Assembly: GCA_001788095.1 (NCBI GenBank)
Contig: MFZX01000026.1
Location: forward strand, 1-47,412
Direction: 5' to 3'
From: Candidatus Roizmanbacteria bacterium RIFCSPHIGHO2_12_FULL_37_23
GTDB lineage: Bacteria > Patescibacteriota > Microgenomatia > UBA1406 > HO2-37-13b
DNA length: 47,412 nucleotides
Shown: piece by piece, positions 1 to 47,412 of the stretch
Layout: the number at the start of each line of letters is the position of its first letter
Position numbering within the stretch: position 1 is the stretch's first letter
Translations under genes and position numbers: made by a program
The notes under the pieces: generated by a model
The model's input: the letters and a program-made list of their open reading frames with translations, nothing else
Told to the model about the DNA's origin: nothing
The model's database searches: none

Positions 1-108
1 AGATATACGAAGTGGACCGACTGCAAAGGCAAATTCAGAAATCTTAACGGAAAAAGAGGAGTCGATATGACCAAAAAACACGGGATTGTCCTGCCAACCT
101 ATTTCTGA
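1..108 (+). CDS. 3' end of a CDS entering from the left edge (RYTKWTDCKGKFRNLNGKRGVDMTKKHGIVLPTYF*); function uncertain, possibly transposase-like
   Basis: Frame 1 is open from base 1 to TGA at 106-108 and converges on tRNA-Ser. The product guess is only a weak recollection of similar CPR ORF tails. Confidence 0.4.
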   Translation, partial: RYTKWTDCKGKFRNLNGKRGVDMTKKHGIVLPTYF

Positions 109-138
109 CTGCTAGGTGCCAGTTTGTGGACGCTTCTG

Positions 139-224
139 CGGAGAGGGTGGGATTCGAACCCACGGAGGCTATGCACCTCACCGGTTTTCAAGACCGGCGC
201 ACTAGTCCGCTATGCGACCTCTCC
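139..224 (-). tRNA. tRNA-Ser(TGA)
   Basis: Minus strand GGAGAGG...CCGGT-CTTGAAA-ACCGG, long variable arm, GTGGGTTCGAATCCCAC, CCTCTCC-G. No encoded CCA. Confidence 0.96.
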
Positions 225-269
225 AATCACTATATTTTAACTTATGCGCTCGATGATTCCAACCTCAAA

Positions 270-288
270 TCCCACTCCCGAGGTGGGA
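270..288. repeat. Short imperfect palindrome TCCCAC-TCCCGAG-GTGGGA (REP-like)
   Basis: 6-bp GC-rich stem in an AT-rich intergenic region. Confidence 0.45.
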
Positions 289-293
289 GGTAG

Positions 294-299
294 TATAAT
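294..299 (+). promoter_or_regulatory. -10 element (TATAAT) of a leaderless transcript
   Basis: TATAAT followed by 6 nt, then the ATG at 306. Confidence 0.7.
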
Positions 300-305
300 G
301 TTTAA

Positions 306-1361
306 ATGAAATTAACTGATTATTTTGACAAACATAAGGAAATAATTAGCAAGCATCTTACAACTTTTCTTGAAGAAAGAAGAAAAAATTCACCCGATAA
401 TGTTACTGATCATTATTATCGACTTTCGGATTTTACTATAAGAGGCAAAATGCTCAGAGGTATCTTCGTAATTCTGGCGTTTGAAGCTTACGGTGGAAAA
501 GTAAATGAGAATGTCCTTAATGCCGCTGCTGCTATGGAAATGGCCCAAGCTTCATTTCTTATCCATGATGATATTATGGATAGAGATCTGTTACGAAGAG
601 GTAGGGATACTATTTTTGCACAATACATAGAAGAAGGGAAAATACAAAAAGTTCGAAATCCAGAATTTTATGGTCAGTCTATGGGTATAGTTTCTGGCGA
701 TTTAACGATCTTGATGAGTTACGAATTGTTATCTCTAAGTTCAGGGGTAACAAAAATCTCCAACAACATAGTTACTCTTGCTGCCCGTGAAATGCAAAAT
801 GTAGCCTTAGGACAATTTATGGATTACGTATTTGGACAAACGCACAGTGAACCATCCGAGGATCAAATTTTAACAATGTATGAATATAAAACAGGCGGAT
901 ATACGTTTGCCCTTCCGTTTATTATCGGAGCTCTATTGGCCGGAGCTAACGATCGCGAAATCGCCCAATTGAACAAGATGGGAAGATATCTTGGTACTAT
1001 TTTTCAGATTAAAGATGACGAGATGGCGATTTTTGAAGATGAGGAAAAAATAGGAAAACCCGTGGGTTCAGACATCAGGGAGAATAAAAAAACCCTTATC
1101 CGTTGTTTGCTTTATAAAAAAGCCACCAACGAGGAAAGTAGATTTCTTGATTCATGTTTTGGTAATCAGAAAATTACACAGCAAAATATTAAAGAACTAC
1201 AAGATGTGATTATCAAATATCATATTCGAGATGAAATACATGAGCGGGTCGAAAATCTTTCTCAGAAGGCGCTTCAAATAATCCAAACATTCAATATCGT
1301 ACCAGAATACAACTTATTGTTTAAAGAGCTTGAGCATTATAATAAAACAAGATCCACATAA
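306..1361 (+). CDS. Polyprenyl synthetase (GGPP/FPP synthase family, trans-prenyltransferase)
   Basis: GKMLRG, FARM LIHDDIMD..RRG, GQFMD, YKTGGY and second Asp-rich motif FQIKDD. Confidence 0.93.
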   Translation: MKLTDYFDKHKEIISKHLTTFLEERRKNSPDNVTDHYYRLSDFTIRGKMLRGIFVILAFEAYGGKVNENVLNAAAAMEMAQASFLIHDDIMDRDLLRRGRDTIFAQYIEEGKIQKVRNPEFYGQSMGIVSGDLTILMSYELLSLSSGVTKISNNIVTLAAREMQNVALGQFMDYVFGQTHSEPSEDQILTMYEYKTGGYTFALPFIIGALLAGANDREIAQLNKMGRYLGTIFQIKDDEMAIFEDEEKIGKPVGSDIRENKKTLIRCLLYKKATNEESRFLDSCFGNQKITQQNIKELQDVIIKYHIRDEIHERVENLSQKALQIIQTFNIVPEYNLLFKELEHYNKTRST

Positions 1362-1383
1362 TTTACTGCAGTCAATTAATTAA

Positions 1384-2214
1384 TTGTATCTCATGACATT
1401 TTCAGGCCATCGATTAGTTCAATTTCAGAAGAAAGTATATGATTATTATTCCCTTCATAGACGGAAAATGCCATGGAGGGAGATTTTATCACCTTACAGT
1501 ATATTCATCTCAGAGGTTATGCTCCAACAGACGCAGGTTGAAAGAGTAATAAGTAAATACAAAGTTTTTTTACATGTTTTTCCTTCGTTTAAAAGCCTTG
1601 CTGCAGCACCTCTGCGGGATATTTTATCACTTTGGAGTGGTCTTGGTTACAACAGACGAGCAGTATGGTTACATAGATCTGCAAAAATTATCGTAAATAA
1701 ATATCAAGGTAAACTACCTGCTGATCAAGCGACACTACAAATGCTTCCTGGAATTGGTCCTCATACTGCAGGCTCTATTATTGCTTTTGCATATAATAAA
1801 CCAGTAGTATTTATTGAAACTAATATACGATCTGCTCTTTTGCATGACTTTTATAAAAATAAAGATAATGTACACGACAAAGAACTTATGTCGCTTATTG
1901 AGATAACCTTAGATAAAGACAATCCTCGTACATGGTATTGGGCGCTCATGGATTATGGGTCATATATAAAAAAGAAATTCAGTAATCCCTCTCGTAGAAG
2001 CAAACATCATATACAACAAAAAGCATTCCATGGCTCTAATAGACAACTTAGGGGAAGAATTTTAAAGAACCTGTTACAAAAGGTTAAATTAACAAAAGAT
2101 GATCTTATTGTGCTTTGCGACGTTCATCCGTCAAAATTACAAAATAACCTAAAGGATCTTCAACGTGAGGGATTAATATCAAGAGATGGAGACACGTATT
2201 CGATTCCTCAATAA
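1384..2214 (+). CDS. mutY: A/G-specific adenine glycosylase MutY-like (HhH-GPD), lacking Fe-S cysteines
   Basis: SEVMLQQTQV, WSGLGYNRRA, HhH LPGIGPHTAG and ALMDYG; C-terminal FHGSNRQLRG segment. The true start may be the ATG at 1393. Confidence 0.88.
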   Translation: MYLMTFSGHRLVQFQKKVYDYYSLHRRKMPWREILSPYSIFISEVMLQQTQVERVISKYKVFLHVFPSFKSLAAAPLRDILSLWSGLGYNRRAVWLHRSAKIIVNKYQGKLPADQATLQMLPGIGPHTAGSIIAFAYNKPVVFIETNIRSALLHDFYKNKDNVHDKELMSLIEITLDKDNPRTWYWALMDYGSYIKKKFSNPSRRSKHHIQQKAFHGSNRQLRGRILKNLLQKVKLTKDDLIVLCDVHPSKLQNNLKDLQREGLISRDGDTYSIPQ

Positions 2215-2537
2215 AATAGTTTAAGTTCTTTTCCAATCCTATATATCTGGATGAATCCAAGTATAAGCAGAACTGATCCAAAAATATTTGTGCCTATAAA
2301 AAAGATTCGGAGGTCTTCTACAGGAATTACAGTAGATTGTTTAAGCTCAATTATCAAAAGTATAATAAGGAGCAATATGTGAAATATTGCTCCAGCAGCA
2401 ACTTTTTTTAATCCTTGACCTAATTTTCCACCAACCGATTTTGAGGATAAAATCGCATAAACTACTGCAAGAAATCCAGTTGCAAATACAATTGAGAGGA
2501 AAATTTTCAGCAAAAAAGGATACGCAAATGCTGACAT
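2208..2537 (-). CDS. Small membrane protein (3 predicted TM helices), unknown function
   Basis: Three hydrophobic segments; TAGTAT lies 6 nt before the ATG. Confidence 0.7.
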   Translation of the reverse strand: MSAFAYPFLLKIFLSIVFATGFLAVVYAILSSKSVGGKLGQGLKKVAAGAIFHILLLIILLIIELKQSTVIPVEDLRIFFIGTNIFGSVLLILGFIQIYRIGKELKLFY

Positions 2538-2568
2538 ATAAAAATACTATGTTAAATTTGGAAAAATG

Positions 2569-3786
2569 TCAAGAATCTAACTTTATTGTTGGGAAAAGAA
2601 ATTTTTTGCGCCTCATATCTCTACGCTTATCGAATAAACTTATCCCAAACTTAATCTTATTTTCTTCAAAAAGTGGATATAGATGCTTTAACTTCTCCTC
2701 GATATCTGCAGTTGCGTGAAACAACATAGGTTGAGATTCTGTTGTTTTTTCTAAATCGTACAACGTGCATCCCGAAGCTCTATACAGAGTATGTTGATGA
2801 TATATTTTATCGAATCCTTTTCTAACGTCCTTTCGTATTAGAAACGGATACTGAGTCTTTTCAGGTAATCTGATTTCCGTTGCATAATATCTAAATTGTT
2901 GTGTTTTAAGAAATATTGACATGCGCCCAACTTGATAATCATATCTTCGAGCTTTTGTAAAAGCATCTTCTATGTATTCCATGAGGCGTACAAAGAGGAT
3001 ATTTTTATCCATCGTTGCAGGAGTGACTGTATGTGTTTTAGATATAGATTGATATGTGATTTTTTTTGCAGTATTGAGTTGATATATCTGATTACCTTGA
3101 AGCTCGTGCCATATTTCTACAATCGGCTTATTAAATAGTTTTGTAATGATTTTTTCCTGTTCGTGTACAAAATCATATGCACTTTCTAATCCAAGAGTTT
3201 TCATCTTCGGAGCTGTTCTCCATCCGATGCCCCAAACATTCTCTATTTTAGTATTCTTAAGAAAGATATCTTTATTTATGTCATTTATTGTGATGCATCC
3301 CGAGGGTTTTTGATAGGACGAACCTATTTTTGCCAGCGATTTCGTTGGAGCAATTCCTACAGATACGGAGATTCCCAGAGATATTTCAATTGTTTTTTTT
3401 ATATGTTTTCCAATCGAACTGTAATCCATACACATAGTATTTTTAAGATCAGTAATATCTGCGAATGCTTCATCAATGGAATATCTTTCAACGTAAGGTG
3501 TGTAGGAGCGAATAATGTCCATCATTTTTTGGGAAAACATTTCGTATAATCGATAATCTGAAGATGCAATAATACATTGCGGACAGAGCTTTTTGATTTC
3601 GTGCATCAGCATGCCACGTTTTACTCCGTATGCCTTTGCTTCATATGAAATAGCTGTTGCGATACCTCGTTCTCTCCCAATAACTAAAGGTTTTCCCTTG
3701 GTAGAAGGATGTATTGCTTGATAGACCGAAGCAAAAAATGCATCACCGTCAATATGCATAAGAGCGCGTGACCAGTCAGTAGTCAT
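2569..3786 (-). CDS. dinB: DNA polymerase IV (Y-family)
   Basis: HIDGDAFFAS, SYEAKAYGVKRGM, YSIDEAF, LAKIGS, KPSG and HhH VWGIG motifs. Confidence 0.95.
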   Translation of the reverse strand: MTTDWSRALMHIDGDAFFASVYQAIHPSTKGKPLVIGRERGIATAISYEAKAYGVKRGMLMHEIKKLCPQCIIASSDYRLYEMFSQKMMDIIRSYTPYVERYSIDEAFADITDLKNTMCMDYSSIGKHIKKTIEISLGISVSVGIAPTKSLAKIGSSYQKPSGCITINDINKDIFLKNTKIENVWGIGWRTAPKMKTLGLESAYDFVHEQEKIITKLFNKPIVEIWHELQGNQIYQLNTAKKITYQSISKTHTVTPATMDKNILFVRLMEYIEDAFTKARRYDYQVGRMSIFLKTQQFRYYATEIRLPEKTQYPFLIRKDVRKGFDKIYHQHTLYRASGCTLYDLEKTTESQPMLFHATADIEEKLKHLYPLFEENKIKFGISLFDKRRDMRRKKFLFPTIKLDS

Positions 3787-3795
3787 AACTTAATC

Positions 3796-3824
3796 ATTCT
3801 AGTAAACGTTTGTTCACTTTTCAA
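3796..3824 (-). promoter_or_regulatory. dinB sigma70 promoter (TTGAAA-17-TAGAAT) with a palindromic operator GTGAAC-N4-GTTTAC in the spacer (LexA/SOS-box-like)
   Basis: Minus strand reads TTGAAA agtgaacaaacgtttac TAGAAT gattaagtt ATG. The operator core is one mismatch from GAAC-N4-GTTC. Confidence 0.75.
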
Positions 3825-3840
3825 GGAGTTTGTTATACCC

Positions 3841-3873
3841 CTTCGCCCCGATTAAATCGGGGCTACGGTAGGC
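3841..3873. repeat. Palindromic element with core hairpin GCCCCGATT-A-AATCGGGGC
   Basis: Perfect 9-bp arms at 3845-3863; a related hairpin occurs at 4411-4428. Confidence 0.65.
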
Positions 3874-3929
3874 ATATACCAATGGGCCCTTGGCGAAGCA
3901 AAGCAGAGTGGTATATAATAAGCAAGATA

Positions 3930-4409
3930 ATGATGAAACATGAAACAGCGGCAGGAGGAATCGTCTATAGAATTCTCCAATCTCACCGCCAGCCGGCGGT
4001 TCAAATTCTCAAATCAGTCCGGTGGCTGATTTGTCAGCATTCCCAACATAAGGGTTGGGTTTTCCCAAAGGGACTAGTCGGAGATACTCAAGAAGGAGAA
4101 TCATACGAAGAAGCTGCGTTAAGAGAGGTAGAAGAAGAAGGTGGAGTGAAAGCTGGCATTGTACAAAAAATACCTGGAGTTTTTGATTATATATATACGT
4201 TTAAAAGTGAGAGAATAAAAAAAACAGTCCACTATTTTTTAATGGAATATCTCTCAGGAGATCCGAAAGATCATGATTGGGAGATGCAGGATGCCAAGTT
4301 TATAACTGAAGAAGAAATCCGAAAATTATTAACATATCCATCAGAAAGAAAAGCATTTGATAGAGCGGTAAAGTTGTATGAGAATAGAGATTTAGGAATG
4401 TCATCCTGA
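3930..4409 (+). CDS. NUDIX hydrolase (Ap4A hydrolase-like)
   Basis: AAGGIVY, WVFPKG and Nudix box GESYEEAALREVEEEGG. Start reassigned from 3810 to the ATG at 3930/3933, downstream of TATAAT. Confidence 0.9.
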   Translation: MMKHETAAGGIVYRILQSHRQPAVQILKSVRWLICQHSQHKGWVFPKGLVGDTQEGESYEEAALREVEEEGGVKAGIVQKIPGVFDYIYTFKSERIKKTVHYFLMEYLSGDPKDHDWEMQDAKFITEEEIRKLLTYPSERKAFDRAVKLYENRDLGMSS

Positions 4410-4476
4410 ACCCTGATATTTATCGGGGCAGGTTTAATTTTGAAGCTCGAGATTCCGAATCAAGTTCGGAATGACA
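4399..4476. repeat. RPE-like palindromic element TGTCATCCTGAAC...GAGATTCCGAATCAAGTTCGGAATGACA with a nested second hairpin
   Basis: Terminal inverted repeat TGTCAT/ATGACA; the last 28 nt match 24/28 to the copy at 15796-15854. Confidence 0.75.
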
Positions 4477-4487
4477 CTCAACAAAGC

Positions 4488-4525
4488 ATTCTCCAATCTC
4501 AAATATCAAATCTCAAATTCTAAAC
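4488..4525 (+). repeat. Degenerate short tandem repeat (TCTCAAAT-like units)
   Basis: ATTCTCCAATCTCAAATATCAAATCTCAAATTCTAAAC; the 14-mer ATTCTCCAATCTCA recurs at 3972-3985. Confidence 0.6.
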
Positions 4526-5770
4526 ATGAATTTCGCAATTATCGGTACACAATGGGGAGATGAGGGAAAAGGAAAAATAGTTGACTACCTTTCTGAAAAA
4601 TTTGATTATATTGTCCGCTATCAAGGTGGTAATAATGCCGGACACACCGTTGTGTTGGGAGATCAGAAGTTTCCTCTTCATCATATACCAACAGGCATTC
4701 TTCATAAAAATAAAATTTGTTGTATTGGTTGTGGGGTGATTTTAAATCCAAAAGTTTTCCTAGAGGAATTACAAAGTCTTGATAAACGCGTGGGAAATAA
4801 TACCGCGCGATTGATTATAGATCCAAAAGCCCATCTTATCATGCCTTGGCACATTTTGAGAGATTCTTTAACTGGAGGGAAGATAGGAACAACAGGTCGT
4901 GGTATTGGTCCATGCTATGAAGATGCCATAGGGAGAAGAGGAATTCGGATTGGTGACTTTGTGTATAACAGGAATATTAAGAAACAGATACAAAGTACCA
5001 TAGGATATTATGCTGACTTAGCAAAGAAGCTCAACGCACAGACAATATATAAAGATTATTCAACAACTATTAAAGCAATTCTTAAGCGTCCGAGAGTTTC
5101 ACTTGGTGACGTTGGAGTTCTTTTGGATGAGAAACAAAAGAATCGGAATATTCTTTTTGAAGGCGCACAAGCAACACTTCTTGATATCTATTTTGGCACT
5201 TACCCTTTTGTTACCAGCTCTCATCCAACACTTGGTGGGATTTACATAGGTACCGGTTTTGCTCCACAAAATATTAAAACTGTAGGTGTTGTTAAAGCAT
5301 ATACAACTAGGGTTGGCGAAGGTCCTTTCCCAACAGAACTACATGATAAAGTCGGAAAACATCTCGCAGAAAAAGGCCATGAATTTGGCACTACAACTGG
5401 TCGGCCAAGACGTTGTGGCTGGTTGGATCTCACCATAATTCGTTATGCCAAGCGCATAAGTGGCCTTAGTGGCATTGCTCTAACAAAACTTGATATTCTC
5501 ACAGGATTAACTACTCTAAAAGTTGCAGTAGGTTATAAGCTTAAGGGTAAAGTCATTAAGGATTTTCCAGTGTTTGTCTATGATCTTGAACGCGTACAAT
5601 CAATCTATCATGAAATGGAAGGATGGAACGATGATATAACAGGTATAAAATCCTTTAATAATCTTCCAAAACAAGCAAAAAATTATGTGAAATTTATTGA
5701 AAAAGAAACGGGACTTCCTGTTAAATATATTGGAGTTGGTCCTGAGAGAAGTCAGTTAATTATCAGATAA
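4526..5770 (+). CDS. purA: Adenylosuccinate synthetase
   Basis: GTQWGDEGKGK, GGNNAGHT, IGTTGRGIGP, EGAQATLLD, EFGTTTGRPRRCGWLD and TKLD motifs. Confidence 0.97.
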   Translation: MNFAIIGTQWGDEGKGKIVDYLSEKFDYIVRYQGGNNAGHTVVLGDQKFPLHHIPTGILHKNKICCIGCGVILNPKVFLEELQSLDKRVGNNTARLIIDPKAHLIMPWHILRDSLTGGKIGTTGRGIGPCYEDAIGRRGIRIGDFVYNRNIKKQIQSTIGYYADLAKKLNAQTIYKDYSTTIKAILKRPRVSLGDVGVLLDEKQKNRNILFEGAQATLLDIYFGTYPFVTSSHPTLGGIYIGTGFAPQNIKTVGVVKAYTTRVGEGPFPTELHDKVGKHLAEKGHEFGTTTGRPRRCGWLDLTIIRYAKRISGLSGIALTKLDILTGLTTLKVAVGYKLKGKVIKDFPVFVYDLERVQSIYHEMEGWNDDITGIKSFNNLPKQAKNYVKFIEKETGLPVKYIGVGPERSQLIIR

Positions 5771-6118
5771 TATTTTTTTTGCTGCCTCAACATCTCGTTG
5801 AATTTCTTCTTTAAGTTCTTCCATTGAGCCAAAGTTCTTTATACCTCGGACGTATCCAGCGAGAGAGAATTCAATTTCTTCTCCATAAATAGTGCTATTG
5901 AAATCGAGAATGTATATTTCAAGAACATTATTAGTTTCGTCCTTAACTAACCGTGGTCCAAAGTAAAGAACACCTTTATATTGTTGGTTATAAATCTCTA
6001 ATCGTACAGCATAAATTCCTTCTTGGGTGCCTTGAGGAATAACAGACGGATCGAGATTAACTGTCGGGAAGCCAATAGTTCGCCCGCTTTGTTCGCCTTG
6101 TAGTACAGTCCCTCTCAT
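5756..6118 (-). CDS. Stand-alone riboflavin kinase (C-terminal RibF-like domain)
   Basis: GRTIGFPTVNL, GIYAV, LEIYILDF...IYGE, R...F.S.EEL...I..D. Confidence 0.9.
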   Translation of the reverse strand: MRGTVLQGEQSGRTIGFPTVNLDPSVIPQGTQEGIYAVRLEIYNQQYKGVLYFGPRLVKDETNNVLEIYILDFNSTIYGEEIEFSLAGYVRGIKNFGSMEELKEEIQRDVEAAKKILSDN

Positions 6119-7014
6119 TTTTTGAATTGGGAGACTTTGTAGATAGAAACTGCTAAGATAGCTACTCCCACTATCTGTGTGGGCGATAAAGAGTTATGGA
6201 AATAAAAGTAGTCGATAAAAATCGCTGATGCTGGCCATGTTAATTCCGCAATAGAACTTACGCGTGCAGGAGTTTTTCTAAGGCCGTAATAATATATGAG
6301 TAAAGCCACCATTCCTGTAGAGAAAACAATTATTATTAGTCGTATCCACTGACTTTGATCCAGAGCAAGCAGAGAAGCTTGATTTCCAAAACCAAATACA
6401 AAGAGAATTGCAAAGAGGGGGGTGATAAGAAATCGAAGGAGTGTAGTTAATTGATAAGAGACTTTGTGCAAAACGATTTTAGAAAACGATGTGGAAACTG
6501 CCCAGACAAAACCGGCTCCTAATGCCAGTAATGCAGCAATAAGTGTTTGGTTTCCGGATGCAAGATTTATAGTGAGATCTTTAAAAGAAATAAGATATGT
6601 TGAGAGTATCCCAAGTGCTGCCCAATATATGAATTTTTTAGTAAGCTTTTCTTTTAGAATAATCGCTGCTGCCGAAATCGCCCAGATAGGCTGTAGCTGT
6701 TGAAGTAGGACTACGACTGAGAATTGAATATATTGAACTTTTCCTAAAGCGGCGGTGTACATTACTGTTCCAAGAACACCGGAGAACAAACTGATGATCC
6801 CTAAAGCAATCCATTCTTTTCGAGTTAATTGTGATATCTCTTTTCTCTTAATGAAAATGAAAGGAATTAACACAAGAGCACCAAGTAAGTGTTCCCAGAA
6901 GACGATTACTGTGGGGGGCAATGAAAATAAACTGGTTCGGATTATTCCATCAAGGCTCCAGAGAAGAGCGGCGATCATGATGAAAAGAGGGCCAATGGAG
7001 AGAATTTTCTTCAT
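6115..7014 (-). CDS. DMT/EamA family transporter
   Basis: About 10 TM helices in two EamA repeats (LQPIW...ILKEKL). Start set to the ATG at 7014. Confidence 0.9.
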   Translation of the reverse strand: MKKILSIGPLFIMIAALLWSLDGIIRTSLFSLPPTVIVFWEHLLGALVLIPFIFIKRKEISQLTRKEWIALGIISLFSGVLGTVMYTAALGKVQYIQFSVVVLLQQLQPIWAISAAAIILKEKLTKKFIYWAALGILSTYLISFKDLTINLASGNQTLIAALLALGAGFVWAVSTSFSKIVLHKVSYQLTTLLRFLITPLFAILFVFGFGNQASLLALDQSQWIRLIIIVFSTGMVALLIYYYGLRKTPARVSSIAELTWPASAIFIDYFYFHNSLSPTQIVGVAILAVSIYKVSQFKK

Positions 7015-7018
7015 ATTA

Positions 7019-7321
7019 TTATTCTGTAAGTATACACAAAGATTTAGAAAGGTCAACTTTATTTCCTATAAATAATACTCCTTCCTTTCTGAGTTTTTGA
7101 ATCTGAGCATTTTTTCCACCAAATGCGTATCCATGGGCAATATTGCCATCAGACCGGATCACGCGATGGCAGGGAAAAGCTTGCGGATCTATATTTCCAT
7201 GCAAAATTTGTCCTACCAGTCTTGGATTTTTCACCCCTGAGACTTGAGCTAACATTTTGTACGTTGTAATTTTTCCTCGAGGAATTTTTTTAAGCAAAGT
7301 GAGAACTTTTTTGTTATCCAT
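7019..7321 (-). CDS. MGMT-family methylated-DNA--protein-cysteine methyltransferase (single domain)
   Basis: IPRGKITTY, PRLVG, active-site PCHRVI, and L..EGV. Confidence 0.9.
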   Translation of the reverse strand: MDNKKVLTLLKKIPRGKITTYKMLAQVSGVKNPRLVGQILHGNIDPQAFPCHRVIRSDGNIAHGYAFGGKNAQIQKLRKEGVLFIGNKVDLSKSLCILTE

Positions 7322-7745
7322 GAAGTGAATTGAAATACATTTCTAAAACATTATAAATGTTTGTTTTTATTTTGAGTGTTTTTTTGTAACTATTTAGATC
7401 AACCCATTCATATCCATCGTGTTCTCTTTTATCTAGTTTAATATTCCCTGAGAGATAAAAACATTCATATACCACGCTAAAAATTTTCTTTCCAGCATTA
7501 TAGTGTTTTATTTTAGGATATTCAAAATAGGTTGTTGTGAAGGGTTTTTCAACTCTCACTTTGAGTTTGGTTTCTTCATCTATTTCTCTTAAAAAGGCTT
7601 TTTTGAAATCGGTTTCTCCTTCTTGAATTTTACCTCCAGGAAGGTCGTAGAGATTTATAAAGGAGTCGTAGAGGATAAGAACTTCACCGTTTTTGTTGAT
7701 TAAGGCTTTTTGCCCGACGTAAAAAAGTTGGTCATTTACAGACAT
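7314..7745 (-). CDS. NUDIX hydrolase
   Basis: LPGGKIQEGE...AFLREIDEET Nudix box; extended -10 TGCTATACT lies 6 nt before the ATG. Confidence 0.9.
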   Translation of the reverse strand: MSVNDQLFYVGQKALINKNGEVLILYDSFINLYDLPGGKIQEGETDFKKAFLREIDEETKLKVRVEKPFTTTYFEYPKIKHYNAGKKIFSVVYECFYLSGNIKLDKREHDGYEWVDLNSYKKTLKIKTNIYNVLEMYFNSLHG

Positions 7746-7777
7746 GGGACTAGTATAGCACAGAAAATTCGAGGGGA

Positions 7778-9019
7778 TTATTTTTTTTCTGGGTGATTAA
7801 GAAGCTTGTAAAGGAACACAATTGATATGAGTTGAAAAATCGCTGCGATAAGTAAATTAACTTTGAGTGATATCATCTGCGAGGTCAGTGACGCAATGTA
7901 GATAAAAAGTAAAGCACCCATAACCCTTCCCGCGTTCAAGAAAACTTCAAGGTCACAAATGCGCGCATAATTATGCCCCTTATTATCCGTATTGTCTTTC
8001 TCAATTGACTGATACATTATTGGAAGAAAGGCCAATTGTTCCATAGAATCAGCGATAGTGTCGAGGATCATAAAAATAAGTGCTCCCCAAAGAGCAAAAT
8101 TAATATTTAATATAACCGAGCCACTTGTCAGGATAATAAATCCGAGGATTGTGATTAGTAGTCTATGGTGAGTAGTTGATTTTCGTCCAATGGAATAAGT
8201 AATCAGCGCAGCCAATACTGCTGATAGTGAGAGAACAAATCCAAGAGCCCCTTCATCACCAATTAAAGATAACACGACAAGAGCTGGTGCATAAAAAAAT
8301 ACACCACTTTTCAGACCGGTAAAAAAACCCATAGCTCTTACTTTTTTCCATCTATCTGTAACGTTTTTCAATAAAAGTTGTATTGGATCGCGAGCAATTT
8401 TTACTGACCTGATATGATAACCCGCGAAGAAAAGAATGATCGTCGCAATAATAATCAGAATTTTATACGCTTGTTCGGGTGTGTAACTTTGTGAGTAAGA
8501 TCCGGCAACAATAAACCAGCCTATTAATGCTGGAATAATTATATTAATGAGCGTTGATATTGAAGAGGATACTCCTTCAAAATAATTTCGATTTTCATCA
8601 GGCATTGAATTGAGAGAAAAGTAGTGTCTGTTTGACCACCATAAACCAAAAAAGACTCCAAATAATAATCCAAAAAAGAAAACAAATGGGGTCGTAGTTT
8701 TTTGAAGAAAAATAAGCGGAATTATTGATATTCCCTGTGCGACAGAACTCATGAGAAACAACTTATTAGCAGTAAATTTTTTAAGTAGAATACCGTTTAT
8801 GTAAAAACCGAGAGGTAAACCGATAAAAGTTCCAATGCTGTAAAGTGCTATAGTTGAAAATCTTCCTGTTTGTCGATATAAAAAAGCATTAATGAAAATA
8901 GCTAGAAAAGGATAGGCAATTTTATAGAGCGAGTAGGAGACTATCAGTTTTTGCGCATGGACTGGGAGCGATTTAAAATGTGAAAATTCAGTAGTGATTG
9001 CTTTCCGAAGAAGATTCAT
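7778..9019 (-). CDS. MFS-type transporter
   Basis: 413 aa with about 12 TM helices in two 6-TM halves. Confidence 0.8.
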   Translation of the reverse strand: MNLLRKAITTEFSHFKSLPVHAQKLIVSYSLYKIAYPFLAIFINAFLYRQTGRFSTIALYSIGTFIGLPLGFYINGILLKKFTANKLFLMSSVAQGISIIPLIFLQKTTTPFVFFFGLLFGVFFGLWWSNRHYFSLNSMPDENRNYFEGVSSSISTLINIIIPALIGWFIVAGSYSQSYTPEQAYKILIIIATIILFFAGYHIRSVKIARDPIQLLLKNVTDRWKKVRAMGFFTGLKSGVFFYAPALVVLSLIGDEGALGFVLSLSAVLAALITYSIGRKSTTHHRLLITILGFIILTSGSVILNINFALWGALIFMILDTIADSMEQLAFLPIMYQSIEKDNTDNKGHNYARICDLEVFLNAGRVMGALLFIYIASLTSQMISLKVNLLIAAIFQLISIVFLYKLLNHPEKK

Positions 9020-9060
9020 AATGAAAGTATCTCAACATCCCATCTCGATTGCAAATTCGG

Positions 9061-9131
9061 AGCGGGTGAGGGGAATCGAACCCCCGGCTTCTCGTTGGCA
9101 ACGAGACATTGTACCACTCAACTACACCCGC
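9061..9131 (-). tRNA. tRNA-Gly(GCC)
   Basis: GCGGGTG acceptor, TCTCG-TTGCCAA-CGAGA anticodon arm, GGGGGTTCGATTCCCCT. Confidence 0.96.
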
Positions 9132-9153
9132 GGTGCGATTTATTATATCAAAG

Positions 9154-9226
9154 TGCCGAGGCTCAGAGTCGAACTGAGATCTCACGTTTTTCAGACGCGC
9201 GCCGTGACCACCTTGGCTACCTCGGC
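9154..9226 (-). tRNA. tRNA-Phe(GAA)
   Basis: GCCGAGG acceptor, CGCGT-CTGAAAA-ACGTG, CTCAGTTCGACTCTGAG. Confidence 0.95.
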
Positions 9227-9228
9227 TG

Positions 9229-9302
9229 TGGGCCTGCTTGGATTCGAACCAAGGACTTCCATCTTATAAGGATGGCACTCTAAACCGCTGAGTTACAGGC
9301 CC
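9229..9302 (-). tRNA. tRNA-Ile(TAT)
   Basis: GGGCCTG acceptor, CCATC-CTTATAA-GATGG anticodon arm, CTTGGTTCGAATCCAAG, A73. Confidence 0.93.
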
Positions 9303-9354
9303 TCAGAAATATTCTTATTATACAACGAATCCTGCGCACCTGACAGGAATAGAA

Positions 9355-9379
9355 TCCTTCATTTCGTTCAGGACTGTAG
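9355..9379 (-). repeat. 25-nt T-arm insertion element CTACAGTCCTGAACGAAATGAAGGA
   Basis: 23/25 identical to 14490-14514; both copies sit between GCGGG and TTC. Confidence 0.85.
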
Positions 9380-9415
9380 CCCGCATCTTAGGCTTCGGCA
9401 TGTCCGTCAAAGCAG

Positions 9416-9487
9416 TGCCTTTAGCGGGATTCGAACCCACATCTCAAGCTCCGGAAGCTTGCATTCTATCCGTTAAACTATAAAGGC
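9416..9487 (-). tRNA. tRNA-Arg(CCG), intact and nested inside the disrupted copy
   Basis: GCCTTTA/TAAAGGC-A acceptor, CAAGC-TTCCGGA-GCTTG, GTGGGTTCGAATCCCGC. Confidence 0.93.
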
Positions 9488-9543
9488 TGTAAAAAGCGTC
9501 GGTGGAAAGCCGCTTACATTCTATCCATTGAACTACAGGTGCT

Positions 9544-10320
9544 CTATATGAAGGCAGAAAAAACTATTATAGCTAATATGATGCGATAAAGTCCAAATAG
9601 TGTAAGACTGTTACTCTGCAGATATTTAATAAACCATTTGATAAACATAAGAGCAGAGAAAAATGACACGAGAAATCCGGTTCCGACGATCATTATGTTT
9701 TGGTTTGTGAGTAGAGAATAGTCGGTTTTAACCAAGTCTAATATTGATGCACCAATGATGGTTGGCACTGCCAGTAGATAGGAATAGACTGCCCCTTCTG
9801 ATCGCTTATATTTCATAAACATCATACCCACAATAACCGCACCAGCCCTTGATACGCCTGGGATTATAGCAAATGACTGGATAAGTCCGGCAAAAAATGC
9901 GTCCTGATATGATAAATCCGTTAGAGATTTCTTTAACGTAAGCTTTTTCTTTTGAATTAACATTTCAATAACTATAAATAAAATACCTACAATAAAAAGC
10001 GAACTTGCGATGATCGTCATGGACTGAAAAAACACAGTTTTAATTATTTCCCGCATAAAAAAACCAATAATTGCTGTGGGAACAAAAGAAATGAGAACTT
10101 TAGGAATAAGATCTTGGTGTTTACGAATATAGTCAAAATAGAGAAATATTACTGCCAAGATCGCTCCTGATTGAATAAAAACTTCAAAAAAACTAATAAA
10201 TTCGGATTGGGGTAAACGGAGGAATGAGCTTGTGATTATAAGGTGAGCTGTTGATGATATAGGAAGAAATTCAGTAGCACCTTCTACAAGTCCAAGAATC
10301 ATTACCTCAATGATGGTCAT
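9544..10320 (-). CDS. uppP: Undecaprenyl-diphosphate phosphatase (BacA)
   Basis: GLVEGATEFLPISSTAH and PGVSRAG motifs. Confidence 0.96.
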   Translation of the reverse strand: MTIIEVMILGLVEGATEFLPISSTAHLIITSSFLRLPQSEFISFFEVFIQSGAILAVIFLYFDYIRKHQDLIPKVLISFVPTAIIGFFMREIIKTVFFQSMTIIASSLFIVGILFIVIEMLIQKKKLTLKKSLTDLSYQDAFFAGLIQSFAIIPGVSRAGAVIVGMMFMKYKRSEGAVYSYLLAVPTIIGASILDLVKTDYSLLTNQNIMIVGTGFLVSFFSALMFIKWFIKYLQSNSLTLFGLYRIILAIIVFSAFI

Positions 10321-10326
10321 AGGAAC

Positions 10327-10336
10327 ATTATATAAT
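10327..10336. promoter_or_regulatory. Bidirectional -10 palindrome ATTATATAAT serving uppP and the GT4 gene (both leaderless)
   Basis: TATAAT lies 7 nt from ATG 10344 (+) and 6 nt from ATG 10320 (-), within a 23-bp gap. Confidence 0.75.
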
Positions 10337-10343
10337 ACATAGC

Positions 10344-11468
10344 ATGAAGATGGCCTTAGTTCATGATCATTTACTTGAATTCGGTGGTGCCGAACGCGTC
10401 TTTTTTGCTTTAAAACATATTTTCCCCGATTCTGATATTTATACTGCTGCTTATAACAATAACATGTTAAAAAAGCATGTTCCCGAAAGTGCGAACTGGA
10501 AAATTAATTCATCATGGGCATCGCGAATTCCTTTTTTTTCAAAACTCTATTCGCCGCTCCGATTCCTCACTCCATGGATATGGGAGTCGTTTGATCTAAC
10601 TGACTATGATGTTGTTATTTCTTCCTCAGGTTGGTTTATGTCAAAAGGTGTCATCACAAAAGACCAAACACTTCATGTATGCTATCTTCATCATCAGCCC
10701 AGATATTTATACTATTATGAAACCGCTGTCGAGTGGCAGAAATATTTCCCCGTAAAAATTTATGCCCATTTTATTAATCATTTTTTAAGAATTTGGGATT
10801 TCCAATCGAGCCAACGACCAGATTACTTTATCGCAAATTCACATGAAACAAAGAAGCGTATTCAGAAATTCTATCGCCGCGATTCAGAAGTTATATACCC
10901 GCCTGTAGATATACCCAAAGATGAAGTTTTTAAGATGCAGAAATTTGAAAAACGAGATTATTATGTCACGTTATCACGATTATCTAAGACAAAGAATATT
11001 GATGTACTTATCAAAACAGCCAACGAACTTAAGATTAAACTTAAAATCGTTGGGGTGGGAAGGGATGAAGAATATCTACGTAGTCTTGCAGGAGATTCAA
11101 TAGAATTTCTCGGGCGTGTATCCGATGAAAAGTTTGGTTCGTTATACCAAGGATCTAAAGCGTTTCTTTTTGCAAGCGTTGATGAAGAATTTGGAATCGC
11201 GCCTGTAGAAGCAATGGGATATGGCGTTCCAGTTATAGCATACGCATCAGGAGGTCTTAAAGAGACAGTAAAAGACGGGTATAACGGATATTTGTATAAC
11301 AAATTACACAAGCGATATCTTATTGAGAAAATTAAGGAGTTAGAATTACTTTCAAATGAAGATTATATGAACATGGCAAAAAACGCTCGGAAGGAAGCTG
11401 AAAAATATTCTTATAAAAATTTTGAGAAAAATATTAAAAAATTCATCAATACCTACAATCATTCATAG
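10344..11468 (+). CDS. Glycosyltransferase family 4 (WbaZ-like)
   Basis: ALVHDHL...GGAERV and EEFGIAPVEAMGYG.PV motifs. Confidence 0.93.
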   Translation: MKMALVHDHLLEFGGAERVFFALKHIFPDSDIYTAAYNNNMLKKHVPESANWKINSSWASRIPFFSKLYSPLRFLTPWIWESFDLTDYDVVISSSGWFMSKGVITKDQTLHVCYLHHQPRYLYYYETAVEWQKYFPVKIYAHFINHFLRIWDFQSSQRPDYFIANSHETKKRIQKFYRRDSEVIYPPVDIPKDEVFKMQKFEKRDYYVTLSRLSKTKNIDVLIKTANELKIKLKIVGVGRDEEYLRSLAGDSIEFLGRVSDEKFGSLYQGSKAFLFASVDEEFGIAPVEAMGYGVPVIAYASGGLKETVKDGYNGYLYNKLHKRYLIEKIKELELLSNEDYMNMAKNARKEAEKYSYKNFEKNIKKFINTYNHS

Positions 11469-12667
11469 CGGATGGCCTCAATAGGTGACATATTTGCCGC
11501 TTTTCTTGCAGGTACAACACCAAAAATAATCCCTATAAGGGTTGAAACAACGAATGCAATAATAATTGAAAGTATATTTATCTGCGCAGGGAAATAAGAA
11601 TTTATTAATAATACGAATACTATTGAAATAATAATACCTCCAATTCCTCCGATAAGTGATAACAAGACGGCTTCGGTGAGGAATTGAATGAGAATGTTAT
11701 TTCTAGTTGCTCCAACAGCTCTTCTTATGCCGATTTCTTTTGTACGTTCAACAACAGATACGTACATGATATTCATAATACCTATACCACCAACAATAAG
11801 AGATATAGCTCCGATCATAACAAGGACAGTGTTTATTGCTCCAAAAACAGAATTAATAACATTTAATAAATCAGTTTGTTCAAGAACTGAAAAATCACCG
11901 CTTTCGTAACGTCTCTCTAAGATTCTTTGGATGTCACGTTTAGCGAGTTCATATACATCTTCACTCTTTGCGCTTACGTACAATGCAAAAAATTTTTTGT
12001 CTGGATTAAATGAAAGACCGGCAGTATAAGGCATATAAACAAAAGAATCAAAATTTGATCCTCCGAGTCCACCCCCACCTTTAGCTTCACTTATTCCAAT
12101 GATTTTATAGCGCTGATCCTCAATTTTTATATCTTCCCCAAGTGCACCTTCAAAATCATCAAAAAGTTTTTTTGCCAGCTCTGGTCCAATAACGATTACT
12201 TTATTTCTTTTATCAACATCTGTTTTTTTGTAGGATCTCCCATATTGCATTTTCAGATTAAGCACTGGAAAGACATCTTCTGTTGATGCAAGAAGATCTC
12301 CTATCTCAGTCTTATTCGTGGTCGAGATCTCAATTGTTTTAATAAATGCCGGAGAAACATATGCTATATATCGACTCTTTTTTAATGAATCAACATCACT
12401 CTTATCAAATTCAGCCCCACCTAACATACCACCGCCTGGGCGGAATGAATTTCCCTGTAAAAATTTTCCAGGATAAATAAATATGAGATTTGATCCTAAT
12501 CCTTTGAACTGATCTGTGATATATTGTTTAAGCCCTAAGCCTAAAGAGATGAGTAAGACTACTGAAGCAACTCCGATTAATATTCCTAAAGAAGTGAGAA
12601 AAGTACGAAGTTTGTTTCGTCTAAAATTTGTTGTAGCTGATAAGATCGTAAAAATGTAGTATTTCAT
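11459..12667 (-). CDS. ABC transporter permease, MacB/FtsX type
   Basis: RTFLTSLGILIGVASV, GGIGIMNIMYVSVVERTKEIGIRRAVGA and PARKAA...PIEAIRYE. Confidence 0.95.
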   Translation of the reverse strand: MKYYIFTILSATTNFRRNKLRTFLTSLGILIGVASVVLLISLGLGLKQYITDQFKGLGSNLIFIYPGKFLQGNSFRPGGGMLGGAEFDKSDVDSLKKSRYIAYVSPAFIKTIEISTTNKTEIGDLLASTEDVFPVLNLKMQYGRSYKKTDVDKRNKVIVIGPELAKKLFDDFEGALGEDIKIEDQRYKIIGISEAKGGGGLGGSNFDSFVYMPYTAGLSFNPDKKFFALYVSAKSEDVYELAKRDIQRILERRYESGDFSVLEQTDLLNVINSVFGAINTVLVMIGAISLIVGGIGIMNIMYVSVVERTKEIGIRRAVGATRNNILIQFLTEAVLLSLIGGIGGIIISIVFVLLINSYFPAQINILSIIIAFVVSTLIGIIFGVVPARKAANMSPIEAIRYE

Positions 12668-12672
12668 TGTGT

Positions 12673-13341
12673 CTATTTAATAATTTTTCCGTCTTGAATG
12701 CTTATACTCCGCTTCGTTTTTTCTGCGATATGAGCTTCGTGAGTGACTATGACTATGGTAATTTTTTCTTTTTTGTTAAGATCTTCCAAAAGACTTAAAA
12801 TTGTCTCTCCTGTCTTCGTATCAAGATTTCCTGTTGGTTCATCTGCAAAAATGATTTCCGGTTCTAAGATAAGCGCTCGTGCAATAGCCGCTCTTTGTTG
12901 TTCTCCGCCAGATATTTTATTTGGATATGAATGCGTTCTATGGTCTAATCCAAATCTTTTCAAGAGGGTTATTGCTTTTATCTGAGGATCATAATCTAAT
13001 GTATGAGGATTGTATAACGTTGGTAATAAAATATTTTCTAATACAGTAAATTTATTTATTAGATTAAATTGCTGAAATACAAAACCAATTTTTTCATTTC
13101 GAAGTCTTGAGAGTTTTTCATCCGAGAGTTTTGAAGTATCTACATCATTCATCAATACTTTACCTTTTGTTGGTATATCAAGTAAACCCATCATGTACAT
13201 AAGCGTAGATTTTCCAGAACCAGACGGGCCAATTATAGAGATGAATTCACCCTTTTTGATTTCAAGATTGATATTTTGCAAGATCTCCAGGAGACTGTCT
13301 CCAATAGTATATTCTTTGTAGACATCCTGAAGTTTAATCAT
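12673..13341 (-). CDS. ABC transporter ATP-binding protein (LolD/MacB type)
   Basis: Walker A GPSGSGKS, ISGGEQQR, ADEPTGNLD and VTHE. Start set to the ATG at 13341, overlapping the upstream stop. Confidence 0.95.
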   Translation of the reverse strand: MIKLQDVYKEYTIGDSLLEILQNINLEIKKGEFISIIGPSGSGKSTLMYMMGLLDIPTKGKVLMNDVDTSKLSDEKLSRLRNEKIGFVFQQFNLINKFTVLENILLPTLYNPHTLDYDPQIKAITLLKRFGLDHRTHSYPNKISGGEQQRAAIARALILEPEIIFADEPTGNLDTKTGETILSLLEDLNKKEKITIVIVTHEAHIAEKTKRSISIQDGKIIK

Positions 13342-14359
13342 AGACCATATCACCTTTGGATAATCCAGATAAGATTTCGATAAATTCATCAGTTTCTATG
13401 CCCGTAGTTACAGTTTGCCTGGTTTTTTTGTTATTTTTTATTATATAAACGAAAGTACCCTTGTCATCTTCCTGTAAAAATGCAAAAGGAATATAAAGCG
13501 TATTGTTTTTTGATTGTGTTATAAATTCAACATCTCCTGTCATGCCAACGCGATATTTTAGATTCCCATTACTCATATTAATGAATGACATTTTTACAGC
13601 ATAAACCGTCCCGGTCTCATTAGCCTTTGGAACAAATGCAACGTGGTCGACAGTCCCAACGATTTCTTCATCAAGGTATGAGTCAAATAATAATTTACCG
13701 GTAAGACCACTTTGCAATTTAGAGATTTCTGTTTGATCAGCAGTAACTTCAAAATAAAGTGAGTCAGGCGATATGATTTCAAACCCTGCTGTTGCGGCAG
13801 TAATATTCATACCAGGTTGAAGATTGTTTGTACTTGTCACAATACCATCAAGAGGAGAAAAGAGTTGTGAGTATTCTATTGATATTTGCTGTATCTCAAC
13901 ATCTGTAATAGTGTTATCTAAATCGAATTGGGATTTATCTAAGATCCTCTGCATTGCAACTGTTAAAGCCTTATCTTTGTAGTCATCTCTTTGTTGATCT
14001 AAATCCCACCGTGCGTTTAAAAAATCATTGAGGTCTTTTTTTAAAGTTTTCTGCAGTTGACGTTGATCAAGTAAGGCAATGAGTTGGCCTTTTTGCACAC
14101 TGTCTCCTTCTTTAACTTTAATACTTGCTATTTGTCCAGTAGTTTGAAAACGAAGTTCTGCTCGTTTATCAGCTTTTATTTCTCCTGAAAGGATAAGCGT
14201 TTCTTCAAGGTTCCCTCGTTTAACTTGTGTGCTTTGTATTTCTTCTTTTCCATTTACCAAACGCTGATAAAATATAAATCCAGATACAGCAAGTATTATT
14301 CCTATAATTATGAGCGTTCTCTTCTTTCGCTTAACAAAGGTCAGAATTTTCATAAACAT
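13334..14359 (-). CDS. Efflux membrane-fusion/adaptor protein (MacA/HlyD family)
   Basis: N-terminal TM, biotinyl-lipoyl VKEGDSVQKGQ, SPLDGIV and EILSGLSKGD. Confidence 0.92.
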   Translation of the reverse strand: MFMKILTFVKRKKRTLIIIGIILAVSGFIFYQRLVNGKEEIQSTQVKRGNLEETLILSGEIKADKRAELRFQTTGQIASIKVKEGDSVQKGQLIALLDQRQLQKTLKKDLNDFLNARWDLDQQRDDYKDKALTVAMQRILDKSQFDLDNTITDVEIQQISIEYSQLFSPLDGIVTSTNNLQPGMNITAATAGFEIISPDSLYFEVTADQTEISKLQSGLTGKLLFDSYLDEEIVGTVDHVAFVPKANETGTVYAVKMSFINMSNGNLKYRVGMTGDVEFITQSKNNTLYIPFAFLQEDDKGTFVYIIKNNKKTRQTVTTGIETDEFIEILSGLSKGDMVYD

Positions 14360-14406
14360 ATGATATCAAATTAATTACAGCTTGGTATAATATGAAATAA
14401 GTACAT

Positions 14407-14478
14407 GGCTCGGTAGCCAAGTGGTAAGGCAAGGGTCTGCAAAACCCTTACACGCGGGTTCGATTCCCGCCCGGGCCT
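14407..14478 (+). tRNA. tRNA-Cys(GCA)
   Basis: GGCTCGG/CCGGGCC-T acceptor, AGGGT-CTGCAAA-ACCCT, GCGGGTTCGATTCCCGC. Confidence 0.96.
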
Positions 14479-14484
14479 CAAGAA

Positions 14485-14536
14485 GCGGGCTATAGTCCTG
14501 AACGAAGTGAAGGATTCGATTCCCGCCCGGGCCTCA
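14485..14536 (+). repeat. Duplicated 3' end of tRNA-Cys interrupted by a 25-nt element (14490-14514)
   Basis: GCGGG[CTATAGTCCTGAACGAAGTGAAGGA]TTCGATTCCCGCCCGGGCCTCA repeats 14454-14480 exactly once the insert is removed. Confidence 0.88.
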
Positions 14537-14545
14537 TAAAAAAAT

Positions 14546-15325
14546 CTAGCTCCACACCTCAAAATAAGGATGAAATATGCGCCATCCTTGCGCTTGAGCA
14601 AGCTGTTCTCGAATAAATTTTTCTGTAATTCCTATTGTTCGCGCATTTAGGGCAAATTTTGTATGATCTTCTGTCCAACATACACTAAGGTCTCGTTTAT
14701 ATATTGGAATTCCAAAAATTTCAGCGTATATAGGAATTTTATATTCGAGAAAGCCAATTTCTTTGTCTTGAACCTTTTTATAGATGTCAAAAAATTTTCT
14801 AGGAAAAACCTCAAGAATAAATAAACAACAGGGTGGGGTGGATTTTGAATATCCATAGTTTGTTTTTACATATTGAAGAAATGCTAGGTAATCTTTTCTA
14901 TGTGGTGAATTTTCTCGAGTCCATGACCAATGATTTTCAAGCGTTTTATCGAGATTTCTAAATCCTGATAAGAAAATTTCGTCCTTTTTTAATCCTGAAA
15001 ATTGATTATCTAATGAGTCAAAAATAAGCATGTCCCATTGTGTGATTACAATACTCTCCCATGAGAAATTAATGCCGCGCCGTTCATACCAATCAAGTAA
15101 TACGAGATCACCATGCATCCATTTCCAGTCAGGATCAGTAAAAGGGGAGATATAAAGATCATCTAATAAAGAATTTAAGCTTCTGAATTGCCCAATGTCA
15201 TTTTGATTTCCTCCATAAAGGCCAAAAATTTTACTGTTTGGATTATTTTTTTTGAGTATCTCGAGATGATTTTTGCTGATTTCCGGTTCTTTATAAAACC
15301 AAAAGAGAATAGCTAAATCGAGCAT
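14546..15325 (-). CDS. Hypothetical soluble protein, possibly a divergent GT-A-like fold
   Basis: Long ORF; TATAAT lies 7 nt before the ATG at 15325. The ITQWDMLIF segment resembles the DxD region of GT-A folds (weak). Confidence 0.7.
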   Translation of the reverse strand: MLDLAILFWFYKEPEISKNHLEILKKNNPNSKIFGLYGGNQNDIGQFRSLNSLLDDLYISPFTDPDWKWMHGDLVLLDWYERRGINFSWESIVITQWDMLIFDSLDNQFSGLKKDEIFLSGFRNLDKTLENHWSWTRENSPHRKDYLAFLQYVKTNYGYSKSTPPCCLFILEVFPRKFFDIYKKVQDKEIGFLEYKIPIYAEIFGIPIYKRDLSVCWTEDHTKFALNARTIGITEKFIREQLAQAQGWRIFHPYFEVWS

Positions 15326-15398
15326 GATCATAATTATATCAGGGATTATATGTACCTTGATAACGAGGATAAAATATGCAGCCTTCCAATCCCCGGCC

Positions 15399-15480
15399 TT
15401 CTAACCCTCGGTGTTAGTAGGTTCAAAATTTTTTATTCAGACTCAACCAACACCGAGGGTTATAACACCGAGGGTTAGAA
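15399..15480. repeat. REP-like cluster: three copies of AACACCGAGGGTTA (one inverted, two tandem)
   Basis: 18-bp perfect inverted repeat 15399-15416/15463-15480, plus a tandem copy at 15449-15462. Confidence 0.85.
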
Positions 15481-15526
15481 ATGAGAGTTCATTTCTACCT
15501 TAGAGATTGAAAGTGGATTGCTATAG

Positions 15527-16774
15527 TTAAATGAACGGTGCCCAGTCGGTTATAGGTGCGATATTAAAAAGCATGAAATTCCAAGCATACAGATAGATTG
15601 CCGGAAGAAGAAAAATCAATACGATTAGAAACTTCTTTGACGTAAAAAATTTCTCAAATGTAATCAGAGCAACCGGTAGTAGGGGAATCGAATATCGCGC
15701 GATATCACGATGTTGTACTGAAATAAGAGAAAGAAAGAAAACAAACGAGAAATAGAAAAAAACCCGTTTTGTTCTCATTGTCTCTTTTCCTATGATGTCA
15801 TTCTGGACTCGACCAAGGATCTCTTTGAGATTTCGAAATAAATTCGGAATGACAGATGAGATCTTATTATTTAAGCCGGAAAATGGCAAGAGCTCTATAA
15901 CGGTTAGTCCATACAACAAAAAAATAAATAGAATTTCTTCTAACCATGCTGTATCAACCCAGTTTTTCTGGAAATTAAATACTTTAAAAGGTGGAAAGAG
16001 AAGATGAAGATTGTCACCTGATTTAAAATATGCCCAAAAGTCACCATATTGGATTCCATACAAAACGAACACTAAGAGTAAACTCCCAGGAATAATAATT
16101 AACCACAACCATCGAAAATCAATTTTTCTATTCTGGATATAGTCATATAATATTCCTCCTAAATAGGCTATAAATAATAAGCCTGCTGGAGTTTTTGTTG
16201 TTATTGCCAATCCTCCTAATAAACCTGCAAATAAATACCTTTTTTTCACAAAAAAGTATATTGACATAAGTATAAAAAGAACAAACATCGGCTCAGGACT
16301 ACCTACTGATCGTGTTACAAAGAATCGTGGAGTAATAAACATAAAAACACTTGTTAGTAAGAGGGGATTTCGTGAAAGTTTCAATGTGTTTACGAAATAG
16401 TAAAAAAACCAAAACAGCATTATTGAAAATATAAGAGTTGAAATGATAGTTGCCTTTGGAAATCCAAAAAGTGGAGCAAAAGCCCTGATAGTTAGTGGAT
16501 ACATTGGTAGGTGAGCTGCAAAATATTTTGTTTCGAGGCCAAGTGGGGCACCAGCAAGGATTTCATTTTTTGGATTGTATAAAGTTTTCGCAGGAATAAT
16601 ATACAGGGGTCCGTCCCAATGTTGTAAAACAGTTTGAAAACTTGTGTTTTTTGTATCAATGCCATAAAGATTATTTATCTTTAATATAAAAGGCATCCAA
16701 AGTAACAGAGTTGTGAATAATGTGAGCGCAGCAATTATGAAGTATGGATATAATTTAGTATATAATTGAGGCAT
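15527..16774 (-). CDS. GT-C membrane glycosyltransferase (PIG-V/mannosyltransferase-like) with an in-frame palindromic insert
   Basis: WDGPLY...AHLPMYPL, SPEPMF and multiple TM helices. Confidence 0.8.
   Translation of the reverse strand: MPQLYTKLYPYFIIAALTLFTTLLLWMPFILKINNLYGIDTKNTSFQTVLQHWDGPLYIIPAKTLYNPKNEILAGAPLGLETKYFAAHLPMYPLTIRAFAPLFGFPKATIISTLIFSIMLFWFFYYFVNTLKLSRNPLLLTSVFMFITPRFFVTRSVGSPEPMFVLFILMSIYFFVKKRYLFAGLLGGLAITTKTPAGLLFIAYLGGILYDYIQNRKIDFRWLWLIIIPGSLLLVFVLYGIQYGDFWAYFKSGDNLHLLFPPFKVFNFQKNWVDTAWLEEILFIFLLYGLTVIELLPFSGLNNKISSVIPNLFRNLKEILGRVQNDIIGKETMRTKRVFFYFSFVFFLSLISVQHRDIARYSIPLLPVALITFEKFFTSKKFLIVLIFLLPAIYLYAWNFMLFNIAPITDWAPFI
15796..15854. repeat. RPE-like palindromic element inserted in-frame in the CDS (encodes VIPNLFRNLKEILGRVQND)
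   Basis: TGTCATTCTGGAC...GAGATTTCGAAATAAATTCGGAATGACA; same family as 4399-4476. Confidence 0.8.
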
Positions 16775-16786
16775 GAATCTAGTATA
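16761..16786. promoter_or_regulatory. Head-to-head leaderless promoters flanking a shared CATG start
   Basis: Plus strand TATAAT-tgaggc-ATG(16773); minus strand TATACT-agattc-ATG(16774). Confidence 0.75.
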
Positions 16787-18245
16787 TCACATCTTTACAA
16801 AGCTCAAAACTTGGTCGCAGGATCCATTTAACAGAATTTTCATATTAATTTTATTATTTGGAATACTTTTGAGATTTTACCAGCTTGAAGGTTTTGTTAC
16901 GTTTCTTGGAGATCAGGGGAGAGATGCGATTATTTTAAAAAGGATCGTTACTTTTGAACATTTTCCTGCTATCGGGGCCCCGTCGTCAGTCGGTCAAGTC
17001 TTTCTTGGTCCCTTTTATTATTATTTCATTGCTCCCTGGCTTTTCTTCTCAGGATTTAATCCAATTGGACCTGCTATTGGTGTAGCATTTTTTTCATCAA
17101 TATTTCTCGTAATAGCTTATGTGGCAATTACAGAATTATTTAATAAAAAAGTAGCTCTTGTTTCAGTATTTCTACTAGCATTTTCAGAGGTTCTTATTAA
17201 TTTTTCGAGATTTTCCTGGAACCCTAACCTTTTACCCCTTGCATCGTTTCTACTATTTTATGTTTTAGTTAAAGGATTAAAAGATCATGATGTGAAAAAA
17301 TTTGTAATTTCTGGGGCACTTTTTTCAATCTCAATACAATTACATTATGTATCTCTAGCTTTAACTATGCCAATAGTGCTCGTTTTGATACATTACTTAT
17401 ATGTTAATAGGAAACGAACATCAAAAAACTTGATCCCAATTTTCGCAATGGGAGTATCGTTTTTTATTTTATCGCTCCCACTGTTAGTTTTTGATCTACG
17501 TCACAGTTTTCTTAATTCAAAAAATTTTATAACACTTTTCACAGATTCGAAAAGTATTGCAGGATCGGGGTTTCAGGAAATATTCAATACTTTTACTGCT
17601 CTTAATGTGTTTGCTTTTAGACAGAATTTTCATGCTTTTTTTTCTCTCCTGCTCTTGATTCTTCTGATTTTATCGATGATTTTCACATGGAAACAAAAGA
17701 GACAACTTTCTTTACTGATTCTATTTTTTCTGATTGGATTATTAATCACCTCTTTTTACACAGGTAGAAAAATTCCACATTATTTTGGAGCCCTATATTC
17801 TTACTATTACATCATCATCGCATATTTCGTTACACAGATTTTTTGGAATAAGAAACTTGGAATATTTTTAGTAATGTTTTTGATTGGATTTATTTTTATG
17901 AACATTCAAGGATATAGTTTTCTGTTTAACCATCCTAATAACCAAATACAAAAAGCACAAGAAGTAGCTCGCCTGATAGATCAAAACATAAGCATAAATA
18001 GGTATCAAGTTACCAGCCTTCCTCATCAATACAGCGACAGTACATATCGTTATTTTCTTGAAATTTGGAAAAAGCGTCCTATTGAAAAGGATAGTTTAGA
18101 AAAGGCTGAGGAATTATTTGTTGTTTGCGAAGACGAATGTACACCAATTGGTGATCCTCAATGGGATATAGCATATTTCGCTCCTCGAGAAATTATAGGG
18201 ACGTGGGATGTGGCGAATGTTAAACTATATAAGTTAATAAGATAG
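16773..18245 (+). CDS. ArnT/PMT-family (GT-C) glycosyltransferase
   Basis: F.GDQGRDA, GPFYYY, SRFSWNPN, QLHY and multi-TM topology. Confidence 0.88.
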   Translation: MNLVYHIFTKLKTWSQDPFNRIFILILLFGILLRFYQLEGFVTFLGDQGRDAIILKRIVTFEHFPAIGAPSSVGQVFLGPFYYYFIAPWLFFSGFNPIGPAIGVAFFSSIFLVIAYVAITELFNKKVALVSVFLLAFSEVLINFSRFSWNPNLLPLASFLLFYVLVKGLKDHDVKKFVISGALFSISIQLHYVSLALTMPIVLVLIHYLYVNRKRTSKNLIPIFAMGVSFFILSLPLLVFDLRHSFLNSKNFITLFTDSKSIAGSGFQEIFNTFTALNVFAFRQNFHAFFSLLLLILLILSMIFTWKQKRQLSLLILFFLIGLLITSFYTGRKIPHYFGALYSYYYIIIAYFVTQIFWNKKLGIFLVMFLIGFIFMNIQGYSFLFNHPNNQIQKAQEVARLIDQNISINRYQVTSLPHQYSDSTYRYFLEIWKKRPIEKDSLEKAEELFVVCEDECTPIGDPQWDIAYFAPREIIGTWDVANVKLYKLIR

Positions 18246-18269
18246 GTAAGTTAGTAGTTTTAACCAAGT

Positions 18270-19016
18270 ATGACGATCTCTCTTATCATTCCTTGTTATA
18301 ACGAGGAACTTAATATTCAAAAAGGAGTATTGGACAAAATCGGAAACTTTACAGCTCATGACGCACAATTTAAGGAAGTTATCATTATTGATGATGGTTC
18401 AACTGATTCAACAGTAGAGATTATTAAAAAAAGATATTTATCCGAATTTCCTAAATTTAGACTCGTTGAGAAAAATCACCAAGGGAAAGCATTTGCTGTA
18501 ATTGAAGGTATCAAAGATGCTCATGGAGATTTCGTGATATTTTCTGACATGGATTTAGCAACACCACTTGAAGAAGCATATATTTTTATTGACGAATTTA
18601 AAAAAGGAAGTAAGATCGTCATAGGCTCAAGAAAAGGTAAAAGAGAAGGAGCACCTTTCAAACGAAAATTACAATCAGTGGGTTTTGTCATAATGAGAAA
18701 TATGCTTGTTGGACTTAATGGCATACAAGATACGCAGTGCGGTTTTAAAGGATTTGATAGGAAAGCTGCGATAAGAATCATTGAAAAATTACGCGTATTT
18801 CATGATGAAAGAAAAGCGCGTGGATCCTCGGTCTCAGCGGGTTTTGATTTAGAGTTTCTTTTTGTTGCACGTAAGCTCGGTTATGAAATTAAAGAAATTC
18901 CAGTCCATTGGAGACATGCAGAAACAAAAAAAGTAACGTTTATAAAAGATTCAGTGGAAACTATAACAGATTTATTGCGAATAAAATTCAATAGTTTAGG
19001 AAGAAAATATTCTTAA
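18270..19016 (+). CDS. GT2 polyprenyl-phosphate glycosyltransferase (DPG-synthase-like)
   Basis: IIPCYNEE, DDGSTD, GKAFAV, FSDMDLATP, DTQCGFK and FDLEFL. Confidence 0.92.
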   Translation: MTISLIIPCYNEELNIQKGVLDKIGNFTAHDAQFKEVIIIDDGSTDSTVEIIKKRYLSEFPKFRLVEKNHQGKAFAVIEGIKDAHGDFVIFSDMDLATPLEEAYIFIDEFKKGSKIVIGSRKGKREGAPFKRKLQSVGFVIMRNMLVGLNGIQDTQCGFKGFDRKAAIRIIEKLRVFHDERKARGSSVSAGFDLEFLFVARKLGYEIKEIPVHWRHAETKKVTFIKDSVETITDLLRIKFNSLGRKYS

Positions 19017-19025
19017 CATTAAGAC

Positions 19026-20492
19026 ATGACACGTCGTATTTTTAAGATTTTGAAAAAACACTTCATTTTTATTCTTTTTGTAATTATTTATTCAACAATC
19101 CTCGCTCATAAACTAGTTGCTTATCCAACTCCTTTTGCTGATTGGGACGAATCGCTATATATTCAGTCAGGTAACGAAATGTTTGAGCAAAATTATTATC
19201 TTTTTCCCGTGTGGCAAGAAAAGCCTTGGCTTGATAAACCTCCGCTTGTACCATTTATTTACGCATCGACTGCAAAACTTTTCGTTGGAGTAGAGCCTGA
19301 AATTTCAACTCGTCTATTATCACTTTCCGTATCAATGCTTGTATTATTTTTTGCATATTTACTTTATAGGAGAGTTGCTGACGACACTATTGTGCCGACG
19401 TTGACAGTCATGATTACCGCCTTCACACCTATTTTTATCCAACGAGCTCAGATTATTAATTTAGATATTTTTCTATTACTGGGATGGTTAGGATACTTAT
19501 TATTTTTTAGAAATTTTATTCTGGGACTTCTTTTTTTAGGTATTGCAGTATTCAGTAAATCTCTCATTGGGTTTTATCCAGTTTTTATAATGCTCTTTTA
19601 TATTTTCTACCAATTTTTTCAAGGAAAAATTAAGCACGAAAAATTTATTAAAGATTTTAAGAAAATAAGTATACAAGCAGGAATTCTTTTACTTTGGTTT
19701 ATTGCAATGCTTCTTTTATATAAAGGAGTTTTTTGGAAACAACATATTATTGAATCACATTTTAATAGGGTCACTTCATCTATTGAATTTCACTTTGGCG
19801 AAAGAACTTATTATTTAGACTTAGTCCTCGAGCAATTTGCATTCATGTTTTCAGCAATCATCATAGGATTTTTCATAATTATCATGAAGTATTATAAAGA
19901 TACCAAAAAACTCCTTCTAGCACTTTTCTTTCTCCCTTGGTTTTTATTTTTAAATCTGACAAAAACTAAAATTTTTTGGTATTTGTACCCTGCAATTCCT
20001 CAACTTGCTTTTTTTTCGATAGCACCCTTATTGGTTCTCTCACATATGAAAAAACTTTATTGGATTGCAGCAGTAATGTTTATCGGAATCGTAATGTATT
20101 ATTGGCCTTCACTTAATAAAAACATACTTGAAAAGACATACGCCTCAGTAAATGATCCACATTATGAACTTTCGATTGCTGCGCGTCCTCGATGTAGTTA
20201 TTTGAATGTTTTATTAGATCAAAGTACGCGTGAAAGTTTTGCAACTCTTGAAAAAGCCAATCTTTTGATAACAACAACAAAATGGTGGGGTAATCATCCA
20301 TCGATAATTTACTATTTTGGGAAAAATACAACATTTTTCTATACCACAAATGATTTTAATTCAGCGCTTGCAAAGTCAAAAATTAATGATTGTTTTATAC
20401 TGGCAGAATCTGACCTCAAACAATATTCCCAAGACGATACGATTGCGAACTTGAAGAGCTCTGGATCAATGCATTTATTTATTAAGAAGTAA
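19026..20492 (+). CDS. ArnT-family (GT-C) glycosyltransferase
   Basis: DWDESLY...DKPPL, multi-TM topology and TK..WYLYPA.P. Confidence 0.88.
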   Translation: MTRRIFKILKKHFIFILFVIIYSTILAHKLVAYPTPFADWDESLYIQSGNEMFEQNYYLFPVWQEKPWLDKPPLVPFIYASTAKLFVGVEPEISTRLLSLSVSMLVLFFAYLLYRRVADDTIVPTLTVMITAFTPIFIQRAQIINLDIFLLLGWLGYLLFFRNFILGLLFLGIAVFSKSLIGFYPVFIMLFYIFYQFFQGKIKHEKFIKDFKKISIQAGILLLWFIAMLLLYKGVFWKQHIIESHFNRVTSSIEFHFGERTYYLDLVLEQFAFMFSAIIIGFFIIIMKYYKDTKKLLLALFFLPWFLFLNLTKTKIFWYLYPAIPQLAFFSIAPLLVLSHMKKLYWIAAVMFIGIVMYYWPSLNKNILEKTYASVNDPHYELSIAARPRCSYLNVLLDQSTRESFATLEKANLLITTTKWWGNHPSIIYYFGKNTTFFYTTNDFNSALAKSKINDCFILAESDLKQYSQDDTIANLKSSGSMHLFIKK

Positions 20493-20496
20493 TTGA

Positions 20497-21423
20497 TTAA
20501 AAACCAATTGTCGATTCAACAATATATTCTGGACGTTGTTTAACCTCGTCATAAACACGTCGCAAATATTCTCCTAGAATTCCAATTGAGAAGAGATTTA
20601 AACCTCCGATAAATATAATAAGCAGTGTTGTTGTAGCGAATCCAGGAACTGCCTTATATGCTTCTGTGAAAAATTTGAAATATACAACTGCGAGCGCTCC
20701 AAAAGCAGATGTAGCTAGCCCTATGAGTCCAAGATAGAAGATCATTTCTAAAGGTACATATGAAAAAGAAAATATTCCGTCAAATGCAAGTTTGAAAAGT
20801 TTTCGAGGATTATATTTACTTTTTCCACCATATCGTCTATCCCTTTCGTACTCAAGACCAATTTGTTTCATACCTATCCAACTTCTTAATCCTCTTATAA
20901 ACCGATTTCTTTCAGGGAGTAGATTAATTGCATCAACTACCTTACGGTTCATTACAGAAAAATCACCGCTATCCACAGGAATATCTATGAATGTTATGGC
21001 TTTTAATAATCTATAAAAGAAACTATAAGCGGACTTTTTTAATAAGGATTCCTTCCTTTTTTTTCGAATTCCATATACAACGTCATATCCATCTGATAAT
21101 TTTTTAAAAAACCTTGGCAATTCTTCTGGGGGATCTTGTAAGTCTGCGTCTATTATAGCTATGAATTCTCCAGTTGAATAACGCATTCCAGCATTTACAG
21201 CTACTTGGTGACCAAAATTTCGAGAAAAGTTAATAACTTTCACATTGTGATCTTGATTATGTAATAGTACTAATGCATGAGGAGAGTTATCGCTGGAACC
21301 ATCATTAACAAAAATTAACTCATATGTTGACTTGAGTTGTTGCATCACTTTTGAAGTTCGATCATATAACTCTTGGATGATGCTTTCTTCGTTATAAACA
21401 GGAATGATAATTGAGTATTTCAT
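20497..21423 (-). CDS. GT2 undecaprenyl-phosphate glycosyltransferase (GtrB/ArnC type)
   Basis: FSRNFGHQ, DADLQDPPE, SGDFS, RFIRGL, two C-terminal TM helices and GEYL.R.Y.EVKQRP. Confidence 0.94.
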   Translation of the reverse strand: MKYSIIIPVYNEESIIQELYDRTSKVMQQLKSTYELIFVNDGSSDNSPHALVLLHNQDHNVKVINFSRNFGHQVAVNAGMRYSTGEFIAIIDADLQDPPEELPRFFKKLSDGYDVVYGIRKKRKESLLKKSAYSFFYRLLKAITFIDIPVDSGDFSVMNRKVVDAINLLPERNRFIRGLRSWIGMKQIGLEYERDRRYGGKSKYNPRKLFKLAFDGIFSFSYVPLEMIFYLGLIGLATSAFGALAVVYFKFFTEAYKAVPGFATTTLLIIFIGGLNLFSIGILGEYLRRVYDEVKQRPEYIVESTIGF

Positions 21424-21452
21424 TTGTTATAATAAGTAATTATACACAAAGA

Positions 21453-23021
21453 ATGTTAGACGTTAGCAAGGTTGTTTCTTTTCTGCGGTCCACATTTTCG
21501 CGTAAAGACGTTGTTATTATAGTAATACTCATACTTCTTTTTCTTTTCACTAGACTAATTAGGCTCGATGATATGCCAATTTTTTCTGATGAGGGAATCT
21601 ATATTCGCTGGGCAAAAGTAGCTTGGAAAGATGCATCATGGCGATTCATATCACTAACCGATGGACGTCAACCTTTACAAACATGGGGAATAATTCCTTT
21701 CTTAAAAATATTTCCTTATAATCCTCTGCTTGCTGGAAGATTATTTTCGGTTGCGAGTGGACTATTTGCTTTGGTAGGTATATTTAGCTCAGCTTTCTAT
21801 CTTTTTAATAAAAAGACTGCCTACATATCAGCGTTGCTTTATATTATTACTCCTTATTTTCTGTTTTATGACAGAATGACTCTCGCCGATTCTGCCGTTA
21901 ACGGTTTCGTTATCTGGATATTTTTTTTCTCAGTTCTTATGGCGAGAACTCTAAGATTAGACGTCGCAATTTTATTAGGTTTACTTTCAGGATTTGGACT
22001 TCTAGCTAAATCCTCTGTGAAAGTATATGTTGGTCTGATGGCTCTTGCACCAGTTTTTCTTTTATTTTCACACAAAGAAGGCGGTTTAAAAAATATGTTA
22101 CTAAGTCTAAAGAATAAATTTGTTGGGAAAGATAACAAAATTAATTCACTCGTAAGTTTTATCACTCTTTATTTTATTGTTATATCATTATCTGCATTGA
22201 TTTATAACGTTCAGAGATTATCTCCCTTTTTCCATTATGTTGCTGAAAAAAATAAAACATTTATTTTAACGGTTCCAGAATTATTGCAGAACCCTTTTGC
22301 ATATTTCCCACACAACATTGTCAATCTACCATATTATGTCTTCTCCGAAATGGGATATATCGTAGCTGTGCTTGGAATAGTAGGCTTATACTTTCTTTAT
22401 AAAAAAGATAGAATTTTAGCGATTTATTTAGGATTATGGCTTATTACTATTACTATACTTCTCTCATTTTTTGCAAAAGTACTTTTTCCACGATATGTGC
22501 TTCCGCTTGGTGGACTCTTGTTGATACCAGCTTCATATCTGCTCTCTAATATCAAAAATTCTAGAAATTTTATGGGTATCTTAGTAGTGATTATAGTTTC
22601 AATATTATATTTTGACTATACTATAATTTTCAATTATCCACGAATCCCGTTTCCTGAGATCGATCGCGGACAATATGTGGAAGGGCGAACTGCTGTTTGG
22701 GGGGCAAGAGAAATTGTTGATTTTGCTCGCGAGAAATCAAAAGAAAAACAAGTCATTCTAATAGCAGAGGGAAATTTTGGCTTAATTGGAGACGTTTTAG
22801 AAACCTTCAAATTACCTAATGATGCAATCAGCGTTAATGGTTACTGGCCATTAGATAAAGAAAATCTGATCGAAAATCAATCAAATCTAAATGACTCATA
22901 TGTTTATGTGGTATTTTCTCACAGAGAAGAATTCCCTTTAGATTGGCCGATTAAACTTATAAAAAGGTATGAAAAACCAGGAAGAAAAGCTAGTGTTTAT
23001 CTCTTTGAGTTAACAAAATAG
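21453..23021 (+). CDS. ArnT/PMT-family (GT-C) glycosyltransferase
   Basis: IFSDEGIYIRWA, GRQPL, FYDRM.LADS and FPRY. Start set to the ATG at 21453. Confidence 0.87.
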   Translation: MLDVSKVVSFLRSTFSRKDVVIIVILILLFLFTRLIRLDDMPIFSDEGIYIRWAKVAWKDASWRFISLTDGRQPLQTWGIIPFLKIFPYNPLLAGRLFSVASGLFALVGIFSSAFYLFNKKTAYISALLYIITPYFLFYDRMTLADSAVNGFVIWIFFFSVLMARTLRLDVAILLGLLSGFGLLAKSSVKVYVGLMALAPVFLLFSHKEGGLKNMLLSLKNKFVGKDNKINSLVSFITLYFIVISLSALIYNVQRLSPFFHYVAEKNKTFILTVPELLQNPFAYFPHNIVNLPYYVFSEMGYIVAVLGIVGLYFLYKKDRILAIYLGLWLITITILLSFFAKVLFPRYVLPLGGLLLIPASYLLSNIKNSRNFMGILVVIIVSILYFDYTIIFNYPRIPFPEIDRGQYVEGRTAVWGAREIVDFAREKSKEKQVILIAEGNFGLIGDVLETFKLPNDAISVNGYWPLDKENLIENQSNLNDSYVYVVFSHREEFPLDWPIKLIKRYEKPGRKASVYLFELTK

Positions 23022-24775
23022 AACTTTTTCAAAGTCCATCCTATTAAGATTAAGAACGTAAATAAAGATATAAATTCTGCAAGTTTTCTTACAAAAGTAT
23101 CTTCAAACTTAAATAACATCTCATGTTGGCCGCTGGGGATGACTACAGTAATAAGCTTAAAATCATTATCATCTGTAATATCTAACTTCGTTCCATTGAG
23201 ATAAGCGGTCCACCCCGGGAAGTTAAAAGTATTTAATCTAAATATTGTTTGTTCAGAAGTTTGTATGAAATATTCTTTTTGATGATATTTGTTATTTTTA
23301 ACTAAAACTTTAGCCTGCCCCATAAGAATTTCATATGATTGTTTTGGTATATCTTTTTGTGAAAGATCAGGAACCGTAGTATTATATTGTGATTTTTTTG
23401 TTCTAATCCCATTTGGAACAAATTCGAATGACGATTTACTAATATTCCATGCGATTTCTTCCCGTGAAGTACGTTCTGCATCTGTTACGATGAGAAGCTT
23501 AAATGGTTTGAAATATTTAGACTGAATCAAAATAACTACGAATACTATACAAATAGTTCCAATAATTTGTGTATAGATGTTGAAATTTTGAGGATGTTTA
23601 AATGTTTTTATAATTTCACCGGAGAAGTGAACTGTAGCTCCTGCAACTAAGGCTATAAAGATATTAACAAAGCTTAAAAATCTCCAGGGAAATTGTAAAT
23701 AAGCAAGAGGGGAGAATATTCTCCAAAGACCGTTAGAATATGGGATCATCATAAAGAAACTGAAAAGAAGCATAAAGAGAAATAAGGCATACATTTTATA
23801 TTGCTCCAATTTTTGTTTCTTCTGAGAAGTTATGTGGAGATAAAGTAAAAATAGAATAAATGAGATTATTGTTAAACCTATATATATTTTGCCTACTGCG
23901 AAAGAGATGCCATCTTCGGGTCCAGGAATTGATCCTCCAAAACCCCAGGGAGAATACCATAATTGATGAGGGTATACGAAGTGAATTACATAATCAGCGA
24001 GCTCACTTGTGAGGATTTTATCAGTGAAAGTAAATTTTTTTTCAAGCAAAGAAGGAATCCAAAAGAAAGCAGATAAGCCAAAACCGATTAGTCCACTTAA
24101 TAGAGAGTGTAGGAGAAAGGAAAGGCGTTCTTCTGAAAGAAATATGTAGAAAATAAAAAAGAACCCCAAAAAGATAATGGCAGGAAGTGTTACTAATAAG
24201 TGTCCTATTACCATCAGGGCAAGTGTAATGCCGAATAAGACGCTATTTCTAATCGTATGTTTTTTATAAAGATTGAAAAACGTAAGAAAAACAAATGGCA
24301 ATAAAGATGTAGTAAAAAATTCTGCGAGTGCGCCTCGTACATATACTGAAGTTGCTCGATATGCAAAATAAGCAAATAAGACAGCAGAAGCAAAACCAGC
24401 AAAGCGAGAAGTAGTTTTTCTGGCAAATAAATAGATTCCAAATGTACCCAATAGTATTCCAAGTATAATCATGCATTTAATAGACGTAATATATGAGAAG
24501 CCAACGATGTGGAACAAAAGCGAAATGTAGTAAATTAACGGAGGGTAAAAATTGAACAGTGGATAACCAAATCCAAATCCGAGATCACCAACCCAACGTG
24601 GATACCATGCACCTTGCCTGATGCCTTGCTCAAGTTCATAAAGACGCGCAATATGCTGATCGTCATGCATGGTGAAATATTGGCCGTTAAGAAGAATTGA
24701 AAAGGTTGGAAGTGTTATAATGAAAAGTAAGAGAAAAACAAGAAGATTCTTCTTTATAAACATGAACTTTACCAT
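22997..24775 (-). CDS. GT-C membrane protein (YfhO / PTPS-related family)
   Basis: HDDQH.AR, PRWV.DLG.G.GYPLFNFYPPL, RGALAE, QFPWRFL and FPGW.A. Start set to the ATG at 24775, with TATAAT 6 nt upstream. Confidence 0.87.
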   Translation of the reverse strand: MVKFMFIKKNLLVFLLLFIITLPTFSILLNGQYFTMHDDQHIARLYELEQGIRQGAWYPRWVGDLGFGFGYPLFNFYPPLIYYISLLFHIVGFSYITSIKCMIILGILLGTFGIYLFARKTTSRFAGFASAVLFAYFAYRATSVYVRGALAEFFTTSLLPFVFLTFFNLYKKHTIRNSVLFGITLALMVIGHLLVTLPAIIFLGFFFIFYIFLSEERLSFLLHSLLSGLIGFGLSAFFWIPSLLEKKFTFTDKILTSELADYVIHFVYPHQLWYSPWGFGGSIPGPEDGISFAVGKIYIGLTIISFILFLLYLHITSQKKQKLEQYKMYALFLFMLLFSFFMMIPYSNGLWRIFSPLAYLQFPWRFLSFVNIFIALVAGATVHFSGEIIKTFKHPQNFNIYTQIIGTICIVFVVILIQSKYFKPFKLLIVTDAERTSREEIAWNISKSSFEFVPNGIRTKKSQYNTTVPDLSQKDIPKQSYEILMGQAKVLVKNNKYHQKEYFIQTSEQTIFRLNTFNFPGWTAYLNGTKLDITDDNDFKLITVVIPSGQHEMLFKFEDTFVRKLAEFISLFTFLILIGWTLKKFYFVNSKR

Positions 24776-24810
24776 GACATTATTATAAATGGAGTGGCTC
24801 CCATAGTCCA

Positions 24811-26286
24811 ATGAACGAAGATTTGCTGCACGTTAAATCAAAAAGTTTTACAAGCGTAATTAGTTTACTCGCCCAAGGGTCGTATGCAGCGGTACTTGGT
24901 TTTATAGCCTTTTTTATATTGACATTTAAGTCGGGAGCTCATCTCCTTGGTATTTACAACACGGTATTAGCAACGCTTTCATCCTTTAATTATTTTACGA
25001 ATCTTGGCCTTGCTGCTGCAATAATGCAAAAAAAAGATGTGGAACAAATAGATCTTAATACTGCTTTTTATATACAGTTTGCTTTAACAATTTTAGGAGT
25101 AATGTTGGGTTTTTACCTTACCCCGAAAATATTCTCTTTTTACAAAGATTTACCTCAGACAGCCATTGCACTCTATTGGGCCATCCTCATCTCCTTTTTA
25201 CTCCTATCTTTAAAGTCCATCCCCTCAGTTTTACTTGAGAAAAAAATTGAAATATATAAAGTAGTTTTCGTTCAGGCGGTAGAAAATACTGTTTTTTATC
25301 TCATTATTATTGTAATGGTTTTATTGGGTTACGAGATTATGAGTATAGTTATTGCAGTTTTGGTACGAGCTATAGTTGGTCTTATTCTTATGTATATACT
25401 CAATCCTTGGATCCCGACACTTTCCTTTTCCCTAAAGTCAGCTAAAAGACTTTTGAGTTATGGAATCCCATTTCAAGGTAATTCATTTCTTGCATTAGTA
25501 AAAGATGACTTACTTATTGTTTATCTTGGTGGAGCAATAGGTTTAACCAATTTGGGAATAGTTACATTTGGAAAAAAATATGCAGAATTTTCAATTCGAC
25601 TCATAATGGATAATGTTAATCGAGTTGCGTTTCCATTATTTGCGCAGTTCCAAAAAGATAAAAAACTCTTGAGAAAATCTCTGCAAAAAGTATTCTTTTA
25701 TGAATCTTTCTTCATTTTTTCAGCAGTTATCGGCGCAATGTTTATATTTGATAGTCTTCTGAAGATCGTTCCTGGAGACTATTATGGTAAATGGAATTTA
25801 GCATTATTTTCTTTTTACTTCTTCTCGCTATCAGCACTGTTTGTAAGTCTTTACAGCCCCTTAATAAATTTTTTCAATGCGATCGGAAAAGTAAAAACGA
25901 GCTTATATTTCATGGTTTATTTTACCGTGATTACTTGGATTTTAATTCCACTTTTTATTCAATTTTTTGGATTTAATGGTATATCTATAGCATTTTTTGT
26001 AATGTCGCTTTCATTTATTTTTATTATTTTCCAAGCAAAAAAATATCTTTCGTTTCCATTTTTAACATTTATCCATCCCAATATTATTGCTGCGGTTACA
26101 ATGGCAGGATACCTGTTAATCATAAGAGTTATTACTCTCACTATTCTAGATTCGCCACTATTGCATGTTGTGCTTTCTGTAACAGGTGGAGTTTGTATCT
26201 TCTTCTATGTAACTTATCTAGTTAAAGGAAAAGCTCTTTATCAAGAAATTATTGATCTCATTAAATTAAAAAACCATAATGAATAA
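24811..26286 (+). CDS. wzx: Oligosaccharide flippase (Wzx/MOP family)
   Basis: About 14 TM helices; LGLAAAIMQK, LLSYG.PFQ and RVAFPLFAQ.Q. Confidence 0.88.
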   Translation: MNEDLLHVKSKSFTSVISLLAQGSYAAVLGFIAFFILTFKSGAHLLGIYNTVLATLSSFNYFTNLGLAAAIMQKKDVEQIDLNTAFYIQFALTILGVMLGFYLTPKIFSFYKDLPQTAIALYWAILISFLLLSLKSIPSVLLEKKIEIYKVVFVQAVENTVFYLIIIVMVLLGYEIMSIVIAVLVRAIVGLILMYILNPWIPTLSFSLKSAKRLLSYGIPFQGNSFLALVKDDLLIVYLGGAIGLTNLGIVTFGKKYAEFSIRLIMDNVNRVAFPLFAQFQKDKKLLRKSLQKVFFYESFFIFSAVIGAMFIFDSLLKIVPGDYYGKWNLALFSFYFFSLSALFVSLYSPLINFFNAIGKVKTSLYFMVYFTVITWILIPLFIQFFGFNGISIAFFVMSLSFIFIIFQAKKYLSFPFLTFIHPNIIAAVTMAGYLLIIRVITLTILDSPLLHVVLSVTGGVCIFFYVTYLVKGKALYQEIIDLIKLKNHNE

Positions 26287-27091
26287 TCTTGCAATCATAA
26301 CGGTAAACCATAGCGACTACGAGAACACAAGTGAGTTTTTAGAAAGTTTAAACAATCAGTCAAAAAAGGAATTCAAAGTTTTTATTTCTGATAATTCCGA
26401 TAAAAAAAAGGATTTTTCGTATCCAACATTTACCGACGTTTCCAAAGTAGAGAATAGGGGATATGCGTATGGACTCAATGAAGGTTTACGAAAAGCATTA
26501 GATCAAGGATTTAAAAAATTTGTTTGTATAAATAACGACACGACTGTTGCTTATGATTTTGTTGAAAATGTTTTGAAAAGTCTCGACAAATATAAAAAAT
26601 CTTTAATAGGAGGAAAAATTTACTATTACAAAGGTTTTGAATATCATAAAGATCGTTACGAGAGTAAAGATTTAGGTAGGATCTTGTGGTATGCAGGAGG
26701 TAATGTAGACTGGAAAAATGCTCTAATTCGGCATAGGGGAGTTGATGAGGTTGATAAGGGTCAGTATGATTCATTTGTTGAGACAAGCTTCGTAACGGGT
26801 TGTTTGATGTGTTTTGATAAAGAGCTTTTAGATGTCGTTGGATTCATGGATGATTCGTATTTTTTATATTTTGAAGACGCAGATTGGAACGAACGCATTA
26901 AGAGAAAAGCGCTTAAATTATTTTACGATCCATCAATTATAATTTGGCATAAGAATGCCCAGTCTACACAAGGATCTGGATCAAAATTGCATGTTAGGTT
27001 TCAGGAGAAAAATCGTTTGAAATTTGGTCTAAAATACGCTCCCTTAAGAACAAAATTACACCTTCTGAAGAATGCTATAATCAAATTATGA
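26279..27091 (+). CDS. Glycosyltransferase family 2
   Basis: NRGYAYGLN, INNDT, TGCLM and YFLYFEDADW. Confidence 0.92.
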   Translation: MNNLAIITVNHSDYENTSEFLESLNNQSKKEFKVFISDNSDKKKDFSYPTFTDVSKVENRGYAYGLNEGLRKALDQGFKKFVCINNDTTVAYDFVENVLKSLDKYKKSLIGGKIYYYKGFEYHKDRYESKDLGRILWYAGGNVDWKNALIRHRGVDEVDKGQYDSFVETSFVTGCLMCFDKELLDVVGFMDDSYFLYFEDADWNERIKRKALKLFYDPSIIIWHKNAQSTQGSGSKLHVRFQEKNRLKFGLKYAPLRTKLHLLKNAIIKL

Positions 27092-27558
27092 AAATACTCC
27101 TTTCATATGGAACTAATTCCGGAGGTACGTATTTCGCTGCTGAGACGGTCAGAAAGCAAAGTGAAGAAAGAGGTCACACCGTTGATTTAAAAGAAGCTCG
27201 AGAACTTGATTCAGCATCCATTCACAACTATGATTTGACTCTATTTGGGTCTAATACGTGGTTTTATAACAACAAAGAAGGACAACCTCATTTATGGTAT
27301 TTGAATTTGGAAGAATCCTTTAAAGCAAGAGATTATATAGGTAGAAATTTTGCAATCTTCGCCTTAGGGGATTCGTCATATGCTCAATTTGCCGAATCAT
27401 CAGATTACTTGGAAAACATGATCAGAGAGCGTAATGGAGTTATAGCGTGTCCTTCATTAAAAATTGATAGATATTATAAAGATGAAAAGAAAAATCAAAA
27501 TTTCATAAAGAAGTGGACGCTGGATCTTTTAAAAGAATGTAATAAATTTTCTACGTAA
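27088..27558 (+). CDS. Flavodoxin-family protein
   Basis: YGTNSGGT FMN phosphate loop, GSNTW and FALGDSSY..F. Confidence 0.85.
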   Translation: MKILLSYGTNSGGTYFAAETVRKQSEERGHTVDLKEARELDSASIHNYDLTLFGSNTWFYNNKEGQPHLWYLNLEESFKARDYIGRNFAIFALGDSSYAQFAESSDYLENMIRERNGVIACPSLKIDRYYKDEKKNQNFIKKWTLDLLKECNKFST

Positions 27559-27560
27559 TT

Positions 27561-27731
27561 ATGAAACGCATACTAATTTCCACCCTCATTATTTCTATAA
27601 CAGCAAGTCTATTTATTCTGTTATTTGGAAGAGACTTTTTTAATATGGAGAATTTAGAGAAGAAAGAAAACAATGCAAGAGGTACCTTAAAATTTATTCA
27701 AGATGAATATTCCTCACAACCAAAAAGGTAA
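27561..27731 (+). CDS. Small 56-aa membrane-anchored protein (not in the ORF track)
   Basis: MKRILISTLIISITASLFILLFGRDFFNMENLEKKENNARGTLKFIQDEYSSQPKR*. It starts 2 nt after the flavodoxin stop and fills the gap. Confidence 0.6.
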   Translation: MKRILISTLIISITASLFILLFGRDFFNMENLEKKENNARGTLKFIQDEYSSQPKR

Positions 27732-27737
27732 TCTACA

Positions 27738-28844
27738 CTACTCTTTTAAAGATAGTCTATTTCGAATGATCAAATATACAATATTAGCTACGGCAAAAAC
27801 AATAATAATGTTGTGTTTGAGTAAAATTTTTTCCGAACTATCCCATCCCCCAAGATATACATAAGGGTAGTATGAGAGGAGTAATCCTGCAAAAAATATT
27901 TGACTTCGATGAAGCGTTTTATAGAAAAATGGGAGAAGAGCGAAATAGTTTAGGAAATACCAAGGTTGTATCTCGCTAGTAAATGATAGATAAATAACAA
28001 TAACAGTGAGTACTATAAAAGTCAAACGAGGACTGGAAAATATACTTTCATTTTTTTTGCCTGATTTATTCGTGACATCTTTAGTCTGTAGAAGAACTAG
28101 AGGTAGTGTAATATATTTAATTCCGCCAGAAGCGAGTAGTAATACCCTACTCAACACCCCCCTTTTCTCATAGAGATAATAGATACCTACAAGAGCTAAA
28201 GATACGGCGATAAGATCGTTGTGGCCGTTTATGAGTCCCTCTATTATTATAAGCGGATGGGTTGCAAAAAAAATTGCCCATGTCTTATTAAGTTTATTAA
28301 GAAAGAAGATAGATGAAAGGTAAAAACCGCAAATTAATATTTTGAAAAAAACAAAACTCAGACTAAATTTACCAAATGCAAGAAATGAAGGAATTATTGT
28401 AAGTGGTAGAAACGTTGGTCCATAAGGGTAGGTTCTATGTGTCCATTGTAGAAATCGTAGCCATTGATCATTTGGGAAGTCAAGAGCTTTAAAGAGATAG
28501 GGATTCTGACCATGGACCGTCAGAATACGAGCATCAAACATATAATTAAAGAAATCATGAGATAAGAATGGATAAGAGAGTAATAATATAATCGTGACCA
28601 CGATCCCCAACCGAACTGGATCACGTCGTTTAATGTGTTTTAGAAAAATATTATGAAATACAAATAGAGAAATGATTATCAATGTGTAAATAATTATCGA
28701 TACTCCCCTATTGTGATAACCTAGATTAACCATGAAGTTCCTGAAAGTTTCCCAAACGCTATGATTAAACAAAGTAATATTTGGATCAACAAGCGCGTAA
28801 GAGTAAATTGATACAACAGCAAGAATAAGAGAATATAAGATCAT
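27738..28844 (-). CDS. GT-C glycosyltransferase (MptA/MptB-like polyprenol-phosphosugar dependent)
   Basis: SHDFFNY, NPY, YPYGP, HPL...E...GHND, IKY and QPWY motifs. Confidence 0.82.
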   Translation of the reverse strand: MILYSLILAVVSIYSYALVDPNITLFNHSVWETFRNFMVNLGYHNRGVSIIIYTLIIISLFVFHNIFLKHIKRRDPVRLGIVVTIILLLSYPFLSHDFFNYMFDARILTVHGQNPYLFKALDFPNDQWLRFLQWTHRTYPYGPTFLPLTIIPSFLAFGKFSLSFVFFKILICGFYLSSIFFLNKLNKTWAIFFATHPLIIIEGLINGHNDLIAVSLALVGIYYLYEKRGVLSRVLLLASGGIKYITLPLVLLQTKDVTNKSGKKNESIFSSPRLTFIVLTVIVIYLSFTSEIQPWYFLNYFALLPFFYKTLHRSQIFFAGLLLSYYPYVYLGGWDSSEKILLKHNIIIVFAVANIVYLIIRNRLSLKE

Positions 28845-28901
28845 ATAAGTGTGTTATAATCGAGGTGACAAAAGGAAAATAAACCTAATTCTGCAATCAG
28901 T

Positions 28902-30392
28902 ATGAATAAAAAGATTGTGCTTCTCATTCTATTCTTTGCTCTTTTTAGCTATTTTAGACTAAAACCAATTTATTTACAAACAGTTCCCTATACATTTGAC
29001 CAGGGTAGGGATTTTCTTAAAACAATAGAAATTGTCAGAGATAGAAATTTAACGCTTATTGGGCCGACAACAGGAGCCGCAGGTGTCTTCCATGGTGCGT
29101 GGTGGTACTATTATCTTTCTATTCCCCACATTTTATTCCAGGGACATCCGTTAGGATATTATGTCTTTATATACTTAACACTTCTTGTGCAGGTTATTCT
29201 TTTCTATGTATTTCTTGATGAAAAATTTCATCCACACATTGCGCTATTTTTTCTCATGTTAATGATCGCTTCTCCTTATTTCATAACAACATCGATTTTT
29301 GCAATTAATAGTATTCTGACGCTTCCATTTATATTGCTGTTTTTTTATTCAGTATATTCATATTTGGAAAAAAATAGACTTAAATATCTTTTAGGGGTAA
29401 CAATAAGCATAGGCATGATCCTTGAAGCAGAATTGGCTTTTGGAGTATTTCTAGTTCCTGCGTTTCTCCTTACTCTTATTAGTATTAGAAAACTCAAATA
29501 CTTTTTTGGATCAAAAAATAAACTTATTTTGGGAGTTTTTGGATTTTTGCTCGCAATATTTCCGCGTATATTATTCGAGCTTAAGAATGATTTTTTCCAA
29601 ACACGTTCGATTTTAAATTTCTCTAAAAATCCTGGAACAAATCCCGTCACACTCCAAGGAGCTATATTAGACAGACTGCGACTTTTTAAAGATTTTTATA
29701 TTCAGATTTTCCCTCAGGGTAATGAGTTAATAGGTTATTCTATTGGTTTGTTAGCGATTGTTGGTTTAGTTCTAGGATATAAAAAACTTAAAAACATTCA
29801 TCAACGTTTTTTTATGTTCATTACCATTATTCTAGGTTGGCTTTTTCTTATATCTCTCCTCTATAGAAATAACTTCTTTTGGGCAAATTACTTGGAAGGG
29901 TTACCCTATTTCTTCATAATACTTGTACTATTTGGTTTATTTGGATTATCTAAATCATCAATTCCCTTTGCACGTAAGATATTATTACTATTATCGAGTC
30001 TGTTTATTATGATGTCTGTGTATTTAATTCAATCAGATATAGTCAAAAATGAAGAGGTTCCTACGATTGGATTACGCATGCAAAGTACGGCAATTGCTTA
30101 TATTTATAATAGAGTTGGTCAGAATAAATTTTGTTTAAAGATTTATACTCCACCTGTTCTTACTTATACGTACGATTACATAATTGATTATTACGTAACA
30201 CATAAGGGAGTAAAGAATCCACAATCTACGTTTATAAAACATCGGTGTTGGTATATCATTGAAAGAGATGATTATGCTGAACGATTAGCGAAATGGAGAA
30301 CAGATCAGATTCCTGAAAAATCTGCAATGATTGAGAGCAGAAAGATTAGCAAAGACGCAACTGTAGAATTATGGGAAATAAAAACAAAGTAG
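28902..30392 (+). CDS. ArnT/PMT-family (GT-C) glycosyltransferase
   Basis: FDQGRD, LIGP, GAWWYY and multi-TM topology; paralogous in motifs to 16773..18245. Confidence 0.85.
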   Translation: MNKKIVLLILFFALFSYFRLKPIYLQTVPYTFDQGRDFLKTIEIVRDRNLTLIGPTTGAAGVFHGAWWYYYLSIPHILFQGHPLGYYVFIYLTLLVQVILFYVFLDEKFHPHIALFFLMLMIASPYFITTSIFAINSILTLPFILLFFYSVYSYLEKNRLKYLLGVTISIGMILEAELAFGVFLVPAFLLTLISIRKLKYFFGSKNKLILGVFGFLLAIFPRILFELKNDFFQTRSILNFSKNPGTNPVTLQGAILDRLRLFKDFYIQIFPQGNELIGYSIGLLAIVGLVLGYKKLKNIHQRFFMFITIILGWLFLISLLYRNNFFWANYLEGLPYFFIILVLFGLFGLSKSSIPFARKILLLLSSLFIMMSVYLIQSDIVKNEEVPTIGLRMQSTAIAYIYNRVGQNKFCLKIYTPPVLTYTYDYIIDYYVTHKGVKNPQSTFIKHRCWYIIERDDYAERLAKWRTDQIPEKSAMIESRKISKDATVELWEIKTK

Positions 30393-31147
30393 CAGTCATT
30401 ATTACAACTTATAATGAAGAGAATAACATCCGAGAATGTGTTCGTAGTGCCAAACATCTTACAGATAATATTATTGTTATTGACACTACAAGTACTGATC
30501 AAACGGTAAGTATTGCACAAGAACTCAAATGTAAAATAATACAGTATCCATATACAGTCTATGTCGAACCAACAAGAGATTTTGCTTTACAACAAACTGA
30601 CGCCGAATGGGTATTTATACTTGATGCTGACGAACGAATAACGCCGAAGTTAGCGGTTGAAGTTCTAAACACGATTACATCTACAAACAAAACTCACTAT
30701 AAAATATTACGTCAAAATATTTTTGCAAAAACCAAATGGCTTAAACATGGAGGATGGTATCCTGATTATATTATTCGACTCATAAGAAAAGACGCATTTC
30801 TCCAATGGCCAAAAGAAATTCATTCAACCCCAAGAATAAAAGGAGAGATGGGTTATCTCAAAGAACCTCTGGTTCATGAATTTCATTCTAGTCTTGAAAG
30901 CATGGTAGAGAAAACAATAATATTCGAAAATGTTGAATCAAATCTGCTTTTTAAAGCAAAAAGAAAGTCAGGGATATTGATTTTTCTTAGGAAATTTTTA
31001 GGAGAATTATACCGTCGGTTTGTAAAATGGGGAGGGTTTCTTGATGGAACTCCTGGAATAATTGAATCATTGTATCAAGCTTATTCAAAAACAATTACAT
31101 ACCTTATGCTTTATGAAAAAACTAAAAGGAAAAGTACTACTATATAG
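30371..31147 (+). CDS. Glycosyltransferase family 2 (WaaE/KdtX-like)
   Basis: YNEENNI, WVFILDADE, HGGWYPD and IH motifs. Confidence 0.92.
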   Translation: MGNKNKVAVIITTYNEENNIRECVRSAKHLTDNIIVIDTTSTDQTVSIAQELKCKIIQYPYTVYVEPTRDFALQQTDAEWVFILDADERITPKLAVEVLNTITSTNKTHYKILRQNIFAKTKWLKHGGWYPDYIIRLIRKDAFLQWPKEIHSTPRIKGEMGYLKEPLVHEFHSSLESMVEKTIIFENVESNLLFKAKRKSGILIFLRKFLGELYRRFVKWGGFLDGTPGIIESLYQAYSKTITYLMLYEKTKRKSTTI

Positions 31148-32207
31148 TCCATATATTGATATTCTGGGTGGTGGAGAGAGACATATTCTTTCTATACTTC
31201 AAGTATTTGATAAACGAAATTATTCAATCGATATCGCATGGAATGATAAGAGCATTAAGCATAAAATCTCGCAACGACTCAATTTAAATTTTAAAAATCT
31301 GCGTATTATTCCGAATTTTTTTCTAAAACAAAATAAATTTGCGAAAATACTAAATACATTTAAATATGACTATTTTTTTTATGTAACCGATGGAAGTTAT
31401 TTCATTTCTCGTGCTCGCCATAATTATATATACGCTATGTACCCCCAAAAAAGCATCTATAATATGAAATTTCTAAATAGACTCAAACTTTTTAATTACT
31501 CCGTCTTTACGACTAGTGAGTTTGCAGCGAAATACGTTGATAGGTGGTTTGGGAAAAAGCCTAAAGTTATACATCCGTATATTGATGAGGCTTTTTTCAA
31601 GATTAGAGAGCGACATCGTAAAAAAGAGAAGATAATATTAAGTGTAGGACGTTTTTTTGAACATCTTCATTCTAAAAGACACGATATCACAATTAGAGCA
31701 TTTAGAAAATTAAAGGATAGCGATCCACGTTTTAAAGATTTTAATTTAATAATTGCAGGAGGGTTGAAAGAAGGCGAAGAGAAAGAATCGTTAGTAAAAA
31801 TTAAGAACCTGATAAAAAATAAAAAAGATATTAAGGTAAAAACAAACTTATCATTTAAAGACCTTTTAGCATTATATGCTAAAGCACTTATTTATTGGCA
31901 CGCTGCTGGATATGGTATTAATGAACAAAAAGAGCCACAAAAAGTTGAACATTTCGGAATAACTCCATTCGAAGCTATGGCAGCAGGATGTATTGTTTTT
32001 TGTAATAACTCAGGAGGTCCAAAACAGTTGATAACCGACGGGCTAAATGGATATTTATATAACACGATTGACGAGCTAATCACAAAGACAAGTAATGTAA
32101 TGGTGAAGGATGAAAAGAAGCTCCTTAGAGAGTCTTATTTATTTGCTAAAAAGAATTTTTCATATAAAGTGTTTGAAGAAAATGTTGTTGATTTTTTCAA
32201 GATCTGA
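31113..32207 (+). CDS. Glycosyltransferase family 4
   Basis: LGGGERH, SVGRFF...SKRH and EHFGITPFEAMAAG. Start set to the ATG at 31113. Confidence 0.92.
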   Translation: MKKLKGKVLLYSPYIDILGGGERHILSILQVFDKRNYSIDIAWNDKSIKHKISQRLNLNFKNLRIIPNFFLKQNKFAKILNTFKYDYFFYVTDGSYFISRARHNYIYAMYPQKSIYNMKFLNRLKLFNYSVFTTSEFAAKYVDRWFGKKPKVIHPYIDEAFFKIRERHRKKEKIILSVGRFFEHLHSKRHDITIRAFRKLKDSDPRFKDFNLIIAGGLKEGEEKESLVKIKNLIKNKKDIKVKTNLSFKDLLALYAKALIYWHAAGYGINEQKEPQKVEHFGITPFEAMAAGCIVFCNNSGGPKQLITDGLNGYLYNTIDELITKTSNVMVKDEKKLLRESYLFAKKNFSYKVFEENVVDFFKI

Positions 32208-32209
32208 AT

Positions 32210-33115
32210 ATGCGTATATCGATCATCATTCCTGTATATAAAAACAAAGAACTTTTTCTGCATAATTTTAAACTTAATTATCCACTACTAAAAAAGGACG
32301 AAATAATTATTATTGATGATGCTTCACAAGAAAATCTTGCTCCAGATGTAACAAAAATTGGCAAGAACATACAGATAATAGAGAATCATGAAAATCTTGG
32401 ATTTTCAAAATCTGTAAATATTGCATCCAAACAAGCTAACGGAGATATTATCGTACTACTTAATTCAGATGTGAGACTTCAGGAGAAATTCCAGGATCAG
32501 ATTATCAAGCATTTCAAGCAGGATGAAGACTTATGTGCAGTGAGCTTCCTTCAGATAGAGAAGAATGGAAAAAGCGTCGGAAAAAATATCATAGGATTTT
32601 CAAAAGGTCTTCCCTATCATAACGAGGCCAAGAATTTTAAGTTGGGTATAAATGCTTGGGCAGAAGGAGGATCATGCGCCATAAGAAAGAAATACTGGAA
32701 TTCATTGGGAGGCTTTAATCAGTTGTATACGCCGTTTTATTGGGAAGATATTGATTTTTCATATAGAGCACATGCGCGAGGATGGAAGATAATTTTTGAT
32801 CCGGAGATTATAGTTCAACATCATCATGAATCAACAATCAAGAAATATTTCAGTGAGAACTTCATTAAAACGATTGCGTATCGAAATCAACTCATCTTTA
32901 CGTGGTCAAATATTACTGATGTGTCACTAACATTGCAACACATCTTATTTCTTCCATATCACATTTTAAGACTTACTTTAAAAGGGGAAAGAGCCTTTCT
33001 TATTGGTCTTTTGCGTGCCATCATTATGATTCCACAAATTTATGCTATAAGAAATAAATTTATAACACAAAGAGTAGTGACTGATGTAGAATTGCTTAAG
33101 TTACTCAATAATTAA
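32210..33115 (+). CDS. Glycosyltransferase family 2
   Basis: DDAS, NLGFSKSVN, LLNSDV and PFYWEDIDFS. Confidence 0.92.
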   Translation: MRISIIIPVYKNKELFLHNFKLNYPLLKKDEIIIIDDASQENLAPDVTKIGKNIQIIENHENLGFSKSVNIASKQANGDIIVLLNSDVRLQEKFQDQIIKHFKQDEDLCAVSFLQIEKNGKSVGKNIIGFSKGLPYHNEAKNFKLGINAWAEGGSCAIRKKYWNSLGGFNQLYTPFYWEDIDFSYRAHARGWKIIFDPEIIVQHHHESTIKKYFSENFIKTIAYRNQLIFTWSNITDVSLTLQHILFLPYHILRLTLKGERAFLIGLLRAIIMIPQIYAIRNKFITQRVVTDVELLKLLNN

Positions 33116-33119
33116 AAGA

Positions 33120-34736
33120 ATGGGTAAGAACTTATCTAAAATTATACTTATCGTATGTATTTTTTTATCAATATTTTTTAATTTCTACAAACAGAACGAT
33201 GTTCCAGGATGCTTAAATGCAGATGAAGCAGCATTTGGTTACAACGCCTATTCCATCTTAAAAACAGGCAGAGATGAATTCGGGGCATTTCTACCACTCC
33301 GATTACAGTCGTTTAATGATTTTAAATTACCACTCTATTCATATCTTTCAATTCCTTTTATTGCATTTGGTGGTTTAGATATCTTTTCCACAAGACTGCT
33401 TAATAAACTCATAGGTATATTATTTGTACCGCTTGTTTATCTGGTTGTTTATGAAATTTCTAAGAAAAAAAAGATTGCGCTTATCGCAAGTTTTTTAACT
33501 GCAATCTCCCCTTGGATTATGATCTTATCTCGACAAGCTCATGAAGGAGTTTTAAGTGCTTTTTTTGTACTCTTAGCAGTTTACTTCATTATAAAATTCG
33601 AAAACGGTTTTGAAATACGAAGTCTCTTATTTGCCAATGGATCGTTGATACTATCTGCATTTTCCTATCATACGGGAAGAATATTTCTTGTTGGGCTTGT
33701 TTTATATCAGTCGTGGCTTTTCTTAAAAAGATTCAAGGATGAAAAGAAAACTCAATTAATGAGGTTTGGTGCAGTTGTTTTAATTTTGACATTCATGACC
33801 CCCTTTTTAATTGATGGGTTATATGGTGCAAATAGAGTAAAAAGTCTACTCTTTTTCCAGAGAAGTGGATTTCAACAACAACTCGATGAGTATTTAAACG
33901 AGCATCCTAATAGAATTATGCATAATAAAGGAACGGCCTCGATACAGGATGTCACTATACGTTATCTTTCTCAGTTTTCGACCGACTTTTTTATTCGTTT
34001 CGGAGATACAAATCCACGTTTTGGATTTGAAAGATTAAGTTTAATCACTCCAGTTGAGTATATTTTTTTACTTATTGGACTTTATTATCTTTTTAAACAT
34101 AATGCAAAATTCAAAGGATTAATATTATTGTTGATTCTTATTACACCCCTTGGGAATGCTCTTACCTGGCAAGAGAATTCCCTTGCTAGAACATATTTTT
34201 TGATATTTCCGATAATATTTGTTGTGGCTTATGGAGCGTATTCATTCTATAAACAAAAAACACATCCGAACATTAAAATTTTTCTCTTAATAAGCACAAG
34301 CTTCATGTTTCTCTTCTATCTGGTAAATACTTGGGATCTTTATTTAAACCATTATTTCAAAAGAGCTCTTGTAACAAGAGCATGGCAATGTGGCTATAAA
34401 GAGCTTACAACATATATAAATAATCGATATGAAAATTTTGATAAAGTTTACATTACAAAAAAACACGGTCAACCTTATATCTTCCTTCTATTTTTTAATC
34501 AATTTCCTCCTGATTCATACTGGCTGAGTGCTACAAAATCAGAACCAGACGAATATGGTTTCACGCAGGTAGAAGGATTTGATAAATTCATTTTCGATAT
34601 GCCGCAAGACCTACGACAAGAGAAGATAGTTGTTATTGGTTACCCAGACGACTTTCAAGATGCCAATCTAAACGGTGACAAAATCCATAAAGTCATGTAT
34701 GGTCATGAAGAAATGTTTTGGATCTATCAGGAGTAA
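33120..34736 (+). CDS. ArnT/PMT-family (GT-C) glycosyltransferase
   Basis: DEAAFGYNAYSILKTGRDE.G..LP...SF.DFK.P and SPW...SR...E motifs. Confidence 0.88.
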   Translation: MGKNLSKIILIVCIFLSIFFNFYKQNDVPGCLNADEAAFGYNAYSILKTGRDEFGAFLPLRLQSFNDFKLPLYSYLSIPFIAFGGLDIFSTRLLNKLIGILFVPLVYLVVYEISKKKKIALIASFLTAISPWIMILSRQAHEGVLSAFFVLLAVYFIIKFENGFEIRSLLFANGSLILSAFSYHTGRIFLVGLVLYQSWLFLKRFKDEKKTQLMRFGAVVLILTFMTPFLIDGLYGANRVKSLLFFQRSGFQQQLDEYLNEHPNRIMHNKGTASIQDVTIRYLSQFSTDFFIRFGDTNPRFGFERLSLITPVEYIFLLIGLYYLFKHNAKFKGLILLLILITPLGNALTWQENSLARTYFLIFPIIFVVAYGAYSFYKQKTHPNIKIFLLISTSFMFLFYLVNTWDLYLNHYFKRALVTRAWQCGYKELTTYINNRYENFDKVYITKKHGQPYIFLLFFNQFPPDSYWLSATKSEPDEYGFTQVEGFDKFIFDMPQDLRQEKIVVIGYPDDFQDANLNGDKIHKVMYGHEEMFWIYQE

Positions 34737-34742
34737 TTGTGC

Positions 34743-35396
34743 TTATATATACAAAAGAATCGCAATATTATAAAACGCATGAATAAGAATCGGAGCAAGT
34801 AAGCTTTTTCTATCTAAATAAATAAAAGAATTCACAAGACTCAAAATAAAATCAGTAGCTAAGAAAAGTAATAAAAGCGAACCGGAAAGACCAGGGATGG
34901 TAAAAAGAATTGGTATATGCAAAATGAGAAACAGAATACTTGCCAAAAATGAAGAACTATACATGTTTTTTGAATCTTCATATAATCGTTTTAATATAAA
35001 TCCTCGTGATAGGATTTCCTCAGAGATCGATGTAGCAAATGGAATTAATAATACGATGAGAAATTTATTACTAAAGAATTCTTTTGCGAACTGAAAATCA
35101 CCATAGCGTGCATAATTGGCAAAGAGTGCTGAGCTTGCAAAAACTCCTCCGAGGAAGAGACTGATATAGATATCACCGAGCGAGTTATGAATTTTTAACC
35201 AAATTTGTTGGAGGAAAGGTTTTTGCTCAAACTTTTTAATAAAAATATACACTGGTAAAATAAAAACAACGGGTTTTGCGATAAATTCATCAAACCATTC
35301 AGGTAGTAGTACCTTGGTTCTATAAACGCTCCATATGATAAGTATTATTGCCCATACATTGAGTACTTGCTGAAGAGGTGATATGTTTTTTGACAT
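34743..35396 (-). CDS. CPBP (Abi/CAAX) intramembrane metalloprotease
   Basis: SEEILSRG, F...HIP and H..YN motifs. Start set to the ATG at 35396. Confidence 0.88.
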   Translation of the reverse strand: MSKNISPLQQVLNVWAIILIIWSVYRTKVLLPEWFDEFIAKPVVFILPVYIFIKKFEQKPFLQQIWLKIHNSLGDIYISLFLGGVFASSALFANYARYGDFQFAKEFFSNKFLIVLLIPFATSISEEILSRGFILKRLYEDSKNMYSSSFLASILFLILHIPILFTIPGLSGSLLLLFLATDFILSLVNSFIYLDRKSLLAPILIHAFYNIAILLYI

Positions 35397-35437
35397 GATA
35401 GTGTTATTTAAGATAGTACGCTCTTTATATCCTAAAA

Positions 35438-36583
35438 TCAAGCTTTTGCAGAATTATTCCAGATTATATAGTTATACATAACATAGGAATATGGAATGAT
35501 AAGAAATGCAATAATAAACATTTTATAAATGATCCATGAGGGAATAGAAAAAATTGCTACACGTAACATCTTATCTCCGAAGATGTGTAATGTAACAAAC
35601 ATACCAAACCATTGTATAAGAATCGAGCCAGAAGATATTACATTGAAATGAGTAAATTTTGAAATGTATGAATATGTTGAATGATCTATTTTTTTATGAC
35701 TAAAGCTCCAAAAATTATTCAAAACAAAATTGGATACGATAGCAATTTCAGCACTTATTGCATTAGCATGAGGCTTAAACATGTCGAAGGTAGTTATGAG
35801 TAATACAGCAATACTGAAGTCTATTACAAAACCAACAAGACCTACAATGACAAATTTTATAAAAGGGGAATTAGATACGATATATGATATTGATTCCAAA
35901 ATGTACTTTGATGGATTAAATTTAGATGAGCCCTCAAATCGTTCAATAAACTGCAGTGGTACTTCTACTATTTTAAGACCTTTTTTTCTAGCTTTATCAA
36001 GCAGTGCTATTTGAAATACATAACCGTTATATCCATGCATGTCACTTATTATTTCCTTTAAAAAGGATGATTTCATTGCTCTAAAACCAGATGTCCAATC
36101 ATGTACGCTTATACTCATGAAGCCAAACCGCGCGATGAGATTCCCCATAATGGAATAAAATTTTCGATCTGCGGTCCATTGCTCAGGAATAGAACCACCT
36201 CTTATATATCTGGATCCAATGACAAAATCAGCCCCCTTTTCTAGTGCGGTCAGAAATTTTGGAATAAGATCGGGTGGATGCTGACAATCTGCATCCATTT
36301 CAAATATGACATCAGCATGCACCTGTTTGAGAGCATAGGTGAAACCCCTAACATATGCAGTGCCTAATCCTTGTTTCTCTCCTTCGATAAGGTGAAGATT
36401 CTTGAATTTTTTTTGAAGTTTACGAATTTCCTGAGAAGTGCCATCTGGGGATTTATCGTCGACAACGAGAATATGAACATCCCACTTTTCAGACGCTCGA
36501 GTTAAAGTAAATATTTGAGGGATTAAAACTTTGACATTTTCTTTCTCATTATACGTTGGTAAAACAATGATTGCTTTTTTCAT
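35438..36583 (-). CDS. Polyprenol-monophosphomannose synthase-like GT2 fused to a GtrA flippase domain
   Basis: PTYNE, DD.SPDGT, GLG.AY..G, EMDAD.QH and D.TSGFR; C-terminal KF..VG...F..D...NF..NN.WSF. Confidence 0.9.
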   Translation of the reverse strand: MKKAIIVLPTYNEKENVKVLIPQIFTLTRASEKWDVHILVVDDKSPDGTSQEIRKLQKKFKNLHLIEGEKQGLGTAYVRGFTYALKQVHADVIFEMDADCQHPPDLIPKFLTALEKGADFVIGSRYIRGGSIPEQWTADRKFYSIMGNLIARFGFMSISVHDWTSGFRAMKSSFLKEIISDMHGYNGYVFQIALLDKARKKGLKIVEVPLQFIERFEGSSKFNPSKYILESISYIVSNSPFIKFVIVGLVGFVIDFSIAVLLITTFDMFKPHANAISAEIAIVSNFVLNNFWSFSHKKIDHSTYSYISKFTHFNVISSGSILIQWFGMFVTLHIFGDKMLRVAIFSIPSWIIYKMFIIAFLIIPYSYVMYNYIIWNNSAKA

Positions 36584-36585
36584 AT

Positions 36586-37545
36586 TTAGTTCAATGATAC
36601 GAAGTACTCTATAGTCTTTTTGAGACCTGTTTCTAGACTAACAGTTGGAGTCCAGTCTAAAAGATTCTTTGCTCGCTCAATATCAGGCTTTCGTTTTTTC
36701 GGATCATCTTGGGGAAGACTTTCTGACATGATTATTGTGCTTTTAGAATGAGTGAGTTCTTTTACCATGTGAGCATATTCTGCAACAGTATGTTCTATTG
36801 GGTTACCAAGATTTATGACATTCTCACTGAGTTTATTTGTGAACATTAATCGCATCAATCCCTCTACCAGATCGTCAACATAGCATAATGAGCGAGTTTG
36901 AGAACCATCACCATATATGGTAATTGATTCATGAGCTAATGCTTGTAATATAAAATTTACTATCATTCTCTTATCTTGTTTTTGCATTCGAGGCCCAAAC
37001 GTATTAAATATGCGGGCTATTCTCGTATCCACGTTTCTTTTTCTCTGAAAAAACGATGTAATTGTTTCACCAAAGCGTTTGGATTCATCATAGACTGAGC
37101 GTGGTCCTATGGTAGATGTATTTCCTTTATAATCCTCTGACTGTGGATGTTCTAGTGGATCCCCGTATATTTCCGAAGATGAACTAAAGAGGAATCGAGC
37201 TTTATTATGTTCTGCAATCTCAAGCATCTTAAGCGTTCCTATTGTGTTGACCATCATTGTTTCTAAACCCAAGGCGTGATAACTGATTTTACTATGATGG
37301 TTGGGTGAAGCAGGTGAAGCTAAGTGGAAAACGTAATGCACATCTCCAATGTCGTGAGTAAGATCTTCAGTTACGTTGTGTTTAATAAATTGGAAGTTCT
37401 TATTTTTTAACAACTGTCTGATATTGTTTTCACTCCCTGTAATGAGATTGTCTAAGCAAATAACCTTGAATTCGTCCTTAATAAGTTTATCGCACAGATG
37501 AGATCCTATAAATCCACAACCTCCGGAAACAAGAGCTGTTTTCAT
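36586..37545 (-). CDS. UDP-glucuronate decarboxylase (UDP-xylose synthase), extended SDR
   Basis: GGCGFIGSHL, HLASPASP, SEIYGDP, RSVYDESKR, RIFNTFGPRM and DDP..R.PDI. Confidence 0.9.
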   Translation of the reverse strand: MKTALVSGGCGFIGSHLCDKLIKDEFKVICLDNLITGSENNIRQLLKNKNFQFIKHNVTEDLTHDIGDVHYVFHLASPASPNHHSKISYHALGLETMMVNTIGTLKMLEIAEHNKARFLFSSSSEIYGDPLEHPQSEDYKGNTSTIGPRSVYDESKRFGETITSFFQRKRNVDTRIARIFNTFGPRMQKQDKRMIVNFILQALAHESITIYGDGSQTRSLCYVDDLVEGLMRLMFTNKLSENVINLGNPIEHTVAEYAHMVKELTHSKSTIIMSESLPQDDPKKRKPDIERAKNLLDWTPTVSLETGLKKTIEYFVSLN

Positions 37546-37558
37546 ATAAGGTAAAAAA

Positions 37559-38848
37559 CTATTGTCGACCCACGGCATAGTAAGTAAATCCTATCTCCTT
37601 AATAGTTGTAGGGTCATAAATATTTCTTCCGTCAATAATAACTGGTGTCTTCATGAGATCCTTAATTGCATGCAAATTGATCTGTTTAAATTCATTCCAT
37701 TCAGTAAGGATAATAAGCGCATCGGTATCTTTTACTGCATCAAAAGCACTTCGTACAAAAATTATTCCATGATTTAACTCTTTCTTGGTGTGCTCCATTG
37801 CTTGGGGATCATAAGCTTTGATTTTGTAACCATGGGCGAGAAGTTTTTCTATGATATAAATAGAAGGAGCAAATCTTATATCATCAGTATTTGGTTTAAA
37901 CGAAAGCCCCCATATACCAATATTTTTTGATGGTGTTTTGGAAATAATTTTTTCTATAAAATTATCTCGTGCACGTTGATTGATATCATTAACAGCTATT
38001 AAAAGTTTCATATCAATTCCCAAAGATTCACCTGTTTTAATAAGTGCTAGAACATCTTTTGGGAAACAGCTACCACCGTATCCGATTCCAGGGAAAAGAA
38101 ATGATCTTCCAATCCGTTTATCAAGTCCTACGCCATCAAGAACTTCCTCGACATCCGCTCCTGTTTTTTCACACAAAAAGGATACAAGGTTGGCAAAGGA
38201 AATTTTTGTAGATAATATTGAATTCGAAGCGTACTTAATAATTTCAGCAGATTCGAGTCTGACGATTATCCTTTCTCCAGGTAAAGGTTTATGTAGTTTT
38301 AACAACATTTGTATAGCCCTTTTAGAATCAGATCCAACTACTACTCTGTCTGGAAAAAAAGTATCATTAACTGCAGTGCCCTCTCTTAAAAATTCCGGGC
38401 AAGAAGCAACATCGAATAGAGCATTTTTTGGCTTATTCTTTTCAATGATGTCTTTAATTTTTCTATTTGTACCTACTGGAACAGTGCTTTTACAAGATAT
38501 AACTGAATAATGTTTACCAAGATGCTTGCTAATTTCTTTTGCAACTGAAAAAATTGATGTGAGATCTGCTTCTCCGTTTTCCTTTGGTGGTGTACCGACA
38601 GCGAGAAATATTATTTCAGAAGAAGGAATCGCAACATTATAATCTGTAGTAAAAATTATACGTTTGGCAAGTAGGTTTCTTTTGAGGACCTCCTGTAGAC
38701 CAGGCTCAAAAATAATAGGATCCCCGCTTTCTAGTTTCTTAATTTTTTCAGGTGTTCTTCCAATAACGTAGACTGTATTTCCAAGATCAGCAAAGACGCA
38801 GGCAGTGACAATTCCCACATATCCGTGACCAACAAAAGTGATCGTCAT
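37559..38848 (-). CDS. ugd: UDP-glucose 6-dehydrogenase
   Basis: GHGYVG, KSTVPVGT, PEFLREG, GYGGSCFPKD, FKPNTDD and DGRN. Confidence 0.94.
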   Translation of the reverse strand: MTITFVGHGYVGIVTACVFADLGNTVYVIGRTPEKIKKLESGDPIIFEPGLQEVLKRNLLAKRIIFTTDYNVAIPSSEIIFLAVGTPPKENGEADLTSIFSVAKEISKHLGKHYSVISCKSTVPVGTNRKIKDIIEKNKPKNALFDVASCPEFLREGTAVNDTFFPDRVVVGSDSKRAIQMLLKLHKPLPGERIIVRLESAEIIKYASNSILSTKISFANLVSFLCEKTGADVEEVLDGVGLDKRIGRSFLFPGIGYGGSCFPKDVLALIKTGESLGIDMKLLIAVNDINQRARDNFIEKIISKTPSKNIGIWGLSFKPNTDDIRFAPSIYIIEKLLAHGYKIKAYDPQAMEHTKKELNHGIIFVRSAFDAVKDTDALIILTEWNEFKQINLHAIKDLMKTPVIIDGRNIYDPTTIKEIGFTYYAVGRQ

Positions 38849-38893
38849 AAGTCTCAATGATAAACCACGAGTTCACAAAAAACAAGGGAGCCA

Positions 38894-38922
38894 TTGACCG
38901 TCCATTCAGTATTTGTTAAACT
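38894..38922 (+). promoter_or_regulatory. sigma70 promoter TTGACC-17-TAAACT (leaderless)
   Basis: The -10 element ends 7 nt before the ATG at 38930. Confidence 0.7.
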
Positions 38923-38929
38923 AGAAAAT

Positions 38930-39496
38930 ATGTCCAATAGCGACGAATTACAGGAAAATACTCGTGGTGCAAGAGAAATTGATTTTGAGGCTCATCTAGC
39001 CACTGAACAAACCGCACATCCGATTCTTGAAACAGTAATAAAGCGAATTCAGACTGAAGTTTTTCGATTACGCTTAGAAAGCGAATCAGCTGATCCAGAA
39101 TCGAGAGCAGACATTTTTGATAGAGTTTTGCAATTAGAAGCTGATCGAGGTTTTCTTGAACAAGTTGCAACACAGTATAGGGGATGGGGACGAATGAATG
39201 ATTTATCACACGCACTTATTTATAAAGGGAAAATTGATGAATTATTAACTAGATATGAAGATCTTGGTACTCTTGCATGGGGATATGAAACTGTCTATTT
39301 ACATGGGCAGTTATCTGCTCCTGAACTTCAAGGAAAAGGTATAGTTACAGAAAAACCTAGTTTTAAAACCAGGCAAGAATTTGATGCAATGAGTCCAACA
39401 CTCCAAAATAAATATGAACCGATGCAAGTTTTACGCTCCATCACTATTCCAGTAAGTACGGATGCTTTGGAACCAGTACTTGATAGAGTTGCTTAA
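38930..39496 (+). CDS. Hypothetical acidic soluble protein
   Basis: ORF with its own consensus promoter; no recognisable motif. Confidence 0.7.
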   Translation: MSNSDELQENTRGAREIDFEAHLATEQTAHPILETVIKRIQTEVFRLRLESESADPESRADIFDRVLQLEADRGFLEQVATQYRGWGRMNDLSHALIYKGKIDELLTRYEDLGTLAWGYETVYLHGQLSAPELQGKGIVTEKPSFKTRQEFDAMSPTLQNKYEPMQVLRSITIPVSTDALEPVLDRVA

Positions 39497-40344
39497 ATGT
39501 GTGAAAGCATTTTCTTTAGATATAGTAGTCCTTCTTCAAATGATTTCATTGTATAAAAATGATTTCCCTTTGATTTTAGAATACTATTTTTTGGACGCAA
39601 TGCTTTATCTTTGTAAAATTCAGAATAGGTTGTTTTTCCAATAAGATCCTTATTAAATCCATAAACTTTGCATATAGTATGGATGATATCGTATCCAGTC
39701 AAACTATCTGCTCCTACAATGTGGAAAATTTTTGGTGAAAAGTTTGAGAAAAGATATTTGACAGCGTAGGCAACATCATCTATAAGGGTGGGTGTAAAAT
39801 ATTGATCTATAATACCCTTAATTTCTTTTCCTTGTTTGAGTCCTGATACAATACTTTCAACGATATCCTTCTTATATGAAACCTTTCCACCATATGGATA
39901 GTCTAGTCGTATTATCATACCCCTACCTTCAACAATTTTTTCACCTTCATATTTAGTTTTTCCATAAAATGAGATTGGATTTCTGGTCGAATCCTCATAA
40001 TACGGTGGGTGTTCCCCATCGAATACGAATCCAGTGGAAATAAATACCATTTTCTTACCTTTTTCTTCAACTGCTTCAAAGATATTCTTTGTTCCGTCAA
40101 CATTTATTTTCCATACTACCTCTTGCTTACTTTCCGCACTATCGACGTCAGTATATGCCGCAAGATGTAAAAAAATATCGAAATTGGTTTCACCGATTAT
40201 CTCATTGACCTTATCTTTATCAGTGATGTCCATTGAGCTCTCAGGAATATTGATGAATTCGAAATCATTTTTGAGAAGAGTGTTGATGCGTGAACCAATA
40301 AGTCCATCAAGTCCAGTTGCAGCGATTATAAGTTTTGGTTTCAT
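39493..40344 (-). CDS. rfbD: dTDP-4-dehydrorhamnose reductase family (RmlD/RfbD)
   Basis: TG..GLIG, HLAAYTDVD.AE, IST.FVFDG and YGKTKYEGE. Confidence 0.85.
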   Translation of the reverse strand: MKPKLIIAATGLDGLIGSRINTLLKNDFEFINIPESSMDITDKDKVNEIIGETNFDIFLHLAAYTDVDSAESKQEVVWKINVDGTKNIFEAVEEKGKKMVFISTGFVFDGEHPPYYEDSTRNPISFYGKTKYEGEKIVEGRGMIIRLDYPYGGKVSYKKDIVESIVSGLKQGKEIKGIIDQYFTPTLIDDVAYAVKYLFSNFSPKIFHIVGADSLTGYDIIHTICKVYGFNKDLIGKTTYSEFYKDKALRPKNSILKSKGNHFYTMKSFEEGLLYLKKMLSHI

Positions 40345-40388
40345 GTAGATCCTTGACAATTATTATACATTGTAAGACAATCAATCAT

Positions 40389-40661
40389 ATGACTGATATT
40401 AATCAGATACTTATTGTAGCAGCAATCACAGTTATGACTATTATCTTAGCTATTATTGGTATCCAATTAATTTTTATGCTTAGAGAAGTGCGAAATCTCC
40501 TTAAACGAACGGATGCAATTATGAGTAAAGTAGAAAGTTTTGGGTTAAACATAGAGCATAGTTTCGGAGAAATCACTGGATTTGTTACAGGAATAAAAAA
40601 ACTTTTAGTTGTTGCAGAGCACTTATCTGAGAGAAAAAGGAAAAAAGATGGTAAAAAATAA
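40389..40661 (+). CDS. Small membrane-anchored protein (DUF948/YtxG-like)
   Basis: N-terminal TM followed by an amphipathic helix; lies upstream of a YtxH-like gene; TTGACA at 40353. Confidence 0.65.
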   Translation: MTDINQILIVAAITVMTIILAIIGIQLIFMLREVRNLLKRTDAIMSKVESFGLNIEHSFGEITGFVTGIKKLLVVAEHLSERKRKKDGKK

Positions 40662-40974
40662 CACACAAGATCAGAATAGTTTTTGGAATGGGTTAATGTT
40701 AGGAAGTATAGTGGGATCGTCCGTATTATATTTTTTCGGAACAAAAAAAGGTCGAGAGAAACTTCGTAATATATTAGACGCAGTTGATGATCTTGATGAT
40801 GTTATATTAGAGGAACTTGATCTAGGAAAAGAAGCGAGCATGAAAAAGAATAAAGATGAACACGAAGAGGTTACATCCAATATACACGCGGTTTTAGATA
40901 AAATTCAATCATCACTTCCTACGCGCAAAGAAATTCAAAAATATTTTGTAAAAGATGGCAAACTTCTTAAATAA
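40648..40974 (+). CDS. YtxH domain-containing protein
   Basis: FWNGLMLGSIVG.....FF..KKGREKLR pattern. Confidence 0.75.
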   Translation: MVKNNTQDQNSFWNGLMLGSIVGSSVLYFFGTKKGREKLRNILDAVDDLDDVILEELDLGKEASMKKNKDEHEEVTSNIHAVLDKIQSSLPTRKEIQKYFVKDGKLLK

Positions 40975-40992
40975 TCTTTGGTACAATTTCGC

Positions 40993-41021
40993 TTGACAAG
41001 AAAGGATAGATTTAGTATAGT
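40993..41021 (+). promoter_or_regulatory. rpoB promoter TTGACA-17-TATAGT
   Basis: Near-consensus sigma70 elements about 105 nt upstream of the ATG. Confidence 0.8.
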
Positions 41022-41071
41022 AACGTCAATCGGAATGGTATTTTTTTCTTAAATTTGAGAGGATATACATG

Positions 41072-41103
41072 ATAGGCCGTTAGGTCGGCCTATATATTTT
41101 TTT
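41072..41103 (+). terminator. Terminator-like hairpin in the rpoB leader (candidate attenuator)
   Basis: ATAGGCCG-TTAGGT-CGGCCTAT followed by ATATTTTTTT. Confidence 0.6.
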
Positions 41104-41127
41104 ATACTATTTTCTAAAACACCTCGA

Positions 41128-44100
41128 ATGAAACAAGCTCTTACACGTCGAGTTAATATTGGTAGCACAGATAATTTTGAAGAGCTCGATCTTATCGAAA
41201 TTCAAAAACGTTCTTGGGAGCAGTTTCTTGATAAAGACCTCACTAAAATACTTCATGAATTCTTTCCAATAGAGGACTATACAAAGAAGAGTTATGTTTT
41301 AGAATTGCTTGATGTCTCTTATGGTGAACCACGATTTAGTGAAGAAGAATGCATTGATAAAAAACTGACATATCAATTTCCAGTATATATTAAGGTAAAA
41401 CTTCTAAATAAAAAAAGAGAGAAAGAAAAAATACAAGATGTGTATTTTTTTAATCTTCCCAGAATGACTTCTCGCGGAACATTTGTTATTAATGGAATTG
41501 AGCGCTGTATCATTAGTCAGATCGTTCGAGCACCAGGTGTTTACTTTACTGCAGAAGTAGATAAATCAACAGGAGCAACAGTATACAACGCAGAAGTTAG
41601 ACCATATATTGGTGCTTGGCTAGATTTTACAATCTCTAAACATAATCTTATTGAAGCAAAAATTAATAAACGTAGAAAGTTTCTAGCAACCTCATTACTG
41701 AGGAGCTTAAAGGATTTATCTGACAATGAACTTTTAAGCTTGTTTAAAGACTTAGATAGGGAATTAGTCACCAAGTTTATTGTACCTACTTTAGAAAAAG
41801 ATGGACCAAAAACAAAGGACGAATCGATTCTCGAGATTTATAAAAAACTTAGACCTGGAGAACCTTTAGTTCTTTCAACTGCAAACGAAACTTTCAAAAA
41901 CTTATTTTTCAATCCAAGAAGATATACTCTTTCCGAGATTGGTAGATATAAAATGAACAGAAAGTTTAACGTCGATGTTCCTCTTGAAAAGGACAATCTC
42001 GTGCTTCGACTTGAAGATGTTGTCCAGATTATTTCATATCTCGTTAACTTAACTCAAGAAAAGGGAGGGTTTGATGATATTGATCATCTTGCAAATAGAC
42101 GACTTAGAACCGCAGGAGAGCTTGTTGGTATGTATGGCGTGAGAGTAGGTATGGTTCGAACAGAACGAGATATTAAATCGCGTATGAGTATGACTGTAGC
42201 GGATGGTGATGTTATGCCTTCACAAGTAATAAATAGTAAATCACTTGTTGCAACAACAAATTCATTCTTTAGAACAAGCCAGCTTTCTACGATCGTTGAT
42301 CAAACAAATCCTCTTTCCGAAGCAGATAACTTAAGAAGACTAACAGTTGGTGGGCCAGGAGGCATCCAGAAAGAAAGAGCATCATTCTCAATAAGAGATA
42401 TTTCTTCATCTCAATACGGCAGAATTTGTCCAGTCAGATCTCCTGAAGGACCAAATATTGGTGTAGTGACATATTTAGCTATGTATGCGCGCGTGAATAG
42501 ATTTGGTTTTATTGAAAGTCCTTATCGGAAGGTCGAACCTTATAAAAAAGGAGCCAAGAATACAGTAAGAATTACTGACAAAATTGAATATCTTCAAGCA
42601 GACGATGAGGAAAATCATTACATTACACATTCAGGTATTGATATTGATAATGATGATGTCATTCAGCAAGACAGAGTTGCTGCACGATACAAAGGAGAAA
42701 TAATAGAAATTCCTGCTGAACAGATAGAATTTATTGACATCTCGCCACGCCAGGTGTTTGGTATTGCCGCTGCTCTCATTCCCTTCCTCCAGCATGATGA
42801 TGCAAGCCGTGCATTAATGGGGAGCCATATGTTATGTCAGGCTGTCCCCTTGGTTAATCCTACAGCCCCCTATGTTGGAACTGGTTTAGAAAGTAAAATT
42901 GCAACAGCACTTGGTAGAACGATTTATTCTCCAGAAGATGCTGTCGTAGATTATGTTGATTCAAACAAGCTTATTTTAATAGGTAAATCAAAGAAGAAGT
43001 ATACGTACAATCTCGAACGATTTGTAAAGACGAACAAGGATGTAGTATTTGACCAAAGACCACGGGTTAATCTCGGTCAAAAGGTAAAAAAAGGAGACGT
43101 TATTATAGATGGTCCAGCAACTGAGAATGGCGAACTTGCTGTAGGCCAGAATCTCGTTGTTGCCTATGCCTCATTGGATGGACTTGGATATGAAGATGGT
43201 TTTGTCGTGTCTGAAAGACTTGTCAAACAAGATCTTTTAACATCAAGCGTCATGGAAGAGTTTACCGCAGATGTTGTTGATACGAAGTTGGGTGCAGAAG
43301 AACTTACACGAGATATTCCAAACGTACGTGATGAGATTTTAGCAAATCTTGACAACGATGGTCTTGTAATAGTTGGAGCTGAAGTACAGGCGGGAGATAT
43401 CCTCGTTGGGAAAGTTGCTCCAAAAGGGGAAAAGGAATTAAGCGCAGAGGAGAGACTTCTGAGAGCTATATTTGGAGAGAAAGCAAAAGATGTAAAAGAT
43501 ACGTCGCTTCGTATGCCATATGGCAAAAAGGGTCTTGTTGTCGATGTAAAGGTTATCGATGCAAAAAAAGAACCTAACGAACTCGACCCTGGGATTTTGA
43601 AAAGAATCATCGTTACAATTGGAGAGGTAAGAAAAATTAAGGTTGGTGATAAACTAGCTGGAAGACACGGTAATAAAGGTGTTATCTCTAAGATCTTACC
43701 AGCGCAAGACATGCCTTATTTAGAAGATGGAACCCCTGTTGATATTGTAATATCACCTTTGTCGGTTCTTTCAAGAATGAACCTAGGTCAGTTATATGAA
43801 ACAATGCTAGGTATGGCTGCATATAAACAAAAAACGAAATTCGCTATTCCAGTTTTCGAAAAAATAAGCGAAGAATTTGTTCGCAAGGAATTAGAGAAGG
43901 TTGGTATTAATTTCGATGGAAAAACAATTTTACGTGATGGAAGGACAGGTCAAGCGTACGAAAAACCAGTTCTTGTAGGAATAGGATATATTTTAAAACT
44001 TGTCCATATGATAGAGGATAAGTTCCATGCGCGGTCAACAGGACCTTACTCTCTTGTCACACAACAGCCGCTTGGGGGCAAATCCCAGATGGGTGGTCAG

Positions 44101-44322
44101 AGATTTGGAGAAATGGAGGTTTGGGCCCTTGAGAGCCATAGAATGCCACATGCTCTTCAAGAACTACTCACAGTTAAAAGTGACGATGTACAGGGCAGAA
44201 GAAAGGCATTTGAGGCAATTATAAAAGGCGTAGATATTCCTCAATCAACAATTCCAGAATCGTTTAATGTACTTGTAAAGGAATTAAATGCATTAGGTTT
44301 AGATGTTAAACCAGTCAAATAA
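41128..44322 (+). CDS. rpoB: DNA-directed RNA polymerase subunit beta
   Basis: [29 protein letters not shown] and [12 protein letters not shown]. Confidence 0.99.
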
Positions 44323-44326
44323 AACA

Positions 44327-47300
44327 ATGAATAATACAAACGAACAAAGAGATTTACAACTGGGTGAATTTTCAGGAATTAAGCTAATGCTCGCGTCTCC
44401 TGAAATAATCGCAGGATGGTCTCATGGTGAAGTATTAAAACCAGAAACTATTAACTATAGAACTTTTAAGCCAGAGAAAGACGGATTATTTGATGAGAGA
44501 ATCTTTGGACCAACAAAAGATTATGAGTGTTATTGTGGAAAATATAAACGAATTCGATATAAAGGTATTGTTTGTGACAGATGCGGTGTTGAGATAACAA
44601 CAAGTGCTGTCAGACGAGAGCGGATGGGTCATATTAAATTGGCGACACCAGTTGCTCACATATGGTATTTTAAAGGTGCTTCATCTCCTCTAAGTATTTT
44701 ACTTAACATCACCGCTAACAATTTAGAAAGAATAATTTACTACGCGCTTTATCTTGTTAAAGACGTAAATGAAGATAAAAGAAAAAGTACGCTTGAAAAA
44801 ATTGAGGAAGTTCGAGAGAAGGAGCTTGAAGAATTGAAAGTATGGCACGATGCGGAAAAAGAGAAAGTTAAAAAAGAAGAGCAAGATGCCCAGCAATCTG
44901 CAAAAGGAAAAGTGAAAAACAAAGAACAGTTAGACTTGACCTTGAACGAAATCGAGTTTAAATTCCGGGAGAAATATACTTCACTAACTAAACAATTTGC
45001 TGATAAGAAAAATGAAAAAGAAACATATTTTGAGAGGATTGGTAAGGTAGTGAAAAATTCAACAAAACTTTCTATTATCGAAGAGGAAGATTATCTTTTC
45101 CTTAAAGAAATTAAAGCGGAAGATTATGCTATCGTAGGAATGGGTTCTGAGGTTTTGCTTGAGGTGCTCGCGAGTCTAGATCTTAAAAATGAATATTTAA
45201 AAGTTACTAAAAAATTAACAAGACAAAAGGGAGACAAACGCACAAAGCTTTTGAAACGAATTCGTCTTATGGAGGCATTTATTAAGTCCGGAATTTCGCC
45301 TCAATGGATGATTCTTGTAGTTCTTCCTGTTATTCCTCCAGATTTACGACCAGTTGTCCAGCTTGCAGGAGGTAAATTTGCGACCTCGGATCTTAACGAT
45401 TTTTATAGAAGAGTGATCAACAGAAATAATCGCCTAAAGCATCTTATTGAACTCGGTGCACCGGAAATAATTTTACGTAATGAAAAAAGAATGCTTCAGG
45501 AAGCAGTAGATTCTCTTATTGATTTGTCAAAATCACGTGGTTCCAAGAGACGAACAATCCGCACACGTGCTTTGAAGTCTTTATCAGATATACTCAAAGG
45601 GAAACAAGGAAGATTCCGACAAAATTTGCTTGGTAAACGTGTAGATTATTCTGGTCGATCAGTCATTATTGTTGGACCAGAGCTGAAACTTAACCAATGC
45701 GGATTACCTAAGGAGATGGCCCTGGAGCTTTTTAAGCCATTTCTTTTACGTGAAATTATTATTAGGGGTTTGGCACAGAACATAAAAAGTGCTAAGAATT
45801 ATTTGGAAACTAAAGATCCGATTATCTATGATATTCTTGAGGAAATTACAAAAGACCACCCCGTGATGCTTAACCGCGCGCCCACGCTTCACAAACTCTC
45901 AATTCTCGGTTTTTATCCAGTATTAACAGATGATTATGCTATCAAGCTTCATCCTGTTGTATGTCAAGGATATAATGCCGATTTTGACGGAGATCAAATG
46001 GGAGTTTATGTACCTTTATCTAAAAAAGCAATTGAAGAAATTGAAGATAGAATGCTACCTGAAAACAACTTTTTGAAACCTTCAGACGGAACTCCTATAC
46101 TTGTACCTAATAAAGAAATGGCTCTTGGATGTTATTATTTAACCACAGTAAATGAAGAATATAAAGATGTAAAGGATGAAGAACTCAAATTTCATGGAAG
46201 TGAAAATGAAGCTTTACTGGCGTATGCCCTAACCACTCTTAAATTAAGACAACCAATATTGGTAAGAATAAATGAAAAGGTGATTCGTACAACAATTGGT
46301 CGAATCCTTTTAAATCAACAACTTCCTGAAGAACTTCAATATATTAATGAATCAGTCAAAGCAGCTGATCTTAAAGGGCTTGTCGTTCAAGCAACTCAAA
46401 TATTTAAAGATGATGAAAAGAAAGTAGCTGACCTTATTGACCGTTTGAAAGAGCTTGGTTTCTGGGGAGCAACAATTGCAGGCGGTGTTTCTGTTTCTGT
46501 ATTTGATTGCTCAATTGTCAAAGAGAAAAATTTACTTATTATTGAGGCTGAAAAGAAAGTTCGAGATATTGAACAAAATTATTACAAAGGTCTTATAACT
46601 GATGAAGAAAAGAAAAGAATGTCCAATAATATTTGGATTGATACAACAGAACAAATAGCAAATAAAACATGGGACTTAATCGAAGAAGAAAATCCCGTCA
46701 AAATCATCATTAAATCTGGGGGAGCAAGAGCCTCAAGAGAACAACTGAAACAGCTCTCTGCGATGAAAGGATTAGTCATTGACCCTCTTGGTAAAATCAT
46801 TGAAGTTCCAACAAAATCAAATTATCGAGAGGGATTATCTATTTTTGAATACATCATTAATGCTCGCGGTGCAAGAAAAGGTCTTATAGACTCAGCTCTA
46901 AAAACAGCAGATGCCGGATATCTTACAAGACGTCTCGTTGATGTATCTCACGACGTGATTGTGAGGGAAGACGATTGTAAAAGCCCGGAGGGATTACTTA
47001 TTGAGAAAGAAGGAGAACGTGGGGAGAAGTTCCTTGAGAGAATCAGAGGAAGACATCTATCTAAACCTCTTCATAACAAAAATAAGAAACTCCTGTTTAA
47101 GAGAAATGAACTTATTACGGATGCAGTTCTTAAAGAAATAACCACAAATGGGATTGATAAGGTTTGGGTGAGGTCCCCTCTTCAATGTCAGACTGAATAC
47201 GGTGTATGTTTAAAATGTTATGGTATTGATTGGTCAACAAACAAGATGGTGGAGATTGGAACTCCTGTTGGAGTTCTTGCTGCTCAATCGATTGGTGAAC

Positions 47301-47412
47301 CTGGTACTCAATTAACCATGCGTGTGAGACACTTTGGAGGAATTGTTATAGCTGACGTAACTCAGGGTCTTCCTCGTGTTGAAGAATTATTTGAGGTAAG
47401 AACACCTAAAGT
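44327..47412 (+). CDS. rpoC: DNA-directed RNA polymerase subunit beta' (truncated by the window end)
   Basis: [25 protein letters not shown], catalytic NADFDGDQ (~45974), GYLTRRL and GEPGTQLT. Confidence 0.99.

What the first reader, a model, noticed from the sequence alone, without database searches (positions are those of the whole stretch)
9335..9542. A complete tRNA-Arg(CCG) nested inside the anticodon loop of another, broken tRNA-Arg
The minus strand reads: outer 5' half GCACCTGTAGTTCAATGGATAGAATGTAAGC; spacer GGCTTTCCACCGACGCTTTTTACA; intact tRNA-Arg(CCG) 9487-9416; spacer CTGCTTTGACGGACATG; outer 3' half CCGAAGCCTAAGATGCGGG[25 nt]TTCTATTCCTGTCAGGTGCG. The outer acceptor arms still pair 7/7 and differ from those of the inner tRNA, so this is not a simple tandem duplication. 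The two spacers are partly complementary (TCCACCGA.GC / GCTTTGACGGA), like a palindromic element opened at its loop. The inferred history is a tRNA hit by small elements and replaced in situ by an isoacceptor from another source; a tRNA-within-intron arrangement is the alternative.
Basis: partly seen in the sequence, partly recalled or inferred. Interest (0 to 1): 0.82.

Follow-up and report, generated by a model that had tools for sequence, protein, structure and literature searches.

The report
Broken tRNA gene holding its replacement
An arginine tRNA gene of a small-genome bacterium has been split by a short insert that carries a working copy of the same tRNA, and related bacteria show the same pattern of a broken tRNA gene marked by a tiny DNA hairpin lying beside an intact copy.

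Summary
On the minus strand, 9542-9335 holds a complete tRNA-Arg(CCG) (9487-9416) inside the anticodon loop of a second tRNA-Arg. That second gene also has a 25-nt insert in its T-loop. Contigs assembled independently in two other studies span the whole nest without a difference, so it is not a misassembly.

The outer gene is the resident, syntenic one. It abuts uppP and the tRNA-Ile promoter as in relatives, and its joined halves match the orthologue in G002 at 65 of 70 positions. It is now a pseudogene: positions 32-33 are missing, it departs at three conserved positions, and it has one stem mismatch. The inner gene is intact, is the only CCG isoacceptor in the genome, and differs by compensated changes. 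Its source was not found.

The genome has no tRNA-splicing endonuclease, no RtcB, and no group I intron match, so an intron reading is unlikely.

The 25-nt insert is a structured mini-hairpin. The same hairpin sits at the same T-loop position in displaced tRNA copies next to intact tRNAs: Cys in this window, and Lys, Pro, Gly and Val in five other genomes. In the same family, small GIY-YIG nuclease genes sit between a broken and an intact tRNA copy. The nest is one outcome of recurrent tRNA-gene disruption and replacement. The mechanism is inferred, not shown.

The parts
9512..9542 (-). Outer (resident) tRNA-Arg(CCG), positions 1-31: acceptor 5' strand, D arm, anticodon-stem 5' strand. It starts 1 nt after the uppP stop codon.
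   Evidence: A model built from 12 relatives' tRNA-Arg(CCG) genes scores this half alone at 19 bits, E 4.7e-5.
9488..9511 (-). Spacer 1 (24 nt), the left flank of the inserted tRNA. No relative was found.
9416..9487 (-). Inner tRNA-Arg(CCG). It is intact and is the only CCG isoacceptor in the genome.
   Evidence: 66.5 bits; 1 of 44 tRNAs; 87.6 bits against the clade model; 21 of 21 stem pairs standard.
9399..9415 (-). Spacer 2 (17 nt), the right flank of the inserted tRNA.
9380..9398 (-). Outer tRNA positions 34-53: anticodon CCG, anticodon-stem 3' strand, variable loop, T-stem 5' strand.
9355..9379 (-). 25-nt mini-hairpin (CTAYAG prefix, 5-6 bp stem, conserved purine-rich loop) inserted between T-stem position 53 and T-loop position 54.
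9335..9354 (-). Outer tRNA 3' end: T-loop, T-stem 3' strand, acceptor 3' strand, discriminator.
9566..9595 (-). Promoter-like site (10 of 12 consensus positions) ending 23 nt upstream of the outer 5' end. It is the likely promoter now driving the inner tRNA.
   Evidence: This is a consensus match only.
14407..14479 (+). Intact tRNA-Cys(GCA).
14480..14535 (+). Displaced second 3' end of tRNA-Cys: a 5-nt linker, a copy of the T-stem 5' strand, the same 25-nt hairpin (14490-14514), then 21 nt identical to the tRNA's own T-loop through 3' end.
   Evidence: (90% identity to the outer-Arg region), (21 of 21 identical).

Best explanation
The outer sequence is the resident tRNA-Arg(CCG) gene of this lineage and is now a young pseudogene. 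A 113-nt piece of DNA replaced positions 32-33 of its anticodon loop. That piece consists of a 24-nt flank, a complete tRNA-Arg(CCG) of a different allele, and a 17-nt flank. The inserted tRNA is transcribed from the resident promoter and is presumably cut out by RNase P and a 3' processing nuclease, so it took over the function at once. The resident halves then became dispensable. They picked up a 25-nt structured mini-hairpin at T-loop position 53/54 and several damaging substitutions. This belongs to a recurrent process in this order of small-genome bacteria: tRNA genes are broken in one of their loops, a working copy is always present beside or inside the broken one, and the loops of the broken copy carry mini-hairpins. 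In some relatives a small GIY-YIG nuclease gene lies between the broken and the intact copy.

Shown: the anatomy, the orthology of the outer gene, its damage, the integrity and uniqueness of the inner gene, the recurrence of the hairpin-marked pattern, and the independent assemblies.

Inferred: the order of events (tRNA insert first, hairpin later), expression and processing, the foreign origin of the inner tRNA, and any role of the GIY-YIG nucleases.
For: Anatomy and reality; independent contigs span the nest without differences.

Orthology of the outer gene:
- The order uppP, Arg(CCG), Ile(TAT), Phe, Gly recurs in relatives. 13 of 20 fetched loci hold tRNA-Arg(CCG).
- The outer join matches these 13 genes at 48-65 of 70 positions, best with G002 at 65/70 and G005 at 63/70. 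The inner matches at only 48-57 of 72.
- The outer 5' end abuts the uppP stop, and its 3' end is followed by the same tRNA-Ile promoter sequence as in G008.

Damage to the outer gene:
- It departs at 5 of 46 columns that are at least 11/12 conserved in 12 relatives: G29A, loss of T32 and T33, G37A and C64T. It also has a T at a T-loop purine position and an A-C mismatch in the anticodon stem.
- No choice of splice site restores T33, because the bases next to the junctions are GG and TG.

Integrity of the inner gene: 87.6 bits against the clade model, 21 of 21 pairs standard, and the only CCG anticodon among 44 tRNAs.

Not a recent local copy: the acceptor and anticodon stems differ by compensated changes, and no own-genome tRNA is closer than 51 identical positions.

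No splicing machinery: 0 matches to tRNA_int_endo and 0 to RtcB in a 95%-complete genome, with the controls positive. No intron or ribozyme family matched at E<=10.

The hairpin is real and repeated:
- 2 copies in this genome.
- The CTAYAG form occurs in 24 of 223 genomes of the order.
- 3 of 5 stem pairs show changes on both sides, 98.2% of 55 cells pair, and 0 of 500 shuffles reach this.

Recurrence: 7 hairpin copies lie exactly between a T-stem 5' strand and a TTC T-loop just after, or around, an intact tRNA of the same isotype. They are G000 Arg and Cys, G012 Lys, G043 Pro, G071 Gly, G048 Lys and G058 Val. Two further copies, a second one in G058 Val and one in G044 Val, precede a displaced T-stem 3' strand.

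Same locus in another family: G029 has a displaced, hairpin-stuffed 5' fragment of tRNA-Arg(CCG) between uppP and an intact copy.

GIY-YIG context: in 7 of 27 loci examined in the family, a small GIY-YIG ORF ends 0-13 nt before an intact tRNA. In 6 of these 7, a broken 5' copy of the same tRNA, with hairpins in its loops, lies upstream of the ORF.
Against: - No donor of the inner tRNA or its flanks was found in 223 genomes of the order, in genome contigs, in metagenome contigs or in viral contigs. 'Foreign' therefore rests only on divergence.
- There is no target-site duplication, integrase, transposase or GIY-YIG gene at or near the nest, so the insertion mechanism is open.
- Damage to the outer stems is slight: 1 mismatch in 21 pairs. 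Loss of function is argued mainly from the two inserts and the loop changes.
- No RNA data exist. No RNA run was listed, so the processing of the inner tRNA and the silence of the outer are untested.
- The other hairpin-marked cases were found by searching for the hairpin. They do not show how many displaced tRNA copies lack it.
- Outside this order the hairpin core is not in T-loops: 0 of 120 metagenome and viral matches, and 1 of 401 genomes of the class, which is G000 itself.
Confidence: 0.8

Rival explanations
1. The arrangement is a functional intron-like gene. The 113 nt (and the 25 nt) are removed from the transcript, and the outer halves are ligated into a second tRNA-Arg(CCG), so the inner tRNA is an intron-borne gene.
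For: The outer halves still make a cloverleaf that ARAGORN accepts once both inserts are taken out. The acceptor pairs 7 of 7, and only 1 of 21 pairs is broken. The break lies in the anticodon loop, where tRNA introns usually lie (recalled knowledge).
Against: No splicing endonuclease and no RtcB were found in the genome. No group I intron or ribozyme match was found, and 113 nt is too short for one. Removal cannot restore T33. G37 and other conserved positions are changed. ARAGORN in intron mode does not call the outer gene. The second insert is a repeat that also sits in plainly redundant tRNA fragments.
Confidence: 0.03
2. The nest is an assembly or binning artefact that joins reads from two strains or two tRNA-Arg genes.
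For: The genome is a 45-contig assembly. tRNA genes are conserved repeats that break assemblies, and contigs C9 and C34 overlap within a tRNA.
Against: Single Logan contigs from runs of two other studies cover 9254-9792 and 9253-9950 with 0 differences. A third covers 9260-9464. A chimera would not place a whole tRNA precisely inside another with both outer halves in register.
Confidence: 0.02
3. The inner tRNA arose by local duplication of the resident gene and diverged in place. Nothing foreign was inserted.
For: No donor was found anywhere. The inner tRNA has the clade-typical D arm, anticodon loop, variable loop and T arm (87.6 bits). Partial tandem duplications of tRNA genes do occur in this group.
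Against: The outer copy is still 65/70 identical to the G002 orthologue, while the inner differs from the outer at 20 of 70 positions. Many of those differences are paired changes in the acceptor and anticodon stems. A functional copy should not diverge that far while the dead copy stays nearly unchanged.
Confidence: 0.07
4. The broken pieces are kept because they now do something. For example, the hairpin-bearing T-arm/acceptor mimic could act as a processing signal, a protein-binding site or a recombination site for the tRNA operon, and not as mere debris.
For: The hairpin sequence and stem are conserved with compensated changes across genera and isotypes. It always has the same orientation and position in the T-arm. 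Its loop has tandem G-A/A-G next to the stem, which recalls kink-turn-like motifs (recalled knowledge, untested).
Against: Conservation plus many copies is equally what a recently spreading mobile repeat gives. The host fragments differ in extent (a 14-nt 3' end, a 3' half, a nearly whole tRNA). The pattern is rare: 1 of 401 genomes of the class with the T-loop form. No Rfam family matches.
Confidence: 0.08

Closest known systems
Partial tRNA genes left by integrating genetic elements (attL/attR fragments at tRNA genes)
   Same: An intact tRNA lies next to a displaced fragment of the same tRNA. The break points fall in the anticodon loop and the T-loop, the two places where integrases of tRNA-targeting elements are known to cross over (that sublocation rule is recalled, from Williams 2002). 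Partial, non-canonical tRNA genes from element integration are described in van der Gulik et al. 2023, PMC9897764 (abstract and outline seen).
   Different: There is no integrase or island here. What lies between the pieces is only 5-113 nt. In the Arg case the intact gene lies inside the broken one, and no part of the broken one is duplicated. A hairpin repeat marks the junction.
SegB, the GIY-YIG homing endonuclease in the phage T4 tRNA gene cluster
   Same: A GIY-YIG nuclease gene lies among tRNA genes and promotes inheritance of its own tRNA region over a relative's (PMC2330249; title and start of abstract seen in the listing). In relatives of this genome, small GIY-YIG ORFs sit between a broken and an intact tRNA copy.
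   Different: No GIY-YIG gene is at the nest or on this contig. The proteins here are 80-110 aa with the catalytic domain only. No cleavage activity or target is known. The setting is a bacterial chromosome, not a phage.
Archaeal and eukaryal protein-spliced tRNA introns and archaeal split tRNAs
   Same: The tRNA gene is interrupted in the anticodon loop, with a second interruption in the T-loop, as in some archaeal multi-intron tRNAs (recalled).
   Different: The organism is a bacterium: it has a tmRNA. It has no splicing endonuclease or RtcB. No bulge-helix-bulge was apparent in the fold of the junction region. The joined product lacks U33.
Bacterial group I introns in tRNA anticodon loops
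   Same: A bacterial tRNA gene is interrupted in the anticodon loop.
   Different: 113 nt is far shorter than a group I catalytic core, and no Rfam intron match was found at E<=10. The insert is itself a tRNA.
Small palindromic mobile repeats (REP/RAYT elements, Rickettsia palindromic elements, mitochondrial double-hairpin and GC-cluster elements)
   Same: Short, structured, multi-copy hairpins are found inside genes and inside one another. 54 of 120 metagenome and viral copies of the hairpin core lie within 30 nt of another hairpin repeat's arm, and one copy carries a nested insert. These comparison families are recalled, not tested.
   Different: A subfamily with a CTAYAG prefix sits at one defined position of tRNA T-arms. 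It is seen only in copies made redundant by an adjacent intact tRNA. No transposase has been linked to it.

Membership tests
Protein-spliced (bulge-helix-bulge) tRNA intron | A tRNA-splicing endonuclease is encoded by the organism | tested here: not met
   PF01974: 0 matches in the 95%-complete genome. The control rings in 4 archaea.
Protein-spliced (bulge-helix-bulge) tRNA intron | An RNA ligase for the exon halves (RtcB type) | tested here: not met
   PF01139: 0 matches. The control rings in 10 of 14 genomes.
Protein-spliced (bulge-helix-bulge) tRNA intron | Removal of the intervening sequence yields a canonical tRNA | tested here: inconclusive
   ARAGORN accepts the join only if both inserts are removed. 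However, T32/T33 cannot be restored, and G37 and two other conserved positions are changed.
Protein-spliced (bulge-helix-bulge) tRNA intron | A bulge-helix-bulge motif at both junctions | tested here: inconclusive
   The minimum-energy fold of the exon-spacer junction region shows no 3-4-3 motif. No dedicated motif search was run.
Group I intron in a bacterial tRNA | A catalytic core recognisable by the Rfam model | tested here: not met
   No intron family among 10 matches at E<=10 over 9000-9800. The insert is 113 nt, of which 72 are a tRNA.
tRNA gene fragment from an integrated element (att site) | An intact tRNA plus a displaced fragment of the same tRNA in direct orientation | tested here: met
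   Met for tRNA-Cys. For tRNA-Arg the intact gene lies within the displaced one.
tRNA gene fragment from an integrated element (att site) | An integrase and element cargo between the intact gene and the fragment | tested here: not met
   Only 5-113 nt lie between the pieces. The 10 neighbouring ORFs scanned against Pfam are nine transporter, glycosyltransferase, UppP and NUDIX proteins and one without a Pfam match.
tRNA gene fragment from an integrated element (att site) | A direct repeat of the crossover core at both ends | tested here: inconclusive
   The Cys case has an identical 21-nt repeat. The Arg nest has no repeated segment of the outer gene.
Free-standing GIY-YIG homing endonuclease cassette | A GIY-YIG ORF at the locus | tested here: not met
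   5 PF01541 matches in the genome, none on contig C26. It is present at comparable loci in relatives: 7 of 27 examined.
Free-standing GIY-YIG homing endonuclease cassette | The nuclease cleaves the allele that lacks the cassette | not testable with these tools
   This needs a biochemical assay.
Mobile mini-hairpin repeat | Many copies with a conserved core in several genomes | tested here: met
   24 of 223 genomes of the order.
Mobile mini-hairpin repeat | A stem maintained by compensated changes | tested here: met
   3 of 5 pairs changed on both sides, 98.2% of 55 cells paired, 0 of 500 shuffles as high. Only 11 of the 16 aligned copies were used, those of equal length.
Mobile mini-hairpin repeat | Empty sites exist (the same sequence without the insert) | tested here: met
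   All 12 relatives' tRNA-Arg(CCG) genes, and the first copy of the tRNA-Cys 3' end, have an uninterrupted T-arm.
Mobile mini-hairpin repeat | A dedicated transposase or nuclease is known | not tested
   GIY-YIG genes are flanked by related hairpins in two own-genome loci, but no link was tested.

The most novel reading that the evidence does not exclude
This order of small-genome bacteria harbours a so far undescribed kind of mobile DNA that targets the loops of tRNA genes and always leaves or brings a working tRNA. In its autonomous form, a small GIY-YIG nuclease gene sits in a broken tRNA gene followed by an intact copy. In its reduced forms, only mini-hairpins and a duplicated or replaced tRNA segment remain. 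The 113-nt insert in tRNA-Arg would then be a minimal tRNA-carrying member: a 'tRNA swap' in which the selfish insert makes itself indispensable by destroying the resident gene.
Probability: 0.25. Interest if true: 0.8.

Novelty: new variant of a known kind. Interest (0 to 1): 0.6.

Why it matters
tRNA genes are the classic landing sites of mobile elements, but the known cases involve large islands with integrases or self-splicing introns. Here, very small inserts break essential single-copy tRNA genes in streamlined genomes, and each time an intact copy stands beside or inside the wreck. This gives a concrete set of loci for asking three questions: how such genomes keep a complete tRNA set under attack, whether small GIY-YIG nucleases act on tRNA genes, and how tRNA alleles are exchanged between lineages. 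It also warns annotators, because the broken halves and hairpin-bearing fragments can be miscalled as introns, split tRNAs or extra genes.

Tried and rejected
- Donor search for the inner tRNA. Exact or IUPAC patterns of its 5' part found nothing in viral contigs, genome contigs or metagenome contigs. BLAST of the 113-nt insert against 223 genomes of the order matched only the tRNA core (best 86% over 57 nt), never the acceptor stem or the spacers.
- Spacers as a palindromic element. The joined spacers fold at only -5.9 kcal/mol, and their duplex is at chance level. They have no significant matches in the genome or in any fetched locus. A resemblance of spacer 1 to CCGAC-type hairpins seen in relatives' broken tRNAs needs indels, and no such hairpin exists elsewhere in G000. 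I kept it only as a weak lead.
- Inversion between the two oppositely oriented hairpin copies (9355-9379 and 14490-14514). Working it through on paper does not simplify either locus, so I rejected it.
- Hammerhead or other ribozyme, and kink-turn readings of the hairpin loop. The hammerhead core does not fit by inspection, and no Rfam match was found. The kink-turn idea is untested.
- Remnant of a GIY-YIG ORF in spacer 1. Reading it by eye in frame with the TAG at tRNA positions 8-10, I saw nothing like the K-rich C-termini of those ORFs. This was not computed.
- Expression. No RNA holder was listed for the stretch.
- No skipped (insert-free) form appeared among the contigs of four runs. Contigs drop rare variants, so this says little.
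- First covariance model R1. My structure string was one column out of register for the T arm and the acceptor 3' strand, as found. It was replaced by R2, and only R2 scores should be used.
- The alignment of 16 hairpins misaligned the 25-nt copies. The pair count was made on the 11 copies of equal length, which leaves out both G000 copies, G058 Val1 and the two G044/G046 'y' copies.
- The contig-end puzzle at G000 C44/C45 (a GIY-YIG ORF running into a hairpin plus a tRNA-Glu-like 3' end, with a 21-mer shared with the tRNA-Glu flank) could not be resolved because both contigs end there.
- Literature. Full-text searches for the hairpin core (0 papers), tRNA introns in CPR bacteria, tRNA gene fragments and T-loop integration, GIY-YIG with tRNA genes and GIY-YIG with hairpins and target duplications gave no description of this pattern. 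Supplements were not consulted.
- Infernal on the joined outer halves could not be run, because a joined sequence may not be typed into a tool. ARAGORN inside a script was used instead.
It was sent again with the field filled and nothing else changed.
Full report
WHAT IS THERE. The minus strand of 9542-9335 reads, in order:
- 31 nt of a tRNA (acceptor 5' strand, D arm, anticodon-stem 5' strand);
- a 24-nt spacer;
- a complete 72-nt tRNA-Arg(CCG);
- a 17-nt spacer;
- 19 nt that continue the first tRNA from the anticodon CCG through the T-stem 5' strand;
- a 25-nt insert;
- the last 20 nt of the first tRNA.

ARAGORN and Rfam see only the inner gene (66.5 bits). When a script removes both inserts and keeps two spacer bases as loop positions 32-33, ARAGORN calls the outer join tRNA-Arg(ccg). 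With only one insert removed, or in intron mode on the native sequence, it does not.

IS IT REAL DNA? The window is contig C26 of a 1.09-Mb, 45-contig genome that is 95% complete. It is bacterial, because it has a tmRNA. Twenty public runs hold the stretch. I laid contigs from four of them. One contig from each of two runs from different studies covers 9254-9792 and 9253-9950 with no difference and no gap, and a third run covers 9260-9464. The nest is therefore not a product of this one assembly. No contig skipped either insert, but contigs hide rare variants.

WHICH GENE IS THE RESIDENT? In relatives of the same family and order, uppP is followed by tRNA-Arg(CCG), tRNA-Ile(TAT), tRNA-Phe and tRNA-Gly. 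Thirteen of the 20 loci fetched hold tRNA-Arg(CCG).
- The joined outer halves match these 13 genes at 48-65 of 70 positions, best with G002 (65/70) and G005 (63/70). The inner gene matches at 48-57 of 72.
- The outer 5' end starts one base after the uppP stop codon.
- The outer 3' end is followed by the same promoter-like sequence before tRNA-Ile as in G008.

The outer gene is thus the orthologue, and the inner one is the newcomer.

STATE OF THE TWO GENES. I compared both genes with 12 relatives.
- The outer gene departs at 5 of the 46 columns that are at least 11/12 conserved: G29A, loss of T32 and T33, G37A and C64T. It also has T at a T-loop position that is always a purine, and an A-C mismatch in the anticodon stem. 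No choice of splice point can give back T33.
- The inner gene has 21 of 21 standard stem pairs and scores 87.6 bits against a model built from the 12 relatives. The outer 5' half alone scores 19 bits. An earlier model, R1, had a mis-registered structure and is set aside.
- The inner gene is the only CCG isoacceptor among 44 tRNAs.
- Its acceptor and anticodon stems differ from the outer ones by paired changes. No other tRNA of the genome is close to it.

Because the dead copy is still almost identical to a relative's gene, the inner one cannot be its recent duplicate. It came from a different allele lineage. I could not find that lineage.

NOT AN INTRON. The genome has no match to the tRNA-splicing endonuclease or to RtcB, while the control genomes do. 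A permissive Rfam search of 9000-9800 finds no intron or ribozyme. Of the 113 nt, 72 are a tRNA. A promoter-like site ends 23 nt upstream of the outer 5' end. The simplest reading is that the inner tRNA is now made from the resident promoter and is released by the ordinary tRNA-processing enzymes. This is an inference.

THE 25-NT INSERT. It has one other copy in the genome, 5 kb away on the other strand. There, an intact tRNA-Cys is followed by five bases, a second copy of its T-stem 5' strand, the hairpin, and 21 nt identical to its own T-loop through 3' end. This is a redundant second 3' end, broken at the same position 53/54.

The homology between the two loci extends 9-10 nt upstream of the T-stem into what is the native variable loop of tRNA-Arg. 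This hints that one block was copied from the other or from a common source. Similar AGAAG-like linkers precede the hairpin in two other genomes. I leave this unexplained.

The hairpin core occurs in 24 of 223 genomes of the order and in more than 118 metagenome contigs. Of those 120 metagenome and viral matches, 54 lie within 30 nt of another hairpin repeat's arm, and none is in a T-loop. Its stem is kept by compensated changes: 3 of 5 pairs changed on both sides, 98.2% of cells paired, and no shuffle reached this (11 of the 16 aligned copies were used).

THE PATTERN RECURS. I searched the order for the CTAYAG-prefixed form and examined 29 loci.
- Seven hairpin copies lie exactly between a T-stem 5' strand and a TTC T-loop, each right after (or, for Arg, around) an intact tRNA of the same isotype. 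They are Arg and Cys here, Lys in G012 and G048, Pro in G043, Gly in G071 and Val in G058.
- Two more copies, a second one in G058 Val and one in G044 Val, precede a displaced T-stem 3' strand.
- The displaced piece ranges from 14 nt to nearly a whole tRNA.
- In some cases it is identical to the intact gene (Cys, one Val). In others it is a different allele (Gly, Lys, Pro).
- At the orthologous uppP locus of G029, in another family, a displaced 5' fragment of tRNA-Arg(CCG) with two hairpins in its D-loop precedes an intact copy.

These cases were found through the hairpin, so they do not tell how many displaced copies lack it. The T-loop form was found in only 1 of 401 sampled genomes of the class, which is G000 itself (G012 was not in that sample).

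GIY-YIG GENES. Small GIY-YIG ORFs are common in the family: 21 of 25 genomes, up to 13 matches in one genome. Of the 27 loci I examined:
- In seven, the ORF ends 0-13 nt before an intact tRNA on the same strand, often using the tRNA's T8-A9-G10 as its stop codon.
- In six of these seven, a broken 5' copy of the same tRNA lies upstream of the ORF. It runs up to about the T-stem 5' strand and has perfect hairpins in its D-loop or in place of its anticodon loop.
- In G003, the broken 5' part upstream of the ORF pairs with a 3' end that lies downstream of the intact tRNA and two tandem partial copies (read by eye). That locus is again a resident tRNA split by an insert that contains a complete replacement tRNA. 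It has the same logic as the Arg nest, but in the T-loop and with a nuclease gene.

In G000 itself, one GIY-YIG ORF runs into a T-stem copy, a related hairpin and a tRNA-Glu-like 3' end at a contig end. Another is flanked by hairpins of the wider family. None is on the window's contig, and the 10 ORFs scanned around the nest encode ordinary membrane and envelope functions.

HOW IT MOST LIKELY CAME ABOUT. I infer three steps.
1. A 113-nt segment carrying a foreign-allele tRNA-Arg(CCG) entered the anticodon loop of the resident gene with loss of two bases. There is no lethal intermediate, because the insert supplies the function.
2. The resident halves, now free of selection, received the T-loop hairpin and point changes.
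3. The hairpin block, or its source, was also copied into a duplicated 3' end of tRNA-Cys.

The means of entry is open. Candidates are repair of a break made in the tRNA gene, a reduced derivative of the nuclease-bearing cassettes seen in relatives, or template switching. There is no target duplication or enzyme gene at the site to decide among them.

COMPARISON AND NOVELTY. The closest known things are:
- tRNA gene fragments left by integrating elements (PMC9897764; abstract seen);
- the T4 SegB nuclease in a tRNA cluster (PMC2330249; listing seen);
- tRNA introns;
- small palindromic repeats (recalled).

None combines a complete tRNA nested in its own displaced orthologue with hairpin-marked loops and no recombinase. 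My six full-text searches found no description of it. I rate the nest itself a new variant of a known kind: mobile-DNA damage to a tRNA gene with functional replacement. The wider pattern may be more than that. I give the 'tRNA-swap element' reading a probability of about one in four.

LIMITS. There are no RNA data. The donor is unknown. The phylum was not determined; the small genome sizes of all 401 sampled class members and the groundwater and soil labels of the runs suggest a candidate-phyla-radiation-like group, but this is an inference.

Noticed in passing
L275, L279, L267, L280, L276, L283, L271 (relatives G012, G003, G023, G016, G019, G015, G024); G000 contig C44 10938-11261: Small GIY-YIG ORFs (80-110 aa) end 0-13 nt before an intact tRNA in 7 of 27 loci examined. 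In 6 of these, a broken 5' copy of the same tRNA, stuffed with hairpins, lies upstream of the ORF. In G000 C44, such an ORF runs into a hairpin plus a tRNA-Glu-like 3' end.
   Followed up: partly
window 9228-9302 (-), and the same position in 18 of the 20 relatives' loci: tRNA-Ile with anticodon TAT is conserved next to tRNA-Arg(CCG). The genome has only two CAT tRNAs and no match to the TilS N-terminal family. AUA is therefore probably read by a UAU anticodon and not by a lysidine tRNA.
   Followed up: partly
L279 (G003:C1), downstream of the GIY-YIG ORF: After an intact tRNA-Lys(TTT) come two tandem units of about 105 nt. Each is a 5'-truncated tRNA-Lys with a hairpin in place of the anticodon loop plus a 29-nt linker. 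The array ends in a 3' end that pairs with the broken 5' copy upstream of the ORF.
   Followed up: no
L029-L058 and L091-L210 (order genomes and metagenome contigs): A widespread family of hairpin repeats of the GTCATYCTGA...GAAGRATC type, identical over 23 nt across many genera. Up to 8 copies occur per genome, often nested in or next to one another. No paper holding the core sequence was found.
   Followed up: partly
G000 contigs C9 (end) and C34 (end): The two contigs overlap within tRNA-His and its upstream flank, so they are probably adjacent in the genome.
   Followed up: no
window 14475-14489 versus 9393-9380: The linker before the tRNA-Cys hairpin block resembles the native variable loop of tRNA-Arg, not that of tRNA-Cys. 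AGAAG-like linkers also precede the hairpin in G043 (Pro) and G071 (Gly). The origin is unexplained.
   Followed up: no

Follow-up and report, generated by a model that had tools for sequence, protein, structure and literature searches.

Why should the same short sequence interrupt two different tRNA-derived sequences at exactly the same place? The question is raised by a 47,412-nt stretch of Candidatus Roizmanbacteria bacterium RIFCSPHIGHO2_12_FULL_37_23 (contig MFZX01000026.1), here called the window, in which a sequence-only reading had picked out two 25-mers set between a T-stem GCGGG on one side and a T-loop TTC on the other, each next to an intact tRNA of the same type. Both are there with these flanks, they are identical at 23 of 25 positions, and an intact same-type tRNA adjoins each (tRNA-Arg(CCG) at 9415-9487 and tRNA-Cys at 14407-14479, by ARAGORN and Rfam):

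9355-9379, minus strand: hairpin repeat copy A, CTACAG followed by TCCT-GAACGAAATGA-AGGA, between tRNA positions 53 and 54
14490-14514, plus strand: hairpin repeat copy B, CTATAG followed by TCCT-GAACGAAGTGA-AGGA

With up to three mismatches allowed, these are the sole matches in the window and in the 1,093,306-base genome, and none of 100 shuffles of the window yielded a match to the 25-mer. The sequence is real. Locus A is spanned with 0 differences by Logan contigs from runs X10 and X12, and the locus B remnant with 0 differences in X10 and X14 and 2 in X12; no assembly joint was seen at either locus in four runs. Since contigs from other samples span both loci, an assembly artefact is out as an explanation. 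The proposed folding fared less well: a TCCT/AGGA stem is possible, but it is weak, and the energies of the 25-mers alone (-3.6 and -2.4 kcal/mol; z-scores -1.08 and -0.29) are no better than those of shuffles.

Copy A lies in a tRNA gene that is broken twice, once by the hairpin and once by a larger insert:

9512..9542, minus strand: 5' piece (positions 1-31) of the resident broken tRNA-Arg(CCG), 29/31 identical to the ortholog in L023
9401..9511, minus strand: 111-nt insert dividing the resident gene in the anticodon arm, with a complete tRNA-Arg(CCG) inside
9415..9487, minus strand: this inner intact tRNA-Arg(CCG), with another acceptor stem, GCCTTTA/TAAAGGC (ARAGORN; Rfam tRNA, 66.5 bits)
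9380..9400, minus strand: resident gene, with a degenerate anticodon loop (TGCCGAA), the 3' anticodon stem, the variable region and T-stem GCGGG, 19/21 as in L023
9333..9354, minus strand: resident gene, with T-loop TTCTATT, T-stem CCTGT, acceptor CAGGTGC and the discriminator, 18/20 as in L023

Downstream of copy A the sequence reads TTCTATT-CCTGT-CAGGTGC-G, and the acceptor strand CAGGTGC complements GCACCTG of the 5' piece over a perfect 7 bp; nhmmer finds a partial tRNA at 9515-9539, inside that piece. When both the 111-nt insert and the 25-mer were deleted in silico, ARAGORN called a single 73-nt tRNA-Arg(CCG), and when the 111-nt insert alone was deleted no resident tRNA was called. The 5' piece begins 2 nt past the uppP stop codon, as the intact ortholog in L023 likewise follows uppP, and the gene order uppP, tRNA-Arg(CCG), tRNA-Ile(TAT) matches that of relatives, with the end of uppP within about 30 nt of the tRNA at 5 of 9 loci. 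The outer pieces are identical to the L023 tRNA-Arg(CCG) at 66 of 72 positions, versus 56 of 73 for the inner tRNA, and the outer gene is closer than the inner to the relatives' tRNA in 8 of 9 relatives. To judge from sequence and gene order, the broken outer gene is the lineage's original tRNA-Arg(CCG), the ortholog of the relatives' gene. It shows decay (U33 has become G and G57 has become T, and the anticodon stem has an A-C mismatch); with a perfect acceptor stem and differences from L023 at only 6 of 72 positions, it would be recently dead or still under some constraint. Among 223 genomes of the same order, the best match to the inner tRNA-Arg, whose donor we sought, was 86% identical over its central part only, and no match reached its acceptor stem or flanks.

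Copy B lies just downstream of an intact gene:

14407..14479, plus strand: intact tRNA-Cys(GCA) (ARAGORN; Rfam, 67.2 bits)
14480..14489, plus strand: AAGAA followed by GCGGG, 9/10 bases the same as AAGATGCGGG, the native tRNA-Arg(CCG) sequence in front of copy A
14515..14536, plus strand: second copy of the final 22 nt of tRNA-Cys (direct repeat D9), comprising T-loop, 3' strand of the T-stem, 3' strand of the acceptor and discriminator

The sequence after copy B, TTCGATT-CCCGC-CCGGGCC-TCA, repeats the 3' end of the intact tRNA-Cys (D9, 25 nt, 96%), and nhmmer places a partial tRNA at 14515-14535 (model positions 54-74). The remnant has no tRNA positions 1-48, and 35 nt separate the two D9 repeats. 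Similarity between the two loci extends past the 25-mer, over 51 nt at 86% (9339-9389 versus 14480-14530, inverted repeat I1), and takes in the 10 nt upstream of the hairpin. By comparison with relatives' sequences, the 9 of these 10 bases that copy B has in common with copy A are native to tRNA-Arg and foreign to tRNA-Cys, so the two copies are maybe not independent insertions; we estimate that a random AT-rich 5-mer has about a 2% chance of agreeing with AAGAT at 4 of its 5 positions. From these nine bases, copy B may have arisen secondarily from A's T-arm: an A-like T-arm was probably the source, with template switching or gene conversion acting over the GCGGG...TTCGATTCC flanks that both have. 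We also considered that the 51-nt inverted repeat, whose copies face each other 5.1 kb apart, might delimit an invertible segment or a transposon, and rejected this because uppP, a glycosyltransferase, a MacB-type ABC permease and ATPase and HlyD lie between them with no recombinase. Another point against it is that the halves of the outer tRNA-Arg that flank copy A continue to match one another.

The junction is not peculiar to this genome. The hairpin was found between positions 53 and 54 of a tRNA-Lys remnant in a genome of the same family (G200), of a tRNA-Ile remnant in a Saccharibacteria genome (L061) and of remnants on four more metagenome contigs (Arg-CCT in L135, Gly in L138, Ile in L139 and Arg-TCG in L142). 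Its orientation is that of the carrier tRNA in every case, and the T-stems of the carriers vary (GAGAG, GATGG, ACGGG and others, besides GCGGG). All 8 carriers have an intact tRNA for the same amino acid within about 150 nt, and they are damaged elsewhere too by a missing 5' half, a second insert or changes at conserved positions. Recurrence of the hairpin at the 53/54 junction across candidate-phyla (CPR) lineages is thus an observation. The sequence-only reading had proposed either a small T-loop-targeting element or a non-canonical tRNA intron; the first half, a small element recurring at 53/54 in different tRNA-derived sequences, holds up, and the second does not.

An intron or intervening sequence cut from the RNA would leave the carrier tRNAs functional. 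Removal of both inserts of the resident tRNA-Arg in silico restores a cloverleaf, the loop of a structured RNA gene is a typical position for introns and rRNA intervening sequences, and the form of the insert, a stem-loop in such a loop, fits the rRNA type, which is excised with no ligation afterwards. Another hairpin, of 17 nt, occurs in six copies within this genome's 23S rRNA gene, which seems functional, so that small hairpins in the loops of RNA genes seem tolerable here. Archaeal non-canonical tRNA introns, which in the Thermoproteales have been transposed between tRNA genes, offer a further likeness, in that the same short insert sits at the same non-anticodon position of different tRNAs. 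As with archaeal split tRNAs, for which the part of PMC3293823 available to us proposes integration of a mobile element as the cause of a disrupted tRNA gene, the fragments here adjoin a newer gene copy. Unlike the archaeal cases, however, the host is bacterial (it has a long-arm tRNA-Tyr and, recognized by eye, a tmRNA-like 3' end) and the carriers are neither needed nor intact. A look for co-occurring nucleases or ligases had been proposed; neither the tRNA-splicing endonuclease EndA nor RtcB was detected in this 95% complete genome (PF01974 and PF01139, 0 matches each; controls matched). A length of 25 nt is much too short for self-splicing, and a T-loop insert of this size is unlike a group I intron, which lies in the anticodon loop and whose catalytic core takes up at least about 200 nt. 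An Rfam search of the region matched only the intact tRNAs, with no intron match, group I included, at E up to 5; the predicted folds show no bulge-helix-bulge at the junctions. Three carriers (B, G200 and L138) have no 5' acceptor strand. Splicing would also have been implied by a carrier that is the only copy of its tRNA; all 8 have an intact partner. The 44 ARAGORN tRNAs of the genome, together with a tRNA-Gln(TTG) at the end of a contig, make the carriers unnecessary. Without EndA, RtcB or an Rfam intron match we reject the intron, which we regard as highly improbable.

The duplicated tRNA 3' end invites a different explanation, the scar of an integrative element, with the hairpin as a residual element arm and the second 3' end as a displaced attR. 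Where tyrosine integrases use the 7-nt T-loop for crossover, they cut at the 5' edge of the loop, which is exactly where the insert lies. At locus B only, a classic att signature is seen, with the intact tRNA first and then its 3' end again as a direct repeat (D9). Hairpin-free tRNA 3' remnants also lie downstream of tRNAs in this genome (e.g. C18:11362-11399). Yet no element is present at locus B, where the direct repeats are only 35 nt apart, and in every carrier the hairpin still has the tRNA-specific 5' strand of the T-stem on its left (GCGGG, GAGAG, GATGG, ACGGG), which places the hairpin within tRNA sequence, internal to the T-arm, and not at a tRNA/foreign junction. The window has no integrase and its neighboring genes are housekeeping ones (uppP, glycosyltransferase, MacB-type ABC system, HlyD); the two PF00589 matches of the genome are on other contigs, C28 and C31. 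The hairpin-plus-T-loop pattern has 0 matches in viral contigs, on which ground a phage origin of the hairpin was also rejected, and the same hairpin is frequent far from tRNAs. We consider such a scar unlikely.

Could the remnants themselves be useful, as functional tRNA-like RNAs kept for processing, termination or protection of the neighboring tRNA transcript, or as decoys? A module of T-stem, hairpin, T-loop and acceptor 3' strand does recur beside intact tRNAs in several lineages, the outer acceptor stems are still complementary, and a terminator-like stem with a T-rich tail (9348-9330) overlaps the 3' end of the outer tRNA. The 5' parts, however, vary from case to case, being missing at B, L138 and G200 and split at A, where conserved tRNA positions are mutated, and the 3' piece of an outer tRNA-Trp that is retained in this genome (G000) is lost in G207. 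Both window modules fold no better than shuffles. A terminator scan came out near background (6 found versus 3.7 expected) with nothing at the hairpins themselves or at B, and a terminator role for the hairpins was rejected on that basis. A functional RNA therefore seems quite unlikely to us.

We think it probable, from the sequence comparisons above, that the 25-mer is a solo small palindromic DNA repeat, REP- or MITE-like, lying in redundant tRNA copies, and that nothing is spliced; the lack of a splicing endonuclease and of RtcB is what leads us to read it as a DNA insert instead of an intron. The repeat would have landed in, or been copied between, the T-loop-coding parts of already redundant tRNA genes, and the 111-nt insert with its substitute tRNA-Arg(CCG) could have split the resident gene before or after copy A arrived. 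An origin at the DNA level and this order of events are what we infer. Inserts at the T-junction would be lethal in a working tRNA gene present in one copy, which is why only dead copies would show them.

REPs provide the closest comparison, for which we used the properties given in the part of PMC3733652 available to us: like a REP or REPIN, the hairpin is a short and imperfect palindrome that is dispersed singly or in inverted pairs, and the few bases in front of its stem may correspond to the conserved tag (GTAG) at one end of REPs. Its 25 nt (stem TCCT/AGGA, loop 11 nt) fall within the 20-40 nt size of REPs. It differs in number, for REPs have many copies per genome, whereas this genome has 2 copies of the 25-mer and 4 hairpins with the copy A/B type of loop, none flanking a RAYT. 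Three of these four lie within or beside tRNA 3' remnants. REP families are usually species-specific, but a nearly identical 23-mer of the hairpin is found in many phyla. Landing in tRNA T-loops is not described for REPs in the available part of PMC3733652. The same part describes Rickettsia palindromic elements and similar palindromes as small inserts tolerated at permissive sites in genes; their carriers are still-working protein-coding genes, whereas those of the hairpin are dead tRNA copies. A MITE would have two terminal inverted repeats and a target-site duplication; at copies A and B neither a duplication nor a second end is visible, and the window copies are single ends. A candidate mover would be a single-strand transposase that recognizes hairpins. 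The genome encodes three RAYT-like Y1 transposase ORFs (C10, C2 and C38), each flanked by its own palindromic repeat, so machinery for mobilizing hairpins is present; the 25-nt hairpin is absent from the flanks of all three, so no enzyme is tied to it.

The hairpin is a member of a widespread repeat family that lies mostly away from tRNAs. We found 75 matches in 74 loci from many phyla, of which 8 are near a tRNA (within 150 nt) and 2 at the exact 53/54 junction, an enrichment when set against the share of this genome taken up by tRNAs with 200-nt flanks, about 2%. Tabulating contexts, which had been proposed as a check on T-arm preference, thus gives a divided answer: 67 of the 75 have no tRNA within 150 nt, and the 53/54 junction still recurs. 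The tag before the stem is ATAG or ACAG in the window copies and GTTAG in many of the 75, and one family copy (L141) lies in frame within a gene. Among 223 genomes of the same order, 9 besides this one have a related 25-mer, with up to 6 related copies in G006, and many of the copies open a unit of about 100-130 nt that is closed by an inverted copy. A general rule that the hairpin lands in the loops of stem-loops is unsupported for the wider family, since flank complementarity of its 74 copies equals that of a shuffled control.

The scars of replaced tRNAs are more unusual than the hairpin. At 10 more places in this and related genomes, an intact tRNA lies within or just upstream of a broken tRNA of the same anticodon, and such pairs are often flanked by palindromic ends. 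Nested pairs were found as follows:

Arg-CCG: the window
Trp and Met: elsewhere in this genome
Trp: G207, G203 and G204
Cys: G204
Arg-TCG: G006 and L142
Arg-CCT: L135

Further palindromes lie where the broken genes encode the D-, anticodon and T-loops. A scan for G+C-rich inverted repeats near tRNAs was too noisy to be informative, with 7 of 168 near tRNAs, mostly the tRNAs' own acceptor stems. We tentatively suggest, as a possibility short of an even chance, that CPR bacteria carry palindrome-ended cassettes with a whole tRNA gene that would insert, by a presumed transposition, into the resident tRNA of the same anticodon, killing and replacing it. The ends would be TCCCG...CGGGA or CCCCGCC...GGCGGGG and the targets the loop-coding parts of the resident tRNA. 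Such a cassette would supply the cure for its own insertion damage; only same-anticodon insertions would persist, and this would account for the common anticodon within every nested pair. Palindromes without cargo, the 25-nt T-loop hairpin included, would then accumulate in the loops of replaced genes. In a full-text literature search that covered subscription papers and supplements incompletely, we found no report of bacterial T-loop hairpins, of the 25-mer sequence or of same-anticodon tRNA-in-tRNA nesting. Free-standing GIY-YIG homing endonucleases, such as SegB of phage T4, adjoin tRNA genes, and in relatives small GIY-YIG genes lie directly beside tRNAs at 9 of 27 loci; in G200, G194 and G006 one lies just upstream of an intact tRNA-Lys that is followed by tRNA-Lys remnants of the same anticodon. 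Neither window locus, in contrast, has such a gene nearby.

If the 25-mer is indeed a small palindromic repeat that favors one tRNA-gene junction, seen only in dead copies, the finding is a modest one. The six copies of one hairpin in the 23S rRNA gene, together with the tRNA scars, suggest that hairpin repeats land preferentially in DNA that encodes the loops of structured RNAs. The finding carries more weight as a pointer to tRNA genes being repeatedly replaced in place in this bacterial group, a turnover hidden from standard tRNA finders because only the intact inner gene is reported. Nested tRNAs could mislead annotation and integration-site studies, and they offer a testable example of a mobile element making good the damage that it causes.

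The two 25-nucleotide (nt) hairpin sequences of the window, copy A on the minus strand at 9355-9379 in a broken tRNA-Arg and copy B on the plus strand at 14490-14514 in a duplicated tRNA-Cys 3' end, are 23/25 identical. Each is inserted between GCGGG and TTC, that is, between positions 53 and 54 at the T-stem/T-loop junction, and each adjoins an intact tRNA of the same type, tRNA-Arg(CCG) at 9415-9487 and tRNA-Cys at 14407-14479, these being among the six tRNAs that ARAGORN and Rfam find in the window. The sequence-only reading was right on all these points. At up to 3 mismatches, no further match to the 25-mer exists in the window or anywhere else in the 45-contig genome of 1.09 Mb, and shuffles of the window gave none. 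Their similarity extends to 51 nt at 86%, forming an inverted repeat with its copies 5,090 nt apart. Assembly artefact, which that reading had considered, is contradicted by independent contigs from other public sequencing runs that contain both loci: locus A is spanned by a 643-nt contig of run X10 and a 661-nt contig of run X12 with 0 differences, and the locus B remnant by contigs of X10 and X14 with 0 differences and of X12 with 2. No deleted or alternative allele of either locus was seen among four sequencing runs. The host genome is small and bacterial, with a long-arm tRNA-Tyr, 44 ARAGORN tRNAs, a 23S rRNA gene fitting the Rfam bacterial model and, recognised by eye, a sequence resembling a tmRNA 3' end.

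At locus A, the broken (outer) tRNA-Arg gene contains both the hairpin and an intact (inner) gene of the same anticodon, arranged as follows.

9542-9512, minus strand: outer tRNA-Arg 5' piece, 31 nt, with acceptor strand GCACCTG
9511-9401, minus strand: 111-nt insert with the intact inner tRNA-Arg(CCG)
9400-9380, minus strand: outer tRNA-Arg degenerate anticodon loop, variable region and T-stem strand
9379-9355, minus strand: hairpin copy A, between the outer T-stem strand and T-loop
9354-9333, minus strand: outer tRNA-Arg T-loop, T-stem and acceptor strand CAGGTGC

Relatives of the same family carry a tRNA-Arg(CCG) of the outer type between uppP, directly upstream, and tRNA-Ile(TAT), Phe and Gly. 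The outer pieces match the tRNA of one such relative (L023) at 66/72 positions, versus 56/73 for the inner tRNA, and the outer type is the closer one in 8/9 relatives. Scripted deletion of the 111-nt insert together with the 25-mer yields a 73-nt tRNA-Arg(CCG) called by ARAGORN; deletion of the insert alone yields no ARAGORN tRNA call. Taken together, gene order, identity and in-silico restoration indicate that the original resident of the locus is the outer tRNA-Arg(CCG), which the inner one joined later. Conserved sites of the outer gene have decayed (G33, T57 and an A-C mispair within the anticodon stem), and the idea that such carriers serve as functional tRNA-like modules is weakly supported.

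At locus B, the intact tRNA-Cys is followed in turn by AAGAA, by GCGGG, by the hairpin and by an exact duplicate of its own final 22 nt. This direct repeat and the loop-edge position are what an integrase scar would leave, and that explanation fits in part; against it, a tRNA-specific stem survives on the hairpin's left side, the neighbourhood is one of housekeeping genes with no integrase in the window, and the hairpin sites are absent from viral contigs. The 10 bases upstream of the hairpin are 9/10 the same as those at copy A, and they are native to the tRNA-Arg(CCG) of relatives, whose tRNA-Cys genes differ at that place. Because of this shared, tRNA-Arg-native flank, we suspect that copy B was copied from an A-like T-arm, via template switching or gene conversion.

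The same junction is occupied elsewhere. In G200, a genome of the same family and a different genus, the hairpin lies in a remnant resembling tRNA-Lys(TTT), with an intact tRNA-Lys(TTT) 19 nt upstream, and a near-identical copy of this locus occurs in a metagenome (L136). Ile-type remnants after tRNA-Ile(TAT) carry it in a Saccharibacteria locus (L061) and in L139, and further junction carriers are of the Arg-CCT (L135), Gly-CCC (L138) and Arg-TCG (L142) types. The T-stems of the carriers are unlike each other, so these are different tRNAs; the orientation of the hairpin is that of the tRNA in every carrier, and each carrier has next to it an intact tRNA for the same amino acid (8/8, window copies included). 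In tRNA-Pro and tRNA-Glu 3' remnants (L106, L123) the hairpin is slightly shifted.

A spliced, non-canonical tRNA intron, the other option raised from the sequence, is disfavoured. Genome searches found no EndA, no RtcB and no Rfam intron match, and the carriers are incomplete with intact partners present. Archaeal tRNA introns transpose between tRNA genes. Disruption of archaeal tRNAs by mobile elements is proposed in PMC3293823. Both are analogies from another domain, whose splicing machinery is absent in this genome.

The search pattern used on metagenomes itself demanded a T-loop after the hairpin, and 3/8 of its matches are not tRNA-like (L137, L140, L141); any preference was therefore judged only from an unconstrained census of species-representative genomes, which gave 75 matches at 74 loci. 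Two of the 75 copies lie at the exact junction and eight within 150 nt of a tRNA. Since tRNAs with 200-nt flanks make up only ~2% of this genome, the association of hairpin and tRNA is real, but the bulk of the copies lie away from tRNAs. The proposal of a T-arm-targeting element thus stands as far as recurrence at one junction in several tRNAs goes, and fails for most of the family.

Each 25-mer consists of a short tag, a 4-bp stem (TCCT/AGGA) and an 11-nt loop, GAACGAA(G/A)TGA. The stem is weak, folding is no better than that of shuffled sequence, and no Rfam family matches. Hosts named in record titles include Chitinophagaceae, Sphingomonas, Chloroflexi, Omnitrophota, a cyanobacterium and several CPR lineages, and further records carry the label Gammaproteobacteria. 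Within the order, sampled as one genome per species, many incomplete, 9/222 other genomes have a related 25-mer, at up to 6 copies per genome, and many of these copies start a unit of ~100-130 nt closed by an inverted copy. This dispersal, together with units having inverted ends, suggests that the family behaves like REP or miniature-transposon DNA. The window's genome has only four hairpins of this loop type, three of which are located within or next to tRNA 3' remnants; for the third, the neighbour is a duplicated T-arm fragment immediately downstream of tRNA-Leu(CAA). At L083, L104 and L069 the ATG of rpmJ, rplX and rpsD follows the hairpin immediately, with AGGA flanking the TCCT arm on both sides; masking or mimicry of the ribosome-binding site could result. 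The hairpin or a 20-nt exact match also lies in frame in a P-type ATPase gene (L141) and an aminotransferase-like gene (L055, L059), translated as ...VLSEVEG... and ...VILNEVKDL....

Nesting of the kind seen at locus A was met repeatedly, incidentally and not from an exhaustive scan, and inner and outer anticodons are identical in every pair found. In the same genome (C28:5890-6124), 163 nt comprising a 48-nt palindrome and an intact tRNA-Trp with 12-13-nt inverted-repeat flanks (TCCCGAAGTTCT / AGAACTTCTGGGA) interrupt an outer tRNA-Trp between positions 34 and 35 of the anticodon; deleting this insert in silico restores an ARAGORN tRNA-Trp. At C45:486-745, the outer gene is a tRNA-Met (acceptor GGCTAGG/CCTAGCC) whose anticodon arm is replaced by an intact tRNA-Met; one palindrome lies in the outer D-loop and another, of 41 nt, within the outer T-loop. 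Nested tRNA-Trp recurs in three other genera-level relatives, G207, G203 and G204 (L149, L162, L167), with ends CCCCGCC/GGCGGGG in G203 and G204 and the outer 3' piece lost in G207; the family has other genera whose only tRNA-Trp is of the inner type, and others in which it is of the outer type. G204 also has a nested tRNA-Cys (ends TCCCGCA/TGCGGGA, split at 34/35), and tRNA-Arg is nested in G006 and L142 (TCG) and in L135 (CCT), and among 150 examined tRNA contexts only one has longer inverted ends than the 13 bp of L142. A partial-tRNA profile search of the window's genome revealed more remnants around intact tRNAs. At C18:11362-11399, a hairpin-free tRNA-Arg-like 3' remnant (T-arm, acceptor strand, CCA) lies 16 nt after an intact tRNA-Arg(TCT), and at C24:27165-27230 a tRNA-Gln(TTG) cut by the contig end has a duplicate of its own first 11 nt upstream. 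C31:10480-10560 is tRNA-like, with a good acceptor stem and T-arm, a truncated D-arm, an odd anticodon loop with CAT and no ARAGORN call; it could be the remains of a tRNA-Ile(CAT), the isoleucine tRNA in use in this genome being tRNA-Ile(TAT).

Other repeats and candidate enzymes also occur in these genomes. In G200 (L198), G194 (L202) and G006 (L015), an intact tRNA-Lys has a small GIY-YIG gene immediately before it and 1-2 remnants of tRNA-Lys with the same anticodon after it, an arrangement that could reflect homing-type replacement; in the G200 and G194 remnants a TCCCGA...TCGGGA palindrome takes the place of the anticodon arm. Of 27 small GIY-YIG loci in the family, 9 lie no more than 300 nt from a tRNA; none is near loci A and B of the window. 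A separate 17-nt hairpin, CCCCGATTTAATCGGGG, written CCCCGATT(T/A)AATCGGGG, occurs in six copies within the 23S rRNA gene (C29:60563-63948), which is 3,386 nt long versus a 2,925-position model, with single further copies in the outer tRNA-Met's T-loop and at window 3846-3862. Three RAYT-like Y1 transposase genes are present, each with its own flanking repeat. The 46-nt inverted repeat at window 15384-15480 has a core, TTCTAACCCTCGGTGTTA, that recurs on either flank of the RAYT-like Y1 transposase ORF of contig C2; the repeat is a REPIN-like doublet of the C2 system. No link of the 25-mer to any of the three transposases was found.

The closest known kind of DNA is REP/REPIN sequence moved by RAYT transposases, with in-gene palindromes also near to it (PMC3733652). 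In the full texts searched, neither a bacterial hairpin at this junction of the T-loop nor a bacterial tRNA nested within another of the same anticodon was reported. On its sequence and contexts, the 25-mer is most likely a small palindromic DNA repeat, and its carriers pseudogenes. Such a repeat would enter T-loop-coding DNA at its 5' edge or, alternatively, spread between T-arms via their conserved flanks. Hairpin-recognising single-strand transposases, predicted in the genome, would be candidate movers. Among tRNA genes, the hairpin is seen only in copies already made redundant.
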